From an uncultured Acidobacteriota bacterium (GTDB lineage: Bacteria > Acidobacteriota > Vicinamibacteria > Vicinamibacterales > CAVVIG01): 64,000 nt of DNA. Of this stretch, positions 1 to 64,000 are shown in pieces; within the stretch, counting starts at the first letter, position 1, and each line of letters opens with the position of its first letter. The notes under the pieces were generated by a model. That model had not been told where the DNA came from and did not search any database. It worked only from the letters and a program-made list of their open reading frames with translations. Made by a program: the position numbers and the translations under genes. Where the stretch lies: the NCBI GenBank assembly GCA_963734375.1, contig CAVTHG010000004.1, positions 165,363 to 229,362 of the forward strand, read 5' to 3'.

Positions 1-470
1 TCGAGCAGGTCACTGACCGCCTGGGTGTACTCGGCGCGCGTCAGCCGCTGGAACGGACGCCAGCCGGGATTCGGGTTCGCGGCGGCCCACCGATCCATCC
101 GCGTCTCGAGCGCGCGGCGAAGATCCTGAAGGGTCGTTTCGGCGGGGCGGCGAGCGCCGGATGGCGGCATCATCGAGCCGCGCAGCTTGCGGATGATCTT
201 CTCGGCGGTGTCCGGCTGCTCGTGCGCGCGCGCCACGTCGAAGTCGGCGAGCGAGAGGCCGCCGGCCTTGCCGCGATCGCTATGGCAGCTGACGCAATAC
301 TGTTTCAGCGTCTCGTTTGTCGGCTCTGCGGCGTCCGCGCGCGCGCTCGCGGGCTGAGCCGCCGGAGCGGGGCGCTGCGCTGGTGCGGTCGGACGCGCCT
401 GCGGCGACTGAGCCGACAGGGCGAGCGCCGACATCCAGATAGCCGCGCCTGCTACGAGCAATCTGTTCAT
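1..470 (-). CDS. DUF1592/PSD-domain protein with N-terminal c-type heme, 5' part only (runs off window)
   Basis: Manual translation MNRLLVAGAAIWMSALAL...KQYCVSCH...EKIIRKLRGSMMPP...RLTRAEYTQAVSDLL; paralogous to 18181-20735. Confidence 0.8.
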   Translation of the reverse strand, partial: MNRLLVAGAAIWMSALALSAQSPQARPTAPAQRPAPAAQPASARADAAEPTNETLKQYCVSCHSDRGKAGGLSLADFDVARAHEQPDTAEKIIRKLRGSMMPPSGARRPAETTLQDLRRALETRMDRWAAANPNPGWRPFQRLTRAEYTQAVSDLL

Positions 471-609
471 TCCACCCCCAGGGCGCCCGATGGAATCGGT
501 CCCGGCCAGAAAAATCTAAGCAGACAAGTATAAAGGGTGACGGGCCCGATGTCGCACAAAGCCAGGGCCGCAACGCCTGATTTTACAAGCGATTGCAAGT
601 GAGGCGGTC

Positions 610-720
610 GGTAGGGGACGGCCATCCGGACCGTCCCGCCGTGCTGGTTCGGTAGGGACGGTTTTTTGAACCGTCCCACCGTGATGCGTTCTGCAGGGGA
701 CGATTTTCAAACCGTCCCGC
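610..720. repeat. Three REP-like palindromes G(T/C)AGGG(G)ACG-loop-CCGTCCC
   Basis: gtaggggacggccatccggaccgtccc, gtagggacggttttttgaaccgtccc, gcaggggacgattttcaaaccgtccc; related copy at 2258-2283. Confidence 0.75.
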
Positions 721-1604
721 CTCCGTCCAGGACCGCAAGCTCCAGCTCGCGCAGCCGCGCCGGATCGCCGATGACCTCGACCTGCGCAATCTTCCCGCCG
801 GCAAAGGTAAAGCTGAGCACCCTGAAGAGCCGTCCCCGCGGCGCGACGACGAGGCCGACTCGGCCGTCGACGAGCGCCGGCTGCGCAAAGCGCGCGCCGC
901 GCGCGGCCACAATCGCGCCCTTGGCCCAGTTGCGCGCGCCGCGCACCTCGCGCGATCCGCCGGGCCCGACCGCCGCGACGTCGCTCCGGACGAGCACATC
1001 CGGATCGAGCACGGCGATGAGCCCCTCGAAGTCGCCGCCGCGCAGCGCGGCGAGGAAGGCATCGACGACCTCGCGCTGACGCGCCGAGATCGGCGCCAGA
1101 CACCGCGTCCGCTCCCTGCACGCGGCGCCGCGCACGGCTCGCGAGCTGCCGCGCCGCCGCCGGCGTGCGGCCGACAATCGATGCGATCTCTTCGAAGGGG
1201 ACCGCAAACATGTCGTGGAGCACCAGCGCGAGGCGCTCCGCTGGCTCCAGTGTTTCGAGAACAACGAGCAAGGCGAGGCCGACCGAGTCGGCGAGGACCG
1301 CCTCCTTCTCGGGATCGCCGCCCTCACTCCCGGTCGCCACTGGTTCTGGCACGCCCGGGCCCAGCGCGTCCTCGCGCCGCGCCTTTCGCGTCCGCAGCAT
1401 GTCCAGAGAGACGCGCGCGACCACGGTCGTCAGCCACGCGCCGAGGTTCTCGATACCGCTCGGGTCTGAGCGGTTCAGCTTGAGCCACGCTTCCTGCACC
1501 GCGTCGTCGGCTTCGTTGAGCGAGCCGAGCATGCGGTAGGCGACGCCGCGCAGGTGTCCCCGGTTCTCCTCGAATTTCTCGGCCAGCCATTCGTTTTCAG
1601 CCAT
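707..1604 (-). CDS. ECF41/SigJ-type sigma factor with C-terminal SnoaL-like extension (frameshift ~1085)
   Basis: LRGVAYRMLGSLNEADDAVQEAWL; ARQLASRARRRV; second frame VVDAFLAALRGGDFEGLIAVLDPDV. Confidence 0.9.
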
Positions 1605-1605
1605 C

Positions 1606-1632
1606 TGTCACATTTCTCCTCGGGGTTTCGTC
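1606..1632 (+). promoter_or_regulatory. ECF41 promoter TGTCACA-N16-CGTC driving the CMD gene
   Basis: TGTCACA 1606-1612, CGTC 1629-1632; exact ECF41 consensus next to an ECF41 gene. Confidence 0.8.
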
Positions 1633-1640
1633 ATACCTCT

Positions 1641-1667
1641 GACGGACGAAACGGACGCGATGTGACA
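1641..1667 (-). promoter_or_regulatory. ECF41 promoter TGTCACA-N16-CGTC driving the sigma gene (autoregulation)
   Basis: Minus strand TGTCACA 1667-1661, CGTC 1644-1641. Confidence 0.75.
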
Positions 1668-1696
1668 ACGAGCTGAAACATTTCGAGGAGAACCCC

Positions 1697-2173
1697 ATGC
1701 ACGCACGGATGAGCAACCCGGCCCTGATTTTTCAAGACGCCATGCAGGCCATGATGGCGCTGGCCGCGTCGATCGAGAAGAGCGGCGTCCCGAAGAAGAC
1801 ACTCGATCTTATCCACCTGCGCACCAGCCAGATCAACGGCTGCGCCGTCTGCCTCGATCTGCATGCGCGCGGCGCGCGGAAGAGCGGCGAGACCGACCTG
1901 CGCTCGTTCACCGTCGCCGGCTGGCGCGACGCGCCGTATTTCACCGACGAGGAGCGCGCGGCGCTGGCGCTGACCGAAGCGGTGACGCGGCTCAGCGACC
2001 GCGCCGATCCGGTTCCCGATGATGTCTGGCAGGAGGCGGCGCGCCACTACGACGAGCGGGCGCTCGGCGCCATCGTGCTCCAGATTTCGCTCGTCAACGT
2101 ATGGAATCGGGTCAACGTCGCAACCAGGCAGGTTGCCGGCGAGTGGGCCACGGCGGCCGAGGCGCGCACGTAG
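1697..2173 (+). CDS. Carboxymuconolactone decarboxylase/AhpD family protein
   Basis: LRTSQINGCAVCLDLH CxxC motif; usual ECF41 partner. Confidence 0.9.
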   Translation: MHARMSNPALIFQDAMQAMMALAASIEKSGVPKKTLDLIHLRTSQINGCAVCLDLHARGARKSGETDLRSFTVAGWRDAPYFTDEERAALALTEAVTRLSDRADPVPDDVWQEAARHYDERALGAIVLQISLVNVWNRVNVATRQVAGEWATAAEART

Positions 2174-2188
2174 GCGGACGGGACGTGG

Positions 2189-2241
2189 CGTGCAGGGTGC
2201 AGGAGGACGGGCAGGCCCGTGCACCGTGCATCGTGCATCGT
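2189..2241. repeat. Heptamer repeats GTGCA(G/C/T)(G/C) between convergent genes
   Basis: gtgcagggtgcagg...gtgcaccgtgcatcgtgcatcg. Confidence 0.5.
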
Positions 2242-2284
2242 TCTGCCGTTCGTTTGCTAGGGGACGGCCTTCAGGCCGTCCCGT

Positions 2285-2767
2285 TCACGCGGCGCGATAC
2301 CACAACGAAAACGCCCTCAGCGCCGCGAGCCATCCGAACAGCGTGATCGCGTGGCGCACGTAGTTCATCCCGAGCCACCGCGTCGCCGTCGCGGCCGCCG
2401 CCGGCGAATCGGGCGCGTTCATCAGCCGGATCATCGTCGGGATGAAGTACGAGAACGTCAGGACGCGATCGGCCAGCACCGCGAGGCCCGCGGCCAGCCA
2501 CCACGTGCGCTCGGGGCCGGTGGACATCCACGCGGCCGCCAGGTTGGCGAGCGTCAGCAGCGTCAGCGGCCCTGTCGTGACATAGGCCCAGAATCGCAAC
2601 CCGACGTTGTCGCGGGTTGCGGCGGCGGCGTTCCAATGAACGCCGCCGCGGTCGGAGGTGATCCAGCCTGGCACGACGATGCGGTGCTCGTAGAGCCCGG
2701 CGCCGAACGCGATGCCGAGGTTGACGACGAACAGCCACAACAGAATCTCCTGGATCGCAGGCGACAT
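2285..2767 (-). CDS. DUF1772-like membrane protein
   Basis: About four hydrophobic segments; GAGLYEHRIVVPGW, TFSYFIPTM, RWLGMNYVR. Confidence 0.7.
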   Translation of the reverse strand: MSPAIQEILLWLFVVNLGIAFGAGLYEHRIVVPGWITSDRGGVHWNAAAATRDNVGLRFWAYVTTGPLTLLTLANLAAAWMSTGPERTWWLAAGLAVLADRVLTFSYFIPTMIRLMNAPDSPAAAATATRWLGMNYVRHAITLFGWLAALRAFSLWYRAA

Positions 2768-2850
2768 CAGACCTCCCGGTCGAACGTCGATCCTGCCTCA
2801 TCGAGCCGGCGGCGGCGCAGCGAATCTGCAAACCGCAAAATGCTCGCGCC

Positions 2851-3101
2851 TCACCCGGCGAGGGCGACGGGGCTCGACGATGCAGCCCGGCTGCTCCAGT
2901 CATGACGCCGGATGAACCGCCCTGACGACGTCATCGATGAGGAACTTCTCGCGGACGAGCGACTGGAGCGCGCGCTCGCAGAGCTCCTCGGAGAGGTTCC
3001 ACAGCCGCTGCGCCTGCCAGAAGGTCAGGCTCAACGCCGGCAGCTCGTGATACTCCATCCGGATCAACGTCCTCGTCTCTTCAAGCGCTACACGCTTCCA
3101 T
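2851..3101 (-). CDS. Small HTH-like protein absent from the ORF track (two apparent 1-nt indels); paralog of 27372-27623
   Basis: GGAGG RBS, then MEA(V)ALEETRTLIRMEYHELPALSLTFWQAQRLWNLSEELCERALQSLVREKFL..TSSGRF. Confidence 0.7.
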
Positions 3102-3120
3102 CGCGACCTCCTGCGAGCTC

Positions 3121-3174
3121 ATCGTAGCGGCGGCATGTGTCGAGGCGATGTCGATCGGTCGTCGATGACGTAAC
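3121..3174 (-). promoter_or_regulatory. Pho-box-type promoter of the small HTH-like gene
   Basis: Half-sites GTTAC 3174, GACGA 3163, GACAT 3152, GACAC 3141; -10 TACGAT at 3126. Confidence 0.65.
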
Positions 3175-3181
3175 GCACAGC

Positions 3182-3322
3182 ATGACGAACCCCTTCCTCA
3201 TCATCGAGCGCGACAACTTCGAGGGCGACGCGGCGATGTTCAAAAATCTTCCTCGTCGATTTCGATGACGTCGACGCCAGCGGGGCGGGAAAGACGACGA
3301 TCATCACGGCCGCGGCCGCTAG
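3182..3322 (+). pseudogene. Possible remnant of an esterase-like-activity-of-phytase family gene
   Basis: FLIIERDNFEGDAAMFK/IFLVDFDDVD resembles the family's LVIERD..G....FKKIY.ID segment; short and frameshifted. Confidence 0.4.
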
Positions 3323-3475
3323 AGCGGCTTCCTTTTGTACGGAGGGTCCGGCTTGAGCCGGTCGGCCTCGGCGCCGCGCTCGCGCGGATCCTGTATCGCC
3401 GGGTGTGAGCGCGATACACGGACAGAGGTGTGGCTTGCTGTCGTTGGTCAACGCTGATCGCCCCCGTGAACCGTC

Positions 3476-3529
3476 GTTACGGCGTTGTGACCGCGCGGAC
3501 ATCGAGCCGTGATGTTCCGCTTCTAGCAT
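3476..3529 (+). promoter_or_regulatory. Pho-box-type promoter of phoD
   Basis: GTTAC 3476, GTGAC 3487, GACAT 3498, GTGAT 3509; -10 TAGCAT 3524. Confidence 0.7.
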
Positions 3530-3592
3530 TCCTCGCTGGCACGCCGCGAGCGTCAATGAATGGCGCGCGGCCACTGAACGCGAGGACCGCCC

Positions 3593-5183
3593 ATGACCTC
3601 CAGCAAGACGCAGGCGTCACTGATCGATCGCCGCCGTTTCCTCGAATACACCTGGTGCGGCGTCGGCGTGAGCCTCTCGCTCGCGCTGCTGCCCGGACAC
3701 GAAATCCTCGCGTCGCCGCGATTCGGCGACGATCCCTTCACGCTCGGCGTCGCCTCGGGCGATCCGACCGACGACGGCATCGTGCTCTGGACGCGGCTCG
3801 CGCCCGAGCCTGCCAATCCCGATGCGCTCGGCCATTCGTTCGTGCCGGTCCGCTGGCGTGTTGCGACCGACAGCCGCATGCGCCATGTCGTCGCCCGCGG
3901 AAGCGCGGTCGCGGCGCCGCAGCTCGCACACTCGGTGCACGTCGAGGTGAACGGCCTGCAGCCGGGGCGCGACTACTTCTATCAGTTCGATGCGCGCAGC
4001 GAGGAGAGCCGTGTCGGCCACTTCCGTACTGCGCCGCGCGAGCACGAGATGCTGCGCGAGACGCGGTTCGCCTTCGTCACCTGCCAGGACTGGCCGAGCG
4101 GCTACTACATCGCCTATCGCGACATGCTCCAGCACGATCTCGATCTGGTGTTTCACCTCGGCGACTACACCTACGAGTACGCGATCGAGGGGACGACGGG
4201 CCGCGGCATCGTCGTGCCCGAAGGCTTCGGCGCCGAGACCCGCGATCTCGCGGACCTATCGGCTGCGGCACACGCTGCACAAGCTGGATCCGGATCTCCA
4301 GGCGGCGCACGCGAAGTTTCCGTTCGCCGTCATCTGGGACGATCACGAGGTGGCCAACGACTACTCGGGCCTGGCGCCCGAGTTCGCGTCGCCGTCGCCG
4401 GAGTTCACGGCGCGCCGGGCGGCGGCGTATCAGGCGTGGTACGAGCACATGCCGGTCCGGCTGAAGGTTGCGCTGAACCCGCGGCCCGGGCTGCAGATCT
4501 ACCGCCGCCTGCGTTACGGCGCGCTCGCCGAGTTCACGATGCTCGACGATCGGCAGTACCGCTCCGACAACCCGTGCGGCGACGGCGAGTCGCTGCGCTG
4601 CGACGCGGCGTTGAACGGCCGCTACACGTTCCTCGGCCGCGAGCAGGAGCAGTGGGTGGCGAAGGGCTTCGCCCGTTCGTCGGCGCGCTGGAACATCGTC
4701 GCGCAGCAGCTCCTGATCGCACAGCTCGAGCACGCGACCATCCGCGACAACTGGTTCTGGAATGACGCGTGGGACGGCTATCCGCGGGCGCGACAGCGGC
4801 TGCTGGAGGACGTGGCCGGAAGCCGGCTGCAGAACCCGGTCTTCCTCACGGGCGACTGGCACTCGACGTTCGTGAACGACTTGAAGCTCGACTTCAACAA
4901 TCCAGCGTCGCGGACCATCGCCACCGAATTCGTGACGCCGGCAATCACCACCGGCGGCGATGGGACGCCGTACGGCCCGTACTACGGGCCGATGATCCCG
5001 TTCAACCCGCACATCAAGTACTACGAAGGCGATCGCCGCGGCTACTTCAAGGCGACGCTCACGCCGCAGCGGATGCGCGTCGATTTGCGCTTCATGACGA
5101 CGGTGGAGAGCCAGGCTGGCGTCGGCTACACGGAAGGATCGTGGGTGGTCCACGACGGCCGGCCTGGCGCCGAGCGCGCCTGA
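3593..5183 (+). CDS. phoD: Alkaline phosphatase D family, Tat-exported (frameshift ~4255)
   Basis: DRRRFL signal; FTLGVASGDP, HLGDYTYE, WDDHEVAND, DAWDGY, LTGDWH. Confidence 0.93.
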
Positions 5184-5232
5184 GCGACGCGCGACGGCCC
5201 CGTCCGATGACGGCGCCGGCCTCTTTTTGATC

Positions 5233-5264
5233 GTCATGCCGATGACACGCGAGCCGATCACAAT
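5233..5264 (+). promoter_or_regulatory. Pho-box-type promoter of the STAS gene
   Basis: GTCAT 5233, GACAC 5244; -10-like CACAAT 5259. Confidence 0.55.
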
Positions 5265-5273
5265 GGATCCCGC

Positions 5274-5624
5274 ATGCACATCCGCACCCGGTCGATCAAT
5301 CCGGCGCTGGCGATTCTCGAGCTGAACGGGCGGCTGACCGCCGAAAGCGGTTCAGCGCTTTGCGACGCAGTGTCGGCCGTCCTCGCCGAGGGAGGCCGTC
5401 ACCTGATCCTGAACTTGAGCGGCGTTCGCGCGCTGGATGCGTCGGGCCTCGGGGGGCTGGCGGCCACGCTGCGTCTGGTGCGGGAGGTCGGCGGCGAGCT
5501 GAAGGTGGTGGCCGGCAGCGCCGCCATCAACGAGCTCCTGCGCCGGACGCACCTCAGCGTCGCTCTCCCCGCCGTCGCCAGCGAGGCTGAGGCGATCGCG
5601 AGCTTCGAAACTGCGAAGGTCTGA
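5274..5624 (+). CDS. STAS domain protein (anti-sigma antagonist-like)
   Basis: LILNLSGVRALDASGLGGL motif with conserved Ser. Confidence 0.88.
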   Translation: MHIRTRSINPALAILELNGRLTAESGSALCDAVSAVLAEGGRHLILNLSGVRALDASGLGGLAATLRLVREVGGELKVVAGSAAINELLRRTHLSVALPAVASEAEAIASFETAKV

Positions 5625-5628
5625 CGGC

Positions 5629-5660
5629 GTCACACGATGGTTACACCAGCTCGCTATCCT
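5629..5660 (+). promoter_or_regulatory. Pho-box-type promoter
   Basis: GTCAC 5629, GTTAC 5640; -10 TATCCT 5655. Confidence 0.6.
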
Positions 5661-5669
5661 GATTCGCGC

Positions 5670-5867
5670 ATGCTCTGGAACGCCGCGCGAACGTGGGCGG
5701 CGATTCGTCAGCGCAACCGCCAGCGCCCGCTGGCCGCGCCGCTCACGGTGCGATGGCTGGCGCCGCAACGCCTGCTCCCGATCGGCACGCTGCGCCAGGT
5801 ACGAGAGAGGCAGTCGACGGCGACGAGCGATCGATCAGCGGGCCGCTCGGGCAGACAGTCCTCCTGA
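5670..5867 (+). CDS. Small basic hypothetical protein (65 aa)
   Basis: ATG immediately after the predicted promoter; MLWNAARTWAAIRQRNRQ...; no recognised family. Confidence 0.4.
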   Translation: MLWNAARTWAAIRQRNRQRPLAAPLTVRWLAPQRLLPIGTLRQVRERQSTATSDRSAGRSGRQSS

Positions 5868-5892
5868 TCGGCGATCAGGGCACCCACCAAAA

Positions 5893-5946
5893 CTTACAGC
5901 GACGTCACCCGGCCGCGGCCGGGGTGTTACACCAGCCGGATATCCT
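5893..5946 (+). promoter_or_regulatory. Pho-box-type promoter of the GT2-PHP operon
   Basis: CTTAC 5893, GTCAC 5904, GTTAC 5926; -10 TATCCT 5941. Confidence 0.7.
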
Positions 5947-5969
5947 GCGCTCGTGATCAACACGACCGC

Positions 5970-6707
5970 ATGGCGTTGACGATTGCCGCGGTCGTCTGCG
6001 CGTATAACGAAAGCCGTCTCCTGTCGGGTTGCCTCTATTCGCTGCGCGCGCAGACGCGGCCGCCCGACGAGATCCTGGTCGTCAACAACGCCAGCACCGA
6101 CGCGACGGGCGAGGTGGCGCGCGCGATTCCGGGGATTCGCGTGCTCGAGGAACCGGCGAAAGGGCTGGTCGTCGCGCGCGAAACGGCGCGGCTTGCGGCG
6201 CGCGCCGACATCATCGCCTACATGGACGCCGACTGCCGCGCGCCGATCACGTGGCTCGAACGGATCGAAGCGCAGTTCTCCGGCGCGCGGGCGCCGCTGG
6301 CGGTCACCGGACCGTATCGCTTCTACGACTGGGACTGGAGCGGCCGCGCGCTCATCCGCGCCTACGACCTCGTCGTCGCGCCCGCCACCCATGCGTTCGT
6401 GCACCACGGCCTCGGGATCGGCGCGATTCTCTACGGCGGAAATTTCGCGGTGCAGAGCGACGCGCTGGCGCGCATCGGCGGGTTCGATCGGCGGATCGAG
6501 TTTCACGGCGAGGACACGAACCTGGGGCGGCGGCTGACCACGATCGGGCGCGTCGCCTTGTGCCCCGACTGCTGGGTCTGGACCTCGGCGCGCCGCTATC
6601 GGGCGATGGGCAAGGGCGCGGTCTTCCGCGTCTACGTGCGGAACTTCTGGTCGGAGATTCTGCGGCACCGTCCGGCGGACGAGCACCATCTCGACGTGAG
6701 GGCCTGA
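5970..6707 (+). CDS. Glycosyltransferase family 2
   Basis: VCAYNE, NNASTD, DADC (DxD), GGFD, GEDT, TSARR. Confidence 0.9.
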   Translation: MALTIAAVVCAYNESRLLSGCLYSLRAQTRPPDEILVVNNASTDATGEVARAIPGIRVLEEPAKGLVVARETARLAARADIIAYMDADCRAPITWLERIEAQFSGARAPLAVTGPYRFYDWDWSGRALIRAYDLVVAPATHAFVHHGLGIGAILYGGNFAVQSDALARIGGFDRRIEFHGEDTNLGRRLTTIGRVALCPDCWVWTSARRYRAMGKGAVFRVYVRNFWSEILRHRPADEHHLDVRA

Positions 6708-6726
6708 GGCGCAGGGGAGCATTGAT

Positions 6727-7473
6727 ATGCCGGGGTACGAACCGTTTCTGCTCTGCGACTTCCACGTCCACACGCGGTGGAGCGATGGGCGTCTGTCGCT
6801 GCGCGAGGTCGTCGATCTCTACGGCAAGACCGGACGCTTCGACGTCATCGCGATCACCGATCACATCCTGATGAAGAAGGATCTGCTGGCGCGGGTCGCG
6901 CGGATGGCGACGCTCGGCCGGCGCGACTTCTCGGTCACCGAGGCGCGGTTCGAGGCGTATCTCGCCGACATCGCCGCCGAGGCGAAGCGTGCGCGCCGGC
7001 TCTATGATCTGCTGGTCGTCCCCGGCGCCGAGATCACGCAGAACCACATCCGCAGCAGGAAGAACTCGCACATCATCGCGCTGGACATCAAGGAGTTCAT
7101 CAGCGCCGATCAGCCGGCCGAGGACATCCTGCGTGCGATCCGCGCGCAGGGCGCGCTCAGCATCGCCTGCCACCCGCATCACCGGACGACGAGGCGCGTC
7201 GAAGTCGGCACCTGCTATCTCTGGGACAACCGCAAGCGGGTCGTCGACCTGGTGGACGTGTGGGAAGCGGCGAACCGCGACGATCTCTTCTCGGTGACGA
7301 GCCTGAAGCACTACCCGTACATCGCCAACAGCGACTTCCACAAGCCGAAGCACCTCCACTCGTGGAAGACGCTGGTGCGCTCGGAGAAGACGTGGGAGGC
7401 GGTGGCGGCGGCGCTGCGATCGAACGTCGACGTGGCGTTGACGCTGTATCGCAACGGATCGTGGGCGGCGTAG
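6727..7473 (+). CDS. PHP-domain metal-dependent phosphoesterase
   Basis: DFHVHTRWSDG, AITDH, GAE, HP, NSDFH. Confidence 0.9.
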   Translation: MPGYEPFLLCDFHVHTRWSDGRLSLREVVDLYGKTGRFDVIAITDHILMKKDLLARVARMATLGRRDFSVTEARFEAYLADIAAEAKRARRLYDLLVVPGAEITQNHIRSRKNSHIIALDIKEFISADQPAEDILRAIRAQGALSIACHPHHRTTRRVEVGTCYLWDNRKRVVDLVDVWEAANRDDLFSVTSLKHYPYIANSDFHKPKHLHSWKTLVRSEKTWEAVAAALRSNVDVALTLYRNGSWAA

Positions 7474-7483
7474 GAACTGACGC

Positions 7484-7614
7484 TGACGTTCGACGTTCGA
7501 CGTTCGAGGTTCTTCGTTCGACGTTCTTCGTTCTTCGTTCGACGTTCGACGTTCGGCGTTCGCGTTAGGACGTTCGGCGTTCGCAATCCGCAATCCGCAA
7601 TCCGCAATCCGCAA
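7484..7614. repeat. Degenerate heptamer arrays (CGTTCGA/CGTTCTT)n followed by (CGCAATC)n
   Basis: Visible 7-nt periodicity between convergent genes. Confidence 0.85.
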
Positions 7615-7667
7615 TGAGGAAGCCGCCGGCTTCTCTGTGTTGCGCACCATCGATCGTCCGGTACTTC

Positions 7668-7691
7668 GTAGTGTCCGGCTTCAGCCGGACC
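7668..7691 (+). repeat. GTAG-REP (gtagtgtccggcttcagccggacc)
   Basis: GTAG tag plus hairpin; sister copy inverted at 62438-62461. Confidence 0.7.
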
Positions 7692-7698
7692 GAACGGC

Positions 7699-8746
7699 CT
7701 AGGGCTTCGGTCCAGCCTCGATGTACGCGCGCTGAAGATTCCATCGGTGGAAACCGGTCATCAGCGGCACCAGCGCCGGTGCGATGTCGAACCCGGCGGG
7801 GATCTGCGCCGTGCTGACGAAATCGTCGAGCGAGATCCCGGCCGACCGCGTCGGCGGCTGCGCGCTGGACTGTCTCGAGATATCTCTGATACGTCGCGAT
7901 CGTGTCTCCGCCGACGAGCGCGCCGTGGCCCGGCACGATCGTCGCGACATCCAGCGTCTTCGACAGACGATCGAGCGTCTGGCGATACGCCGCAATCCCG
8001 CCGGCCTGCGCCCACGGGATGGTGCCGGCGCCGAAGATCAAGTTCCCGGTCCAGGCGACGCGCGCGCCGGGGACGTAGACGACCGTATCGTTCGGCGACA
8101 TGCCCTGGCCGAAGAAGCGCGCTTCGACACGGCGCCCGCCGAAGTCGACACTCCACTCCTCGTCGAACGCGATATCCGGTAAGCGGAGCTCGACGCCGTC
8201 GAAGACCGACAGATCGTTCCCGACGGTTGGCGCCATCCGCTGTCGGACATCGCCGACGGTCGTGTTCTTCAGCGCGTCGAGCGTACGGCGGCTCGCCACG
8301 ATCTGCGTCTCGGGTGGAAACACGTAATTCCCGAACGTGTGGTCGCCGAACGCATTGGTGTTCACGAGGTAGCGAATCGGCTTGTCGGTGACCCTGCGCA
8401 CCGCCTCGAGGACCTGGCGGCCCATCTGCCCGTTGAACTGGGAGTCGACGACGAGGACGGCATCGCTGCCGACAACGAAGCCCGAGTTGTCGGTGAACGG
8501 CGTGTTTGCCACCAGCGCGTAGACGCCGTCGGCGAGACGGCGGGTTTCAAGTGTGACCCCGCTCGGATTGAGCGGCGGGGGAATGTACCCCGGCGGTGGA
8601 GGCGGCGGCTGCCGCGGCGCAGCCGCACCGCCTTGCGGCTCGAACGCCGGCGGGTTCCCGAGAACCAACATCGCGCACAGCACCAGCCTGACCACGGTCC
8701 CTCCTCTTTCATGTCGCGGTTTCGCCCGGGGCGATCGATCGATCAT
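7699..8746 (-). CDS. Secreted MBL-fold metallohydrolase, cyclase-like (frameshift ~7830)
   Basis: NSGFVVG, LVNTNAFGDHTFGN (degenerate HxHxDH), VPGHG. Confidence 0.8.
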
Positions 8747-10158
8747 TCCGTCCAGCCGCCGCCGAGCGCGCGGTACAGCTCGACGATCGACTCCAGCTCC
8801 AGCCGCTGCAGCGCTGCCAGATCGAGCTCGCCCCGGAACAGGCTGCGCTCGGCATCGAGCACCTGAAGATAACTGTCGACGCCGCCCTGATAGCGGTCGG
8901 TCGACAGACGCCTCGCGTCGCGCAGCGCGGCGACCAGCTGCTCCTGCTGCGCGCGCTGCTCGCCGGTCCGCCGGTAGCCGGCGAGCGCATCGGAGACTTC
9001 GCGCAGCGCGCGATAGATCGTGCGCTGGTAGTTGACGACCAGCTCACGCTCGACCGACTCCGCCAGCCGCACGTTCGCGCGCGTGCGTCCGGCGTTGAAG
9101 ATCGGCGCGACGGCTCCCGCGCCGATGCTGAAGGTCCGCGCCGGCGCCGTCAGCAGGTCGGTGAGGTCGCGGCTCTCGACGCCGAAGAAGCCGGTCAGGC
9201 CGATGCGCGGGAAGTACTCCGCCCTGGCGACGCCGATCTGTGCGTTCGCCGCCACCAGCGTCTGTTCCGCCTGGCGGATGTCCGGCCGCCGCGCGAGCAG
9301 CAACGACGGCAGGCCGGCCGGCACGAGCGCAGCGCGCGTCGAAGGTGTCCATGAACGCCGCGCTGCGCGCGACATCGCCCGGCTCCCGGCCGGCGAGCAG
9401 GCTGACGCGCGTTTTCTGTCTGCGCGATCTGCCGCTCGATGCTCGCGATTTGTGCGGTCGCGGTGTACAGCACCTGTTCCGCCTGCCGCACGTCGAGCGG
9501 TTGCGGCGACGCCGCCGTCGCGCCTCAGCTGCGTCAGCCGCAGGCCGTCCGCGGCCACGTCGCGCGTCCGCTGCGCGATCGCGAGCTGACGGTCGAGCGT
9601 CTGCAGCCCGAAGTACGCCTCCGTGACATCGGCGATCAGCGTGGTGACGACCGCCCGCCGCGCTTCCTCGGTCGCGAGGTACTGCGCGCGCGCCGATTCG
9701 TTCAGCCGGCGCACGCGCCCCCACACGTCGACCTCCCACGCCACGGCGAATCCGATCTGGAAGTCGGCGACCTCCGGATCGAATCCGTTCGGCAGCGGCC
9801 GGGGCCCGACCTCGGACAGGCGATTGTCCGACGCCGGCCGCCGTTCCGACAACGACGGGAAGTCGATCGGCGCGGACGATGTGGAAGCGCTCGCGCGCCT
9901 GCAGCACGCGCTCGGCGGCGATGCGCAGGTCGAAGTTCTGCGCCAGCGCCGCGCGCACCAGCGTCGTCAGCGTGTCGTCCTTGAAGAGGTCGAACCATTG
10001 CACATCGGCGACCGACGCCGGCCCCGCGTTCGGCGGCCGCCGTCCGCCGCGCCGCGATAGGCAGACGGGATGGCGACAACCGGCCGGTGATAGTTGGGAC
10101 CGAGCGTGCACGCCGCGCTGGCGAGCGCGAGCGAGACGATCAACAGCCAACGCTTCAT
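8743..10158 (-). CDS. RND efflux outer-membrane lipoprotein, NodT/OprM family (several frameshifts)
   Basis: Lipobox LASAAC; [11 protein letters not shown]; RRPDIRQAE; LYRALGGGW. Confidence 0.88.
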
Positions 10159-13100
10159 GGCAGCACCTCCGTCGCGCCAACCGGCGACGATCGAGGCCGG
10201 CCGCGGTTCGGTCCGGCGATGGGCGAGCCGCTGGATGACGACGTACAGGACCGGGACGACGAAGACGCCGAGCAGCGTGGCCGCCGCCATGCCGCCGAAG
10301 ACCGCCGTGCCGAGCGCGCGCCGCGAGGCGGCGCCGGCCCCGTCGCGACCACCAGCGGGAGCACGCCGAGCAGGAACGCGAACGAGGTCATCAGAATCGG
10401 CCGGAACCGCAGCTGCGCCGCTTCGGCCGCCGCGGCCGCGATCGACACGCCCTCCTCGCGGCGCAGCTTGGCGAACTCGACGATCAGGATCGCGTTCTTC
10501 GCCGCGAGGCCGATCAGCGTGACGATGCCGATCTGCGTGTAGAGGTCGTAGGCATAGCCGCGCAGCGCAGATCGCGAGCAGCGCGCCGAGCAGTCCCAGC
10601 GGAACGGCGAGCACGACGGCAAACGGCGATGCTCCAGCTCTCGTACAGCGCCGCCAGGAACAGCACCACCAGGATCGCCGCGAAGCCGAAGATGAACGGC
10701 TCCGCGCCTTCGCTGCGCTGCTGCTGGAAGAGCGTGCCGGTCCACTCGAAGCCGAATCCCGGCGGCAGCGTCTGCCGCGCCACCTGCTCCATCGCCGCGG
10801 CCGCCTGCCCCGAGCTGTAGCCCGGCGCGCTCGTGCCGATGATCTGCGCCGCGCGGAAGCGGTTGTAGCGATAGACGACTTCGGGTCCGGCGACCGCGCG
10901 TGACGTTGACCAGCGTGCTCAGCGGAACCATGTCGCCGTCGCGGCTGCGCACGTAGAAACTGATTGATGTCGTCGGGCCGGGCGCGGAACTCGCGGCTCC
11001 GCCTGCATCAGCACGCGCCAGGTGCGGCCGAAGCGGTTGAAGTCGTTGACGTACAGCCCGCCGAGAAACGTCTGCAGCGCGTTGTAGACGTCGGTCACCG
11101 GCACGCCGAGCGTCTGCGCCTTGTCGGTGTCGAGATCGACGCGGAACTGCGGCACCGTGGTGCGCAGCCCGGTGCTGCGCGATGCCGATCTCGGGACGCT
11201 TGCCGCGCGGCCTGGATGAAGCGCCTGCGTCACCTCGCGACAGGCGCGTCGATGCTCGCTGTCGCCGCGATCCTGCAGCATGAACTCGAACCCGCCGGAG
11301 GTGCCGAGGCCGAGAATCGGCGGCAGGCCGAAGCCGAAGACGATCGCGCTCTGGCAGCTGCGCGAACCGCGGCTGCAGCGCCCGCAGGATCGATTGCTGT
11401 CGAGGTCGGCGCGCCTGCCGCTCCTCCCACGGCTTGAGCAGCGCGATCACCGTCGCGACGTTCGAGTTGTTGGTGTTGCGTCAGCGGTCGAGGCCGCCGA
11501 GCGTCGTCGCCGCTTCGACGCCGGGTGTCGATCGCAGGATCGTCCTCGACCTGTCCGACGACGCGATCGGTGCGCTCGAGCGAGGCGCCGTCGGGCAGGC
11601 GCACCGCGACGAAGACCACGCCCTGGTCCTCGTCGGGCAGGAAGCCGGCCGGCGCGCGTCCGGAACAGCGCCGCCGGCGAGGAGATAGCAGGCCGCCAGC
11701 GCCACCAGCGCGAAGGCGCTCCGGCGAACCAGCAGCTTCACGCCGGAGAGATAGCGATTCGTGGTCCACTCGAAGGCGCGGTTGAAGCCGCCGAAGCCGC
11801 GTCCGAGCCATCCGCGCGCGGACTGTCTTCGGTTTCAGGATCAGCGCGCTCAGCGCCGGGCTGAGCGTCAGCGCGTTGAACGCCGAGAGCAGCACCGAGA
11901 CGGCGATGGTCAGCGCGAACTGCCGGTAGATCTGCCCGGTGATGCCGCCGAGGAAGGCCACCGGGATGAACACCGCGGCCAGGATGAGCGCGATCGCGAC
12001 GACCGGCCCGGACACTTCCTCCATCGCCTGGATCGTCGCGTCGCGCGGGCTCATCCCGTGATCGATCTTGTGCTGCACCGCCTCCACCACCACGATCGCA
12101 TCGTCGACGACGATGCCGATGGCGAGCACGAGGCCGAACATGCTGGTCATGTTGATCGAGAAGCCGAGCAGCGGGAACAGCGCGAACGTGCCGATGATCG
12201 ACGACCGGCACGGCGAGCAGCGGAATCAGCGTCGCGCGCCAGTTCTGCAGGAACACGAACACCACGAGCATGACCAGCGCAATCGCCTCGAACAGCGTCA
12301 CGACGACGTCGGTGATCGACGGTCGTGCACGAAGCGTCGTGGCGTCGTAAGCCGACGCGGTAGTCGATGCCCGGCCGGGAATCGCTGCTTCGGCGTCGTC
12401 GAGGAAGCGCGCGCACGCGGTCGCCGGTCTCGACGGCGTTGGCGCCGGGCGACAGGAAGACGATGACGACGCCGGCCGGCTTCTCGTTGAAGCGCGGCTG
12501 AAGTTCTTGTAGTCCTGCGCGCCGAGCTCGACGCGCGCCGACGTCGCGGACGCGCAGGAGCGAGCCGTCGGGCTGCGCCCGCAGGACGATGTCCTCGAAC
12601 TGCTGCGGCTCGACCAGGCGGCCGGCGGCGTTGACCGGATACTGGAAGTCGGTGCCGGACGGCGACGGGCGGCTGGCCGAGCGCGCCCGCCGGGTTCTGC
12701 CGGTTCTGCGCCTGGATCGCCGCCGCTGACGATCGGTGGCGGTGAGGCCGAGCGTCGCCATCTTCGCCGGATTCGACCCAGACGCGCATCCCGTAGTCCT
12801 GGCGCGACGCCAGGCGCGCCTCGCCGACGCCGGGCAATGCTGCCGATCCGATCGAGCAGGTTGATGGTGACGAAGTTGTTGAGGAAGAGCGAGTCGTAGC
12901 GGTCGTCGGTCGACGTGAACGCGATGCCCAGCAGGAACGCGGTCGAGACCTTCTTGACGGTGACGCCCTCGCGCTGCACTTCCGGCGGCAGCGACGGCAG
13001 CGCGAGGTTGACGCTTGTTCTGCGTCTGCACCGTCGCGGTGTCGACGTTGGTGCCGAGGTCGAAGGTGACGTCGATCGTCAGCACGCCGTCGTTCGAGCT

Positions 13101-13344
13101 GCGCGAGAAGAAGTAGAGCATGCCGTCGAGGCCGACGAGCTGCTGCTCGATCGGCTGCGCGACGGTCCGTTCGAGATCCTGCGCGTTGCCGCCGCGGTAG
13201 GTTCGCGGTGATCTGCACGACCGGCGGCACCACTTCGGGATAGGTGGCGACCGGCAGGTTGGGAATCGCCACCGCGCCGAGGATGACGATGACGATCGCG
13301 ATGACCATCGCGAAGACGGGACGGTCGATGAAGAATCTGGCCAT
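10155..13344 (-). CDS. RND efflux permease, HAE1/AcrB family (many frameshifts)
   Basis: [15 protein letters not shown]; [12 protein letters not shown]; [14 protein letters not shown]; [11 protein letters not shown] spread over several frames. Confidence 0.88.
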
Positions 13345-13347
13345 GGC

Positions 13348-14547
13348 TCACCGCCCGTCCGCAGGCGCGGGCGCAGTCTCGCCGGTGCGGCGGTTGCCCG
13401 GCTCCCGGGCCGGACCTTCTGCAGGCCGTCGACGATCACCGTCTCGCCTGGCTCGAGACCGCTGCTCGACGATCCAGCGCTGGTCGACGCGATCGCCGGT
13501 GATCGACGGTGCGAATCTGAACCGTGTTGTCGGCGCCGAGCGTCAGCACCGACTGCGTTGCCCCTGCAGCTCCTGCACGGCCTCTGCGGCACCAGCACCG
13601 CATTGTGCGTTCGCCGGTCCGGACGCGGACGCGCGCCGAACTGGCCGGGCAGACGGTGTGATCCGGATTGCGGAACATCGCCTGCACTTCCATCGTGCCG
13701 GTCCTGGTGTTGACGCTGTTGAGGGTGTTCTCGATGCGTCCCTCGAAGGGATGCACCGCGCCGTCGCTCAGCACCAGCTGAATCGGCATCGCGCCAAGCG
13801 CCGGCGTCGCGGAACAGCGGCAGCTCCGCCTCGCTGATCTGGAAGCGCACCCAGATCGGGTCGAGCGGCACGATCGTCGTCAGCGGCTGCGGCGAGGTTT
13901 TCGTGACCAGCCCGCCGACCTGCAGCAGGCTGTCGCCGATGCGGCCGCTGATCGGCGCGCGGATCGTCGCGTATTCGAGGTTCAGCTCCGCGGTCCGCAG
14001 GATGGCGCGGTTCGCCTCGACCGACGCCTTGCGGGCGCTGACTGCCGCATCGGCGGCCTGGCGCGCGGCGAGCGCGTTGTCGAGGTCCTGCTTCGGCAAC
14101 CGCTTCTCTAATCGCCAGCGGCTCCAGCCGGTTGACGTCCTGTCGCGCCTTCAGCAGCGTCGCTTCGGCCTGGGCGATGTCGGCCGCGGCCTGCGCGAGC
14201 GCGCCCTGCGCGCGTGCGACTTCGGCTTCGTACGGACGCACGTCGAGCCGGTACAGGACCTGCCCTGCGCGAACATCCGAGCCGATCTCGAACAGCCGGC
14301 GATCGACGTAGCCGTCGACGCGGCCACGGACTTCCACCAGATCGCGGGCGTAGGTCCGGGCCGGATACTCGCGATAGGTCGAGACTGCCTCGCCCTGGAC
14401 GCGAATGACGCCGACCTCCGGCGGGGAAGGGACGGCCGGCGGCGTCGCCGCCTTGCCCTGACCCGCGGCCAGCCGGCCGATCGCCGCCACCACGACGAGG
14501 ATCACCGCCGCCATCCACCACCGCCGCGCCGATTTATTCGCCGTCAT
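13348..14547 (-). CDS. RND efflux periplasmic adaptor, MFP (frameshifts)
   Basis: VEVRGRVDGY; LNLEYATIRAPISGRIG; VIVDGLQKVRPG. Confidence 0.88.
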
Positions 14548-14588
14548 CGCCGTCGTCCTCTCTCTGGTCTCTTGCGCCGGTCTTTTTC

Positions 14589-14634
14589 ATGATGACCGTC
14601 ATATATATTATTCATGACGCACATCATGTATAAT
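14589..14634. promoter_or_regulatory. Two ATGA-N6-TCAT palindromes (candidate TetR operators) and a TATAAT box
   Basis: ATGAtgaccgTCAT 14589-14602, ATGAcgcacaTCAT 14614-14627, TATAAT 14629-14634 in an AT-rich divergent spacer. Confidence 0.6.
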
Positions 14635-14663
14635 GTCAAGCGTCGAATGGAAGGAGCCGGGCT

Positions 14664-15227
14664 GTGAGAGTGACGCGAGAACAGGCGGCGGCGAACCGGG
14701 AGAGGATTCTCGAGGTGGCGGGGACGCTGTTCCGCCAGCACGGCTACGACGGGATCGGCGTCGCCGAGATCATGAAACAGGCGGGGCTGACGCACGGCGG
14801 TTTCTACGGCCACTTCGCCTCGAAGGACGAACTGGCCGCGGAAATCACCGGCCGCGTGCTCGGCCGCCCCGGCTGGACCGAACGGCTGACCAGGAGCGCA
14901 AATCCCACCTTCGGCGATGTCGTCCGCGGCTATCTCTCGACGCGCCACCGAGACGACGCCGGCCGCGGCTGCCTGTTCGCCGCGCTGGCGTCGGATGTGG
15001 TTCGCCAGCCGAAGCCGGTGCGCCATGCCTTCACGCAGGGGCTGCGCGATCGGGTCGAGACGCTGCGGCGCCTGCTGCCCGGTCGATCGGCGGCGGCCCG
15101 GCGCGAAAAGGCGCTGGCGACGATGGCCGGCCTCGTCGGCGCGCTGGTGCTGTCGCGCGCGGTCGACGATCCCGAGCTCTCGGACGAGATCCTCGACGCC
15201 GCGGCGGCGACGTTTGCGCAGCCATAG
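14664..15227 (+). CDS. TetR/AcrR family regulator
   Basis: GIGVAEIMKQAGLTHGGFYGHFASKDEL HTH. Confidence 0.92.
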   Translation: MRVTREQAAANRERILEVAGTLFRQHGYDGIGVAEIMKQAGLTHGGFYGHFASKDELAAEITGRVLGRPGWTERLTRSANPTFGDVVRGYLSTRHRDDAGRGCLFAALASDVVRQPKPVRHAFTQGLRDRVETLRRLLPGRSAAARREKALATMAGLVGALVLSRAVDDPELSDEILDAAAATFAQP

Positions 15228-15289
15228 CATCGCCCCGATGAACCCGGAACCCGAATCACAATCGCTCGTCGAACAGGTGGAGCGGACGA

Positions 15290-16585
15290 TTGGCTATCAA
15301 CCTCGATAACTCCTCGTCGCGTCCGCGACTGCACTACGCGTGGGTCGTCGCGCTCGTCACCTTCGGCGTGCTGCTGGTGACGGCGGGGATCCGGGCGACG
15401 CCCGGCATCCTCATCATCCCGCTGGAAAGCGAGTTCGGCTGGAGCCGGACGGTGATCTCGGCGGCGATCGCGATCAACATCGCGCTCTTCGGGCTGATCG
15501 GTCCCTTCGCCGCGTCGGTGATGGATCGCTGGGGGCTCCGGCGGATCGTGCTCGCGGCGCTCGCGCTGCTCGCCGCCTCGGTCGCGCTGACGACGCAGAT
15601 GCGCAGCCAGTGGCACCTGATGCTTCTCTGGGGCGTGCTGGTCGGGACCGGCACCGGCGTCACCTCGCTGGTCCTCGCCGCGGTCGTCGCGACCCGCTGG
15701 TTCGAAGAGCGCCGCGGCCTCGTTGTCGGCGCGCTCTCGGCGGCCAACGCAACCGGCCAACTCGTCTTCCTGCCGCTGCTCGCATCGCTCGTCCAGCAGC
15801 GCGGCTGGCGCGCCGCCTGCTTCGTTGTCGCCGGGGCCGCGGTCGTCGTCTTCGCGATGGTCGCGCTCTTCATGCGCGACCGTCCGACGGATCTCGGCCT
15901 GGAGCCGTACGGCCATCGGCCGGCTGCGCCTGGTGCGCCGCGCCCGGCGCAGGCGCTGGCGCCGCTCGTCGCGCTTCGCCTGGCCACGCGGTCGCGCGCG
16001 TTCTGGATCCTCGCCGGAACCTTTTTCGTCTGTGGCGCGAGCACCAACGGGCTGATCGGCACCCATCTCATCGCCGCCTGCCACGACTACGGGATTCCGG
16101 AAATTCGATCGGCGCAGCTGCTGGCGATGATGGGCATCTTCGACATCCTCGGCACCACCGCGTCGGGCTGGCTCACCGATCGCTATTCGAGCCGGCACCT
16201 GCTCTTCGCCTATTACACGCTGCGCGGGGTGTCGCTGCTGTTCCTGCCGTTGACGCTGGATGGCGGCGCGCACGGGCTCGGGTGGTTTGCGGTGTTCTAC
16301 GGCCTCGACTGGGTGGCGACCGTGCCGCCGACGGTGCAGCTCGCCGGCGAGCCGCTCGGCCGCGAGAACACCGGCGTCGTCTACGGCTGGATTGCGGCGA
16401 GCCACCAGCTCGGCGCGTCGATGGCGGCGTTCGGCGCCGGCGCAATCCGCAGCGGGCTCGGCGACTACCGCGTCGCCTTCTGGATCGCGGGCGTGCTGTG
16501 CGTGTGCGCGGGGTTGTCGTTCATCACCATCGGGCGGCGCACGTTCGTCGCGCGCGTGCCCGAGCCGTCGCTCGGCATGGCCTGA
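15290..16585 (+). CDS. MFS transporter
   Basis: About 12 TM segments; MDRWGLRR and GWLTDRY motifs. Confidence 0.9.
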   Translation: MAINLDNSSSRPRLHYAWVVALVTFGVLLVTAGIRATPGILIIPLESEFGWSRTVISAAIAINIALFGLIGPFAASVMDRWGLRRIVLAALALLAASVALTTQMRSQWHLMLLWGVLVGTGTGVTSLVLAAVVATRWFEERRGLVVGALSAANATGQLVFLPLLASLVQQRGWRAACFVVAGAAVVVFAMVALFMRDRPTDLGLEPYGHRPAAPGAPRPAQALAPLVALRLATRSRAFWILAGTFFVCGASTNGLIGTHLIAACHDYGIPEIRSAQLLAMMGIFDILGTTASGWLTDRYSSRHLLFAYYTLRGVSLLFLPLTLDGGAHGLGWFAVFYGLDWVATVPPTVQLAGEPLGRENTGVVYGWIAASHQLGASMAAFGAGAIRSGLGDYRVAFWIAGVLCVCAGLSFITIGRRTFVARVPEPSLGMA

Positions 16586-16652
16586 GCGCGCTCCAGATCG
16601 TCGTGCAGAAACGAGCGAATCGCTGCACAATGACGCGGAGCGCTCGACGCCG

Positions 16653-17040
16653 ATGAAAAAGAGCCAGGCCGCGCCGAAGACCATCGACGAATACATCGCC
16701 GGCTTTCCGCCCGACGTCCGGCGCACGCTGAAGCAAATCAGGAGCACGATCCGGAAGGCGGCGCCCGCCGCCGAGGAAGCGATTGCCTACCAGATGCCGA
16801 CCTTCAGGCAGCACGGCAACCTGGTGCACTTCGCCGCCTTCAAGAACCACATCGGCTTCTATCCGGCGCCGCGCGCGATCGAGGAGTTCAAGAAAGAGCT
16901 CGCCGCCGTACGAGGGCTCCAAAGGCACGGTGAGGTTTCCCCTCGACCAGCCACTCCCGCTCGGCCTGATCGGCCGGATGGTGAAGTTCCGGGTGAAGAA
17001 GAACCTGGAACAGGCGGCGGCGAAAAAATCGAAACGCTAG
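16653..17040 (+). CDS. DUF1801 (YdhG-like) protein (frameshift ~16905)
   Basis: TIDEYIAGFP, EEAIAYQMPTF, FAAFKNHIGFYP, KGTVRFPLDQPLP. Confidence 0.85.
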
Positions 17041-17059
17041 TCCGGGCCAGGAGCACGCC

Positions 17060-18154
17060 ATGCGATTTCACGTCGTCGCTGTCTTCGCGGCGTTTCTCGC
17101 CGCGCAAACGCCCGCGGCGAAGACGCTCGACATCTACGTTGTCGACGTCGAAGGCGGCAATGCGACGCTGCTGGTGACGCCGTCGCGCGAATCGCTCCTC
17201 ATCGACTCCGGCAATGCCGGCGCCGGCGCGGCGCGCGACGCGGCCCGCATCGTCGCCGCCGCGAAAGACGCCGGCCTCACACAAATCGACCACCTGATCA
17301 CCACGCACTGGCACGGCGATCACTTCGGCGGGATGGCCGAGCTCGCGTCCCGCATTCCGATCAAACATTTCATCGATCACGGCGCGAACGTGCAGCCGGG
17401 CGCCGCCGCCGACGAGTTCCTGACGTCGGTGTATCCGGCGCTGTACGCGAAGGGCACACACACGGTCGCCAAACCCGGAGACAAGATCGCCCTTGCCGGC
17501 GTCAACGTGCTCGTCGTGACGTCGGCTGGCGAAACGATCAAGACGCCGCTGCCCGGCGCCGGCGTGGCCAACCCGTACTGCGCGAGCTTCAAGCCGGGCG
17601 AGAACAACGCCGAGGATCCGATGTCGGTCGGCGTGCACGTCACCTTCGGGCGCTTTCGGACGATGCACCTGGGCGACCTGACGAAGAACAAGGAGTTCGA
17701 GCTGATGTGCCCGGCAAACCGCATCGGCACGATTGACGTGTTTCTCGGACTCCACCACGGCGTCGACACGTCGAACTCCCACGTGATCGTGCACGCGCTC
17801 CAGCCGCGCGTGGCGATCATGAACAACGGCACGCGCAAAGGTGGCCAGCCCGAGGTGATGAAGACGCTGCACTCGTCGCCGGGCCTCGAGGACCTCTGGC
17901 AGATTCACTTCTCCGAGCTCAGCGGTCAGGAATACACCGTGCCGGGGATGTTCATCGCCAACCTGCTCGACGAGCCGTCGCAGGCGATGCCGGTGGCGCC
18001 GATACCGCCGCCACCCGCCGGCGGCGCGCCGCCGGCGCCGGTCCACAATGGCGCCGCGCACTGGATCAAAGTGTCGGCGCAGGAGGACGGATCGTTCACC
18101 GTGACGAACGCACGCAACAGCTTCAGCAAGAGTTACCAGGCGGGCCGGCGGTAG
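17060..18154 (+). CDS. Secreted ComEC/Rec2-like MBL-fold hydrolase
   Basis: DVEGGNATL, THWHGDHFGG, HHG. Confidence 0.85.
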   Translation: MRFHVVAVFAAFLAAQTPAAKTLDIYVVDVEGGNATLLVTPSRESLLIDSGNAGAGAARDAARIVAAAKDAGLTQIDHLITTHWHGDHFGGMAELASRIPIKHFIDHGANVQPGAAADEFLTSVYPALYAKGTHTVAKPGDKIALAGVNVLVVTSAGETIKTPLPGAGVANPYCASFKPGENNAEDPMSVGVHVTFGRFRTMHLGDLTKNKEFELMCPANRIGTIDVFLGLHHGVDTSNSHVIVHALQPRVAIMNNGTRKGGQPEVMKTLHSSPGLEDLWQIHFSELSGQEYTVPGMFIANLLDEPSQAMPVAPIPPPPAGGAPPAPVHNGAAHWIKVSAQEDGSFTVTNARNSFSKSYQAGRR

Positions 18155-18180
18155 GGCATACTGGGGCCGGGACAGCCGAA

Positions 18181-20735
18181 ATGCCGGACCGATCGGCCCT
18201 TCGACTCGCCGCGCGAAGAGGCGCGGCTCGCTCAGGACAGGCAGGGTCGCGAGTGCTGCCAGCCCTGTTGGCGTTGTTCGCTCTGTGCCTTGCCGGCGGC
18301 GACGCGCGCCGAGTCAGCGCCAGTACGCCGCAGACGTCGGCGCCGCATCCCCGGCGTCGCTTCCCACCCGCGAGCTTCTCGACAAGTACTGCGTCACCTG
18401 TCACAACAGCCGGCTGAAAACCGCCGGGCTGCAGATCGACGCGCTCGATCCGCGCCGCGTGGAGAGCGACCGGCCGGCGTGGGAAAAGATCGTCACCAAG
18501 CTGCGCACCGGCGAGATGCCGCCGCCGGGACGGCCGCGGCCGGGCGCCGCTGACTATCGCACCGTGGCTGTGGCGCTCGAGCACGATCTGGACGCCGCCG
18601 CGGCCGCGGCGCCGCATCCAGGCCGCGTGCCCGTGCATCGTCTCAACCGCACCGAGTACGCCAACGCGATCCGCGATCTCTTCGGCCTCGAGGTGGACGG
18701 GCGCGCGCTGTTGTCGTCGGACGAGGCCGATCAGGAAGGGTTCGACAACGTCGCGAGCGTGCTGTCGGTGTCGCCGGCGCTGCTCGAGAACTACCTCGCG
18801 GCAGCGCGAACGGTCAGCCGGCTCGCGGTGGGCGATCCGTCTCTGCGGCCGGTCGTCGACACGTTCAAGATCTCGAAGGCGCTGGTGCAGGACGAACGTC
18901 TCGGCGACGAGCTGCCGTTCGGCTCGCAGGGCGGCGCGCTCATCCGCTATCACTTCCCGCTCGACGCCGACTACACGATCAAGGTGCTGCTGCGGCGGCA
19001 GGAGTACGACTACATCATCGGGATGGGCGAGCCGCATCAGCTCGACGTCCGCGTCGACGGCGTCCGCGTCAAGCGCTTCACGGTCGGCGGCGAAGCGAAG
19101 GGGATGACCACGCCGGAGAATTTCGCCGGCAACACGCAGGGCGATCCCGAGTGGGAGGAATACATGCACACCGCCGACGCGCAGCTCGAAGTGCGCGTCC
19201 CGGTGAAGGCCGGCGTTCACGAGGTCGGCGTCTCGTTCGTCAGGCGATTCTGGGAACAGGAAGGCGTGCTGCAGCCGCCGCAGACCGGTTTCGGACGCAC
19301 GACCAACGAGTACTACCACGGCAATCCGGCGGTGGAGCTCGTGCTGATCGGCGGGCCGTACGGCGCGCCGGCCGCGGGCAATTCGCCGAGCCGCGGCAGG
19401 GTCTTCGTCTGCCGCCCGAAAGACGCCGCGTCGGAGGAACCGTGCGCGAAGAAGATCCTCTCGACGATCGCCGCGCGCGCGTACCGCCGTCCGGTCACCG
19501 ACGGCGATCTCGACATCCTCCTCGGCTTCTACCGCGAAGGGCGCTCCTCCGGCGATTTCGATGCCGGCGTCCGCCGCGGGATCGAACGGATCCTCGCCGC
19601 GCCGAGCTTTCTCTTCCGCATCGAGCGCGAGCCAGCCGGCCTCGCCGAGGGTGCGGCGTACCGCCTCAGCGATCTCGATCTCGCCTCGCGGCTCTCCTTC
19701 TTTCTCTGGAGCAGCATCCCGGATGACGAGCTGCGCGACGCCGCGGCGCGCGGACGGCTGAACGATGCCGCCGCGCTGGAGCAGCAGGTGCAGCGGATGC
19801 TTCGCGATCCGCGGTCGCGCGCGCTGGTCGACAACTTCGCCACGCGCTGGCTCGAGCTGAACAAGCTTCCCGGCGTCGTCCCCGACACCGAGCTCTACCC
19901 GGAGTTCGACGAGAACCTCCGCGAGGCGATGGAGCAGGAGACGCGGCTCTTCGTCGACAGCCAGGTGCGCGCGAACCGCAGCGTCGTGGAACTGCTGACC
20001 GCCGACTACACATTCCTCAACGAGCGGCTGGCGACGCACTACGGCATCCGCAACGTCTACGGCAGCCACTTCCGCCGCGTCGCACTCGGCGATGCCAGGC
20101 GCGGCGGCCTCCTCGGCCAGTCGAGCGTGCTGACGGTGACGTCGTATCCCAATCGCACGTCGGTGACGATGCGCGGACGCTGGCTGCTGGCGAACATGCT
20201 CGGCGCGCCGCCCCCGCCGCCGCCGGCCGACATCCCGGCGCTCAAGGAAGCGGGCGCCGACGGCCAGCCGCGATCGCTGCGCGAGCGGATGGAGCTGCAC
20301 CGCAAGAATCCGGCGTGCGCCTCGTGCCATCAGCGGATGGATCCGCTCGGCTTCGCGCTCGAGAATTTCGACGCCGTCGGCAAGTGGCGCACGGCCAGCG
20401 ACGGCGCGGCGATCGATCCGTCGGCGTCGTTCCCCGACGGGTCGACGTTCGAGGGGATCGCCGGCCTGCGCACGCTCCTCGTCAGCCATCAGGAGGATTT
20501 CGTCCGCACGTTGAGCGGCAAGCTGCTCGCGTTTGCGGTCGGCCGCGGCCTCGACTATCACGACCTGCCGGCGATCCGCGCCATCGTCCGCGAGGCGAAG
20601 CCGGCGGGCTACTCCTGGTCCGCCATCATCACCAGCATCGTCAGGAGCACGCCGTTCGGTATGGCCGCCGCCACGGGCGAGGCCACGAAGACGAGCGCGA
20701 CCCCGGCGTCACGAGCGGGAAAGGCACAACGATGA
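18181..20735 (+). CDS. DUF1592/1588/1587/1585/1595 (PSD) protein with two CxxCH motifs (frameshift ~18345)
   Basis: CVTCH, RLNRTEY, LASRLSFFLWSS.PD, CASCH, DPLGFALENFD. Confidence 0.88.
18195..18246. repeat. Intragenic palindromic element GGCCCTTCGACTCGC-hairpin-GCTCGCTCAGG(A/G)CAGGC, copy 1
   Basis: Same flanks at 38543-38583 and 41606-41663. Confidence 0.8.
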
Positions 20736-22075
20736 TCAGCACGAAAAAGGCGATCCCGCGGCGCACGGTTCTGCGCGGCCTCGGCTCGATGGTCGCGCTG
20801 CCGCTGCTCGACAGCATGGTGCCGGCGCTGTCGGCGCTGCAGAAGACGGCGGCCAGGCCGATCAACCGCTTCGGCGTGATGTATGTGCCGAACGGCATGA
20901 TCATGAAGAACTACCTGCCGCTGACCGACGGGCCGGGCTACGAGCTGACGCCGACGCTGTCCGCCCTCGCGCCGTTTCGCGAGCAGGTCCTGGTGCTGAG
21001 CGGACTCGACTGCATCCCGACGCCGGGACGCCCCGGCGGCGCGCACGCGAAGGCGAGCACGCGCTTCCTGACCGACGTGTCGCCGCCGTTGAGCGAGACC
21101 TGGCTGGACGCGGGCGTGTCGATGGACCAGATCCTCGCGCAGGAAACGGGGAAGGCGACGCAGTTCGCGTCGCTGGAGCTGGCAATCGAATCGAGCGAGA
21201 CGACCGGCGCGTGCGATACCGGCTTCGCGTGCCCCTACACGAACACGATCAGCTGGAAGAGCCAGAACACGCCGCTGCCGACGCAGAACAACCCGCGCGT
21301 CATCTTCGAGCGGCTGTTCGGCGACAGCACGAGCACCGATCCGAGTGTGCGACTGGCGCGCCTGCGCCAGCAGAAGAGCGTGCTCGATTCGGTGAGCGAG
21401 GAAGTCGCGCGCCTGCAGGGCGTGCTGCCGCAGCGCGATCGCACCAAGCTCGCCGAATACCTGGATGCGATTCGCGGCGTCGAGCAGCGGATCCAGATCG
21501 CCGAGCAGCAGAGCGATCAGGAGCTGCCGCTGGTCGATCATCCGCCGGGCATCCCGTCCGGCTGGGAGGACCACCTGAACCTGATGTTCGACCTGGAAGT
21601 GCTCGCGTTCCAGTGCGACCTCACGCGCGTGATCACGCTGATGGTGGGGCACGAGCACAGCGGCATGACCTATCCGCAGATTGGCGTGCCCGATGCGCAC
21701 CATCCGATCTCGCACCACCAGCAGGAGCCGGAGAAGGTGGCCAAGGTCGCGAAAATCAACGCCTACCACGTGCAGATGTTCGCGAAGTTCCTGGAGAAGC
21801 TGCAGGCGACACCCGACGGCGACGGCACGCTGCTCGATCACGTGACGATGATGTACGGCGCGGGGATCGCGGACAGCAACAGCCACTCGCCGATTGACAT
21901 CCCGATGGTGCTCGCGGGCGGCGGCGCCGGGACGCTGAAAGGGGGGCGGCACATCCGCTTCAACCACATGCCGCTGGCGAATCTGCACCTGACGCTGCTC
22001 GACAACTTCGGCGTCCACCAGGATCGGATCGGCGACAGCACCGGACGAGTCGATGCCGGGATTCTCTCGTTGTAA
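20732..22075 (+). CDS. DUF1552 family protein (Tat-like signal)
   Basis: PRRTVLRG...LPLLDSM; YVPNG; HHPISHH; GTLLDH. Confidence 0.9.
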   Translation: MISTKKAIPRRTVLRGLGSMVALPLLDSMVPALSALQKTAARPINRFGVMYVPNGMIMKNYLPLTDGPGYELTPTLSALAPFREQVLVLSGLDCIPTPGRPGGAHAKASTRFLTDVSPPLSETWLDAGVSMDQILAQETGKATQFASLELAIESSETTGACDTGFACPYTNTISWKSQNTPLPTQNNPRVIFERLFGDSTSTDPSVRLARLRQQKSVLDSVSEEVARLQGVLPQRDRTKLAEYLDAIRGVEQRIQIAEQQSDQELPLVDHPPGIPSGWEDHLNLMFDLEVLAFQCDLTRVITLMVGHEHSGMTYPQIGVPDAHHPISHHQQEPEKVAKVAKINAYHVQMFAKFLEKLQATPDGDGTLLDHVTMMYGAGIADSNSHSPIDIPMVLAGGGAGTLKGGRHIRFNHMPLANLHLTLLDNFGVHQDRIGDSTGRVDAGILSL

Positions 22076-22101
22076 GCGGGTTGTCGGCGGGGGGCGCGGT
22101 T

Positions 22102-22182
22102 CGGCGGCCCTTAAGGGCCGCCCGGTACGGGCGGCCCTTAAGGGCCGCCCTACGTACGGGCAGTCCTGAAAGGCTGCGCCAC
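22102..22182. repeat. REP cluster (GGGCGGCCCTTAAGGGCCGCCC x2 plus a variant)
   Basis: Near-perfect palindromes ending CTAC/CCAC. Confidence 0.75.
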
Positions 22183-22190
22183 GTCCCTGC

Positions 22191-23678
22191 CTGTTCGCCG
22201 CCGCCCTCAGCGCGGCGCCGGCGACGGATCTGCGCCTGATCCAGGCAGTCAAGAACCGGGACGGCGAATCAGTCCGTGCGCTGCTGAAGCAGCGTGCGCC
22301 GGCGGTCGACGTCAACGCGACGCAGGGCGATGGCGCGACGGCGCTGCACTGGGCGGTGCACCGCGACGACCTGGCGATTGCCGATCTGCTGCTGCGCGCC
22401 GGCGCGCGTGCCACCAGCGCCAACGACACCGGCGCGACGCCGCTGCACCTCGCCTGCACGAACCGCAGCGCGCCGATGGTCGAGCGGCTGCTCGCGGCCG
22501 GCGCCAGCGCGGGCGCGGCGCTGCTCAACGGCGAGACGGTGCTGATGACGTGCGCCCGTGCCGGCGATGCCGCGGCGGTCAAGGCGCTGCTGGCACACGG
22601 CGCCGACGTCAACGCGGCGGAACGCGAGCACAAGCAGACGGCGCTGATGTGGGCGACGGCGCAGCGCCATCCCGCGGTCGTCCGCCTGCTGCTCGAGGCG
22701 CGCGCCGACGTCCGCGCGCGTTCGCTCACGTATCCGCAGACGGTCGTCGGCGAGCAGACGCAGCGCGCCGGGCGCGAGGAGCTGAACTACACGGTGCTGC
22801 GCGGCGGCGCGACGCCGTTACTGTTCGCCGCCCGCGCCGGCGACGCCGAGTCTGCGGCGCTGCTCTTGAAGGCCGGCGCGGACGCCAACGACGCGCAGCC
22901 GGACGGCGTCAGCGCGCTCGTCCTCGCGGCGCACAGCGGCCACACCACCGTTGCGACGCTGCTGCTCGAGCACGGCGCCGATCCCAACGCCATTGGCGGC
23001 GGCTACACGGCACTCCACGCGGCGATTCTCCGCAGCGATCCGATCCTGGTGCAGGCGCTGCTCGCACGCGGCGCCAACCCAAACGCGAAGATCGCCAAGG
23101 GGACGCCGATGCGCCGCGACACCACGGATTGGAACCTGTCGGCGACGCTGGTCGGCACGCCGCCGTATCTCCTCGCCGCGCGGTTCCTCGAGGCGGACAT
23201 CATGCCGGTGCTCGCTGCGGGCGGTGCCGATCCGCGGGCGAAGATGGCTGACGGCGCCGACGCGGTGATGCTTGCCGCCGGGATTGGATCGAGCCGCACG
23301 GCGAGCCGCCGCGGCATCGAGACGATCGATTTCGGCAAGGTCGAACCGGAGAGCCGCGTGCACGAGGCGGTTGCGGCAGCGATTCGCCTCGGCGGCGACG
23401 CCGGCGCGGCGAATCAGGCTGGCGATACCGCGATGCTCGTCTCGGCTGCGCTCGGCTACGACACGGTCGTCCAGTTGCTCGCCGATCACGGCGCGGACCT
23501 CAACGCACGGAACCGCCGCGGGATCACGCCGCTGCAGGCCGCGACCTACGGATCAACGACCGGCAGGGGGCGAGCGACGGCGCCGGCCGGCGCCGATTCG
23601 CTGGGGTTCGAGCGGCCGGTGGAGCTCGCGCATCCATCCACCGTCGCGCTGTTGAAGAAGCTCGGCGCCACCGAGTAG
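22191..23678 (+). CDS. Ankyrin repeat protein (true start unclear, lies in or near the REP cluster)
   Basis: LFAAALSA..LIQAVKNRD..DGATALHWA; repeated G.T.L..A motifs. Confidence 0.85.
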   Translation: MFAAALSAAPATDLRLIQAVKNRDGESVRALLKQRAPAVDVNATQGDGATALHWAVHRDDLAIADLLLRAGARATSANDTGATPLHLACTNRSAPMVERLLAAGASAGAALLNGETVLMTCARAGDAAAVKALLAHGADVNAAEREHKQTALMWATAQRHPAVVRLLLEARADVRARSLTYPQTVVGEQTQRAGREELNYTVLRGGATPLLFAARAGDAESAALLLKAGADANDAQPDGVSALVLAAHSGHTTVATLLLEHGADPNAIGGGYTALHAAILRSDPILVQALLARGANPNAKIAKGTPMRRDTTDWNLSATLVGTPPYLLAARFLEADIMPVLAAGGADPRAKMADGADAVMLAAGIGSSRTASRRGIETIDFGKVEPESRVHEAVAAAIRLGGDAGAANQAGDTAMLVSAALGYDTVVQLLADHGADLNARNRRGITPLQAATYGSTTGRGRATAPAGADSLGFERPVELAHPSTVALLKKLGATE

Positions 23679-23679
23679 T

Positions 23680-23733
23680 TGCTGGTTGCTGGTTGCTGGT
23701 TGCTGGACGTAGGGCGGTGCTTTAGCGCCGCCC
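23680..23733. repeat. (GTTGCTG)n heptamers followed by a GTAG-REP
   Basis: gttgctggttgctggttgctggttgctgg; gtagggcggtgctttagcgccgccc. Confidence 0.7.
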
Positions 23734-23745
23734 TCGCTCGTCGTT

Positions 23746-24624
23746 TTGCGTGTGAAAAAACAAAACTCTGCGATCTCGGCGGTCTCCGCGGTTTTACTCA
23801 CCGGCGCCGCTATTTCAGTCACCGCGCAGCAGGCGTTCACCGGCCGCATCTCCGACAGCGCCTGCGGCCCCTCGCACGCGGCGAAGGCGTCCTCTGCTTC
23901 GCACAGCGATCGACAGTGCCTGCTCGCGTGCATCAACGCGCTGGCGAAGTATGTCCTGGTGGACGAGTCAGGCCGCGTGCTGACGCTCGCCAATCAGGAC
24001 GCGATCGGGTTGCCGCTCTACGCCGGGCGCCCGGTGAAGATCGCCGGCGAGCGAAGCGGCGACGCGATCACCATCTCGAAGGTCGAGGCGATCGCGGCAC
24101 ATCTTCACCTCGGCCACGTGATGACGAACTGGCGCGACACGCCGGGCGGGCGCGGGTTCCTGCCGGTGGCGCTCGACCAGGCGCGCGCGGCCGCGCTGCA
24201 CGCGGGGCTCGCGGTCAAGGGCACCAGCCTCGACGACATCAAGGCCCAGGCGAGCGAGGTGCTCAAGGCGCTCGATCCAACGGTCGAATCGGGAGCCGGC
24301 GACACGACCTACGGGGTGAAGAAGGCGATCGCCGGCGCGGTGCAGCATCTCCAACTGGCGGCCAGGGCCGAGGGCGCGACGCCGAACCTCACGACGCACG
24401 CCGGCGACGTGTCGTCCGCGCTGGATGATGCGCTGCGATGGACCGACGAAGCCGTCGCCGTCGCGCAGCGCATTCGCGCCGCGTCCGATCGCACCGAGGC
24501 GGCCGCCGGCGCGCGCGATCTCGCGGCCCTGACGTCACGGATCAGCGACGATGGGCTTGGCCGGGCACAGTCGCAGATGAATCTGATCCTCAGGGGCGAA
24601 AATCTCCTCGGCGCGCCGCGCTAG
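23746..24624 (+). CDS. Secreted hypothetical protein
   Basis: Signal-like N-terminus; GRISDSACG...CLLACI; HLHLGHV. Confidence 0.7.
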   Translation: MRVKKQNSAISAVSAVLLTGAAISVTAQQAFTGRISDSACGPSHAAKASSASHSDRQCLLACINALAKYVLVDESGRVLTLANQDAIGLPLYAGRPVKIAGERSGDAITISKVEAIAAHLHLGHVMTNWRDTPGGRGFLPVALDQARAAALHAGLAVKGTSLDDIKAQASEVLKALDPTVESGAGDTTYGVKKAIAGAVQHLQLAARAEGATPNLTTHAGDVSSALDDALRWTDEAVAVAQRIRAASDRTEAAAGARDLAALTSRISDDGLGRAQSQMNLILRGENLLGAPR

Positions 24625-24631
24625 CGGCGTC

Positions 24632-24688
24632 GGGGTCCAGACCCGGACTTGGGTCTGACCCCGGACCCGAACTGCGGGTCTGACCCGG
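24632..24688. repeat. GGGTCTGACCC palindrome cluster
   Basis: ggggtccagaccc, gggtctgacccc, gggtctgaccc. Confidence 0.6.
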
Positions 24689-24717
24689 AGCTGATCCGTT
24701 TGTCTGTGAAAACCCGT

Positions 24718-24746
24718 TTGACACCATTGCGCGGCAGCGTTAGCGT
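24718..24746 (+). promoter_or_regulatory. Sigma70-type promoter
   Basis: TTGACA-N17-TAGCGT. Confidence 0.55.
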
Positions 24747-24832
24747 TTCGTCGCTGCGCCTCCCCCTCGCAGCAGGAATTTTCTCAACATACGACGCGTG
24801 TGCGCGAAGCCGCGTCCACAAGGAGTTCGCCG

Positions 24833-26572
24833 ATGACCATCGTTTCCGACAAGGAGTGGTTTGAGCTTCCCGGTCCGGCCCAGGCCGTCAAGCTGGTCGA
24901 GCTGCGCAACGAACTGCGCGAGAAGAACCTGCACGACACCGAGGAGCCGCCGCTCGAAAACTCGACGGCGCCCGCGACCGGCGATCCCGTGAACGCGCGC
25001 ACCAGCGATGGGATGTACAACGACTTGAAGTGCCCGCGCATGGGGAGCTCGGGCACGCGGTTCGGGCGCAACGTCCCGCTCAGCGAGACGTTTCCCGACA
25101 CCGCCAACCTGATGAACCCGAACCCGCGCCGCGTCAGCCTCGAGCTCCTGACGCGGACGACGTTCCAGCCGGCAACGATCCTCAACGTCCTCGCGGCGGC
25201 GTGGATCCAGTTCCAGGTGCACGACTGGTTCGTCCACAAGAAGGGCGTCTGGTCGCACACGCACGACATCCCGGTTGGCGCCGGAGACACCTGGCACGAG
25301 AACCCGATGCGTGTGCCGAAGACGCCGGCCGATCCGCCGAAGGTGCCGGATTCGAAGCGGCCGCCGGCCTACATCAACGAGAACACGCACTGGTGGGACG
25401 GCTCGCAGGTCTATGGCAGCACCGCGTCGGACCAGACGTCGCTGCGCGCCGGCCGCGAAGGCAAGGTGCTCGTCAGCCCGCACGGACGGCTGGGCGTCGA
25501 CCCGGTCACCGGCCACGAGATCACCGGATTCACCGAGAACGGCTGGGCAGGGCTGAGCCTGCTGCATTCGGTGTTCGCGCTCGAGCACAACGCCATCTGC
25601 GATCGCCTGCGGAAGGTGAACGTGCACTGGGATGATGAGCGGCTGTTCCAGCAGGCGCGGCTGGTCAACGCGGCGCTGGCTGCGAAGATCCACACCGTCG
25701 AGTGGTCGACGGCGATCCTGCCGGCCAAGATTACGGTCACCGCGCTGCGCACCAACTGGTACGGCACGCTCGGCAAGCTGCAGAACGTCTTCAGCGGAAT
25801 CAACGACAACGACCTGCTCGGCGGCATCCCCGGGTCGCCGACCGATCACCACGGCACGCCGTACTCGCTGACCGAGGAGTTCGTCTCCGTCTACCGCATG
25901 CACACGCTGATGCCGGACGACTTCATCATCAAGTCGGCGAAGACCGGTGCCGAGCTCGGTCGCTATCAGCTGCCCGAGCTGTCGGGGCGCGCCGGCGTTG
26001 CGCTGCAGCAGGGCATCGACCAGGCCGATCTCTTCTACTCGTTCGGCATCGCCCACCCCGGCGCCGTGCGGCTGCACAACTACCCGAAGACGCTGCAGAA
26101 CCTGACCAACGACGACGGCGAGCACTTCGACCTCGGCACCATCGACATCCTGCGCGACCGCGAGCGCGGCGTGCCGCGCTACAACCAGTTCCGGCGGCTG
26201 CTGCACAAGTCGGCGATCAAGAGCTTCGACGAAATCACCGACGTGCCGCAGTGGGCCGACGAGATCAAGCGCGTCTACGACAACGATCTCGAGAAGGTCG
26301 ACACGATGGTCGGGTTGATGTGCGAGCCGCTGCCCGAAGGCTTCGGCTTCAGCGACACGGCGTTCCGCGTCTTCCTGCTGATGGCGTCGCGCCGGCTGAA
26401 GAGCGATCGCTTCCTGTCGAAGGACTATCGTCCCGAGGTCTACACCAAGGAAGGGATCGCGTGGGTCGAGGAGACGTCGATGATTGACGTCATCACCCGC
26501 CATTATCCGTCGCTCGCGCCGTACATGAAGGGGCTCGACAGCGCGTTCCAGCCCTGGCATCCCAAGGCGTGA
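24833..26572 (+). CDS. Animal-heme-peroxidase family, fatty acid alpha-dioxygenase-like
   Basis: WIQFQVHDW, THWWDGSQVYG, AKIHTVEW, EEFVSVYRMH, RDRERGVPRYN, SRRLKSDRF. Confidence 0.88.
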   Translation: MTIVSDKEWFELPGPAQAVKLVELRNELREKNLHDTEEPPLENSTAPATGDPVNARTSDGMYNDLKCPRMGSSGTRFGRNVPLSETFPDTANLMNPNPRRVSLELLTRTTFQPATILNVLAAAWIQFQVHDWFVHKKGVWSHTHDIPVGAGDTWHENPMRVPKTPADPPKVPDSKRPPAYINENTHWWDGSQVYGSTASDQTSLRAGREGKVLVSPHGRLGVDPVTGHEITGFTENGWAGLSLLHSVFALEHNAICDRLRKVNVHWDDERLFQQARLVNAALAAKIHTVEWSTAILPAKITVTALRTNWYGTLGKLQNVFSGINDNDLLGGIPGSPTDHHGTPYSLTEEFVSVYRMHTLMPDDFIIKSAKTGAELGRYQLPELSGRAGVALQQGIDQADLFYSFGIAHPGAVRLHNYPKTLQNLTNDDGEHFDLGTIDILRDRERGVPRYNQFRRLLHKSAIKSFDEITDVPQWADEIKRVYDNDLEKVDTMVGLMCEPLPEGFGFSDTAFRVFLLMASRRLKSDRFLSKDYRPEVYTKEGIAWVEETSMIDVITRHYPSLAPYMKGLDSAFQPWHPKA

Positions 26573-26610
26573 TTCGCGCGCGGGACCGGGCTGGCGCCCG
26601 GTCCCCGCGC

Positions 26611-26660
26611 TGGTTGCTGGTTGCTTGTTGCTGGTTGCGAGCTCTGGTTGCTAGCTGCTG
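26611..26660. repeat. Degenerate (GCTGGTT)n heptamer array
   Basis: Same unit as 23680-23706. Confidence 0.7.
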
Positions 26661-26746
26661 GTGCCGATTTTCCTTTCCGCAGGTAGACGTACGCGCCCGC
26701 GTGCGTTATCGTCACGCGTCGATTGATTTCAACCAGGAGGCACAGC

Positions 26747-27358
26747 ATGTCGGCAGCGCGCTGGCTCGTCGTTTCACTATTCATCCTGTCCCTTGCGGCG
26801 CCGTTGATGGCGCAGGCACCCGCCGGCCAGCCCGGCGGCGCACCCGCGGCGCCGGCGATGACGCTCACCGTCACTGGGTTTGCCGATGGCGCCGACATCC
26901 CGGTGAAGTTCAGCCAGGCGGCGCCGGGCGCGGCGCCGGGCGAAGGCACATCGCCTGCGATCGCCTGGGCCAACGTGCCGGCCGGCACGCAGACCTTCGT
27001 GCTGAACATGCGCGATCTCGACGTCGCCAGGAACAAGGGGACCGACGATCAGGCGCACTGGGTGGTGTGGAACATCCCGGCGGCGACGACCAGCCTGCCG
27101 GAAGGCGTGCCGAAGGGATCGCAGCGGCCGGACGGCAGCTTCCAGATCAGCGCCACCGGTCCGGTCTACCGCGGTCCAGGCGCGGGGGCGAACGGCCCGC
27201 GGCATCACTACATGTTCGAGATTTACGCGCTCGACACCAAGCTCGACGTCCAGCCGACCGCGGACGCGTTCGAGACGCGCGCGAACGTGATGAAGGCGAT
27301 GCAGGGACACGTGCTCGGCAAGGCCGTCTACGGCGGACTCTTCAAGCGCCCGCAGTAA
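26747..27358 (+). CDS. YbhB/YbcL (PEBP/RKIP-like) secreted protein
   Basis: SPAIAW, HWVVWNIP, YRGP, HHYMFEIYALD. Confidence 0.9.
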   Translation: MSAARWLVVSLFILSLAAPLMAQAPAGQPGGAPAAPAMTLTVTGFADGADIPVKFSQAAPGAAPGEGTSPAIAWANVPAGTQTFVLNMRDLDVARNKGTDDQAHWVVWNIPAATTSLPEGVPKGSQRPDGSFQISATGPVYRGPGAGANGPRHHYMFEIYALDTKLDVQPTADAFETRANVMKAMQGHVLGKAVYGGLFKRPQ

Positions 27359-27371
27359 CGTCAGCCGGCGA

Positions 27372-27623
27372 TCACGCGGTCAGATACTCGCCGCCGGCGG
27401 CACGGCGCAGCTCGCCTCGCCGCACCAGCTCGTCCAGCACGGTGCGGCAGGTTGCCTCGCGCAACCCGAACAGGCGCGCCGCCTGGTTGAGATGCAGGAT
27501 CAGCCCCGGCATCTCCTTGTATGTACTGAGAATCGATTGGGTCAGCCTTCGAACCGAGGCCTCATCTCCCCGGTCCGGAGGCAGCGCCGATCGGCGTTCG
27601 CGTTTTCCAACTTCGAGCTGCAT
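27372..27623 (-). CDS. Small HTH-like hypothetical protein
   Basis: YKEMPGLILHLNQAARLFGL...C..VLDELV; paralog of 2851-3101. Confidence 0.75.
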   Translation of the reverse strand: MQLEVGKRERRSALPPDRGDEASVRRLTQSILSTYKEMPGLILHLNQAARLFGLREATCRTVLDELVRRGELRRAAGGEYLTA

Positions 27624-27778
27624 ATTCAGCAGCCTCCGTTGAGCTCTCGCGCTCGTGCCGACGCAACGGTTCAGGTGCGCCGGACATCTCCCGATAATCC
27701 GGTACACGCACAACCGGCGCCATAGGGAGCGTGCCTAGCGAAATTTTCGAAGCACGACCATAGCCGCGCGGCTCTCTC

Positions 27779-27908
27779 GTAGCGCAGGCCTTCAGGCCTG
27801 CCAACGGCCGCGGTTGCAGCCCTAAAGGGCTGCGCTACGAAATCTCCTGGTCCTCCTGATCCATCCTGATCTCCTGATCCTCCTGATCTCCTGATTCTCC
27901 TGACCTCC
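27779..27908. repeat. REP doublet plus (CTCCTGAT)n array
   Basis: gtagcgcaggccttcaggcctgc ... gcagccctaaagggctgcgctac; ctcctgat units. Confidence 0.75.
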
Positions 27909-27909
27909 G

Positions 27910-29508
27910 TTACCGGCGAAGCCGGTAGATCTCGAAGCTCGGCCCGATGCGCTCAATGCCCGCGAGGCCCGTCAGCGGCAGGAACAACGCGTCCTGCTGA
28001 TCGTAGCGTCGCGATGCGCGCTCGTCGGCGACCGGGAAATCGCGCACGCGCTCGTAGCGCTCCGCGGCGATGCGCTGGACCGCATCCGGCACGGCGCTGT
28101 AGAGGATGAGCGGCGATCGCTGCAGGATGATCCAATCGGGCAGCCGGCCATCGCGCGCGAATTGCCCGCGCGCTTCGTCGAAGTCGCACATCTCCACGCG
28201 CAGCGGCGGCTCGGACAGCGTGAACGGGATCCGTCCGTACGATTCGCCCGACTGGTAGACGAGGCTGCCGGCCGGGATCAGCCCCGAGAGCTCCCTCGCG
28301 ACGACGACGCGATTGTCGGCGCGCGTCAGCACGCGATCGAGCAGCACCACGTTGCGCGCCGACGGCGCGACAATCGCCAGCGCTGCCGCGGCGGTCGCCC
28401 ACGCTCTGGCCGCGCCCGCCTCCGGCACGAGCGCGCGAACCGCGGAAACCGTGAGCCAACCGGCGCTGATGCAGAGGAACGGCACGACCGGCAGCATGTC
28501 GCGCGCGAAGACGCGATACCCGCTGCCGGCGACGACGAAGTAGGCGAGCGGAAAAGCGAGGACGACCGCCGACTGGCGCCATCGCGTCAGCAGGAGGCCA
28601 GCGGCGCCCGCCGCGCCGGCCAGGTACAGCGGCCATCCCAGCGCGGCCGGCAGCGTGAACGTCGCGTGATACCACCAGCCGCGCGAGAGGACCAGTCCAT
28701 GTCCGTGCGCGAGCGTCGCGCTCTGCGCGTTGAGGTCGGCGACAAACTGCCGCCACGCCACGACGACGTACGGCGATGCACCGACGAAGCCGAGCACGAA
28801 CGCTGCAAGGAAGACTGCGAAGGCCTGCGCCAGGTGCCGCAGCACGACGCGCCGATCCTGACGCCCGTCGGCCGCCCGCATCGCCAGCGCCACGACCCAG
28901 GGGACGAACACGCCGAGCGCGTTGTACTTCGTCGACGTGGCGAGGCCGGCGACGAGCCCCGCGGCGGCAGCGCGCCATGGGCCGGGCTTGTCCTGCCACC
29001 GGAGAATCATCAGCACCGAGAGCACGACCAGCGCCGTCATGCTGACGTCGAGGGTGCCGAAGTGCGAGTCGCGCACGTGCAGGTAGGCGAGCGCGAGAAA
29101 CAGCGCGGCGACAATCGCGATCGTCTCGTCGAAGACGCGGCGGGCGATCGCAAACACCCACCACACGGTCAGCGTGCCCATCGCCGCCGAGAGGCCGCGG
29201 CTCAGATAGAAGAACGGCGCCAGGCTTTGCCGCCGGCTCTCGGCAAAGGCGGCCAGGCTCGCGTAGGTCCCGAACGGCCGGTTGATCGCGAACCAGGCGA
29301 CGTAGAGGATCGCGACCGCGTAGAGCAGGCCGGTCGGATACATGAAATTCGGCGGGCGGAGCGTGCCCGACAGAAACTGCACGGCCGGCCCGGCGACCGC
29401 GGTTTCATCGACGCGCGAGCCGGCATACGGCAAACCGAATCCGAGACCCCACACGCGCACAGCGGCGGCGACGAGCAGGATCAGCGGCAGAAGCTTGCGC
29501 GCGGTCAC
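27910..29508 (-). CDS. GT-C (ArnT/PMT-like, GT39/GT83) membrane glycosyltransferase
   Basis: DE motif after TM1; HVRDSHFGTLD; TSTKYN; many TMs. Confidence 0.8.
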   Translation of the reverse strand: MTARKLLPLILLVAAAVRVWGLGFGLPYAGSRVDETAVAGPAVQFLSGTLRPPNFMYPTGLLYAVAILYVAWFAINRPFGTYASLAAFAESRRQSLAPFFYLSRGLSAAMGTLTVWWVFAIARRVFDETIAIVAALFLALAYLHVRDSHFGTLDVSMTALVVLSVLMILRWQDKPGPWRAAAAGLVAGLATSTKYNALGVFVPWVVALAMRAADGRQDRRVVLRHLAQAFAVFLAAFVLGFVGASPYVVVAWRQFVADLNAQSATLAHGHGLVLSRGWWYHATFTLPAALGWPLYLAGAAGAAGLLLTRWRQSAVVLAFPLAYFVVAGSGYRVFARDMLPVVPFLCISAGWLTVSAVRALVPEAGAARAWATAAAALAIVAPSARNVVLLDRVLTRADNRVVVARELSGLIPAGSLVYQSGESYGRIPFTLSEPPLRVEMCDFDEARGQFARDGRLPDWIILQRSPLILYSAVPDAVQRIAAERYERVRDFPVADERASRRYDQQDALFLPLTGLAGIERIGPSFEIYRLRR

Positions 29509-30906
29509 CGGGAGTAGCTGACGCGGCCGTCGCGGGCGATCTCCGCCCGCCACTCGGCCTGCCGGTCGATGCGGCCGCCGAGGATCCGGAAGATGATCTC
29601 GGCGTCACCGGTCGGCGGGAGCGCGAACTGCGTCCGGATCGATCGCATCGGTTGCTGAAGCCGAGCGATCTGGCGCGACGCCCTCACGAGGACTTCGTAC
29701 TCGGGCATTCTCGGCAGCACTGACGCGTGCCGGAGTCGTGCCGGCACCGCCAGGATCGCCGCGGCACACAGCGCGACCGCCGCGACACGCGCCGCCCGCG
29801 CCGGCACCAGCGTCATCACCGCGAGCAGCATCGTGATCACCGCGGCCGGCATCAGCGACAGATAGTAGTAGTCCTGCAGGTCTCCGGCCCACAGCGCGTA
29901 CCCGGCGACCGCGGCGGCCTGCGGCAGCACCGTGACTGCCAGGAGCACCGGATCGTCGCGGTAGCGAACGATCACCAGCGCTGCGCAGGCGAGCAGAATC
30001 CAGCCGGCCGCAACCACGGACCAGGGGCTGAACATGATGTATGTGACCGCGTGCGTGTAGGCCGCGGCGCTCGCGCCGAGGCGAAGCGGACTTGTGCCGC
30101 GCACGATGCCGCCGAGGCTGCCGGTGACGGCGCCCATCGCCGGATGGCTGAAGCGCTGCGCCGCCTGGTGGAGCAGATAGGGGACCTGCAGCGCGGCAAC
30201 GACCGCGACGATCAGCCCGGCGCGAGACGCCACCGCGCGCCAGTCGCGGCGCGACAATTCGTCGGCGACGAGCGCGGTGAACACGCCGAGGGCGACGAAG
30301 ACGGCGCCGGTGTACGAGTGCACCGCGCTCCACGCGATCGCGGCGGTGATCGCCGCGTGCGCGAGCGAACGGCGATGCCAGTCGAGCAGGACCAACGCCG
30401 TCGCCATCCGCGCCAGGATCGATCCCATCACCGGGTTCCAGATGACCGCCGCCAGCGCGAGATCGAACGGCGCCGTGGCCAGGATCACCACCGCGCCGAG
30501 CGCGAGCCATGCCGATCCGGTCCGCTTCCAGAGCGCCATCAGCAGCAGCAGCGTCGGCGCCCGATTCCAGGAGCGCCTGCCCGATGCCGCCGCCGTGCGG
30601 CAGGTTGTCGAACAACGGGCCGACGACGACGCGGATCGCCCAGAGAATCCAGTAGAAGGCCGGGCCGATCGTGTAGCCGCCGAAGTGGGTTGCCGGGCCG
30701 ACCAGCGGCAGGCTGGTGAACGGACCGAGCGCGATCCACCAGTCGCGGATCTGATCGCCCAGAAATGCGAGGTGGCGGTTGATGTGCCACGTCCGTGCGA
30801 GTGCGATCAGGAGGAACGTCGCGGTGGGCATCGCGATCCGCAGCCACACCACGGGCGGGGCGGCGGCGGACAGCCGCGTGAGCGTTCGGGTCTCAATCGT
30901 AGCCAT
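29505..30906 (-). CDS. GT-C-like polytopic membrane protein (frameshift ~30555)
   Basis: GDQIRDW..LPLVGP..GPAFYW; IWNP; many TMs. Confidence 0.65.
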
Positions 30907-30979
30907 GCTGCCGGAGCCCTGAAAGGATGCCAGAAATACGCGGCTGACAACAGCGGCGCGGCGATGAGACGATCGAGGC

Positions 30980-31806
30980 GTGCCCGAGCTGCCCGAAGTC
31001 GAAGAGGTCCGCCGCGAGATCTTGCCCGCCATGGAAGGCGCGCGCTTCGAGCGCGTCGAGTTGAGGCGCCGGAACCTCCGGCGCCCGTTTCCGCGCGATT
31101 TCGCGGCGCGCCTGACCGGCCGGACGGTCCGGGCGCTGCGTCGGCGCGGCAAGTATCTCGTCGCCGAGCTGTCGTCGGACGAATCGCTGCTGATGCACCT
31201 CGGCATGTCCGGCTGGTTTCGCGTCGAGCGCGAGGGCAACGCGGCCTCCGAGCCGGCCGACGCGCACGACCACGTGGTCTTTCACATGTCCTCGGGCGCC
31301 GCGGTGGTCTTCAACGACCCGCGCCGCTTCGGGGTGATGGATCTCGGTGGCGCCGGGCAAGCTGGCGCGCCATCGCGCGCTCGGCGCGATGGGGCCCGAG
31401 CCGCTCGATCCCGCGTTCGACGGCGCCGCGCTCGCGCGCGCCTGCGCCGGCAAGCGCACGTCGCTCAAGGCCGCGCTGCTCGATCAGCGGGTGGTCGCCG
31501 GCCTCGGCAACATCTACGCGAGCCGAGGCGCTGCACCTCGCCGGGCTGTCGCCACGGCGCCGCGCGTCGACGATTGCGACGCCGTCGGGGCAGCCGAAGG
31601 AGAGCGCCCACCGCCTGGCGCGGGCGATCAAGGAGGTGCTGCGGCGGGCCATTTCGCGGTCGTCGAAGCCAGCGTCGCGCGGCTCACGGTTTCGCGTCTA
31701 TGATCGCGAGGGCGATCGGTGCACCACCGGCCGCTGCAAGGGCACCGTCCGGCGATTCGTGCAGGCGGGACGTTCGACGTTCTACTGCCCTGATTGCCAG
31801 CAGTAA
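30980..31806 (+). CDS. mutM: Formamidopyrimidine-DNA glycosylase (frameshifts ~31348, ~31521)
   Basis: MPELPEVE, RRGKYL, HLGMSG, DPRRFG, GLGNIY, C-terminal zinc finger RSTFYCPDCQ. Confidence 0.95.
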
Positions 31807-31835
31807 TGTCGCATTCATTCGACGAGGGCTTCATC

Positions 31836-33303
31836 ATGTTCGAACCGGGCAGAAGACAATTCATGGGCGCGTCGCTGGCGGGGCTCGCGGGGCTGTCGGC
31901 AGGCGGCGCCGCCGAGGCCGCGGGCGTGCAGGAACACAAGCCGGCGGATTCGGTCACCGTCGGCGTCGACGTGACGCGCCGCCTCGCCGCCTACGTGGTG
32001 GCGTCGAAGCATGCCGACCTTCCCGCGCCGGTCCGAAAGGAAGCGCAGCGCACGCTCCTGAACTGGATGGGCTGCGCGGTCGGCGGCTCGCGCCACGAAA
32101 CGCTCGACGCCGCGATTGGCGCGCTCGCGCCGTTCTCCGGTCCGCCGCAGGCCACCGTTGTGGGACGCCGCGAGCGGATGGACGTGCTGCACGCCGCGCT
32201 GATGAACGGCATCAGCTCGCACGTGTTCGACTTCGACGACACGCATCTGAAAACGGTCATCCATCCCGCGGGCCCGGTCGCCTCCGCGATCCTCGCGCTG
32301 TCGGAACATCGCCCGGTCTCCGGCACCGACTTCCTCAACGCGCTCGTCGTCGGCATCGAAGTCGAGTGCCGGATCGGCAATGCCGTTTACCCGGCTCACT
32401 ACGATCGCGGCTGGCACATCACCGGGACGGCGGGCGTCTTCGGATCGGCCGCCGCGTGCGGGCGGCTGCTCGGCTTGAACGAACGGCAGATGGTCTGGGC
32501 GCTCGGCATCGCGGCGGCGCAGCCGGTCGGCCTGCGCGAGATGTTCGGATCGATGACCAAGAGCTTCCATCCCGGGCGCGCGGCGCAGAACGGCCTGACG
32601 GCGGCGCTCCTGGCGTCGAAGAACTTCACCAGCTCCGAGGTCGGCATCGAGGGGAAGAGCGGCTGGGCGAACGTGTTGAGCACGACGCGCGACTACGCGC
32701 AGATCACCGAGAAGCTGGGCGCGACCTACGAGATCTCGTTCAACACCTACAAGCCGTTCGCGTGCGGGATCGTGATTCATCCGGCGATTGACGCCTGCGT
32801 GCAGCTTCGCAACGAGCACAAGCTGCAGCCGGATCAGATCGAGCGGATCAATCTCGCCGTGCACCCGCTCGTTCTGGAGCTGACCGGGAAGAAGGAGCCC
32901 AGAACCGGGCTCGAGACCAAGTTCAGCGTCTATTTCGCCGCGGCGGTGGCGATCGTGAACGGCTCGGCCGGCATGCGCGACTTCAGCGACGAGAACGCGC
33001 GCAATCCGCAGATCGTCGCCCTGCGCGACCGCGTCACCGCCACGATCGATCCCGCGATCAAGGAAGAGCAGGTGCGGGCGACGGTGGTGCTGAAGGATGG
33101 GCGGACGCTGGAGAAGCGGATCGATCACGTCATCGGCAGCCTCGAGCGGCCGCTCAGCGATGCCGACCTCGAAGCCAAGTTCACCGGGCTCGCCGACGGC
33201 GTGCTGCCGGCCGGCGCAGGTGCGCACGCTCATGGATCAGTGCTGGAAGATCGAGACGCTGCCGCGCGCCGGCGATCTGGCCGCCTCCGCGCGGCCTGCG
33301 TAA
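31836..33303 (+). CDS. MmgE/PrpD family protein with Tat-like leader (frameshift ~33212)
   Basis: DFDDTH..IHP, GWHITGT, KPFACG, KFS; RRQFMG leader. Confidence 0.88.
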
Positions 33304-33341
33304 CGCGGCCACGATCGCGCCGCTCGAGAGCGGCGGCGAGT

Positions 33342-33418
33342 GAACGCAGAGCTCGCAGAGCACGCAGAGAATGTTTTGTACAGGGATTTGCTCTGCGATC
33401 TCAGCGGTCTCTGCGTTC
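33342..33418. repeat. Inverted nonamer array (CGCAGAGnn)n ... (CTCTGCGnn)n
   Basis: Same family at 41053-41120, 44054-44175 and 23765-23792. Confidence 0.75.
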
Positions 33419-33454
33419 CCCGTCGTGCGCCGCAGATCAGCAGCTCGTTTGCTG

Positions 33455-34577
33455 CTACAAAGTCACACGCGCGATCGTCCAGTAGATCGCCGTGCAGGCG
33501 ATCGCCACCGACGCGGGCACGACGACGCGCTGGCGGTACCAGGCCTGGTGGGCGCACGCGCCTCCCACCAGGACGAAGGCGGCGCCGATCACCGCCAGCT
33601 GTCCCGCCTCGACGCCGGCGTTGAAGGCGACCAGCGCCGTGGCCAGCTCCGCGCGCGGCAGCCCGAGCTCCTGCAACGCGCCGGCGAACCCCAGGCCGTG
33701 CAGCAGCCCGAACGCGAACACCAGCGCCACGCGCCACGGCCGCAGCTCCGACAGGAAGATGTTCTCGATCGCGACGTAGGCAATTGACAGCGCGATCAAG
33801 GGCTCGACGATTCGCGGCGGCACCGAGACGATGCCGTACAGGCCCAGACCGAGTGTGATCGAGTGCGCCAGCGTGAACGCGCTCACCTGCCACAACACCG
33901 CGCGCACTCGACCGCTCAGCAGGTAAATGCCGAGCACGAACAGCACGTGATCCAGGCCGCCGGGCAGGATGTGCGTGAACCCGAGCGCGAGATAGCGGCG
34001 CGCGGTGCCGAGACGATCGAGGGGTGGCGCCGGCGACTGCCCAGGCAAACGGCGCGCTGCTCTCTCCGCCCTCGAGCCATTCGGTGACCGGCGCCTCGGC
34101 GGCGGAGCGTCGAATCGTCAGCGGATACGACGCGAACGTCCATCCGTAGGTCCAGGCAAGATCGCGCGCGCCGTCGGGAATCGCGCCGCGCAGTCGAATC
34201 GTCGCGATCGCGCCAGACAGATCATCGCCTGAAGCCGCGACGGAATAGGCGACCTCGGGGCGGACTTCCGATCCATCGAAGGAGATCTTCACCCGCCGCA
34301 GGAACAGCTCGTCAAACGTCGCACGACAGCGCTTCGAGGCGAGGCGGCGCGGCAGTAGAAGACGAGCGCGGCCGGCTGCGGCGTCGAGCTTCTCGGCGAG
34401 CGCGGAGGCGTCGGTGATGATCTCGATCTCGTAGGTTCGGGCGTCCTGGGCGAAGAGCACCGACACGCGGGTCGTGCCGATCTCGTGCGCCCGCAGTGTC
34501 GTTGCGGCGGCGAGCGCAACCAGCGCCGCGCACAGCGTGGCCCGGCCGCAACCGCGCCGGCGTGATCGCGACGTCAC
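33455..34577 (-). CDS. HupE/UreJ family protein with periplasmic N-domain (frameshift ~34040)
   Basis: HILPGGLDHVLF, AFTLAHSITL, FGLLHGLGFA, FNAGVEAGQ. Confidence 0.88.
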
Positions 34578-35428
34578 CGCGCGTCTCCGGCGCGCGCATC
34601 CGCGCCGCGCATCTCGAAGGTGAGTGATGCCCAGAAGCTCACCCAGTCGGCGTCGGCGCCTGCAGGTGCCGGCACCATGTGAACGGCCTTGACCAGCCAC
34701 ATCCCGCCGCGCGGCAGGCGGAAGCGCACGCGGCCGTCGGCGTCGGTGCGCGCCGACAGCTTCTCGGACGGGTTCTGCCGGTTGATGGCGACGACGAGCG
34801 CGCCGGCGAGCGGGTGGTTCTCGTAGGTCAGGCGGATCGGGAGATCCTGGCCGGTGCGGATCGCGTACGGATTCTTCTCGGCGACGAGCTCGAGCGTGAA
34901 ACCGAGCGGGCGGTCGCTCTGCGCCTCGCCGGCCTCTCCGGCGAGCACCAGGCTCTTCGCGCACCGCGCGAAGCTCTCGCGCACCCGCGCCGTGGTCTCG
35001 TTCCGCCGCGCCCGCGCCGCCGCGACCGCGTCGAGCCCCTCTTCCTTCAGGTACTGATTGAATTTCTCGGCGGTCAGCTGCACGTCGCTTGGATTGCTGC
35101 GATAGCCGACGACCAGCAACCCGGGCGCCGCCGCGCGCAGGAATCCGGCGGGGTCGGCGCCGTCACGCCCGACGAGCGGCTTGCGCCCTGCGTGATCCTC
35201 GACGATGAACTGGTTGATGAGCGCCGGATCGCGCGGCACCGGATCGCCGACCAGATCCTGCCCGACCCGCAACCGGACGCCGACAATCTGCCCGGGCTCG
35301 GGCGAGAACGTGGTCGGATCGATCCACAGGTCGTGAGCGGCGAGCGACCCACTGCTCAAGGCGATCACCGCGGCGACGAGCCAGGCCCGCCGCCCGCGGA
35401 CAGGTGAAGCGAACTCTCGTGACATCAT
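34574..35428 (-). CDS. DUF4198 domain secreted protein
   Basis: AHDLWIDP mature N-terminal His; FNQYLKEEG; WLVKAVHM; WASLTF. Confidence 0.85.
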   Translation of the reverse strand: MMSREFASPVRGRRAWLVAAVIALSSGSLAAHDLWIDPTTFSPEPGQIVGVRLRVGQDLVGDPVPRDPALINQFIVEDHAGRKPLVGRDGADPAGFLRAAAPGLLVVGYRSNPSDVQLTAEKFNQYLKEEGLDAVAAARARRNETTARVRESFARCAKSLVLAGEAGEAQSDRPLGFTLELVAEKNPYAIRTGQDLPIRLTYENHPLAGALVVAINRQNPSEKLSARTDADGRVRFRLPRGGMWLVKAVHMVPAPAGADADWVSFWASLTFEMRGADARAGDAR

Positions 35429-35471
35429 GCGGCTCCTGCTTGCGATCTGAAGTGGCCTGTCTCCGCTGAGA

Positions 35472-35566
35472 ACCACGAAGTTCACGAAGGACACGAAGAT
35501 CACGAAGAAGAAAATTGGAAGAGGGGTTTTCTTCGTGTCTTTCGTGTCTTTCGTGTTCTTCGTGGC
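35472..35566. repeat. Inverted nonamer array (CACGAAGnn)n ... (CTTCGTGnn)n
   Basis: Same family at 46676-46822. Confidence 0.8.
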
Positions 35567-35580
35567 TCTTCGGACGCCGA

Positions 35581-37138
35581 TTAGAAGTTCTCGAAACCGC
35601 CCGGCAACGGGATGTTCGGCACGGTCGGCACGTTGATGCCGCCATGGCCCTGGAACAGCCCCTGGTGCGCCGGCGCCAGGAAGGGGAATCGATCGAGGTA
35701 GTTCTTGTCGTTGACCTCGACGCCCTTCGCGAGCCCCGCGGCTGGATTGCCCGCGACGATCAGGCTGATGAGGACGCTGTTCACGTTCACCTGGTTGCGG
35801 TTCGGCGCCGTGCCGCCGCCCATCCGGCGGCCGTTCGGGAAGGCCGAGTTGATGGCGGCATCGAGCGTGATGACGTCGCCGGTGAAGCCGTCGGCGACCG
35901 GGATCGGCCGCCCCAGGTTGATCGCGTTGATGATGTCGAACCGCGGCCCTTTCAGCCCGGCCACCGCCGCGTCAGGGACGCCGAGCGCCTTGTAGATTCC
36001 GAGCGCCTCGGCGTCGCGCACGAGCACCGGGAAGAGCACGTCGGCGCCGAAGTTGGTGACGTCGCGCATCGGGCTCGACCGGACGTAGAGCGTCTGGCGC
36101 TGCGTGCCGACCAGGCCGGCGTTGAAGAGCGGCAGGGCATTGCGGCCGACCTGCACCCAGTCGCCCGAGCCCTTGAGGCCGGTGATCACGTTGCTCGCAT
36201 CGACCGTTTGCGTTTCGCGGCGGCTGATGGTCGACCACACACGCAGCAGGCTGTCGGTGGAGTTGGGCCGCAGCTGCCCGTTGTGCGGGATGCCGTGCGG
36301 GAAGATGTCGCGCATCGGCACTTCGAGCGCGATCGAGAACAGGTTGAAGCCGGTGAACACGTCGGTCGCCGGCGCTCGCCGCGCACCGGGAATGCCGCCG
36401 AGATCGCCGCGACTCAGGTTGACGAGATCGAAGATCCCCTTCTCGTCGAGCTGATACGGATCGTCGAACTGGCCGGCGATGATCCGTCCGCCGTTGGCGA
36501 GCGGATGGATGAACGTGTCGACGAACGGCTGATCGTAGAGGCCGGCCTCGCGGCTCGTCGGATCGCCCGAGTCGTAGCCCTGGAACGGCCCGAGACCGAT
36601 AGACAAGGCGATCGGTCTGCGGCCCGTGGTTGTTCGGCAGCACGGCGAGATTCCGCCCGAGCACATCGACATCCGTGTCGTCGTCTCCATGGCCTCGCCG
36701 GTCGTCGTCCGACCGGTCGATGCGCGTGACCTTCATCGTCTCGGTGCCGCCGGTGAGCTGCCAGAGCAGCTCGTTGCCGCCACCGAGCGGATCCGCGGCG
36801 CTCGGCGGCGCCTCGGGCCGCAGGCGATTCTTGAACTCGACGCGATAGACCAGCTTGTCCTTGAGGCTCGCGCCCTTGGCGATGTGGAACTCGTAGCGGT
36901 AGCCATTGCACGCGCGCAGTCCCTGATTGCCCTGTCCCGGTTCGTGAAGCGGGTTGAAGTCCATGATCAGGTAGAGCTTGTCGTGCGACTGGTCCGACAC
37001 CCACGCGAAGGTGTCGGTGTTGTCAGCGCACGGCTCGTTGAGTACCGCCAGCGCTTCGCGGTGGCTCGAGCCGTGTGCCGTGATGCCGGCCGCGACGATG
37101 AACGCCGCGGCGAGTGCCCCGTTGGAACGTCGTTGCAT
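35581..37138 (-). CDS. DUF4331 family secreted protein (frameshift ~36605)
   Basis: SSHREA..DNTD, GQFDDPY, QVGRNALP, FPNGRR, FPFLAP. Confidence 0.85.
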
Positions 37139-37201
37139 AACGCACTTCCTCCAGACTGCCTTGGTGGCCTTGGGGAGACCGTCTCTCCAATCGCTCCCTT
37201 C

Positions 37202-37227
37202 TACGAGAGGCACGACCGATCGGATTG
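37202..37227 (-). promoter_or_regulatory. ECF (RpoE-ChrR/SigK-like) promoter for the DUF4331 operon
   Basis: CAATCC-N16-CGTA, similar to the TGATCC-N16-CGTA consensus. Confidence 0.55.
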
Positions 37228-37304
37228 CCGGGAGATTTGCGCGGTGAACCTGAACCGGCGCCACGGACGGACGGGCGTCGATGAGCTGCGCAGTGCGTTA
37301 GAAT

Positions 37305-37887
37305 TTGCCGTTGTCCTTTCAGACCCACGACCCCGCCCGGACCGGCGCGGACATTGCGCTCTTCCAGCGAGTGATCGCCCGCGACGCGGGCGCCCTGGGC
37401 GAGCTGTACCGATCAGCACAGCCGGCTGCTGTTCGGCCTGATCCTGCGGATTCTCAAGGACCGCAGCGACGCCGAAGAGGTGCTGCAGGAAGTGTTCGTC
37501 CAGGCGTGGACGCGCGCCGGCACCTACAACCTCGGGCTCGGGTCGCCGCTTGGCTGGCTGCTCGGCATCGCCCGCAACCGCGCGATCGATCGGCTGCGGC
37601 GGAAAACCGTGCACCTCCGCGCCGTCGAAGCGGCGGTCGAGCCGTTCGCGCCTGAAGATCCCGAGCGTCTCGCCGCGCTCGAGCAGCGGCGGCGGTGCGT
37701 CCAGGAGGCGCTCGACGCGCTGCCCGCCGATCAGCGCGAGCTGATCGAGCAGGCGTATTTTCTCGGCCTCACGCACGCGGAGCTGGCGGCGCGCTTCAAC
37801 CTGCCGCTCGGCACCGTGAAGACGCGCATCCGCGCCGGGATGATGTCGCTGCGCGGCCACCTCGAACCGCGATGGATGGAGCAATGA
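37305..37887 (+). CDS. ECF sigma factor, SigK/RpoE-like (frameshift ~37412)
   Basis: AEEVLQEVF, RNRAIDRLR, GLTHAELA..LPLGTVKTRIR. Confidence 0.9.
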
Positions 37888-38357
37888 CCGACGATCTCGA
37901 CAACATAGTGGAGTTCGACGAGCTGGTGGCAGTGGCGCTCGCGGAGCTGGCGGCCGGGCCGGCGCCGCCGCCGGGCGTCAAGGCGCGGCTGATGTCGCAG
38001 ATCGCCGGCGATTCGGCGCTGCCTGCCGGATTCTCGATCCGGATGATTCGGGACAACGACTGGGTGCCGCATCCGGTGCCGGGCATCCGGATGAAGGTGC
38101 TGTCGGTCAACCAGCGCAGCGGCTACGCCACGCTGCTGCTCGACGTGCAGCCGGGTACGCGTTTCCCCTCGCACCATCACGACGGCGACGAAGAGTGCTA
38201 CGTCGTCTCCGGCTCGGTGATCACGCTCGGCCGCCGCCTCGGACCTGGAGATTTCGTCCACGCCGACGCCGGCACCGATCACGGCGAGCTGTGGACCGAC
38301 GAGGGCGCGATGGTTTTGCTCGTCGTGCCGCCGGAAGACTACATGCCGCGTCCTTGA
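37884..38357 (+). CDS. ChrR-like cupin anti-sigma factor
   Basis: PPPGVKARLM anti-sigma segment; FPSHHHDGDEECYV..GTDH. Confidence 0.82.
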   Translation: MTDDLDNIVEFDELVAVALAELAAGPAPPPGVKARLMSQIAGDSALPAGFSIRMIRDNDWVPHPVPGIRMKVLSVNQRSGYATLLLDVQPGTRFPSHHHDGDEECYVVSGSVITLGRRLGPGDFVHADAGTDHGELWTDEGAMVLLVVPPEDYMPRP

Positions 38358-38436
38358 CCCGCGCGCCCTTCGGGTGTAAACACAGCCCACCATCTGGTTT
38401 TCTCGTATCCACGCCGGACAGGCACGAGGTCACGTC

Positions 38437-39305
38437 ATGAGGCGGACTGCGTCGGTGGTGGCGGTGTTCACGGCAATCGCGCTCGGTGTCGGCGCCGAGA
38501 TCACGCTCGCCCAGGATCGGGCCCCCGCGCGCGCGGAGCCGCGGCCCTCGACTCGCCGCCCGAGCGGCTCGCTCAGGGCAGGCCGACGAAAAATCCATTC
38601 GAGGGGAAAGCGGACGCGGTCAGCAACGGCGCGGCGATGTTCCGCACGCGCTGCGCCGGCTGCCACGGGCCCGATGCGCACGGCTATCTCGGCCCTGACC
38701 TCACCGGGTTCTGGGCCGCCGGCGGCACCGACGATCGGATGTTCGACATCGTTCGGAAGGGCATTCCCGGCACCGAGATGATCGCCGCCGATCCGGCGCG
38801 CGTGCTCGACCGCGACATCTGGCAGGTGATGGCCTACATCCGCACGCTGAACGCGGTGCCGGTCACCGTCCCGACCGGCGATGCCACCAACGGCGCGCAG
38901 GTCTTTCGCACCAACTGCTCCAGCTGTCACATGGTGAACGCGCGCGGCGGCCAGCTCGGTCCGGATCTGTCGCGGATCGGATCGGCGCGTCCGCGCGCCG
39001 GGCTGCAGGGGAAGCTTCGCGGGACGAACACGTTCATCAGGCCGGGATACGAGCCGGTCACGCTCGTGACCAAGAGCGGCGAGCGAATCCGCGGCGTCCG
39101 GAAGAACGAGGACGAGTTCTCGATCCAGATCATGGACATGCGCGAGCGGCTGCAGGGCTATCTGAAGGACAACCTCACCGAGTTCCGGGTGGAAAAGCAG
39201 TCGGTGATGCCGGTGTACGGTCCCGATCGGCTCAACGATCGCGACCTGGACGATCTGCTGCAGTACCTCGCCGGCCTGCGCGGCGCGGAGTCGGCGTCGA
39301 GATGA
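38437..39305 (+). CDS. Secreted diheme c-type cytochrome (1-nt frameshift at ~38548)
   Basis: Signal peptide; CAGCH, CSSCH, GPDLS, SVMP. Confidence 0.88.
38543..38583. repeat. Intragenic palindromic element, copy 2
   Basis: ggccc(t)tcgactcgccgc-ccga-gcggctcgctcagggcaggc. Confidence 0.8.
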
Positions 39306-39316
39306 ACGCGTCGTAG

Positions 39317-39370
39317 GTAGGGCACGCGCTTCAGCCGTGCCGCGAGGCGCCGGCTGAAGCGGCGCTCTAC
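39317..39370. repeat. GTAG-REP inverted doublet
   Basis: gtagggcacgcgcttcagccgtgcc ... ggcgccggctgaagcggcgctctac. Confidence 0.7.
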
Positions 39371-39397
39371 AGTGTCGAGCACAGCAGCGGAGGCAGC

Positions 39398-41029
39398 ATG
39401 CGCAGACTGATCGCCCGCGTCCTTCAGGTGACGTTCGCCGCAGTCGCGGTCTCGTGGACGCTTGCGGCGCAGGCGCCCGCGCCGGCCCAGGTGACCGCGC
39501 AGGATCTGCGCGACGGGTTGAAGAACCCGACCCGCTGGCTGAACTACGGCGGCGACTACGGCAACCAGCGCCACAGCCCGCTGACGCAGATCACGCCGGC
39601 GAACGTTCATCGCCTGACCGCGCAGTGGCAGTTCCAGACCGACACGCTCGGCAAGTTCGAGGCGACGCCGCTCGTCCTCGACGGCGTCGTCTACGTCACC
39701 GGCCCGCTCGACACCGGCTGGGCGATCGACGCGCGCACCGGGCGGCAGATCTGGCGCTACAAGCGCGATCTGCCCGCCGGGCTGATCGCCTGCTGCGGCC
39801 TCGTCAACCGCGGCTTCGGCGTCCTCGGCGACCGGCTGTTCAAGACGACGCTCGACGCGCACATGGTGGCCATCAGCCGCAAGACCGGCGCGATCGAATG
39901 GGACACGACGATGGTGAACTACCGCCACGGCTACAGCGGCACGACCGCGCCGCTGGTGGTGAAGGACAAGGTGATCGCCGGCGTGGCCGGCGCGGAGTAC
40001 GGCATCCGCGGCTTCATCGAGGCCTACGATGCGCAGACCGGCAAGCAGGTGTGGCGGTTCTACACGACTGCCGGCCCCGCCGATCCGGGCCATGGCACCT
40101 GGCGCGGCACCGATCCGAAGGCGTGGGAGCACGGCGGCGGATCGATCTGGGTGCCGGGCGCGTACGATCCCGAGCTGAACCTGACCTACTGGGGCACCGG
40201 CAATGCCGGCCCGGATTACAACGGCTCGGCGCGCGAAGGGCGACAACCTCTACACCGCGTCGATCGTCGCGCTCGACGCCGACACCGGCGCGCTGAAGTG
40301 GCACTACCAGTTCACGCCGCACGACATCTGGGACTACGACTCGACGCAGATGCCGGTGCTCGCCGACCTCACGCTCGACGGCCAGCTGCGCAAGGTGGTG
40401 CTGTTCGCCAACCGCAACGGGTTCTTCTACGTCCTCGACCGCGCGACCGGCAAGATGATCCGCGCCACGCCGTTCATCCAGACGACGTGGGCGAAGTCGA
40501 TTCGACCCGATGGCCGGCCGATGCTGGAGCCGAACAGCGTGCCGAGCGAGGAGGGCACGAAGGTGTGTCCGGACCAGACCGGCGGCACCAACTGGATGCC
40601 GCCGGCGTTCGAGTCCATCGCTCAACCTGCTGTTTCGTGACCGCCCGCGAATCGTGCGGCGTCTTCTTCTCATGGAAGGAAGACTATGCGCCGGGCGATG
40701 CCTTTCGCGGCGGCGCCGTGCAGCGTCTCGTCGACGAGCAGTACAGCATGCTGCGCGCGATCGACGTGTTGACCGGCGAGAAGCGGTGGGAATTTCCCTA
40801 CACGAACCAGTCGTGGGCGGGCGTGCTGTCCACCGCGTCGGGGCTCGTCTTCGCCGGCGGCTCGGGCAACGTGATCGCGTTCGACGCGAAGAGCGGGAAG
40901 AACTTGTGGCGCTTCCAGACCGGCTCGTCGCTCTATTCGGGCGCAATCACCTACATGGTGGACGATCGACAGTATGTGCTGATGCCGTCCGGGACGACGC
41001 TGACGTCGTTCGCGTTGGCGGCGTTTTAG
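39398..41029 (+). CDS. PQQ-dependent dehydrogenase, methanol/ethanol family (compensating frameshifts ~40238, ~40620)
   Basis: QRHSPLTQI, EATP, CCGLVNRG, GAEYG, WGTGN, WDYD, GGTNW. Confidence 0.9.
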   Translation: MRRLIARVLQVTFAAVAVSWTLAAQAPAPAQVTAQDLRDGLKNPTRWLNYGGDYGNQRHSPLTQITPANVHRLTAQWQFQTDTLGKFEATPLVLDGVVYVTGPLDTGWAIDARTGRQIWRYKRDLPAGLIACCGLVNRGFGVLGDRLFKTTLDAHMVAISRKTGAIEWDTTMVNYRHGYSGTTAPLVVKDKVIAGVAGAEYGIRGFIEAYDAQTGKQVWRFYTTAGPADPGHGTWRGTDPKAWEHGGGSIWVPGAYDPELNLTYWGTGNAGPDYNGSAREGRQPLHRVDRRARRRHRRAEVALPVHAARHLGLRLDADAGARRPHARRPAAQGGAVRQPQRVLLRPRPRDRQDDPRHAVHPDDVGEVDSTRWPADAGAEQRAERGGHEGVSGPDRRHQLDAAGVRVHRSTCCFVTARESCGVFFSWKEDYAPGDAFRGGAVQRLVDEQYSMLRAIDVLTGEKRWEFPYTNQSWAGVLSTASGLVFAGGSGNVIAFDAKSGKNLWRFQTGSSLYSGAITYMVDDRQYVLMPSGTTLTSFALAAF

Positions 41030-41135
41030 CCTCGCCGCGGGGCCTGATTCAACCGCGGAGAACGCAGAGCACGCAGAGATTTCTCATCAAGAACTCTGCG
41101 GTCTCGGCGCTCTCGGCGGTCAAGGAAGTCGCTCG

Positions 41136-41681
41136 ATGAGCAAGCTGGCGCTGAAGGTAAACGGGAAATCGCACACGGTCGACGTCGAGCCATCGACGCC
41201 GCTGTTGTACGTGCTTCGAAACGATCTGGGGTTGCACGGGCCGCGCTTCGGCTGCGGCCTCGGCCAGTGCGGCGCATGCGCGGTGATCATCAACGGCGCC
41301 GCGGTCCGCTCGTGCGTGACGCCGGTCTCCACGGTGAGGGCCGAGATCACCACGCTCGAGGGGCTCGCGCCGCAGGGCACGCTGCACCCGATCCAGCAGG
41401 CCTGGATCGACGAGCAAGTGCCGCAGTGCGGCTTCTGCCAGAACGGGCAGATCATGGCCGCGAAAGCGCTGCTCGATCGCAATCCGAATCCGAGCGACGC
41501 CCAGATTCGCGAGGCGATGAACAGCACGCTCTGCCGCTGCATGACCTATTACCGCGTGCAGACGGCGATCAAGCGAGTCGCGAAATCGATGAATCCAACC
41601 GCCGCGGCCCTTCGACTCGCCGAGGATGCCGACGATGGAGGGGCTCGCTCAGGGCAGGCAGGGAAGGGGGTGGTCGCATGA
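41136..41681 (+). CDS. (2Fe-2S)-binding small subunit, isoquinoline-oxidoreductase/CoxS-like
   Basis: GCGLGQCGAC, QCGFCQ, CRC. Confidence 0.92.
   Translation: MSKLALKVNGKSHTVDVEPSTPLLYVLRNDLGLHGPRFGCGLGQCGACAVIINGAAVRSCVTPVSTVRAEITTLEGLAPQGTLHPIQQAWIDEQVPQCGFCQNGQIMAAKALLDRNPNPSDAQIREAMNSTLCRCMTYYRVQTAIKRVAKSMNPTAAALRLAEDADDGGARSGQAGKGVVA
41606..41663. repeat. Intragenic palindromic element, copy 3
   Basis: ggcccttcgactcgcc...ggctcgctcagggcaggcaggg. Confidence 0.8.
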
Positions 41682-44050
41682 CCGCCTTCTCGAACGTCCC
41701 GGCGCGGATCGAATCGCTGCTCGCAGAAGCCGCCGATCCATCGCGCCGCGAATTCCTCAAACGTTCCGGCATGCTCGTCGTCAGCGTCGGCGTTGCCGCC
41801 ACCGCGGGCGCTGATCTCTTCGGCGCCGAGCAAGCCGCTGCCGGACCCTATCCGGATCCCGACTTCAAACAGCTCGACTCGTGGATCGTCGTCCACCAGG
41901 ACAACACCGCGACCTTCTACGTCGGCAAGACCGATTGCGGCCAGGGCACCGGCACGGCGTTCCGGCAGATGATGTCGGACGAGCTCGACATCGACTACGC
42001 GCGCACGACCTGCGTGATGGGCAGCACCGATGTCACCGTCGATCAGGGCGGCTCCGGCGGATCGGACGCGATTCAGGTCGACGCCTGGCCGATGCGGCGT
42101 GTGGCCGCGGAGGCGCGGCGCGTGCTGCTCGAGATGGGCGCGACGCGGCTCGGCGTACCGGTCAGCGCGCTCGCGGTGAACGACGCGGTGATTTCGCTGA
42201 AGAGCGACCCGTCGAAGAAAGTGACCTACGGCGAGCTGGTCGGCGGCAAGCGCTTCAACGTCGCGCTGACCGGCAACGACATCAACGCCACGACCGGCAC
42301 CGCCGCGGTGAAAGCGGTGCAGGAGCTGAAGGCGGTCGGCCAGTCGATGCCGCGCTACGACATCCCGCCCAAGGTCAACGGCTCGCTGACGTGGGCGGTG
42401 GATGCGCGCGCCCCGGGGATGGTGCACGCACGCAACGTGCGTCCGCCGGTGGCCGGCGCCAAACTCGTCAGCATCGACGAGTCGTCTGTTCGTGGCGTTC
42501 CCGGCTTCGTCCGGGTGGTGAGCAAGGGCAACTACGTCGCGGTCGTCTGCGAACGTGAAGAGCAGGCGATCCAGGCGGCGAAGCAGCTGAAGGTCAACTG
42601 GCAGAAGCCGTCGACGCCGCCGTTTCCGTCGTCGGAGGATCTGTATCCGTTCATGCGGAGCGCGACGCCGACGTCGAGCCCGCGGCCGACCGCCGTCGGC
42701 GATACGGCGGCAGCGATCGCCGGCGCCGCACGAGTGGTCGACGCCGACTACGAGGTGCCGTTCCAGGGCCACACCGCGCTCGCGCCGGCGCATGCGATGG
42801 CGGATCCGTCGAACGGCCAGATGACGATCTACTCGAACGACATGAAGTCGTACGGACTGCGATCCGGCGTCGCCGAGTTCCTGCAGATGCCGCGCGATCG
42901 CGTTCGCGTCGTCTGGATGGAAGGGCCGCAGGGCTACGGCCGCACCGCGGCGGATGATGCCGGGTTCGAGGCGGCGTTTCTCGCGAAAGAAATCGGGCGG
43001 CCGGTGCGCGTGCAGTGGATGCGGGACGAAGAGACCGCGTGGGACACGAAGGGCCCGGCGTACACGGTGAAGATGCGCGGCGGACTCGATCCGGCTGGCA
43101 ACCTCGTCGCGCTCGAGTACAACGCCCGCGCGGCCGATTACAACCATCTCGGGTACAACGAACCGGACACCGTCCTGATTGCACAGTTGATCGGGACGCG
43201 GCCGGCGAAGCCGGCCAACGGCGGCGCCTCCACGCCGTCCGACATGTACGCGATCCCGAACCGGAACATGTCGACGCACGTCGTCTCGATGCCGCTGGTG
43301 TGGGAGACGCCGCTGCGCACCGGCAACCTGCGCGATCCGAACGGGCCGCAGGTGACCTTCGCGTCCGAGTCGTTCATCGACGAGATGGCGGCGGCGGCCA
43401 AAGCCGACGCGGTCGCGTTTCGCCTGAAGCTGCTGACCGGCGCCACCGGCGACGATGCCGGGTTCAGGCGCGCGCGATCGATTGCGGTGGTGCGCGAGGC
43501 GGCGAAGACGTTCGGGTGGGACGAGCGCGTGTCGCCGAAGCCGCGAGCGACCGGCCGGATCCTCACCGGCCGCGGTATCGGCTATTCCTTCCGCAACCAG
43601 ACCGTGGTCGCGCAGATCGTCGAAGTCGAGGTCAACCGCGAGAGCGGCCGCGTGTGGGTGAAGCGGCTGGTGTGCGCGCACGACTGCGGGCTGGTGATCA
43701 ACCCCGAAGGGCTGCGCCGGACGATCGAAGGGGCGACGCTGCACGCCCTCAGCCGCGCGCTGTACGAGGAAGTGCAGTTCGACACCGAGAAGGTGACGAG
43801 CGTCGACTGGAACTCATCGCCGACGCTGCGGCATGCCGATGCGCCAGAGTCGATCGACGTCGTGCTCGTCAACGGCGATCCGAACCCGAACCGGCGCGAC
43901 CTGCCGCACTACGGCGCCGGCGAGGCGGCGTGCAAGCCGATGATCGCCGCGGTCGCCAACGCCATCTACGATGCGACCGGCGTCCGGCTGCGGCGGGTGC
44001 CGTTCCGGCCGGCGCGCGTGCTCGCTGCGCTCAAAGCGGCAGGGGTATGA
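41678..44050 (+). CDS. Molybdopterin-dependent oxidoreductase large subunit, IorB-like, Tat-exported
   Basis: SRREFLK; GKTDCGQG; AHDCG.VINP; GAGEAA; ANAIYDATGVRLR. Confidence 0.9.
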   Translation: MTAFSNVPARIESLLAEAADPSRREFLKRSGMLVVSVGVAATAGADLFGAEQAAAGPYPDPDFKQLDSWIVVHQDNTATFYVGKTDCGQGTGTAFRQMMSDELDIDYARTTCVMGSTDVTVDQGGSGGSDAIQVDAWPMRRVAAEARRVLLEMGATRLGVPVSALAVNDAVISLKSDPSKKVTYGELVGGKRFNVALTGNDINATTGTAAVKAVQELKAVGQSMPRYDIPPKVNGSLTWAVDARAPGMVHARNVRPPVAGAKLVSIDESSVRGVPGFVRVVSKGNYVAVVCEREEQAIQAAKQLKVNWQKPSTPPFPSSEDLYPFMRSATPTSSPRPTAVGDTAAAIAGAARVVDADYEVPFQGHTALAPAHAMADPSNGQMTIYSNDMKSYGLRSGVAEFLQMPRDRVRVVWMEGPQGYGRTAADDAGFEAAFLAKEIGRPVRVQWMRDEETAWDTKGPAYTVKMRGGLDPAGNLVALEYNARAADYNHLGYNEPDTVLIAQLIGTRPAKPANGGASTPSDMYAIPNRNMSTHVVSMPLVWETPLRTGNLRDPNGPQVTFASESFIDEMAAAAKADAVAFRLKLLTGATGDDAGFRRARSIAVVREAAKTFGWDERVSPKPRATGRILTGRGIGYSFRNQTVVAQIVEVEVNRESGRVWVKRLVCAHDCGLVINPEGLRRTIEGATLHALSRALYEEVQFDTEKVTSVDWNSSPTLRHADAPESIDVVLVNGDPNPNRRDLPHYGAGEAACKPMIAAVANAIYDATGVRLRRVPFRPARVLAALKAAGV

Positions 44051-44246
44051 CGAACGCAGAGATCGCAGGGCACCAGCCTCCGCTCACGGCGAATCTATGA
44101 GCTTCGGCTGGCAAGCGCAGAGAAGGACAAGATCACTCGGAAAATCCGACTCTGCGGTCTCGGCGAAGCTCTGCGGACAGGTTGACGGGTGCCGGATGGG
44201 CGCGATATAGTCGTCGACACGGTTCCGCGTTCCGGAAGGAGTTGCG

Positions 44247-45665
44247 ATGCACGTCAGACTCCGGATAGCCTTCGCCGCCGCGGCCGGCGCGTCGCTCTTC
44301 GCGTGGACGAACCCGGCCGCCCAGCAAACCGGTTCGCCGGGCGTCACCTTCACCCGCGACATCGCCCCGATTTTCCAGCGCAGCTGCCAGGAGTGCCACC
44401 ACGCCGGCGGCGTCGCGCCGATGTCGCTCGTCTCCTACGAAGACGTCCGGCCGTGGGCCAAGGCAATCAAGACGCGGACCGCGCTGCGCAGCCAGCGAGG
44501 CGCGATGCCGCCGTTCTTCGTCGAGAAGAACATCGGCATCCAGAAGTTCAAGCACGATCCGTCGCTGTCCGAAGACGAGATCGTGACGATTGCGAAGTGG
44601 ACCGACGGCGGCGCGGTGCGCGGCAACCCGGCCGACATGCCGAAGCCGCGCGACTTCGACGACAGCGACAAATGGACGATCGGCGAGCCCGACCTGATCC
44701 TGAAGTCGAAGGAAGTGCTGGTGCCCGCGGTCGGCCCCGACTGGTGGGGCGACGTCGGCCTGGTGCCGACCGGCCTCACCGAGGAACGCTATGTCTCGGC
44801 GGTCGAGGTCCGCGAGGTCAACGACATCCCGACGACCGGCGCCACCAACACGGTGGGCGGGCGCTACGTCTTCCATCACATGACGTACTCGAGCGTGATG
44901 ATGGGCGACAAGGCGACTGGCGACGAACTGGCGAGCAGCTGGCCGATTCACGAAGTCGGGCGCAACGCGGATCTCTTCCCGCAGGAAGCGGGCCGGCTGC
45001 TGCAGGCGAACTCCGCGCTCTCGCTCTCTGCCGGCCACATCCACTCGAACGGTCGCGAGACGAAGGCGCACCTCGAGTTCGCGTTCAAGTTCTTCCCGAA
45101 AGGCTACAAGCCGGTCTACAAGCGCTCGAACCTGCGGCTGGGCAACGGCATCGACATCGACGTCAAGCCGAACCAGGCCAACCAGGAACTGCACGCCTAC
45201 GCGACGCTGCAGGAGCACACCAAGATCATCGCCTTCGAGCCGCACCTGCACGCGCCCGGCGTGCGCATGTGCCTCGAGGCGATCTGGGGGCACAACATCC
45301 AGACGCTCAACTGCGTCGGCTACGACCACAACTGGGTGAAGCAGTACGTCTACGAGGACGATGCGGCGCCGCTGCTGCCGAAGGGGACGATCGTGCACCT
45401 GATCGGCTTCCTCGACACGACGCCGGCGAACAAGAACCCGGCCGATCCGCGCAACTGGGCCGGCGGCGGGCGGCGATCGGTCGCCAACATGTTCATCGAC
45501 CTCGGCTACTCGGTGTCGCTCAGCGAGGATCAGTTCCAGGCCGAGATGGCGAAGCGGCGCAAGAACATGAAGAGCCGCAACGACTACGACATCGGCTGCC
45601 CGCTCTGCTGGGCGCCGCCATTGCCGGTGCCGACCACGTCCACGGCGGGGCAGCAGCGGCAATGA
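44247..45665 (+). CDS. Secreted heme-c protein with copper type II monooxygenase-like domains
   Basis: CQECH and MPP; FHHM, HIH, PHLH, C-terminal Met (ANM). Confidence 0.7.
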   Translation: MHVRLRIAFAAAAGASLFAWTNPAAQQTGSPGVTFTRDIAPIFQRSCQECHHAGGVAPMSLVSYEDVRPWAKAIKTRTALRSQRGAMPPFFVEKNIGIQKFKHDPSLSEDEIVTIAKWTDGGAVRGNPADMPKPRDFDDSDKWTIGEPDLILKSKEVLVPAVGPDWWGDVGLVPTGLTEERYVSAVEVREVNDIPTTGATNTVGGRYVFHHMTYSSVMMGDKATGDELASSWPIHEVGRNADLFPQEAGRLLQANSALSLSAGHIHSNGRETKAHLEFAFKFFPKGYKPVYKRSNLRLGNGIDIDVKPNQANQELHAYATLQEHTKIIAFEPHLHAPGVRMCLEAIWGHNIQTLNCVGYDHNWVKQYVYEDDAAPLLPKGTIVHLIGFLDTTPANKNPADPRNWAGGGRRSVANMFIDLGYSVSLSEDQFQAEMAKRRKNMKSRNDYDIGCPLCWAPPLPVPTTSTAGQQRQ

Positions 45666-46658
45666 TGTCGAGGGCGCCGCTGGTTGCGTCGCTCGCGCTC
45701 GCCCTGTCGCTCGCGACGGTTGCGGCACAGACCCGCTTCACCTACTCGAGCGGCCAGAGTCTGTCGCCCGCCTACGAAGGGTGGATCTACAACGCCGACG
45801 GCACGGTGACGATGTACTTCGGCTACATGAACACGAACTGGCTGCAGGAGTTCGACATCCCGATAGGCCCGGACAACGCAATCGAGCCCGGCGGGCCGGA
45901 CCAGGGACAGCCGACGCACTTCTACCCGCGGCGCAGCCCGTTCCTGTTCACGATCAAGGTGCCGAAAGATCTCGGCGGCAAAGAGCTGGTGTGGACGCTG
46001 ACCGCGAACGGCAAGACGGAGCACGCCTACGCCTCGCTCAAGACCGACTATCAGATCGACAGCCAGGTGATCTCGACCGAGGTGGGCGGCGACTTCGGCA
46101 GCCTGCGCGACGAGCTGCGCACGAACGTCCCGCCCGAGCTGCGCGTCGACGGCGAGCAGCGCCGGAGCGTGAAAGCGGGCGAGCCGTTGAGCCTGGTCGC
46201 GTTTGCCGGCGATCCCGACAACCTGCCGGCGCGCCGCGACGGCAAGCCGCAGCCGAAGAACGCGAGCGGCAAGATGATGGAGGAGACGGTGCCGGCGGCG
46301 GCGTCGAAGCCCGCGGCCGCGCCGGCGGCGGCCGTCAACCCCGCCAACCTCCTCTACCGTCCACCGTCGTCGATCGTCCCGTCGAGCGGGCCGGGGCTGC
46401 GGTTCTCGTGGATCGTCTACCGCGGCAAGGCGTCGGCGGTCACCTTCTCGCCCGATCAGATGAAAGCGTGGACCGACACGCGGTCGTACGCGAACTCGCC
46501 GTGGTCGCCGCCGTTCGCCGATCCCGCTGCCGCCGCCCGACGGCAAGTGGGTGTCGCAGGCGACCTTCAGCGAGCCGGGAACCTACGTCCTGCGCGCGGT
46601 CGCGAGCGACGGCTCGCTGTTCTCGTACGAGAACGTGACCGTGACCGTCACCCGCTAG
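45662..46658 (+). CDS. Secreted hypothetical protein with C-terminal PKD/Ig-like segment (frameshift ~46518)
   Basis: SPAYEGW, FGYMN.N, GQPTHFYPRR; ATFSEPGTYVLRAVASDG. Confidence 0.75.
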
Positions 46659-46761
46659 CGACGTGGAGCCGGAGACCACGACGGCCACGAAGGACACGAA
46701 GCACACGAAGAAGACTTCTTTTCTCTCAGATACCGAATGGCCTTGACTGCTCACCGATCGG

Positions 46762-47744
46762 GTGTACCTCCTGGTTCTTTTCTTCTTCGTGGTCTTCGTG
46801 TCTTCGCGTCTTCGTGGCTTCGCGGCTGCGTTCAGGGAAGGCTCGCTGCCCGATATCGCCGCGGGAAGGCGGTGTTCGAAGGCAGCGGCGGATGCCTCAC
46901 GTGTCACTCGGTCGATGGGCGCGGGCAGAAATCGGCGCGCGATCTGAGCTGGATCGGACTGCTGCGCACGCGCGCGTCGCTGCGCGAGACGCTGGCGAAG
47001 CCGGGGCCGCATGCCTCGAAGGTCTCGGCGGGAGAAATCGATCACGTCGTCGCCTACCTGAGGACGCTGCGCTCGCTGCCGCCGAGCGATCCGAGCGAGC
47101 GCACGCGCGAGGTGGCGCCGCTCTCCGAGAACGTCGGCTTCTTCAACCGTCCCGAGCGCGCCGCCGAGGAGAAAACCGACGCGCTCATCGAGGCGCTCGA
47201 CATCCGCGACGGCGACCGCGTCGCCGACATCGGCGCCGGCACCGGGTTCTTCACCTGGCGCCTGGCGAAACACGCCGGGGCTCGCGGCAAGGTCCTCGCC
47301 GTCGACATCCAGCAGAGCATGCTCGATCGCGCCGCTGCGGCGATGAAGGAGCGCGGCGTCACCAACGTCGACTACGTGCTGGCGACCGAGCGCGATCCGA
47401 AGCTGCCGCCGCGATCGCTCGACATGGTCTTCATCGCCCACTCGTACCACGAGTTCACGGAGCCGGAGACGATGATCGAGGCGGTGCGGCGATCGTTGAA
47501 CCCGGCGGGACGACTGGTGATCGTCGAGTACGCGAAAGAAAAGCGTGCGGCGCCGGCGTCGCCGCTGCACAAGATGAGCTTCGACGAGATCCGCACCGAG
47601 ATCGAGCCGCTCGGCTTCGAGCTGGAGCAGATTCTCGATTTCCTGCCGATGCAGCACGCGCTGATTTTCACGCGTGCGATGAGCGGGGACATGCGCCCGT
47701 CTACTCTTGGTCGCTGGCGTCGTGGCTGGCCGGCGCGCTCGTGA
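46762..47744 (+). CDS. Cytochrome c / class I SAM methyltransferase fusion (frameshift ~46865; ends approximate)
   Basis: CLTCH; VADIGAGTG, AVDIQ, YHEF, GRLVIVEY. Confidence 0.75.
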
Positions 47745-47754
47745 AGAACAGAGA

Positions 47755-47955
47755 GATCAGGAGTCACACAGAAGGATCAGGAGGCTTGTCTCAGCGATCG
47801 ATCGCGGCCTGCTGGCAGGCATCGGACGATCGGATCGACCGAGCCGTCGCTGCGCCGGTCCGTGCGCGCCGCGATGCGGCGCCCGCCGAAATCGACGTTC
47901 CTCGACAAGCCGGATTCTTGCTTTCCTCCTGATCTCCTGACCTCCTGACCTCCTG
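47755..47955. repeat. ATCAGGAG / CTCCTGA(T/C) inverted arrays
   Basis: Same family at 27843-27908, 50238-50318 and 54085-54201. Confidence 0.65.
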
Positions 47956-48006
47956 TTCCCCGCCGACGCCGCGAACCTGCAAGAGCGCCGGGGAGCGGCC
48001 GAGAGG

Positions 48007-48789
48007 TCACCGTCTGAGCACCCACCGAAGTCCCCCGAGGACGTGCTGCTGATACAGGCGGTTCTCCCAGACATCCTCGCGATGGCCAAGCGCGGTGTAG
48101 AAGACGCGCCCCTGCCCGTGCGCCTTTGCCCACGCGAGCGGAAGATCGCCCGACCGTCCCGCCTCCGGCAGTCCATCCGCCGGATGCCGATCCAGCGACA
48201 GCAGCATCGTCACCTCGCCGCGGTTGGCGCGGGTGAACTTGTAGATTTCGTCGAAGACGCGGAAGCGGCCGCCGAGCGGCGATGCCGCCGGATGGTCGCT
48301 GTTCTCGACCACGGCGTCGACCGCGGCCTGCTCGCCGTGGATGAGGAACTCGTTGCCCAGCATCGCCAGGTAGCGCGGCTCGTCGTGATAGGTGTCCGAC
48401 GCGCTGTGCATCCCGGCAAAGCCGTGGCCGGCGGCGATCCAATCGAGGAAGGCGCCGAGGTCGGGGACGCCGAGGTTGCCGGTGGTATTCGCAAACACGA
48501 CCGCGTCAACCGACGCGAGCGCTGCAGCCGTCAGGCTGCGCCGCACATCCTCGCCGGTGCGGGCGAACGACACCGAGAAGAGGCCGGACGAACGGCCGAG
48601 CGCCTCGATCGTCGTCTCCGCAATCGCAATCGAGCTGTGCCGGAAGCCGGCGGTATGCGTGACGACGAGCACCGTGGGGGTGGCTGCGGTCGTCGGTGAC
48701 GTCGGCGCGTTGAGAGGTTCGTCGCTCGCCGGCTGCGACGAACAGGCGGCAAGGAGAGACAGCACGACCAGCGCCCAACGGGTCGTCAT
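48007..48789 (-). CDS. ThuA-domain lipoprotein
   Basis: Lipobox LAAC; GFRHSSI, GMHSASD, DEIY, GRVFYTALGH. Confidence 0.88.
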   Translation of the reverse strand: MTTRWALVVLSLLAACSSQPASDEPLNAPTSPTTAATPTVLVVTHTAGFRHSSIAIAETTIEALGRSSGLFSVSFARTGEDVRRSLTAAALASVDAVVFANTTGNLGVPDLGAFLDWIAAGHGFAGMHSASDTYHDEPRYLAMLGNEFLIHGEQAAVDAVVENSDHPAASPLGGRFRVFDEIYKFTRANRGEVTMLLSLDRHPADGLPEAGRSGDLPLAWAKAHGQGRVFYTALGHREDVWENRLYQQHVLGGLRWVLRR

Positions 48790-48887
48790 GGCGGGCTTGT
48801 CTCAGTATAGATGTAGCACCGACCTCAGCCGCCCCGCCGCGTTTCTGTTCCGCGTCAGCGCTGGTCGTGGTCGTTGCGAGGTGTAGA

Positions 48888-50216
48888 TCAGATCGGTTCG
48901 CCGGGAGCGCGGCGCGAAACAATCCAGCCGGGAGGGACGGTGGCGGCCAGATCGACCTGGGGATCGATCAGCCGCTGAGCTGGGTGGCCGTTGATGGCGG
49001 CAAAGGCATCGGCGCGCACCTCGATGCCGGCGAAGCCGCGGGCGCGCAGATCGGCGGCGATGTGGCGCGCCAGGGCCCGGACCATGAAGGGATCCTGCGC
49101 CATCATCTTCTCTTGCCGCTCGGTGACGTACTCCCGCGCCGGGACGACCCATTCCCTGCCGGTGGCCGTATCGCGCGCGATGAACTCGGTGAAGCCGGCC
49201 TTCTCGACCAGCATCACGCGCCAGGCGAAGTTGAAGCCGCGGCAGGTCCAGTCGGGATCGGTCCCCGGCCAATAGGCGCGCAGCGGCAGGGCGACCTGCA
49301 CGGCGGCATAGAGGGCCAGCATCGCGACCGTCGCCGTCGGCGGGACGCGCGAGCCGGCAAACGCCGGCAGCGCCGCCGGAGCGGGCCGGCCGATCCATCG
49401 GCGCGGCCAGTCCGGCGGGAAGAAGACGAGCGTCGCGACGATCATGATCCAGGGAAACATGCCGATCGGAAAGAGCACCGCGGTCATGACGTGGAAGACG
49501 ACGACGGTGGCGTAGGCGATGGCGCGGGTCCGCCGCGACAGCAGCAGGAAGACGATCGCGAGGTCGTAGGCGGCGCCGCACCAGCTGAAGACGTACGCGG
49601 CGGCGGGTTCGGCCAGAAACGGACCGACGATCGGCAGATCGCTTCGTGCCGCGAGCCAGATCCGCAGCGGCTGCGCGTCGAGCAGCCAGTCGGCGTTGAG
49701 CTTGGCGAGGCCGGCGAATAGATAAGCGACGCCAATCTGGAAGCGCAGCACGTTCACCGTCCACGCTGGAACGGCCGCTGCCGGCGTCCACCCGTTGCGC
49801 CAGGCATCCACCGACCAGACGCGGTGCGCGGGGACGATCGCGAGCAGCCCGCTCAGCAGGCTGACCAGGTAGTAGTGATTGAGATAGGTGGCCTTGTCGA
49901 TCAGCTCGACGTAGCTGAACCCGACGAAGAAGAGCGCGGCCGACAGGCGATAGTGAAAGCCGAGCGCGATCGCGAGCCCGAGAACCGCGAGCACCACGAA
50001 ATGCAGGTGCATCAGCGCCGGCGGCAGCGGCCGCACCCACGGGAACAGCTCCCAGGTGAAATGGAAGGTGGGCTGGACGTAGAACTCGTCGACCCAGCCA
50101 CGCGCGATGAAGCGCAGCATGCTGAAGGCCATCAGCAGGCCGAACAGGATCCGGAACGCCGCGAGCGAGCTCGGGTCGATCGGCGCGGAGAGGCGGCGAG
50201 CGGCGGCGGTGATCAT
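48888..50216 (-). CDS. HTTM-domain / vitamin K-dependent gamma-carboxylase-like membrane protein
   Basis: LAAFRILFG, DKATYLNHYYL, GLAKLNADWL, IGMFPW, WRVMLVEK. Confidence 0.9.
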   Translation of the reverse strand: MITAAARRLSAPIDPSSLAAFRILFGLLMAFSMLRFIARGWVDEFYVQPTFHFTWELFPWVRPLPPALMHLHFVVLAVLGLAIALGFHYRLSAALFFVGFSYVELIDKATYLNHYYLVSLLSGLLAIVPAHRVWSVDAWRNGWTPAAAVPAWTVNVLRFQIGVAYLFAGLAKLNADWLLDAQPLRIWLAARSDLPIVGPFLAEPAAAYVFSWCGAAYDLAIVFLLLSRRTRAIAYATVVVFHVMTAVLFPIGMFPWIMIVATLVFFPPDWPRRWIGRPAPAALPAFAGSRVPPTATVAMLALYAAVQVALPLRAYWPGTDPDWTCRGFNFAWRVMLVEKAGFTEFIARDTATGREWVVPAREYVTERQEKMMAQDPFMVRALARHIAADLRARGFAGIEVRADAFAAINGHPAQRLIDPQVDLAATVPPGWIVSRRAPGEPI

Positions 50217-50237
50217 TCGGGGCGCCTGTGAAAACAC

Positions 50238-50318
50238 GAGATCAGGAGGGACAGGAGAACAGGAGATCGGAAAATCAAAAGAAGAAACCTCCTGATCTCC
50301 TGAGTCTCCTGATCTCCT
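50238..50318. repeat. CAGGAG / CTCCTG inverted array
   Basis: gatcaggaggg acaggaga acaggaga ... ctcctgat ctcctgagt ctcctgat. Confidence 0.7.
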
Positions 50319-50319
50319 T

Positions 50320-51405
50320 TTAATCCCCGTCGGCCGATTTGAAAGTGAGGGTGACGCCGAGCGTACTGGCCACTTCGGTTTTCATCATGATCTCGAGCGC
50401 GCGGCACTCGTCGTGCGCGCGTTTGACCGCACGCTCGACCGCCTCGTTCCCTTCCTCGAGCGGGCCGTCGATCGCCTTCACCGCGTCGATCGCCTTCTGG
50501 AACTGCGCCTCGATCCGGCGCGCGGCCGGCGCTTTCAGCTGGCGCAGGTAATCGTCGATGCCAGCGCCCTCTCCGCCGAAGAACACCGCGCGCGCGCCGA
50601 GGAGCAGCGCGAGCACGCCCGCCTGCGACGTGCCGCTCGGCCCGCCCTCGACCAGCTCCGAGCGCGCATGCTGCTCGGTCCGCTTGTCGACCGCCAGCAG
50701 AAGCCGCCCCTGCGCGCCCACCTCAATCGCGTTGAGGATGTCGTTCACGAGCAGGTTGAGCTGATCCTGCCCGCCGCCGGCAAACGCTGCCGCGAACCCC
50801 TGCGATCCCTTCCACGCGTTCTCGACCTGGCGGGTCTGCTTCAGCAGCTCTTTCACCAGCGCCTGAAAGTACTTCCGCTGCCGATCGCCTTGCGGCCCGG
50901 AGAACGCGGCGACACGTTGCGCCTCGTTCTGCCTGGTGTCGAACAGCAGGATCTCCAGCGCCGACAGGCCGACCGCGTTCGCGCCCAGCTCCTGCAGGTA
51001 GGTGTCGTCGAATGGCCGGTTTGCACGGAGCACGCGGTCGACGCTCTGCCGCCGGGTCGGCCAGAACTGGATGCGTCCATAGACGCCAAGGTCGGCGATC
51101 GGCCCGTGCGTGAACGCCTGCGTCCGCCGCCACGCGAACAGCATCTCCCTCCACGCCTTCTGGGCGCTTTCGAGCGACGTCGCGCTCGGCGTCGTCGTCA
51201 ACGCATCGGCGGCGGCGGCAAAGTCGGCGCTGCGTGCGGCCAGCTGCGAGTAGCCAGGCAGCAGCACGCTCTTCGCGATGTTGTCGAGCGCGGCCTGCTT
51301 CGAGACCGCTGACGCGCTCCTGGTGTCCGCCAGCACCAGCCGATGCGCGAGGCCGAAGGCCGCGAACATCGCGAGCGTGGCAATGAGAGAAACCGTCTTC
51401 TTCAT
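50320..51405 (-). CDS. Imelysin family protein
   Basis: AQKAW, GP, FWP, GLSALEILLF, C-terminal DGD. Confidence 0.85.
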   Translation of the reverse strand: MKKTVSLIATLAMFAAFGLAHRLVLADTRSASAVSKQAALDNIAKSVLLPGYSQLAARSADFAAAADALTTTPSATSLESAQKAWREMLFAWRRTQAFTHGPIADLGVYGRIQFWPTRRQSVDRVLRANRPFDDTYLQELGANAVGLSALEILLFDTRQNEAQRVAAFSGPQGDRQRKYFQALVKELLKQTRQVENAWKGSQGFAAAFAGGGQDQLNLLVNDILNAIEVGAQGRLLLAVDKRTEQHARSELVEGGPSGTSQAGVLALLLGARAVFFGGEGAGIDDYLRQLKAPAARRIEAQFQKAIDAVKAIDGPLEEGNEAVERAVKRAHDECRALEIMMKTEVASTLGVTLTFKSADGD

Positions 51406-51422
51406 CTGCAGGGTTCCGATGT

Positions 51423-52799
51423 TCAGAGCGAGTTCAGGAACGCGATCAGGGCCGCCCGATCGCGCCCCGCCATCGAGCGGAATGTCTCGCGCGACGTCGC
51501 GGCTTCGCCGCCGTGCCAGAGGATCGCCTCGCTGGCGTTGCGCGCGCGGCCGTCGTGCAGCAGAAACGTATGGCCGTTCACCTTGCCGACCAGGCCCAGC
51601 CCCCACAGCGGCGGCGTGCGCCACTCGGTTCCCGACGCGGCGAATGTCGGCCGTCCATCCGCAAGGCCGCTGCCCATGTCGTGCAGCAGCAGATCGGTGA
51701 AGGCGTGGATCGTCTGGTTCGCGAACTCGGGCTGCTCGGGAAACGATCCGGTGCGCGCCGCCGGAAGATGGCAGGCGTCGCACCGCGCCGCGGCGAACAG
51801 TTCACGCCCGCGCCCGGCCAGCGGATCGTCAGCGGTGCGCGCGGCAGGAACGGCAAGGCTGCGCGCGTAGAGCGCCACTGCGTCGAGGATCTTTTGGCTC
51901 GCCTCGGGTTCAATGCGCGCAGGCCGCAGTGCCGCGGCTTCCTGGCGCGCCGTGTGGTTCTCGCTCTGGAACAACGACGACGTGATCCCGATGTCGCCGA
52001 GGAAGGCGCCAGCCGTCTGCTGCAGCACCGACGGCTGCTCAGCCTTCCAGCCAAAGCGTCCGATCGCGGTTCGGCCGGTCACCTGATCCCAGACCACGTT
52101 CGTGCGGCCCGACACGCCATCGTGGTTCGCATCGTCCGGATCGGCGAGACGCTGCAGGGTGGCCGCGGGAATGGCTTCGAGCAGGCCGAGGCCGATGACC
52201 GCCGGCGACACGCGCGGCGAAACGAGCAGCGGCCCGTCGATCGGACCATAGCCCGGGTTGGCAATCCGATAGGTCGGCCGCCGCAGCGAGAACGGTTCGC
52301 CGTCGCCAAACGTGCCGGCGATCTCGTCGTAGCTGACGAAGACGTCGGCTTCGCGCGGAACGCCGGGAACCGATTGCCCCTGGATCTGATCGCCGTAGAC
52401 GGGGTGCGGCCGCGGCCCGCCGTGCTCGTCTTCGCCGGCGACGCTGATGCGGACCAGCATGCTGTCCATCGGCTCGCCGTCCGCGGGCGGACGGCCGCGT
52501 CCATCCTTGAAGTGGCATCCGGAGCACGACCGCGCGTTGAAGAGCGGGCCGAGGCCGTCGCGCGCGGCGACCGACGCCGGCGCCACGATCCAGTTCTGGT
52601 TGAAGAACGAGTTGCCGACGAAGAACGACGACCGCCGCTCTTCCGGCAGGTTGCGCGCCGGCAGCGAGAAGGCGTTGCGCGAGGTGTCGAAGACGGTGCC
52701 GTCGCCACCCGACAGCGTTTCTTCGCTCGACGCTGCGGCCCAGACGCCGAGCGTCACTGATAGCGCCGAGATCAGCGTGGACCAGGTTCTGCAGCGCAT
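51423..52799 (-). CDS. Di-heme oxidoreductase family protein (DHOR/DUF1111)
   Basis: DGLGPLFNARSCSGCH, GRFGWKA, CDACH, DLLLHDMG, WRTPPLWG, LHDGRA. Confidence 0.92.
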   Translation of the reverse strand: MRCRTWSTLISALSVTLGVWAAASSEETLSGGDGTVFDTSRNAFSLPARNLPEERRSSFFVGNSFFNQNWIVAPASVAARDGLGPLFNARSCSGCHFKDGRGRPPADGEPMDSMLVRISVAGEDEHGGPRPHPVYGDQIQGQSVPGVPREADVFVSYDEIAGTFGDGEPFSLRRPTYRIANPGYGPIDGPLLVSPRVSPAVIGLGLLEAIPAATLQRLADPDDANHDGVSGRTNVVWDQVTGRTAIGRFGWKAEQPSVLQQTAGAFLGDIGITSSLFQSENHTARQEAAALRPARIEPEASQKILDAVALYARSLAVPAARTADDPLAGRGRELFAAARCDACHLPAARTGSFPEQPEFANQTIHAFTDLLLHDMGSGLADGRPTFAASGTEWRTPPLWGLGLVGKVNGHTFLLHDGRARNASEAILWHGGEAATSRETFRSMAGRDRAALIAFLNSL

Positions 52800-52802
52800 G
52801 GT

Positions 52803-54008
52803 TCAGAAATTCAGCTTCAACCCGAGCGCCGCGCCGGCGTGTGCGATCGAGTCGGCCTGCGCACGCAGCGCGACGATGAGCTTCTTGACCGCGATCCGGC
52901 CTGGCGCCTTGTCGGTGCCCTGAATCGCGACGTCGAACGGCGGCGGCACCGCGGCCGCCGCGGCGGTGCTCGCTTCGATCTGCCGGCCGAGCGTGCCCGC
53001 CAGTGCCGGGTCGACACGCGCCAGCAGATCGCGGACGCCGGCGCCCTCCACGCGCTCGCCGCCGACGCGCACGTAGCGGCCGAGCCAGACGTTCTCGATG
53101 CCGAGCACGTCGTGGACGATGTCGAGATGCGTGGTGTCGCTGAAGCAGGAGTGTTCGTCCTCCTGCTCCTTGGTTTCGTACGCGACCGTGAGCCGTTCGC
53201 CGGCGAGCTCCGATCCGCTGAGGATGCCGGCGCCCTTGAGGATGCACGCCAGCGCTTCGTCCGGCGGCATCGCCAGGAAGCGCTCGCGGTAGTTGCCCGG
53301 CGTACCCGGCGCCCACTCGCCAGCGACCTGCTCGAGATGCGTGACGAGCAGCTGCGACGCCGTCCGCAGGTACTCGCGCCGGCGGTTCGCGTGCGGCGCC
53401 TTGCCGTCGACGTAGTCGGCGTAGGTGCGCCGGCCCGGCCCTTCCTCGTTCAGGTCCTGGCCCCAGAGCAGGAACTCGATCGCATGGAAGCCGGTGGTGA
53501 TGTTCTTCTCGCCCCCTTTTTCGTTCAGCGACGCGATCAGGGCGGCGTCGATCGTCGGATACGTGTCCGGCTGGTTGATGACGCCCGCGTCGGGCTCGCC
53601 GTCAACGTAGTCGATGAGGTTCTCGTCGATCGGCCAGGAGTTGATCAGCCCTTCGACCGCCTCGATCGGACCGTCGTAGAAGCGGAAGGCTTCGGTCTGC
53701 ACGTACGGGACGCGGGCGGCGTTCCACGCCGTTCGCGCCCGCTGCAGCGACTCGTCGGTCGGCGCTTCGGTGAATGCGTCGATGGCGGCCGCGAGCGCAC
53801 GCGCGCCAGCCAGCGCATCGACATAGCCGGCGTGAGCGATCGCAGCGTACTGCGCGATGACCTCGTGCTTGAGTGTCGTCAACGCGCCTGAGCCGCTCGA
53901 TGCCGGAACCGGCGCTGTGGACAGCAGAGTCAGGAGGACGCCGGCCACAACAATCCGCGCGGCGTGTGAATGAAAACGAGGAAACCTGCGGGATGAGGAC
54001 CGGCGCAT
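52803..54008 (-). CDS. Imelysin/IrpA-like protein
   Basis: QTEAFRF, INSWPIDE, TGFHAIEFLLWGQD (HxxE), EDEHSCFSD. Confidence 0.9.
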   Translation of the reverse strand: MRRSSSRRFPRFHSHAARIVVAGVLLTLLSTAPVPASSGSGALTTLKHEVIAQYAAIAHAGYVDALAGARALAAAIDAFTEAPTDESLQRARTAWNAARVPYVQTEAFRFYDGPIEAVEGLINSWPIDENLIDYVDGEPDAGVINQPDTYPTIDAALIASLNEKGGEKNITTGFHAIEFLLWGQDLNEEGPGRRTYADYVDGKAPHANRRREYLRTASQLLVTHLEQVAGEWAPGTPGNYRERFLAMPPDEALACILKGAGILSGSELAGERLTVAYETKEQEDEHSCFSDTTHLDIVHDVLGIENVWLGRYVRVGGERVEGAGVRDLLARVDPALAGTLGRQIEASTAAAAAVPPPFDVAIQGTDKAPGRIAVKKLIVALRAQADSIAHAGAALGLKLNF

Positions 54009-54018
54009 CAGCCACCGG

Positions 54019-54072
54019 ACGTTAACAGGCAGGTGTAGCGAAGGCGTGTCGGGCACGTAACGGGTGTGTTAA
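54019..54072 (-). promoter_or_regulatory. Pho-box-type promoter of the imelysin operon
   Basis: TTAAC 54072, GTTAC 54061, GACAC 54050, GCTAC 54039; -10 TAACGT 54024. Confidence 0.65.
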
Positions 54073-54084
54073 TGGGAAAGGAGA

Positions 54085-54201
54085 GTAGGAGGTTTAAGAG
54101 GTCAGGAGGTCCCAGAGGTCAGGAGGTCCAGAGGAGGCTAAGAAATCAGGAGGCCGAGATCAGGAGTTTCCTCCTGATCTCCTGAGCCTCCTAATCTCCT
54201 G
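54085..54201. repeat. CAGGAG / CTCCTG inverted array
   Basis: gtcaggagg units followed by ctcctgat units. Confidence 0.7.
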
Positions 54202-54206
54202 GCGCG

Positions 54207-55727
54207 CTAGCGCTTCCAGCCCCAGGGGAACCAATCGCCGTCGCGGCGCTCGCGGCCGTGGCGGCGAACTTCGAAGCCGGTGATCTTCAGCAGCGCGCCG
54301 ACGCCGGTGGCGCGGTGCTGCAGGCTGACGTACAGCGTGTCGCCGGAGCCGTTGAAGATGATCCCGGTGGGCTCAGACGACGTATCGCGCAGCGACGCGA
54401 TCCGCACGCACCCATCGCTCTGCACATCGTCGTCGTCGCCGTCGGGAAGGCAGAAGAGGATGTCGTTGCCGCGCAGTTCGGTGGTGCCATCAGCCTTGAC
54501 GACTTCGACTTCGCCGTCCTCGGTCAGCGCGAAGTTGCCGCTGTGCGGCTGGAAGGCGATGTTGTCGAAGAAATTGAACTGCGGGTTGCCGGCAACGACG
54601 CGGCGGACGGTCGGAATCGCGCCGCTCGGCGCGGCCGCATCCGCCTCGTCGGTGAGGCACATCACCTCGCCGTAGATGGCGCCGGTTTCTTCGGCGCTGC
54701 CGCCGCCGTTCGACATCCGGCCCGTGTCGGTCCAGCAGACGCGCACTTCATCGTTCGACAGCGCGATCGGATCGATGTCCATGTCTTCCGGCCGGTAATA
54801 GCCGGTGAACCGCAGCTGCGCCTGCGCCGTGCGCAGCGGGATGTTGCCGTTGGCATCCGTAATCGCGGCCTCGTCGATCGCGGTCCAGACGCCCTGGCCG
54901 ATCTCGGTGCCCTGTCCGTGGTCGCCGGCCGAGCCGACGCGCAGGCCGAAGAGCTGGCCTGACACGAACGGCGAGGAGCCGGGCACGGTGATGATGCCGG
55001 CGCCCGCATAGGGGATGTCCGGCACGAACTTGTAGATGCCGCCGCCCGGGTTTCCGCCGCCGGGGCGCAGCTCGTCGCCGAAGATGATCGTCCCGTCGGG
55101 CAGTACCGGGTTGCCTTCGAACGCCAGCTGGCCCAGCGCCTTGCGCTTGACGACCCGTGCGTCGGTGGTGATGCCGGCGGCACGGTTGGTGACGGCGATC
55201 GGCGAGGTGATGCTGAGCGGGTTCATGATCTCGTAGGTGCCGCCGTCGGTCGATTCTTCGGCGACGGTCAGGCTGCCCCACGGCGTCCGGCGGATCGGAT
55301 CGCAGGCGACGATGCCGGTGAGGATCGTGCTCGCGTTGGACGCGGGCGGCAGCGAGAGATCGACGCGCTGTACCGCCGGGTTGGAGCTGCTCTCATCGCA
55401 CACGAACAAGTGGGTCGGGTGCCGATCGTCCGGCCAGAGCACGATTTGATCGGTCGAGAAATGCACGGCCGATGACACCAGCGAGACACGCAGGCCGCGC
55501 GCGACGGACAGCGCCTGCGTGCTGTCGGCGGCGGTATAGGGGCCGAGCGCGCTCCGGCTCAGCGAATCGGCGCCGAGCAGCTTTTCCGCGCGATCGTTCA
55601 GCTCGCGCTGCACGCGCAAGCCGAAGTCGCCACCGTCTTCGTCCGCAATCAGCCGCGAGCCGCCGATGCCGATTGCGGCCGCCGCCGCAAGCGCGATCGC
55701 GCCCGAAATCCAGACAGCTTTTTTCAT
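54207..55727 (-). CDS. PhoX-like (DUF839) secreted phosphatase family protein
   Basis: CD...TPWGSLTVAEE, ALGQLAFEG, RPED, DNI, SEPTG, SLQH; Sec-type signal. Confidence 0.75.
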   Translation of the reverse strand: MKKAVWISGAIALAAAAAIGIGGSRLIADEDGGDFGLRVQRELNDRAEKLLGADSLSRSALGPYTAADSTQALSVARGLRVSLVSSAVHFSTDQIVLWPDDRHPTHLFVCDESSSNPAVQRVDLSLPPASNASTILTGIVACDPIRRTPWGSLTVAEESTDGGTYEIMNPLSITSPIAVTNRAAGITTDARVVKRKALGQLAFEGNPVLPDGTIIFGDELRPGGGNPGGGIYKFVPDIPYAGAGIITVPGSSPFVSGQLFGLRVGSAGDHGQGTEIGQGVWTAIDEAAITDANGNIPLRTAQAQLRFTGYYRPEDMDIDPIALSNDEVRVCWTDTGRMSNGGGSAEETGAIYGEVMCLTDEADAAAPSGAIPTVRRVVAGNPQFNFFDNIAFQPHSGNFALTEDGEVEVVKADGTTELRGNDILFCLPDGDDDDVQSDGCVRIASLRDTSSEPTGIIFNGSGDTLYVSLQHRATGVGALLKITGFEVRRHGRERRDGDWFPWGWKR

Positions 55728-55787
55728 GGTCACCTTCTCTCCTGTGCTGCGGCGCTGTCCCCTCTGGACAACCCGGCAGCATCCGCG

Positions 55788-55841
55788 AATCTAGAGAGCG
55801 GCTGTTGCGACGCCGTGTCGAGCGGTGCAATTCGCTGTAAC
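55788..55841 (-). promoter_or_regulatory. Pho-box-type promoter of the PhoX-like gene
   Basis: GTTAC 55841, TTGCA 55830, GACAC 55819, GCAAC 55808; -10 TAGATT 55793. Confidence 0.65.
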
Positions 55842-55894
55842 GGGACAGGCAGGTCGGGTGGGTTTGCGGCTGCTTCGTAAGGAAAGCGTTTCGA

Positions 55895-57988
<2,094 letters not shown>

Positions 57989-57999
57989 GATGATCCTTG

Positions 58000-58094
58000 G
58001 GGCAGCCCTGAAGGGCTGCGCTACGCGACGTCGGCGGGCCTGAAGACCCGCCCTACACGGGGCCGCCGCCGTGGGGCGGCCCTTCAGGGCCGCC
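58000..58094. repeat. REP cluster (three palindromes)
   Basis: gcagccctgaagggctgcgctac; ggcgggcctgaagacccgccctac; gtggggcggcccttcagggccgcc. Confidence 0.75.
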
Positions 58095-58096
58095 GC

Positions 58097-59393
58097 TCAA
58101 TCGTAGCCGCCGAACATGAACAGAGAGATGTCCTCGTCGGTGGAGTTCATCAACCCGTGCAGGTTGCCGCCCTTGAGCAGCGCGAAATGGCCGGCGCGCA
58201 GCGTGCGGACCTCGAAGCAGCGTTCGCGCTGCGGCATGCGGCACCAGTCGCCGACCACCATGTAGCCGCGTCCCTCCATCATCAGGAACGCTTCCTGGTT
58301 GTCGCGATGGCGGTGCAGGCCGATGCCGCACGCCGGGCTTCAGGATGTGGAGGTCCATGTAGTCGACCGCCATGAAGTCCTCGCGGCGCGTCGAGTCGTC
58401 CTTGCGGCCGAAGGCGTCGAAATTCCACGGCTGCACCATGCGCGCAAGCTCGCCGGTGCCGGCGTAGCGGCCGTAGTTGGAGAGCAGGTTGCGGTACTCC
58501 AGGAAGCCGACGCCGCCGTGCGGATTCGGGCTGATGCCGACGCTCAGGTAGCTGTCCCAGCCGCGCAGCACCATGTTGAATTCGTAGTGATAGTTGGCGC
58601 CGCCAAGGCTGTCCCAGGCCGTCTGCTCGCGGTTGGCGAACGCGAGCTCGATGTGCAGCGGCCGCACCGGGTGCATCGCGTGGTCCGGGGCGATGAAGGT
58701 GAGCAGCTGATCCTCGATCTTGCCGCGTTCGAAGTCGGACATCTGGCCTGGCACCAGGTCGGGCATCACGATCAGCTCGCCCCGCTTCAGGGCCTCACGC
58801 CCGCGTGGTCCCAACCGGGCCGAGAGGTTGGGCCCCTGGTATCCCCAGATCTCGATCTCGTACCGATCGGATTGCTCGTTGTACGGCACGGTCAGCAGCT
58901 CCGGCGTCGCGGCGTTGCCGACGCGCAGCCACAGCTTGATTGCCGGGCCCAGCTGATGGTTGGCCGCTTCGGAGAGCCGCGAGTCGGGGCCGCCGCGGTA
59001 CGAGATGCGGAGGAACGGCCCGACCCAGTCGCCCGCCGCCGCCCAGCCGCGAACCAGCAGCGTGTCAGTGGCGACGAAGCTGCCGACGTTCTGCTTCTGG
59101 AAGTCGGTCTTGTTGTCCTGGCGGGCCGGATCGAGGTTGTCGGCATCGCCACCCTGCGGCCCGAACAGCTGCAGACGCTCGTAGGGAAACAGGTACTGCA
59201 GGTGGTCGTGCAGGTACGACTCGCGCTCGGCGGCGAGCTGCAGCTGCTCGACGAGTCGCAGCAGCGTGATCAACGAATTGCCGCGGTCGTAGTCCGGCGT
59301 CGTGCCAGGTTGGACCCGGACGACGGTATCGCCCGCCAGTTGCGGAGCGGCGGGCACGGCGCGGAACAGGCTGTCGAGATGAACGACTGACAT
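58097..59393 (-). CDS. Large protein with C-terminal cupin domain (frameshift ~58335)
   Basis: CGIGLHRHRDNQEAFLMMEG...GGNLHGLMN after frame correction; N-domain unrecognised. Confidence 0.78.
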
Positions 59394-59402
59394 GGGTGCG
59401 TC

Positions 59403-60545
59403 TCAGGCAGTGTGGTAGAGGAACGCCACGAAGCGCAGCGGCTGCTGCCCCTGGTTGCGGATGCCGTGCATGCCGCCGCTCTTCGTGAAGATGATCGAGC
59501 CGGGCTGGACCGGCAGCTCCTTGCAGGCGCGCGGCCCGATGCCGTAGATGTCGCGGGTGACAGTGGGGTAGCGGTCGGTGGACGGGTCGTCGCCTTCGCG
59601 CATGTAGGCGACGCCGGTGCCCTCGGTGATGTAGTACAGCTCCTCGGAGCCGATGTGCTGGTGCGTCCCCTCGACCGTGCCGGGCGGGATCGTCACCTCG
59701 TGGAAGAAGACCACCGAGCCGCCGAACTCGCGCTGCAGCAGCCAGCGCATCTCGATGACGTTGTCGTCGCCGCGATCCGGATTTTCCCCGTCCATCATGC
59801 GCGTTGCGGTAGCGCACCGGGGCGACGTCGCGGGCCTTGGGCACGAACCAGCCGCGCTGGAAGTCGAGCAGGTAGTTCTGGTCGTCGACGGTGTTGCCGG
59901 CATCGCTCGGCGTCTGGCTGCGCGGCTCCTGGTGCGAGCGGACGAAGTTGTTGTCCCAGGCGCGCTCGGCGGGCGCAATCGGGTAGCCGAACGGCAGGTC
60001 GCGATCGTTCTCGCTGAAGGCGAGCTCGACCTGGCGGATGTTCTTCATGTTCGCGAGCGCGGGATCGAGCGCCGGCACGCGCGTGATCTGCGCCTCGCTC
60101 CCCATCATGTCGAGCACCTGGTAGTCGTGCCGGCGGCCCGCCGGCGGCTCGAGCGTCTCCCACAGCTCGACCTGAAAGGCATCGACCCAGCGGTCGTAGT
60201 GCAGCTTCGACCGTCGCCTCGGCCGGCGGGTCGTCGTCCACCCGCAGCCGGATCCACGCCAGCAGCTCGCCGCGCACGAAGCGGCCGCGCTCGCGCGCGA
60301 CTTCGACCAGGCGCCCGGCGCGGTACTCGATGCGGACGAAGTTGGACAGAACAGCCCGTCCATGTAGACCTCGCCCTTGAGGACGATGGTGTCGAACTTG
60401 CCGCGCACCTCCTGCACGTTGTAGCGGTAGCGCGGCTGCGCGTCGCGTTCAGGTAGCGCGCGTGGTAGATGCGGTCGGGAAGAAGACGACCTGGAAGATC
60501 TCGTTCTCGGGCGGCGTGAAGATGCTCGTCGAAGCTCGGATCCAT
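59403..60545 (-). CDS. Large protein with C-terminal cupin domain (several frameshifts)
   Basis: VEGTHQHIGSEELYYITEG...GGMHGIRN; N-domain unrecognised. Confidence 0.78.
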
Positions 60546-60552
60546 GGCCCTT

Positions 60553-62351
60553 TTACACCCTCGTCTTGAGCACGTCCGCCGACGCGGAAGCGCGTTGGCC
60601 TGGATGGTCAGTGTCGGGTTGGCGCCGCCCGAGGTCGGCATGAAGGCGCCGTCGGTGACGTAGAGGTTGTCGAACTGCCAGGCGCGGCAGTCCGGGTCGA
60701 GCACGGAGTCGTTCGGGTCGGTGCCGAAGCGCGCGCCGCCGAGGATGTGGTTGGCGATCCGCGCCGACGCGTTGGTAGCCATCTGGACGTGGCCGCTCGA
60801 CAGGTCGTCGCCGTCGGGGCAGCCGGCGACGAGGATGCGCCGGCATTGGTCGGCCAGCACGTTCATCAAGTGGACGTCGTGCGCGTGCCAGTCCTTGATG
60901 ATGTGCGCGACCGGCCGCCCCCACTTGTCCTTGACGCGCGGGTGCAGCGCGATCCGGTTGGACGGCTGCGGCACCTGGTTCGCCATGAAGCTCACCGACA
61001 GGCGGCGGCCGAAGTTGTCGCCGATGAAGTTCGCGAGCCCGTCGCCGGTCAGCGCCGGGTCGTTGATGTACCCCTCCCAGATCGTGTCGAGGTCCTGGCT
61101 GCCGTGGGTGCGTCCGAGCGCCAGCGGCAGCGCCTGGTCGGAGGTGTTGTTGTAGATCGCGCCGCCGGCCCAGACGCCGTTCTGACGGATGAACTCCGGG
61201 CTGGCGGCGAAGTCGGTCGCCCAGTCGCTGTCGAGCGCCGCCACTTTGTCGGCACGCTCGCCGAGCGGCACGCGAATCTCGGCGCCGCCGAAGCAATGGG
61301 TGAGGAAGTAGTTGCCGAGCAGCCCCTGGCGGTTGATCCGCCGGTCGAAGTCCTGGTCGACCAGCCCCGACAGCATCAGCAGCCGCACCGATTCGATCGC
61401 CGAACAGGCCACGACCACGGCGGTGCCGTCGACCGTCCGCGCCGCGCCGCCGGCATCGCGATAGTGCACGCGCGTGATCTTTCCCTGCGCCTGCTCGAGG
61501 TGCGTGACGACGCAGTTCGGCCGCAGCTCGAAGTTGCTCAGCGTCGAGATCGGCGTGAGCAGCGACACCCACGTGTTCGACTTGAGCCCGAGCGGGTCGC
61601 CATAGCGGTTGACGAACGCGGTCGCGCGGATCCTCCGGCGGCCTTCCGTCCGCTCGGCGCGTGGTCTTCGGTGATGACCGCCAGCGGCGTGCGATAGCGC
61701 TTCATCCCCAGCGCGTCCATCCCGGCGGCGGCGAAGCGGCTGATCGGATTCGCGTCCAGCGGCGTCTGGTAGTGGTCCTTCGACGCCGGCTTGAGCTGGT
61801 TGTCGCGCGTGCCGTTGATGCCGACCAGCCGCTCGGCCTCCGTGTAGTACGGCTCGAGCTCGTCGTAGGTGATCGGCCAGTCGCGCGCCTCGCGCTGCAC
61901 GTCGCCGTTCGGGTCGTTTCGCAGGTCGGTGCGGCCGCGGTTGAAGGTCGCGAGCCGGAAGTCGTCGCGCGAGAAGCGCAGCGACACGGCGCCATAGAGC
62001 TGGGTGCCGCCGCCGACGACCTGCGCGGTATAGCCTTCGACCGTTGCCCGATCGATGCCGGCCGGATCGGTATAGACGTGCGGCTCGTCGTTGAGATCCG
62101 GCTCGACGTGGCTCGAGTAGATACGTCGCGCCCGAGTTGGCGACCCCGGCAAGCTGCAGCCGCTTGGCCGGCCCGGTCGAGAACATCTCGTCGCGCTTGA
62201 AATCGCTCAGGCCGTTCGGCATCTGATACTGCGTCCGCAGCAGCGGTCCCTTCTCGAGCACCAGCACCTTCTTGCCGGCCAGCGCGAGCGTGTGCGCAAT
62301 CGGCGCCCCGCCCGCCCCGCTGCCGACAATCACCACGTCGAATGACGCCAT
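60553..62351 (-). CDS. GMC family FAD oxidoreductase (frameshifts ~62125, ~61635, ~60590)
   Basis: VIVGSGAGG, VLEKG, VGGGTQLY, NHILGG, GGANPTLT. Confidence 0.9.
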
Positions 62352-62437
62352 CGCGATTCCTTTCGTCCGGAGTGTCCGGTTTCAGTCCCTTCGACGATCA
62401 GGGCGGTCCCGAGGCGCTCGAAGGACCGGACTGTCAC

Positions 62438-62461
62438 GGTCCGCCTGAACGCGGACACTAC
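62438..62461 (-). repeat. GTAG-REP
   Basis: Reverse complement gtagtgtccgcgttcaggcggacc. Confidence 0.7.
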
Positions 62462-62463
62462 AT

Positions 62464-63474
62464 TTACCCGCGATAAACCGGATCGGTGCCGAGCGGCTGC
62501 TCGGTCACCCGCCGCCAGTTGAAGAACGACTGGCCCGTCGCCGAATCGCGGAACCGTTCCTCGAGGTAGGCCCAGCCGGCGGCCGCCGCGTTGCCGCCGT
62601 ACTTCGGGTGCGAGAACGCGCCAGTGAAGGTGTGGCGGCGGAGCAACTGGAGGAAATACTTCGGGTTCTGATACGAGTTGAAGTCCCAGCCGTCGACCGC
62701 GCCGCGCCACATGTCGTCGTAGAGATCGACGAACATCTCGCGCGGCATGTCGCCCGGCTCGAGGAACGGGTTGCGCCGCCGCAGCACCCGATCGATCTCG
62801 CGCAGGCACAGCTTGTAGTCGAGGAGGTGCTGCGATTCCTCGCGGGCGAGCAGCTTGTCGATGTAGTTCACCACCCCGACCGGCTGGTCCAGGCGATACG
62901 CGTGCGCGTACTGCGACGTCTTGCTGGCACGATCGGCGGCGTAATAAAAGCGATCGAGGAAGTTCTGCCCGGCCTCGGTCCTGAACGGCAGGATGTGATT
63001 GGTCAGGCGCTCGAGCACCTTCAGCTCCCAGCGTTCGAACGACACCGGCTGCGAGCAGAGCTGCGTGAAGAAACGCGACCACTCGCGCCCGTTGTCGAGC
63101 GTCGTCCGCTGCGGATTGATTGGATCGAGCGTCGGCACGCCGTCGACGATGAACTTGTAGGTGTGGACCTCGCCTTTCGGCACGACGGCGGTGACGGTCC
63201 AGAACGGCGTGTCGGCAATCTGTCGCAGCGGAATCGCTTCGTAGAGGTTCGCGCAGCTGCCGACGAGCGACACCGCGGCCGGCGACTGCAGCCGCGCCCG
63301 GCCGTACACGAACGTCACTTCGTTGAAGGCGTAGGAGGCGGCCGGGTCGACGCCGTCGGAATAGCTGTCGATGATCGGGAACCGCCACGGTTCCGTGACG
63401 CGGTCGTCATCGCGCGCCAGGTACTTCGCGCAAACATTCAGGATCGCGACATCGTCTTTTTGGAGCAGCTGCAC
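62464..63474 (-). CDS. CBM48/AMPK-type glycogen-binding domain fused to gluconate 2-dehydrogenase subunit 3-like domain
   Basis: VSLVGS...WTVT..VPKG..HTYKFIVDG...DPINP; FLQLLRRHTFTGAFSHPKYGGN...GW; GAGAGG RBS before GTG 63474. Confidence 0.85.
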   Translation of the reverse strand: MQLLQKDDVAILNVCAKYLARDDDRVTEPWRFPIIDSYSDGVDPAASYAFNEVTFVYGRARLQSPAAVSLVGSCANLYEAIPLRQIADTPFWTVTAVVPKGEVHTYKFIVDGVPTLDPINPQRTTLDNGREWSRFFTQLCSQPVSFERWELKVLERLTNHILPFRTEAGQNFLDRFYYAADRASKTSQYAHAYRLDQPVGVVNYIDKLLAREESQHLLDYKLCLREIDRVLRRRNPFLEPGDMPREMFVDLYDDMWRGAVDGWDFNSYQNPKYFLQLLRRHTFTGAFSHPKYGGNAAAAGWAYLEERFRDSATGQSFFNWRRVTEQPLGTDPVYRG

Positions 63475-63519
63475 GTCGGCCTCTCGATGCAGGCTGCCAG
63501 ACAACACAGCCTGCACGTG

Positions 63520-63572
63520 CAAGTGAGAAGTTAGAGGTTAGAAGTTCGAAGTGAGAAATTCGAAGTCTGAAT
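63520..63572. repeat. Degenerate heptamer array GAAGT(G/T)(A/C)
   Basis: aagtgagaagttagaggttagaagttcgaagtgagaaattcgaagtct. Confidence 0.7.
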
Positions 63573-63633
63573 TTCTGGCACGCCGACGCGGCACACGTCA
63601 ACAGAGCTGCAGGAAAAATTGCACATGAGCTAA

Positions 63634-63842
63634 ACGTCTTACGCTCGTCGTTCGAACGTCTGACGCTTGTCGTTCTGACGTCTCACGCCCGTCGTTCGAG
63701 CATGTTACGCGGTCGTTCTGCGTCCGAACAACGAACGAGAACGAAGAACGACAGCGTGAGACGTCGAACGGAGAACGACCAGCGTCAGACGTAGAACGAC
63801 CAGCGTCAGATCGTCGAACGACAAGCGTCAGCCGTCAGACGT
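63634..63842. repeat. Inverted low-complexity array (TGACG/CGTTC ... GAACG/CGTCA)
   Basis: Left arm gttcgaacgtctgacgcttgtcgttc mirrors right arm gaacgacaagcgtcag. Confidence 0.65.
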
Positions 63843-64000
63843 TCGCGGCCAGCGCCTCGTGCATCGGCCGGCCGTTCTCGAGCGCCAGCAGGATCTTGTC
63901 GGCGGTGACCGGCGCGCGCTTGAAGACCTCGTCGCCGACCGCTGCCGCGATCGCGTTGACGACCGCGCCGAAGCCGGCGCCGACCGGCGCCTCGCCGATG
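63835..64000 (-). CDS. Xanthine-dehydrogenase-family molybdopterin subunit, 3' end only
   Basis: IGEAPVGAGFGAVVNAIAAAVG...APVTADKILLAL. Confidence 0.8.
   Translation of the reverse strand, partial: IGEAPVGAGFGAVVNAIAAAVGDEVFKRAPVTADKILLALENGRPMHEALAANV

Follow-up and report, generated by a model that had tools for sequence, protein, structure and literature searches.

The stretch of DNA analysed here, a window of 64,000 nucleotides from an uncultured bacterium of the order Vicinamibacterales, raises the question whether the short direct repeats in front of phoD and several other of its genes are the operators of a phosphate regulon. This order of Acidobacteriota is abundant in soil and has for the most part not been cultured, and accounts of soil phosphorus cycling commonly rely on gene counts only. 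Judged by their sequence, we interpret the repeats as very probable Pho boxes, that is, as predicted operators of a response regulator of the PhoB/PhoP/RegX3 type (OmpR family) in Vicinamibacterales. The genes concerned are:

2900..3067, minus strand: small gene ("HTH55"), Acidobacteriota-specific, with sub-threshold MarR/winged-helix likeness
3593..5183, plus strand: phoD, PhoD-like phosphatase (Pfam PhoD_N and PhoD)
5274..5624, plus strand: STAS-domain gene, anti-sigma-antagonist-like (Pfam STAS; NCBIfam ant_ant_sig below cut-off)
5970-6707, plus strand: GT2 glycosyltransferase (Pfam, NCBIfam)
6727-7473, plus strand: PHP-domain metallohydrolase (Pfam, NCBIfam), a conserved pair with GT2 (5970..7473)
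50320-53996, minus strand: imelysin / di-haem oxidoreductase (DHOR) / imelysin operon (Pfam families)
54209-55727, minus strand: PhoX-like phosphatase gene (Pfam PhoX)

The small gene has codon-position GC values of 0.64/0.38/0.89; its protein matches Pfam MarR_2 at an E of about 0.01 only and has no family among the Atlas clusters. Its homologues lie directly after the PHP gene in relatives and, in L121, before phoD. The ORF at 5670-5867 ("orf65") has an atypical GC2 of 0.67 and zero family matches in Pfam, NCBIfam and Atlas. The small protein, the X protein and a 364-aa gene on contig 11 (C11:125689-126783) likewise received no functional assignment from these three resources. Distances to the "next gene" are rough, and some are wrong through missed genes, because the gene calls, which were based on GC3, reach only 66% of the genome. 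The sites in front of the window genes are:

3121..3174, minus strand: small-gene promoter, units GTTAC/GACGA/GACAT/GACAC at 3174, 3163, 3152 and 3141 (box 3174-3131)
3126-3121, minus strand: small-gene -10, TACGAT
3466..3529, plus strand: phoD promoter, units GTTAC/GTGAC/GACAT/GTGAT at 3476, 3487, 3498 and 3509
3466, plus strand: extra unit GTGAA of the phoD promoter, at a 10-bp step
3524-3529, plus strand: phoD -10, TAGCAT
5233..5264, plus strand: STAS two-unit site, GTCAT at 5233, GACAC at 5244, hexamer CACAAT at 5259
5629..5660, plus strand: orf65 two-unit site, GTCAC(AC) at 5629, GTTAC(AC) at 5640, TATCCT at 5655
5893..5946, plus strand: GT2-PHP promoter, CTTAC at 5893, GTCAC at 5904, a weak third unit GCGGC at 5915, GTTAC at 5926
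5941-5946, plus strand: GT2-PHP -10, TATCCT
54019..54072, minus strand: imelysin operon promoter, four-unit box 54072-54029, -10 TAACGT at 54024-54019
55788..55841, minus strand: phoX-like promoter, four-unit box 55841-55798, -10 TAGATT at 55793-55788

Re-inspection of the sequence found all seven sites that the sequence-only reading had claimed, with half-sites of the G(T/A)NAC type in 11-bp steps and, in 7/7, a -10-like hexamer that begins, counted from the first base of the final half-site, exactly 15 bp further on. The recurrence of the layout at 54019 and 55788 was borne out as well, in the form of minus-strand four-unit boxes with their hexamers. In general, two to four direct-repeat units of 11 bp stand head to tail, the distal ones reading TTAAC or GTAAC and the proximal ones GA(C/T)AC, GAAAC or GTTAC, and a TAnnnT -10 begins 15 bp past the first base of the final unit, with no -35. 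No sigma-70 -35/-10 pair was found in 2900-6100. Upon phosphate limitation, a phosphorylated regulator would bind such boxes as tandem dimers along the same face of the DNA, replace the -35 contact and recruit RNA polymerase; we infer the binding by a PhoB-like regulator, the activation and the phosphate signal from the evidence that follows.

A link to phosphate comes from the pstS operon. A matrix built solely from the seven window sites, whose unit carries only 6.1 bits, recovers the promoter of the oprP-pstS operon (porin family assigned) in the genome itself, where it reads GTAACACGGAA TTTACATGGAC GTAACGGTGCC GAAGCGACCGC N4 TAGTGT, and in relatives, as the check proposed along with the sequence-only reading had anticipated. 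With this matrix the four-unit layout was found at 18/22 pstS loci, the genome's own included, and 16 of these 18 have TAnnnT at offset 15; when the site was picked without a -10 term, TAnnnT stood at that offset in 13/22. Three of the four loci without a box hold too little upstream DNA.

The reverse test led back to the window. A second matrix of 44 columns, made only from the pstS promoters of 17 relatives and without a -10 term, was run against the window's own genome (15.96 million positions). Its best match is the promoter of an OmpR-type, PhoB/RegX3-like regulator (C11:117505-118203), followed by the imelysin site of the window (26.6 bits), a TonB-receptor-like gene and, in fourth place, the pstS promoter of the genome itself. 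The top 249 positions include five window sites out of seven: besides the imelysin site these are the sites of the small gene (4.5 bits; 151 positions equal or better), GT2 (168), phoD (3.9 bits; 181) and the phoX-like gene (249). A score of at least 2.7 together with TAnnnT occurs 12 times in the genome, 12/12 intergenic and phoD among them; five of these hits lie in the window, six on contig 11 at 118-148 kb and one before another TonB-receptor-like gene. The idea of a phosphate-starvation islet gains from this, as 5/11 of the best promoters genome-wide lie within the 64-kb window.

The expectation that pstS, phoU and phoBR would all carry the motif held for oprP-pstS and for the orphan regulator promoter, but not for pstB-phoU or the operon of a PhoR-like kinase. 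In the genome itself pstB-phoU is a separate operon, and no convincing array was seen in its 117-bp upstream region, judged by eye only; the site at the kinase operon is weak, at 2.7 bits.

Conservation in relatives extends these observations. The box layout of the GT2-PHP promoter, with TAnnnT at offset 15, is kept in 67/79 Vicinamibacterales loci, and at the promoters of regulator orthologues box and TAnnnT are found in 52/53 rows (51 loci; 12-36 bits), with the reservation that orthologous promoters are non-independent samples. Three different promoters, those of pstS, GT2 and the regulator, keep the layout in dozens of genera. Both the regulator box and the GT2 box occur in locus L069 of Luteitalea, a genus that, like Vicinamibacter, has cultured strains. 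PHP adjoins GT2 in 71/80 loci, and the pair forms part, in relatives, of a cluster with ppx, CHAD, His_Phos, DUF6526, regulator, TonB-receptor and pstS genes; nearby were counted Ppx/GppA (25 loci), CHAD (34), His_Phos_1 (29), DUF6526 (26), a TonB-receptor-like gene (15), pstS (11), pstC (12) and, by protein clustering, an OmpR-type regulator cluster (39). Not all window sites can be followed in this way. In four relatives the promoters of the phoX-like orthologues show only weak repeats with partial similarity, and 0/4 place TAnnnT at offset 15; among distant phoD homologues of relatives (42-52% identical, probably paralogues) only 1/11 has a box-like site; and for imelysin there is no close orthologue at E<=1e-50 in 40 relatives.

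We regard as well-supported predicted targets within the window phoD, the small winged-helix-like gene, the GT2-PHP operon, the PhoX-like phosphatase and the imelysin/di-haem operon. The proposal of new regulon members accordingly stands for GT2-PHP, the small winged-helix-like protein and the TonB-receptor-like genes, on grounds of conservation and synteny, but fails for the STAS gene.

The question which regulator would read the boxes leads to a proposal that refines the Pho-box reading and does not compete with it. The genome has two PhoB/RegX3-like regulators, the orphan C11:117505-118203, which is co-transcribed with a DUF6526 gene, and the kinase-linked C11:147094-147780. PhoB is the best-scoring model for both (TIGR02154, 234.6 and 217.9 bits, below the cut-off of 296.2), and among solved structures RegX3 comes closest to each of them (212 and 173 bits). 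The kinase has a Cache-like/HAMP/PAS architecture and scores best against the PnpS and PhoR models, below the family cut-offs. It is possible, though we hold this only tentatively, that the regulon is split: the kinase-linked regulator would sense phosphate and switch on the orphan, which would drive a subset of the shared boxes, for instance those of the GT2 type with a proximal GTTACA. The orphan bears the genome's best box, so widely kept among its orthologues, and it stands beside GT2-PHP in 51/80 loci. The kinase operon lacks a conserved box in relatives (TAnnnT in 2/27 usable of 30 loci, scores mostly negative), and in at least 10 relatives the kinase and pstS share a contig at a distance of no more than about 15 kb. 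The proximal units differ as well, with GT(T/C)ACA at GT2 promoters versus GA(C/T)ACAC at pstS promoters. Against a split, the pstS-trained matrix also scores the GT2 promoters highly (38/67 at 3 or more, a score reached by 244 of the 15.96 million positions of the window's own genome, and 20/67 at 10 or more), so that one specificity suffices for them, and nothing ties any site to either regulator. A fuller scheme, likewise speculative, would be a two-tier phosphate circuit in which the box-less kinase-linked pair stands above the orphan, which bears the strongest box, has its DUF6526 gene and is itself physically coupled to an order-wide, box-driven GT2/PHP/small-protein module. This module may have an undescribed phosphate-starvation function, such as the synthesis of a glycoconjugate free of phosphorus or the recycling of one that is phosphorylated, and would here have moved next to phoD with its boxes kept.

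Far less probable, and in our view very unlikely, is an OmpR-family regulator that answers another signal, such as envelope or metal stress, the association with phosphate genes being incidental. The identity of the regulators does rest on sub-threshold family scores, pstB-phoU lacks a box (by eye), and the box bearers include the imelysin/di-haem operon and the TonB-receptor-like genes, both classically tied to iron uptake. However, the box stands at the oprP-pstS operon in most loci, and the pstS operon is, to our knowledge, the core of every known Pho regulon; two phosphatase genes bear boxes, and the cluster of the relatives consists of Ppx, CHAD, histidine phosphatase and pst genes.

The Pho-box reading also has to be weighed against the background of the genome. 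With the seven-site matrix, counts from which include its training sites, four units at 11-bp spacing gave 19 noncoding-like matches at a score of at least 16, versus 0-8 at spacings of 7-16, and 6 at a score of at least 20, versus 0-2 at other spacings. In the shuffle control, real noncoding-like DNA gave 6 matches, and 20 dinucleotide shuffles averaged 0.15, with never more than 1. Among the 244 positions that score at least 3 with the pstS-trained matrix, TAnnnT stands at offset 15 in 10 and at other offsets in 0-5, the 5 being at offset 26, one unit further. The smaller patterns behave differently: two units at 11 bp are unenriched versus other spacings (seven-site matrix), two units with TAnnnT at offset 15 are not above off-register offsets, and the single-unit pattern GTTAC-N10-TAnnnT occurs 7 times versus 1-7 in controls. 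That G(T/A)NAC pentamers, common in 68% G+C DNA, were merely picked out by eye fits the degenerate half-site and these unenriched smaller patterns but is scarcely credible as a general account, given the 12/12 intergenic hits, and for the four-unit sites it is refuted by the conservation across genera at three promoters, the offset-15 spike and the shuffles.

The STAS and orf65 sites are beyond validation by sequence statistics alone, because two-unit sites are unenriched. For the STAS site, which had been claimed as a Pho promoter, chance is the likeliest reading: its four-unit score with the pstS-trained matrix is -29.3, its hexamer lacks the TA, its two-unit class is at chance level, and linkage of STAS to GT2 is absent in 80 related loci. 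The same claim for orf65 is only plausible. The geometry is exact and the site is the genome's best with two units and TAnnnT (15.3 bits), but this class itself is unenriched, and with the pstS-trained matrix 8163 genome positions score equal or better. Its 22-nt core is 86% identical to that of the GT2 promoter 286 bp downstream, and GTTACA-N9-TATCCT occurs in 8 Mb only at these two sites; possibly the orf65 site is a second, upstream promoter of GT2-PHP, and in that role it is a plausible predicted target. Duplication was considered as the origin of the similarity and rejected, as the repeat spans only 22 nt and the flanks are unrelated.

Several known systems resemble the boxes described here. 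PhoP boxes of Bacillus subtilis (TT(A/T/C)ACA repeats) and the direct-repeat units of Streptomyces PhoP have 11-bp phasing, often four units and a TTnACA-like core, all of which recur in the Vicinamibacterales boxes. The E. coli Pho box consists of tandem direct repeats with an 11-bp period located 10 bp upstream of a TAN3T -10 (PMC1906773; consensus PMC3465305). The boxes here likewise have 11-bp direct repeats in place of a -35, ending about 10 bp before TAN3T, and likewise stand before pstS and a PhoB-like regulator gene. In contrast to E. coli, the unit here is TTAAC/GTAAC/GAAAC/GA(C/T)AC and not CTGTCAT, conserved promoters as a rule have four units, and the linker is G+C-rich and not A/T-rich. 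The separate, box-less (by eye) pstB-phoU operon and a regulator below the TIGR02154 cut-off are further differences from E. coli. Cyanobacterial SphR boxes are three tandem 8-bp repeats CTTAACCT with 3-bp linkers (PMC1906773). The 11-bp period, the presence of three or more units and the TTAAC core, which corresponds to the distal units here (e.g. TTAACCCACAT TTAACAC at the regulator promoter), are shared, whereas the proximal units here are GA(C/T)AC or GAAAC, and lineage and regulator differ. RegX3, of the SenX3-RegX3 system of Mycobacterium tuberculosis, is the phosphate-responsive regulator of mycobacteria (bioRxiv 10.1101/400960); the likeness noted here is one of regulator structure.

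The switch is thus of a known kind, in a new lineage, and no earlier description of a Pho box in Acidobacteria was found in the openly accessible articles searched. Because the switch itself is textbook knowledge, what is of value is the map of the regulon, with its uncharacterised members, and not a new principle. If validated, the operator model of four 11-bp units and TAnnnT at a fixed offset would turn a genome sequence into a testable regulon, predicted here to comprise oprP-pstSCA, the PhoD and PhoX-like phosphatases, TonB-receptor-like genes, the PhoB-like regulator and GT2-PHP(-small protein). The last of these, a strongly conserved and uncharacterised module, is the most interesting predicted member.

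Metagenome contigs also bear on the assembly and on variation between strains. In the present assembly phoD is broken into two frames by one extra base near 4249-4251; two DNA runs, belonging to two studies, gave contigs that are one base shorter at 4249 or 4251. The 3' end of the small gene is likewise frame-shifted, with one base fewer at 2935/2936 in contigs of two DNA runs. One RNA library contains near-identical phoD pieces, as contigs that reveal no starts, strands or levels. Strain differences among metagenome contigs spare the unit cores and the -10, in 7/7 cases at the small-gene promoter, all from the contig of a related strain, and in 2/2 at the GT2 promoter.

Comparison at the sequence level gives good support to a real signal of a Pho-type regulon, here in a new lineage. 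All seven sites of the sequence-only reading were found at the positions claimed for them, with G(T/A)NAC-like half-sites (units) phased at 11 bp and a -10-like hexamer whose start lies exactly 15 bp downstream of the final unit's first base (offset 15); among the seven are the imelysin (54019) and phoX-like (55788) sites, with four units each. The genome is a 7.98-Mb assembly of 16 contigs with 67.5% G+C (window, G000:C4:165363-229362).

Genes downstream of the seven sites
2900-3067, minus strand: small winged-helix-like gene (HTH55); four-unit array and hexamer upstream
3593-5183: phoD (Pfam); four-unit array and hexamer upstream
5274-5624: STAS gene (Pfam); two-unit site upstream
orf65: 65-codon ORF, doubtful as a gene; two-unit site upstream
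5970-6707: GT2 gene (Pfam); four units upstream, the third weak
50320-53996, minus strand: imelysin/di-haem operon (Pfam); four units upstream
54209-55727, minus strand: PhoX-like gene (Pfam); four units upstream

A search of 2900-6100 for an ordinary -35/-10 pair found none. The small gene and phoD diverge from a 525-bp region that contains a terminator-like hairpin ending in a T-rich tail (3314-3339, plus strand); no obvious plus-strand gene precedes the hairpin.

The prediction that a matrix built from the seven sites should find pstS held. In a set of 22 pstS loci (our own and 21 within the same family and order, from different genera), this matrix finds the same four-unit array, equivalently placed, in our own locus and in 18 of 22 loci in all, and three of the four loci lacking it have too little upstream DNA. 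Our pstS lies on contig 11 (C11) downstream of a phosphate-selective porin gene, and directly 5' of porin-pstS stand GTAACACGGAA TTTACATGGAC GTAACGGTGCC GAAGCGACCGC, four bases and TAGTGT. The array consensus is TTTAC/TTAAC, GTAACAC, GAAGCAC, GA(C/T)ACAC, N4, TAnnnT, the hexamer occurring at offset 15 in 16 of 22 loci (13 when the site is chosen without it).

A second matrix (44 columns, no -10 term), trained on 17 relatives' pstS promoters with our genome left out, was scanned across all 15.96 million genome positions. Its first four ranks are the promoter of an OmpR-type regulator gene (C11:117505-118203), the window's imelysin site, a TonB-receptor-like gene and our pstS promoter, each with a TA...T hexamer at offset 15. 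Positions scoring as high or higher number 151 for the small gene, 168 for GT2, 181 for phoD, 249 for the phoX-like gene and 8163 for orf65, with the STAS site far down. Among the 244 positions scoring at least 3, TAnnnT occurs ten times at offset 15 and 0-5 times at other offsets, the count of five belonging to offset 26, one unit further on. A score of at least 2.7 plus TAnnnT gives 12 matches genome-wide, representing 11 promoters, every one intergenic: five in the window, six on contig 11 at 118-148 kb, and a twelfth before another TonB-receptor-like gene. The expected excess over shuffled controls was obtained, with 6 real matches versus a mean of 0.15 in dinucleotide-shuffled noncoding-like DNA.

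We regard the pstS test and its reverse as stronger evidence than array enrichment with the seven-site matrix, whose unit is weak (6.1 bits). With that matrix, four-unit arrays scoring at least 16 in noncoding-like DNA number 19 at 11-bp spacing, training sites included, versus 0-8 across spacings 7-16; two-unit arrays at 11 bp show no enrichment there.

Both PhoB-like regulators of the genome match PhoB models best, and RegX3 is the closest solved structure to both. The one at C11:147094-147780 (PhoB 234.6 bits, cut-off 296) is followed by a Cache-like/HAMP/PAS kinase with PnpS and PhoR as best models; the orphan at C11:117505-118203 has a DUF6526 gene behind it instead of a kinase. High scores were predicted for phoBR: the orphan's promoter ranks first, and the kinase operon has no conserved box in relatives; either protein may read the boxes. 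Of 53 promoter rows for the orphan's orthologues in relatives' clusters (51 loci), 52 show (G/T)TAACCCAnAn TTAACAnnnnn GA(C/T)ACnnnnnn GAAACnnnnnn N4 TAnnnT, and the hexamer ends about 12 nt upstream of the start codon. A box was likewise predicted for phoU; inspection by eye only showed none before pstB-phoU, which lies apart at C11 97.7-99.3 kb with an arsR-type gene diverging from it. The main phosphate island (C11:113800-148000) comprises Ppx, CHAD, histidine phosphatase, DUF6526 with the orphan regulator, a CHAD-pyrophosphatase fusion, a TonB-receptor-like gene, oprP-pstS-pstCA, a GDPD gene and the PhoB-like regulator with its PhoR-like kinase; a second TonB-receptor-like gene there carries a box.

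Close relatives of GT2 occur at 80 public Vicinamibacterales loci, with PHP next in 71. Upstream sequence is available at 79 of these loci, and at 67 of them TAnnnT stands at offset 15 from the top-scoring four-unit array; 38 of these 67 promoters score at least 3 with the pstS-trained matrix and 20 at least 10, levels reached by 244 and 21 positions of our genome. Neighbours of GT2-PHP include an OmpR-type regulator (39 loci), CHAD (34), histidine phosphatase (His_Phos_1; 29), DUF6526 (26), Ppx/GppA (25), a TonB-receptor-like gene (15), pstC (12) and pstS (11). This cluster is retained in our genome at C11:113.8-130 kb, and our GT2-PHP has moved out of it and now lies beside phoD. Small-gene homologues directly follow PHP in many relatives and precede phoD in one (locus L121), so the gene has kept its regulatory company through rearrangement. 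A further four-unit site (C11:119085-119140, minus strand), with 11.7 bits and TAGCTT at offset 15, stands before a 76-codon ORF without family adjoining the orphan regulator; as it lies about where relatives have GT2-PHP, it may be left over from an ancestral gene order.

Other points are weaker. The STAS site could not be upheld: it has only two units, its hexamer lacks TA, the statistics do not support it and no link between it and the module is conserved. Over 22 nt, the cores of the orf65 site and of the GT2 promoter 286 bp further downstream show 86% identity, and these two places have the genome's only copies of GTTACA-N9-TATCCT; the ORF looks non-coding, and its site is plausibly a second GT2-PHP promoter. 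Relatives' distant phoD paralogues and few phoX-like orthologues give little or no support for a box, and the imelysin operon has no orthologue among 40 relatives searched.

The E. coli Pho box, as described in PMC1906773, is a tandem array of direct repeats, 11 bp in period, that lies 10 bp before a TAN3T -10; with the consensus given in PMC3465305, these descriptions indicate the same architecture as here. The distal units, TTAAC, are similar to the SphR box of cyanobacteria, CTTAACCT, described in PMC1906773. The mechanism itself is ordinary; particular to this lineage are the sequences of the units, the use of four units as a rule and the split organisation of pst and phoU. Our literature search, in sources available in part, yielded no publication on an acidobacterial Pho box. 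The signal brings a useful map of the regulon and, in GT2-PHP together with the small protein, a conserved module that is uncharacterised.

In 19 of the 80 loci (L081, L085, L086, L088, L093, L096, L098, L102, L104-L108, L113, L115-L118, L121) a 21-mer, ATGCACGTGGGTATACCACGG (at most two changes), lies within about 10 nt after the GT2-promoter -10, 41-158 nt before the GT2 start; absent from our genome, it could be a hairpin (CGTGG-GTATA-CCACG), an operator or a leaderless mini-ORF (MHVGIPR). Many GT2 loci (L042-L051 and others) have ATG/GTG about 7-8 nt after the -10, opening a very short frame in overlap with the start codon of GT2 (GTGATCAACACGACCGCATGGCGTTGA at window 5947-5972); a leaderless mini-ORF upstream of GT2 and translational coupling are possible readings.

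The phoD "frameshift" is one extra assembly base, as contigs of two DNA runs (two studies) lack the base at 4249 or 4251; the small gene shows the like at 2935/2936, where these contigs are also one base short. Compared with short-read contigs, the assembly carries single-base indels at 4249-4251, 2935-2936, 3093 and 3461, and at C11:126852-128025; they break up phoD, the small gene and, probably, the gene for the porin, and fit a genome of 8 Mb in which marker genes are only 65% complete. Differences in these contigs fall outside unit cores and hexamer in both the small-gene (7/7) and GT2 (2/2) promoters.

Clustered GATCAGGAGG / CCTCCTGATC repeats in both orientations occupy 54085-54205, between the imelysin promoter and the phoX-like gene end, and also 5860-5879. 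With 137 copies of the 10-mer in the genome (roughly 16 expected) and 9 in the window, they look like a small REP-like repeat family.
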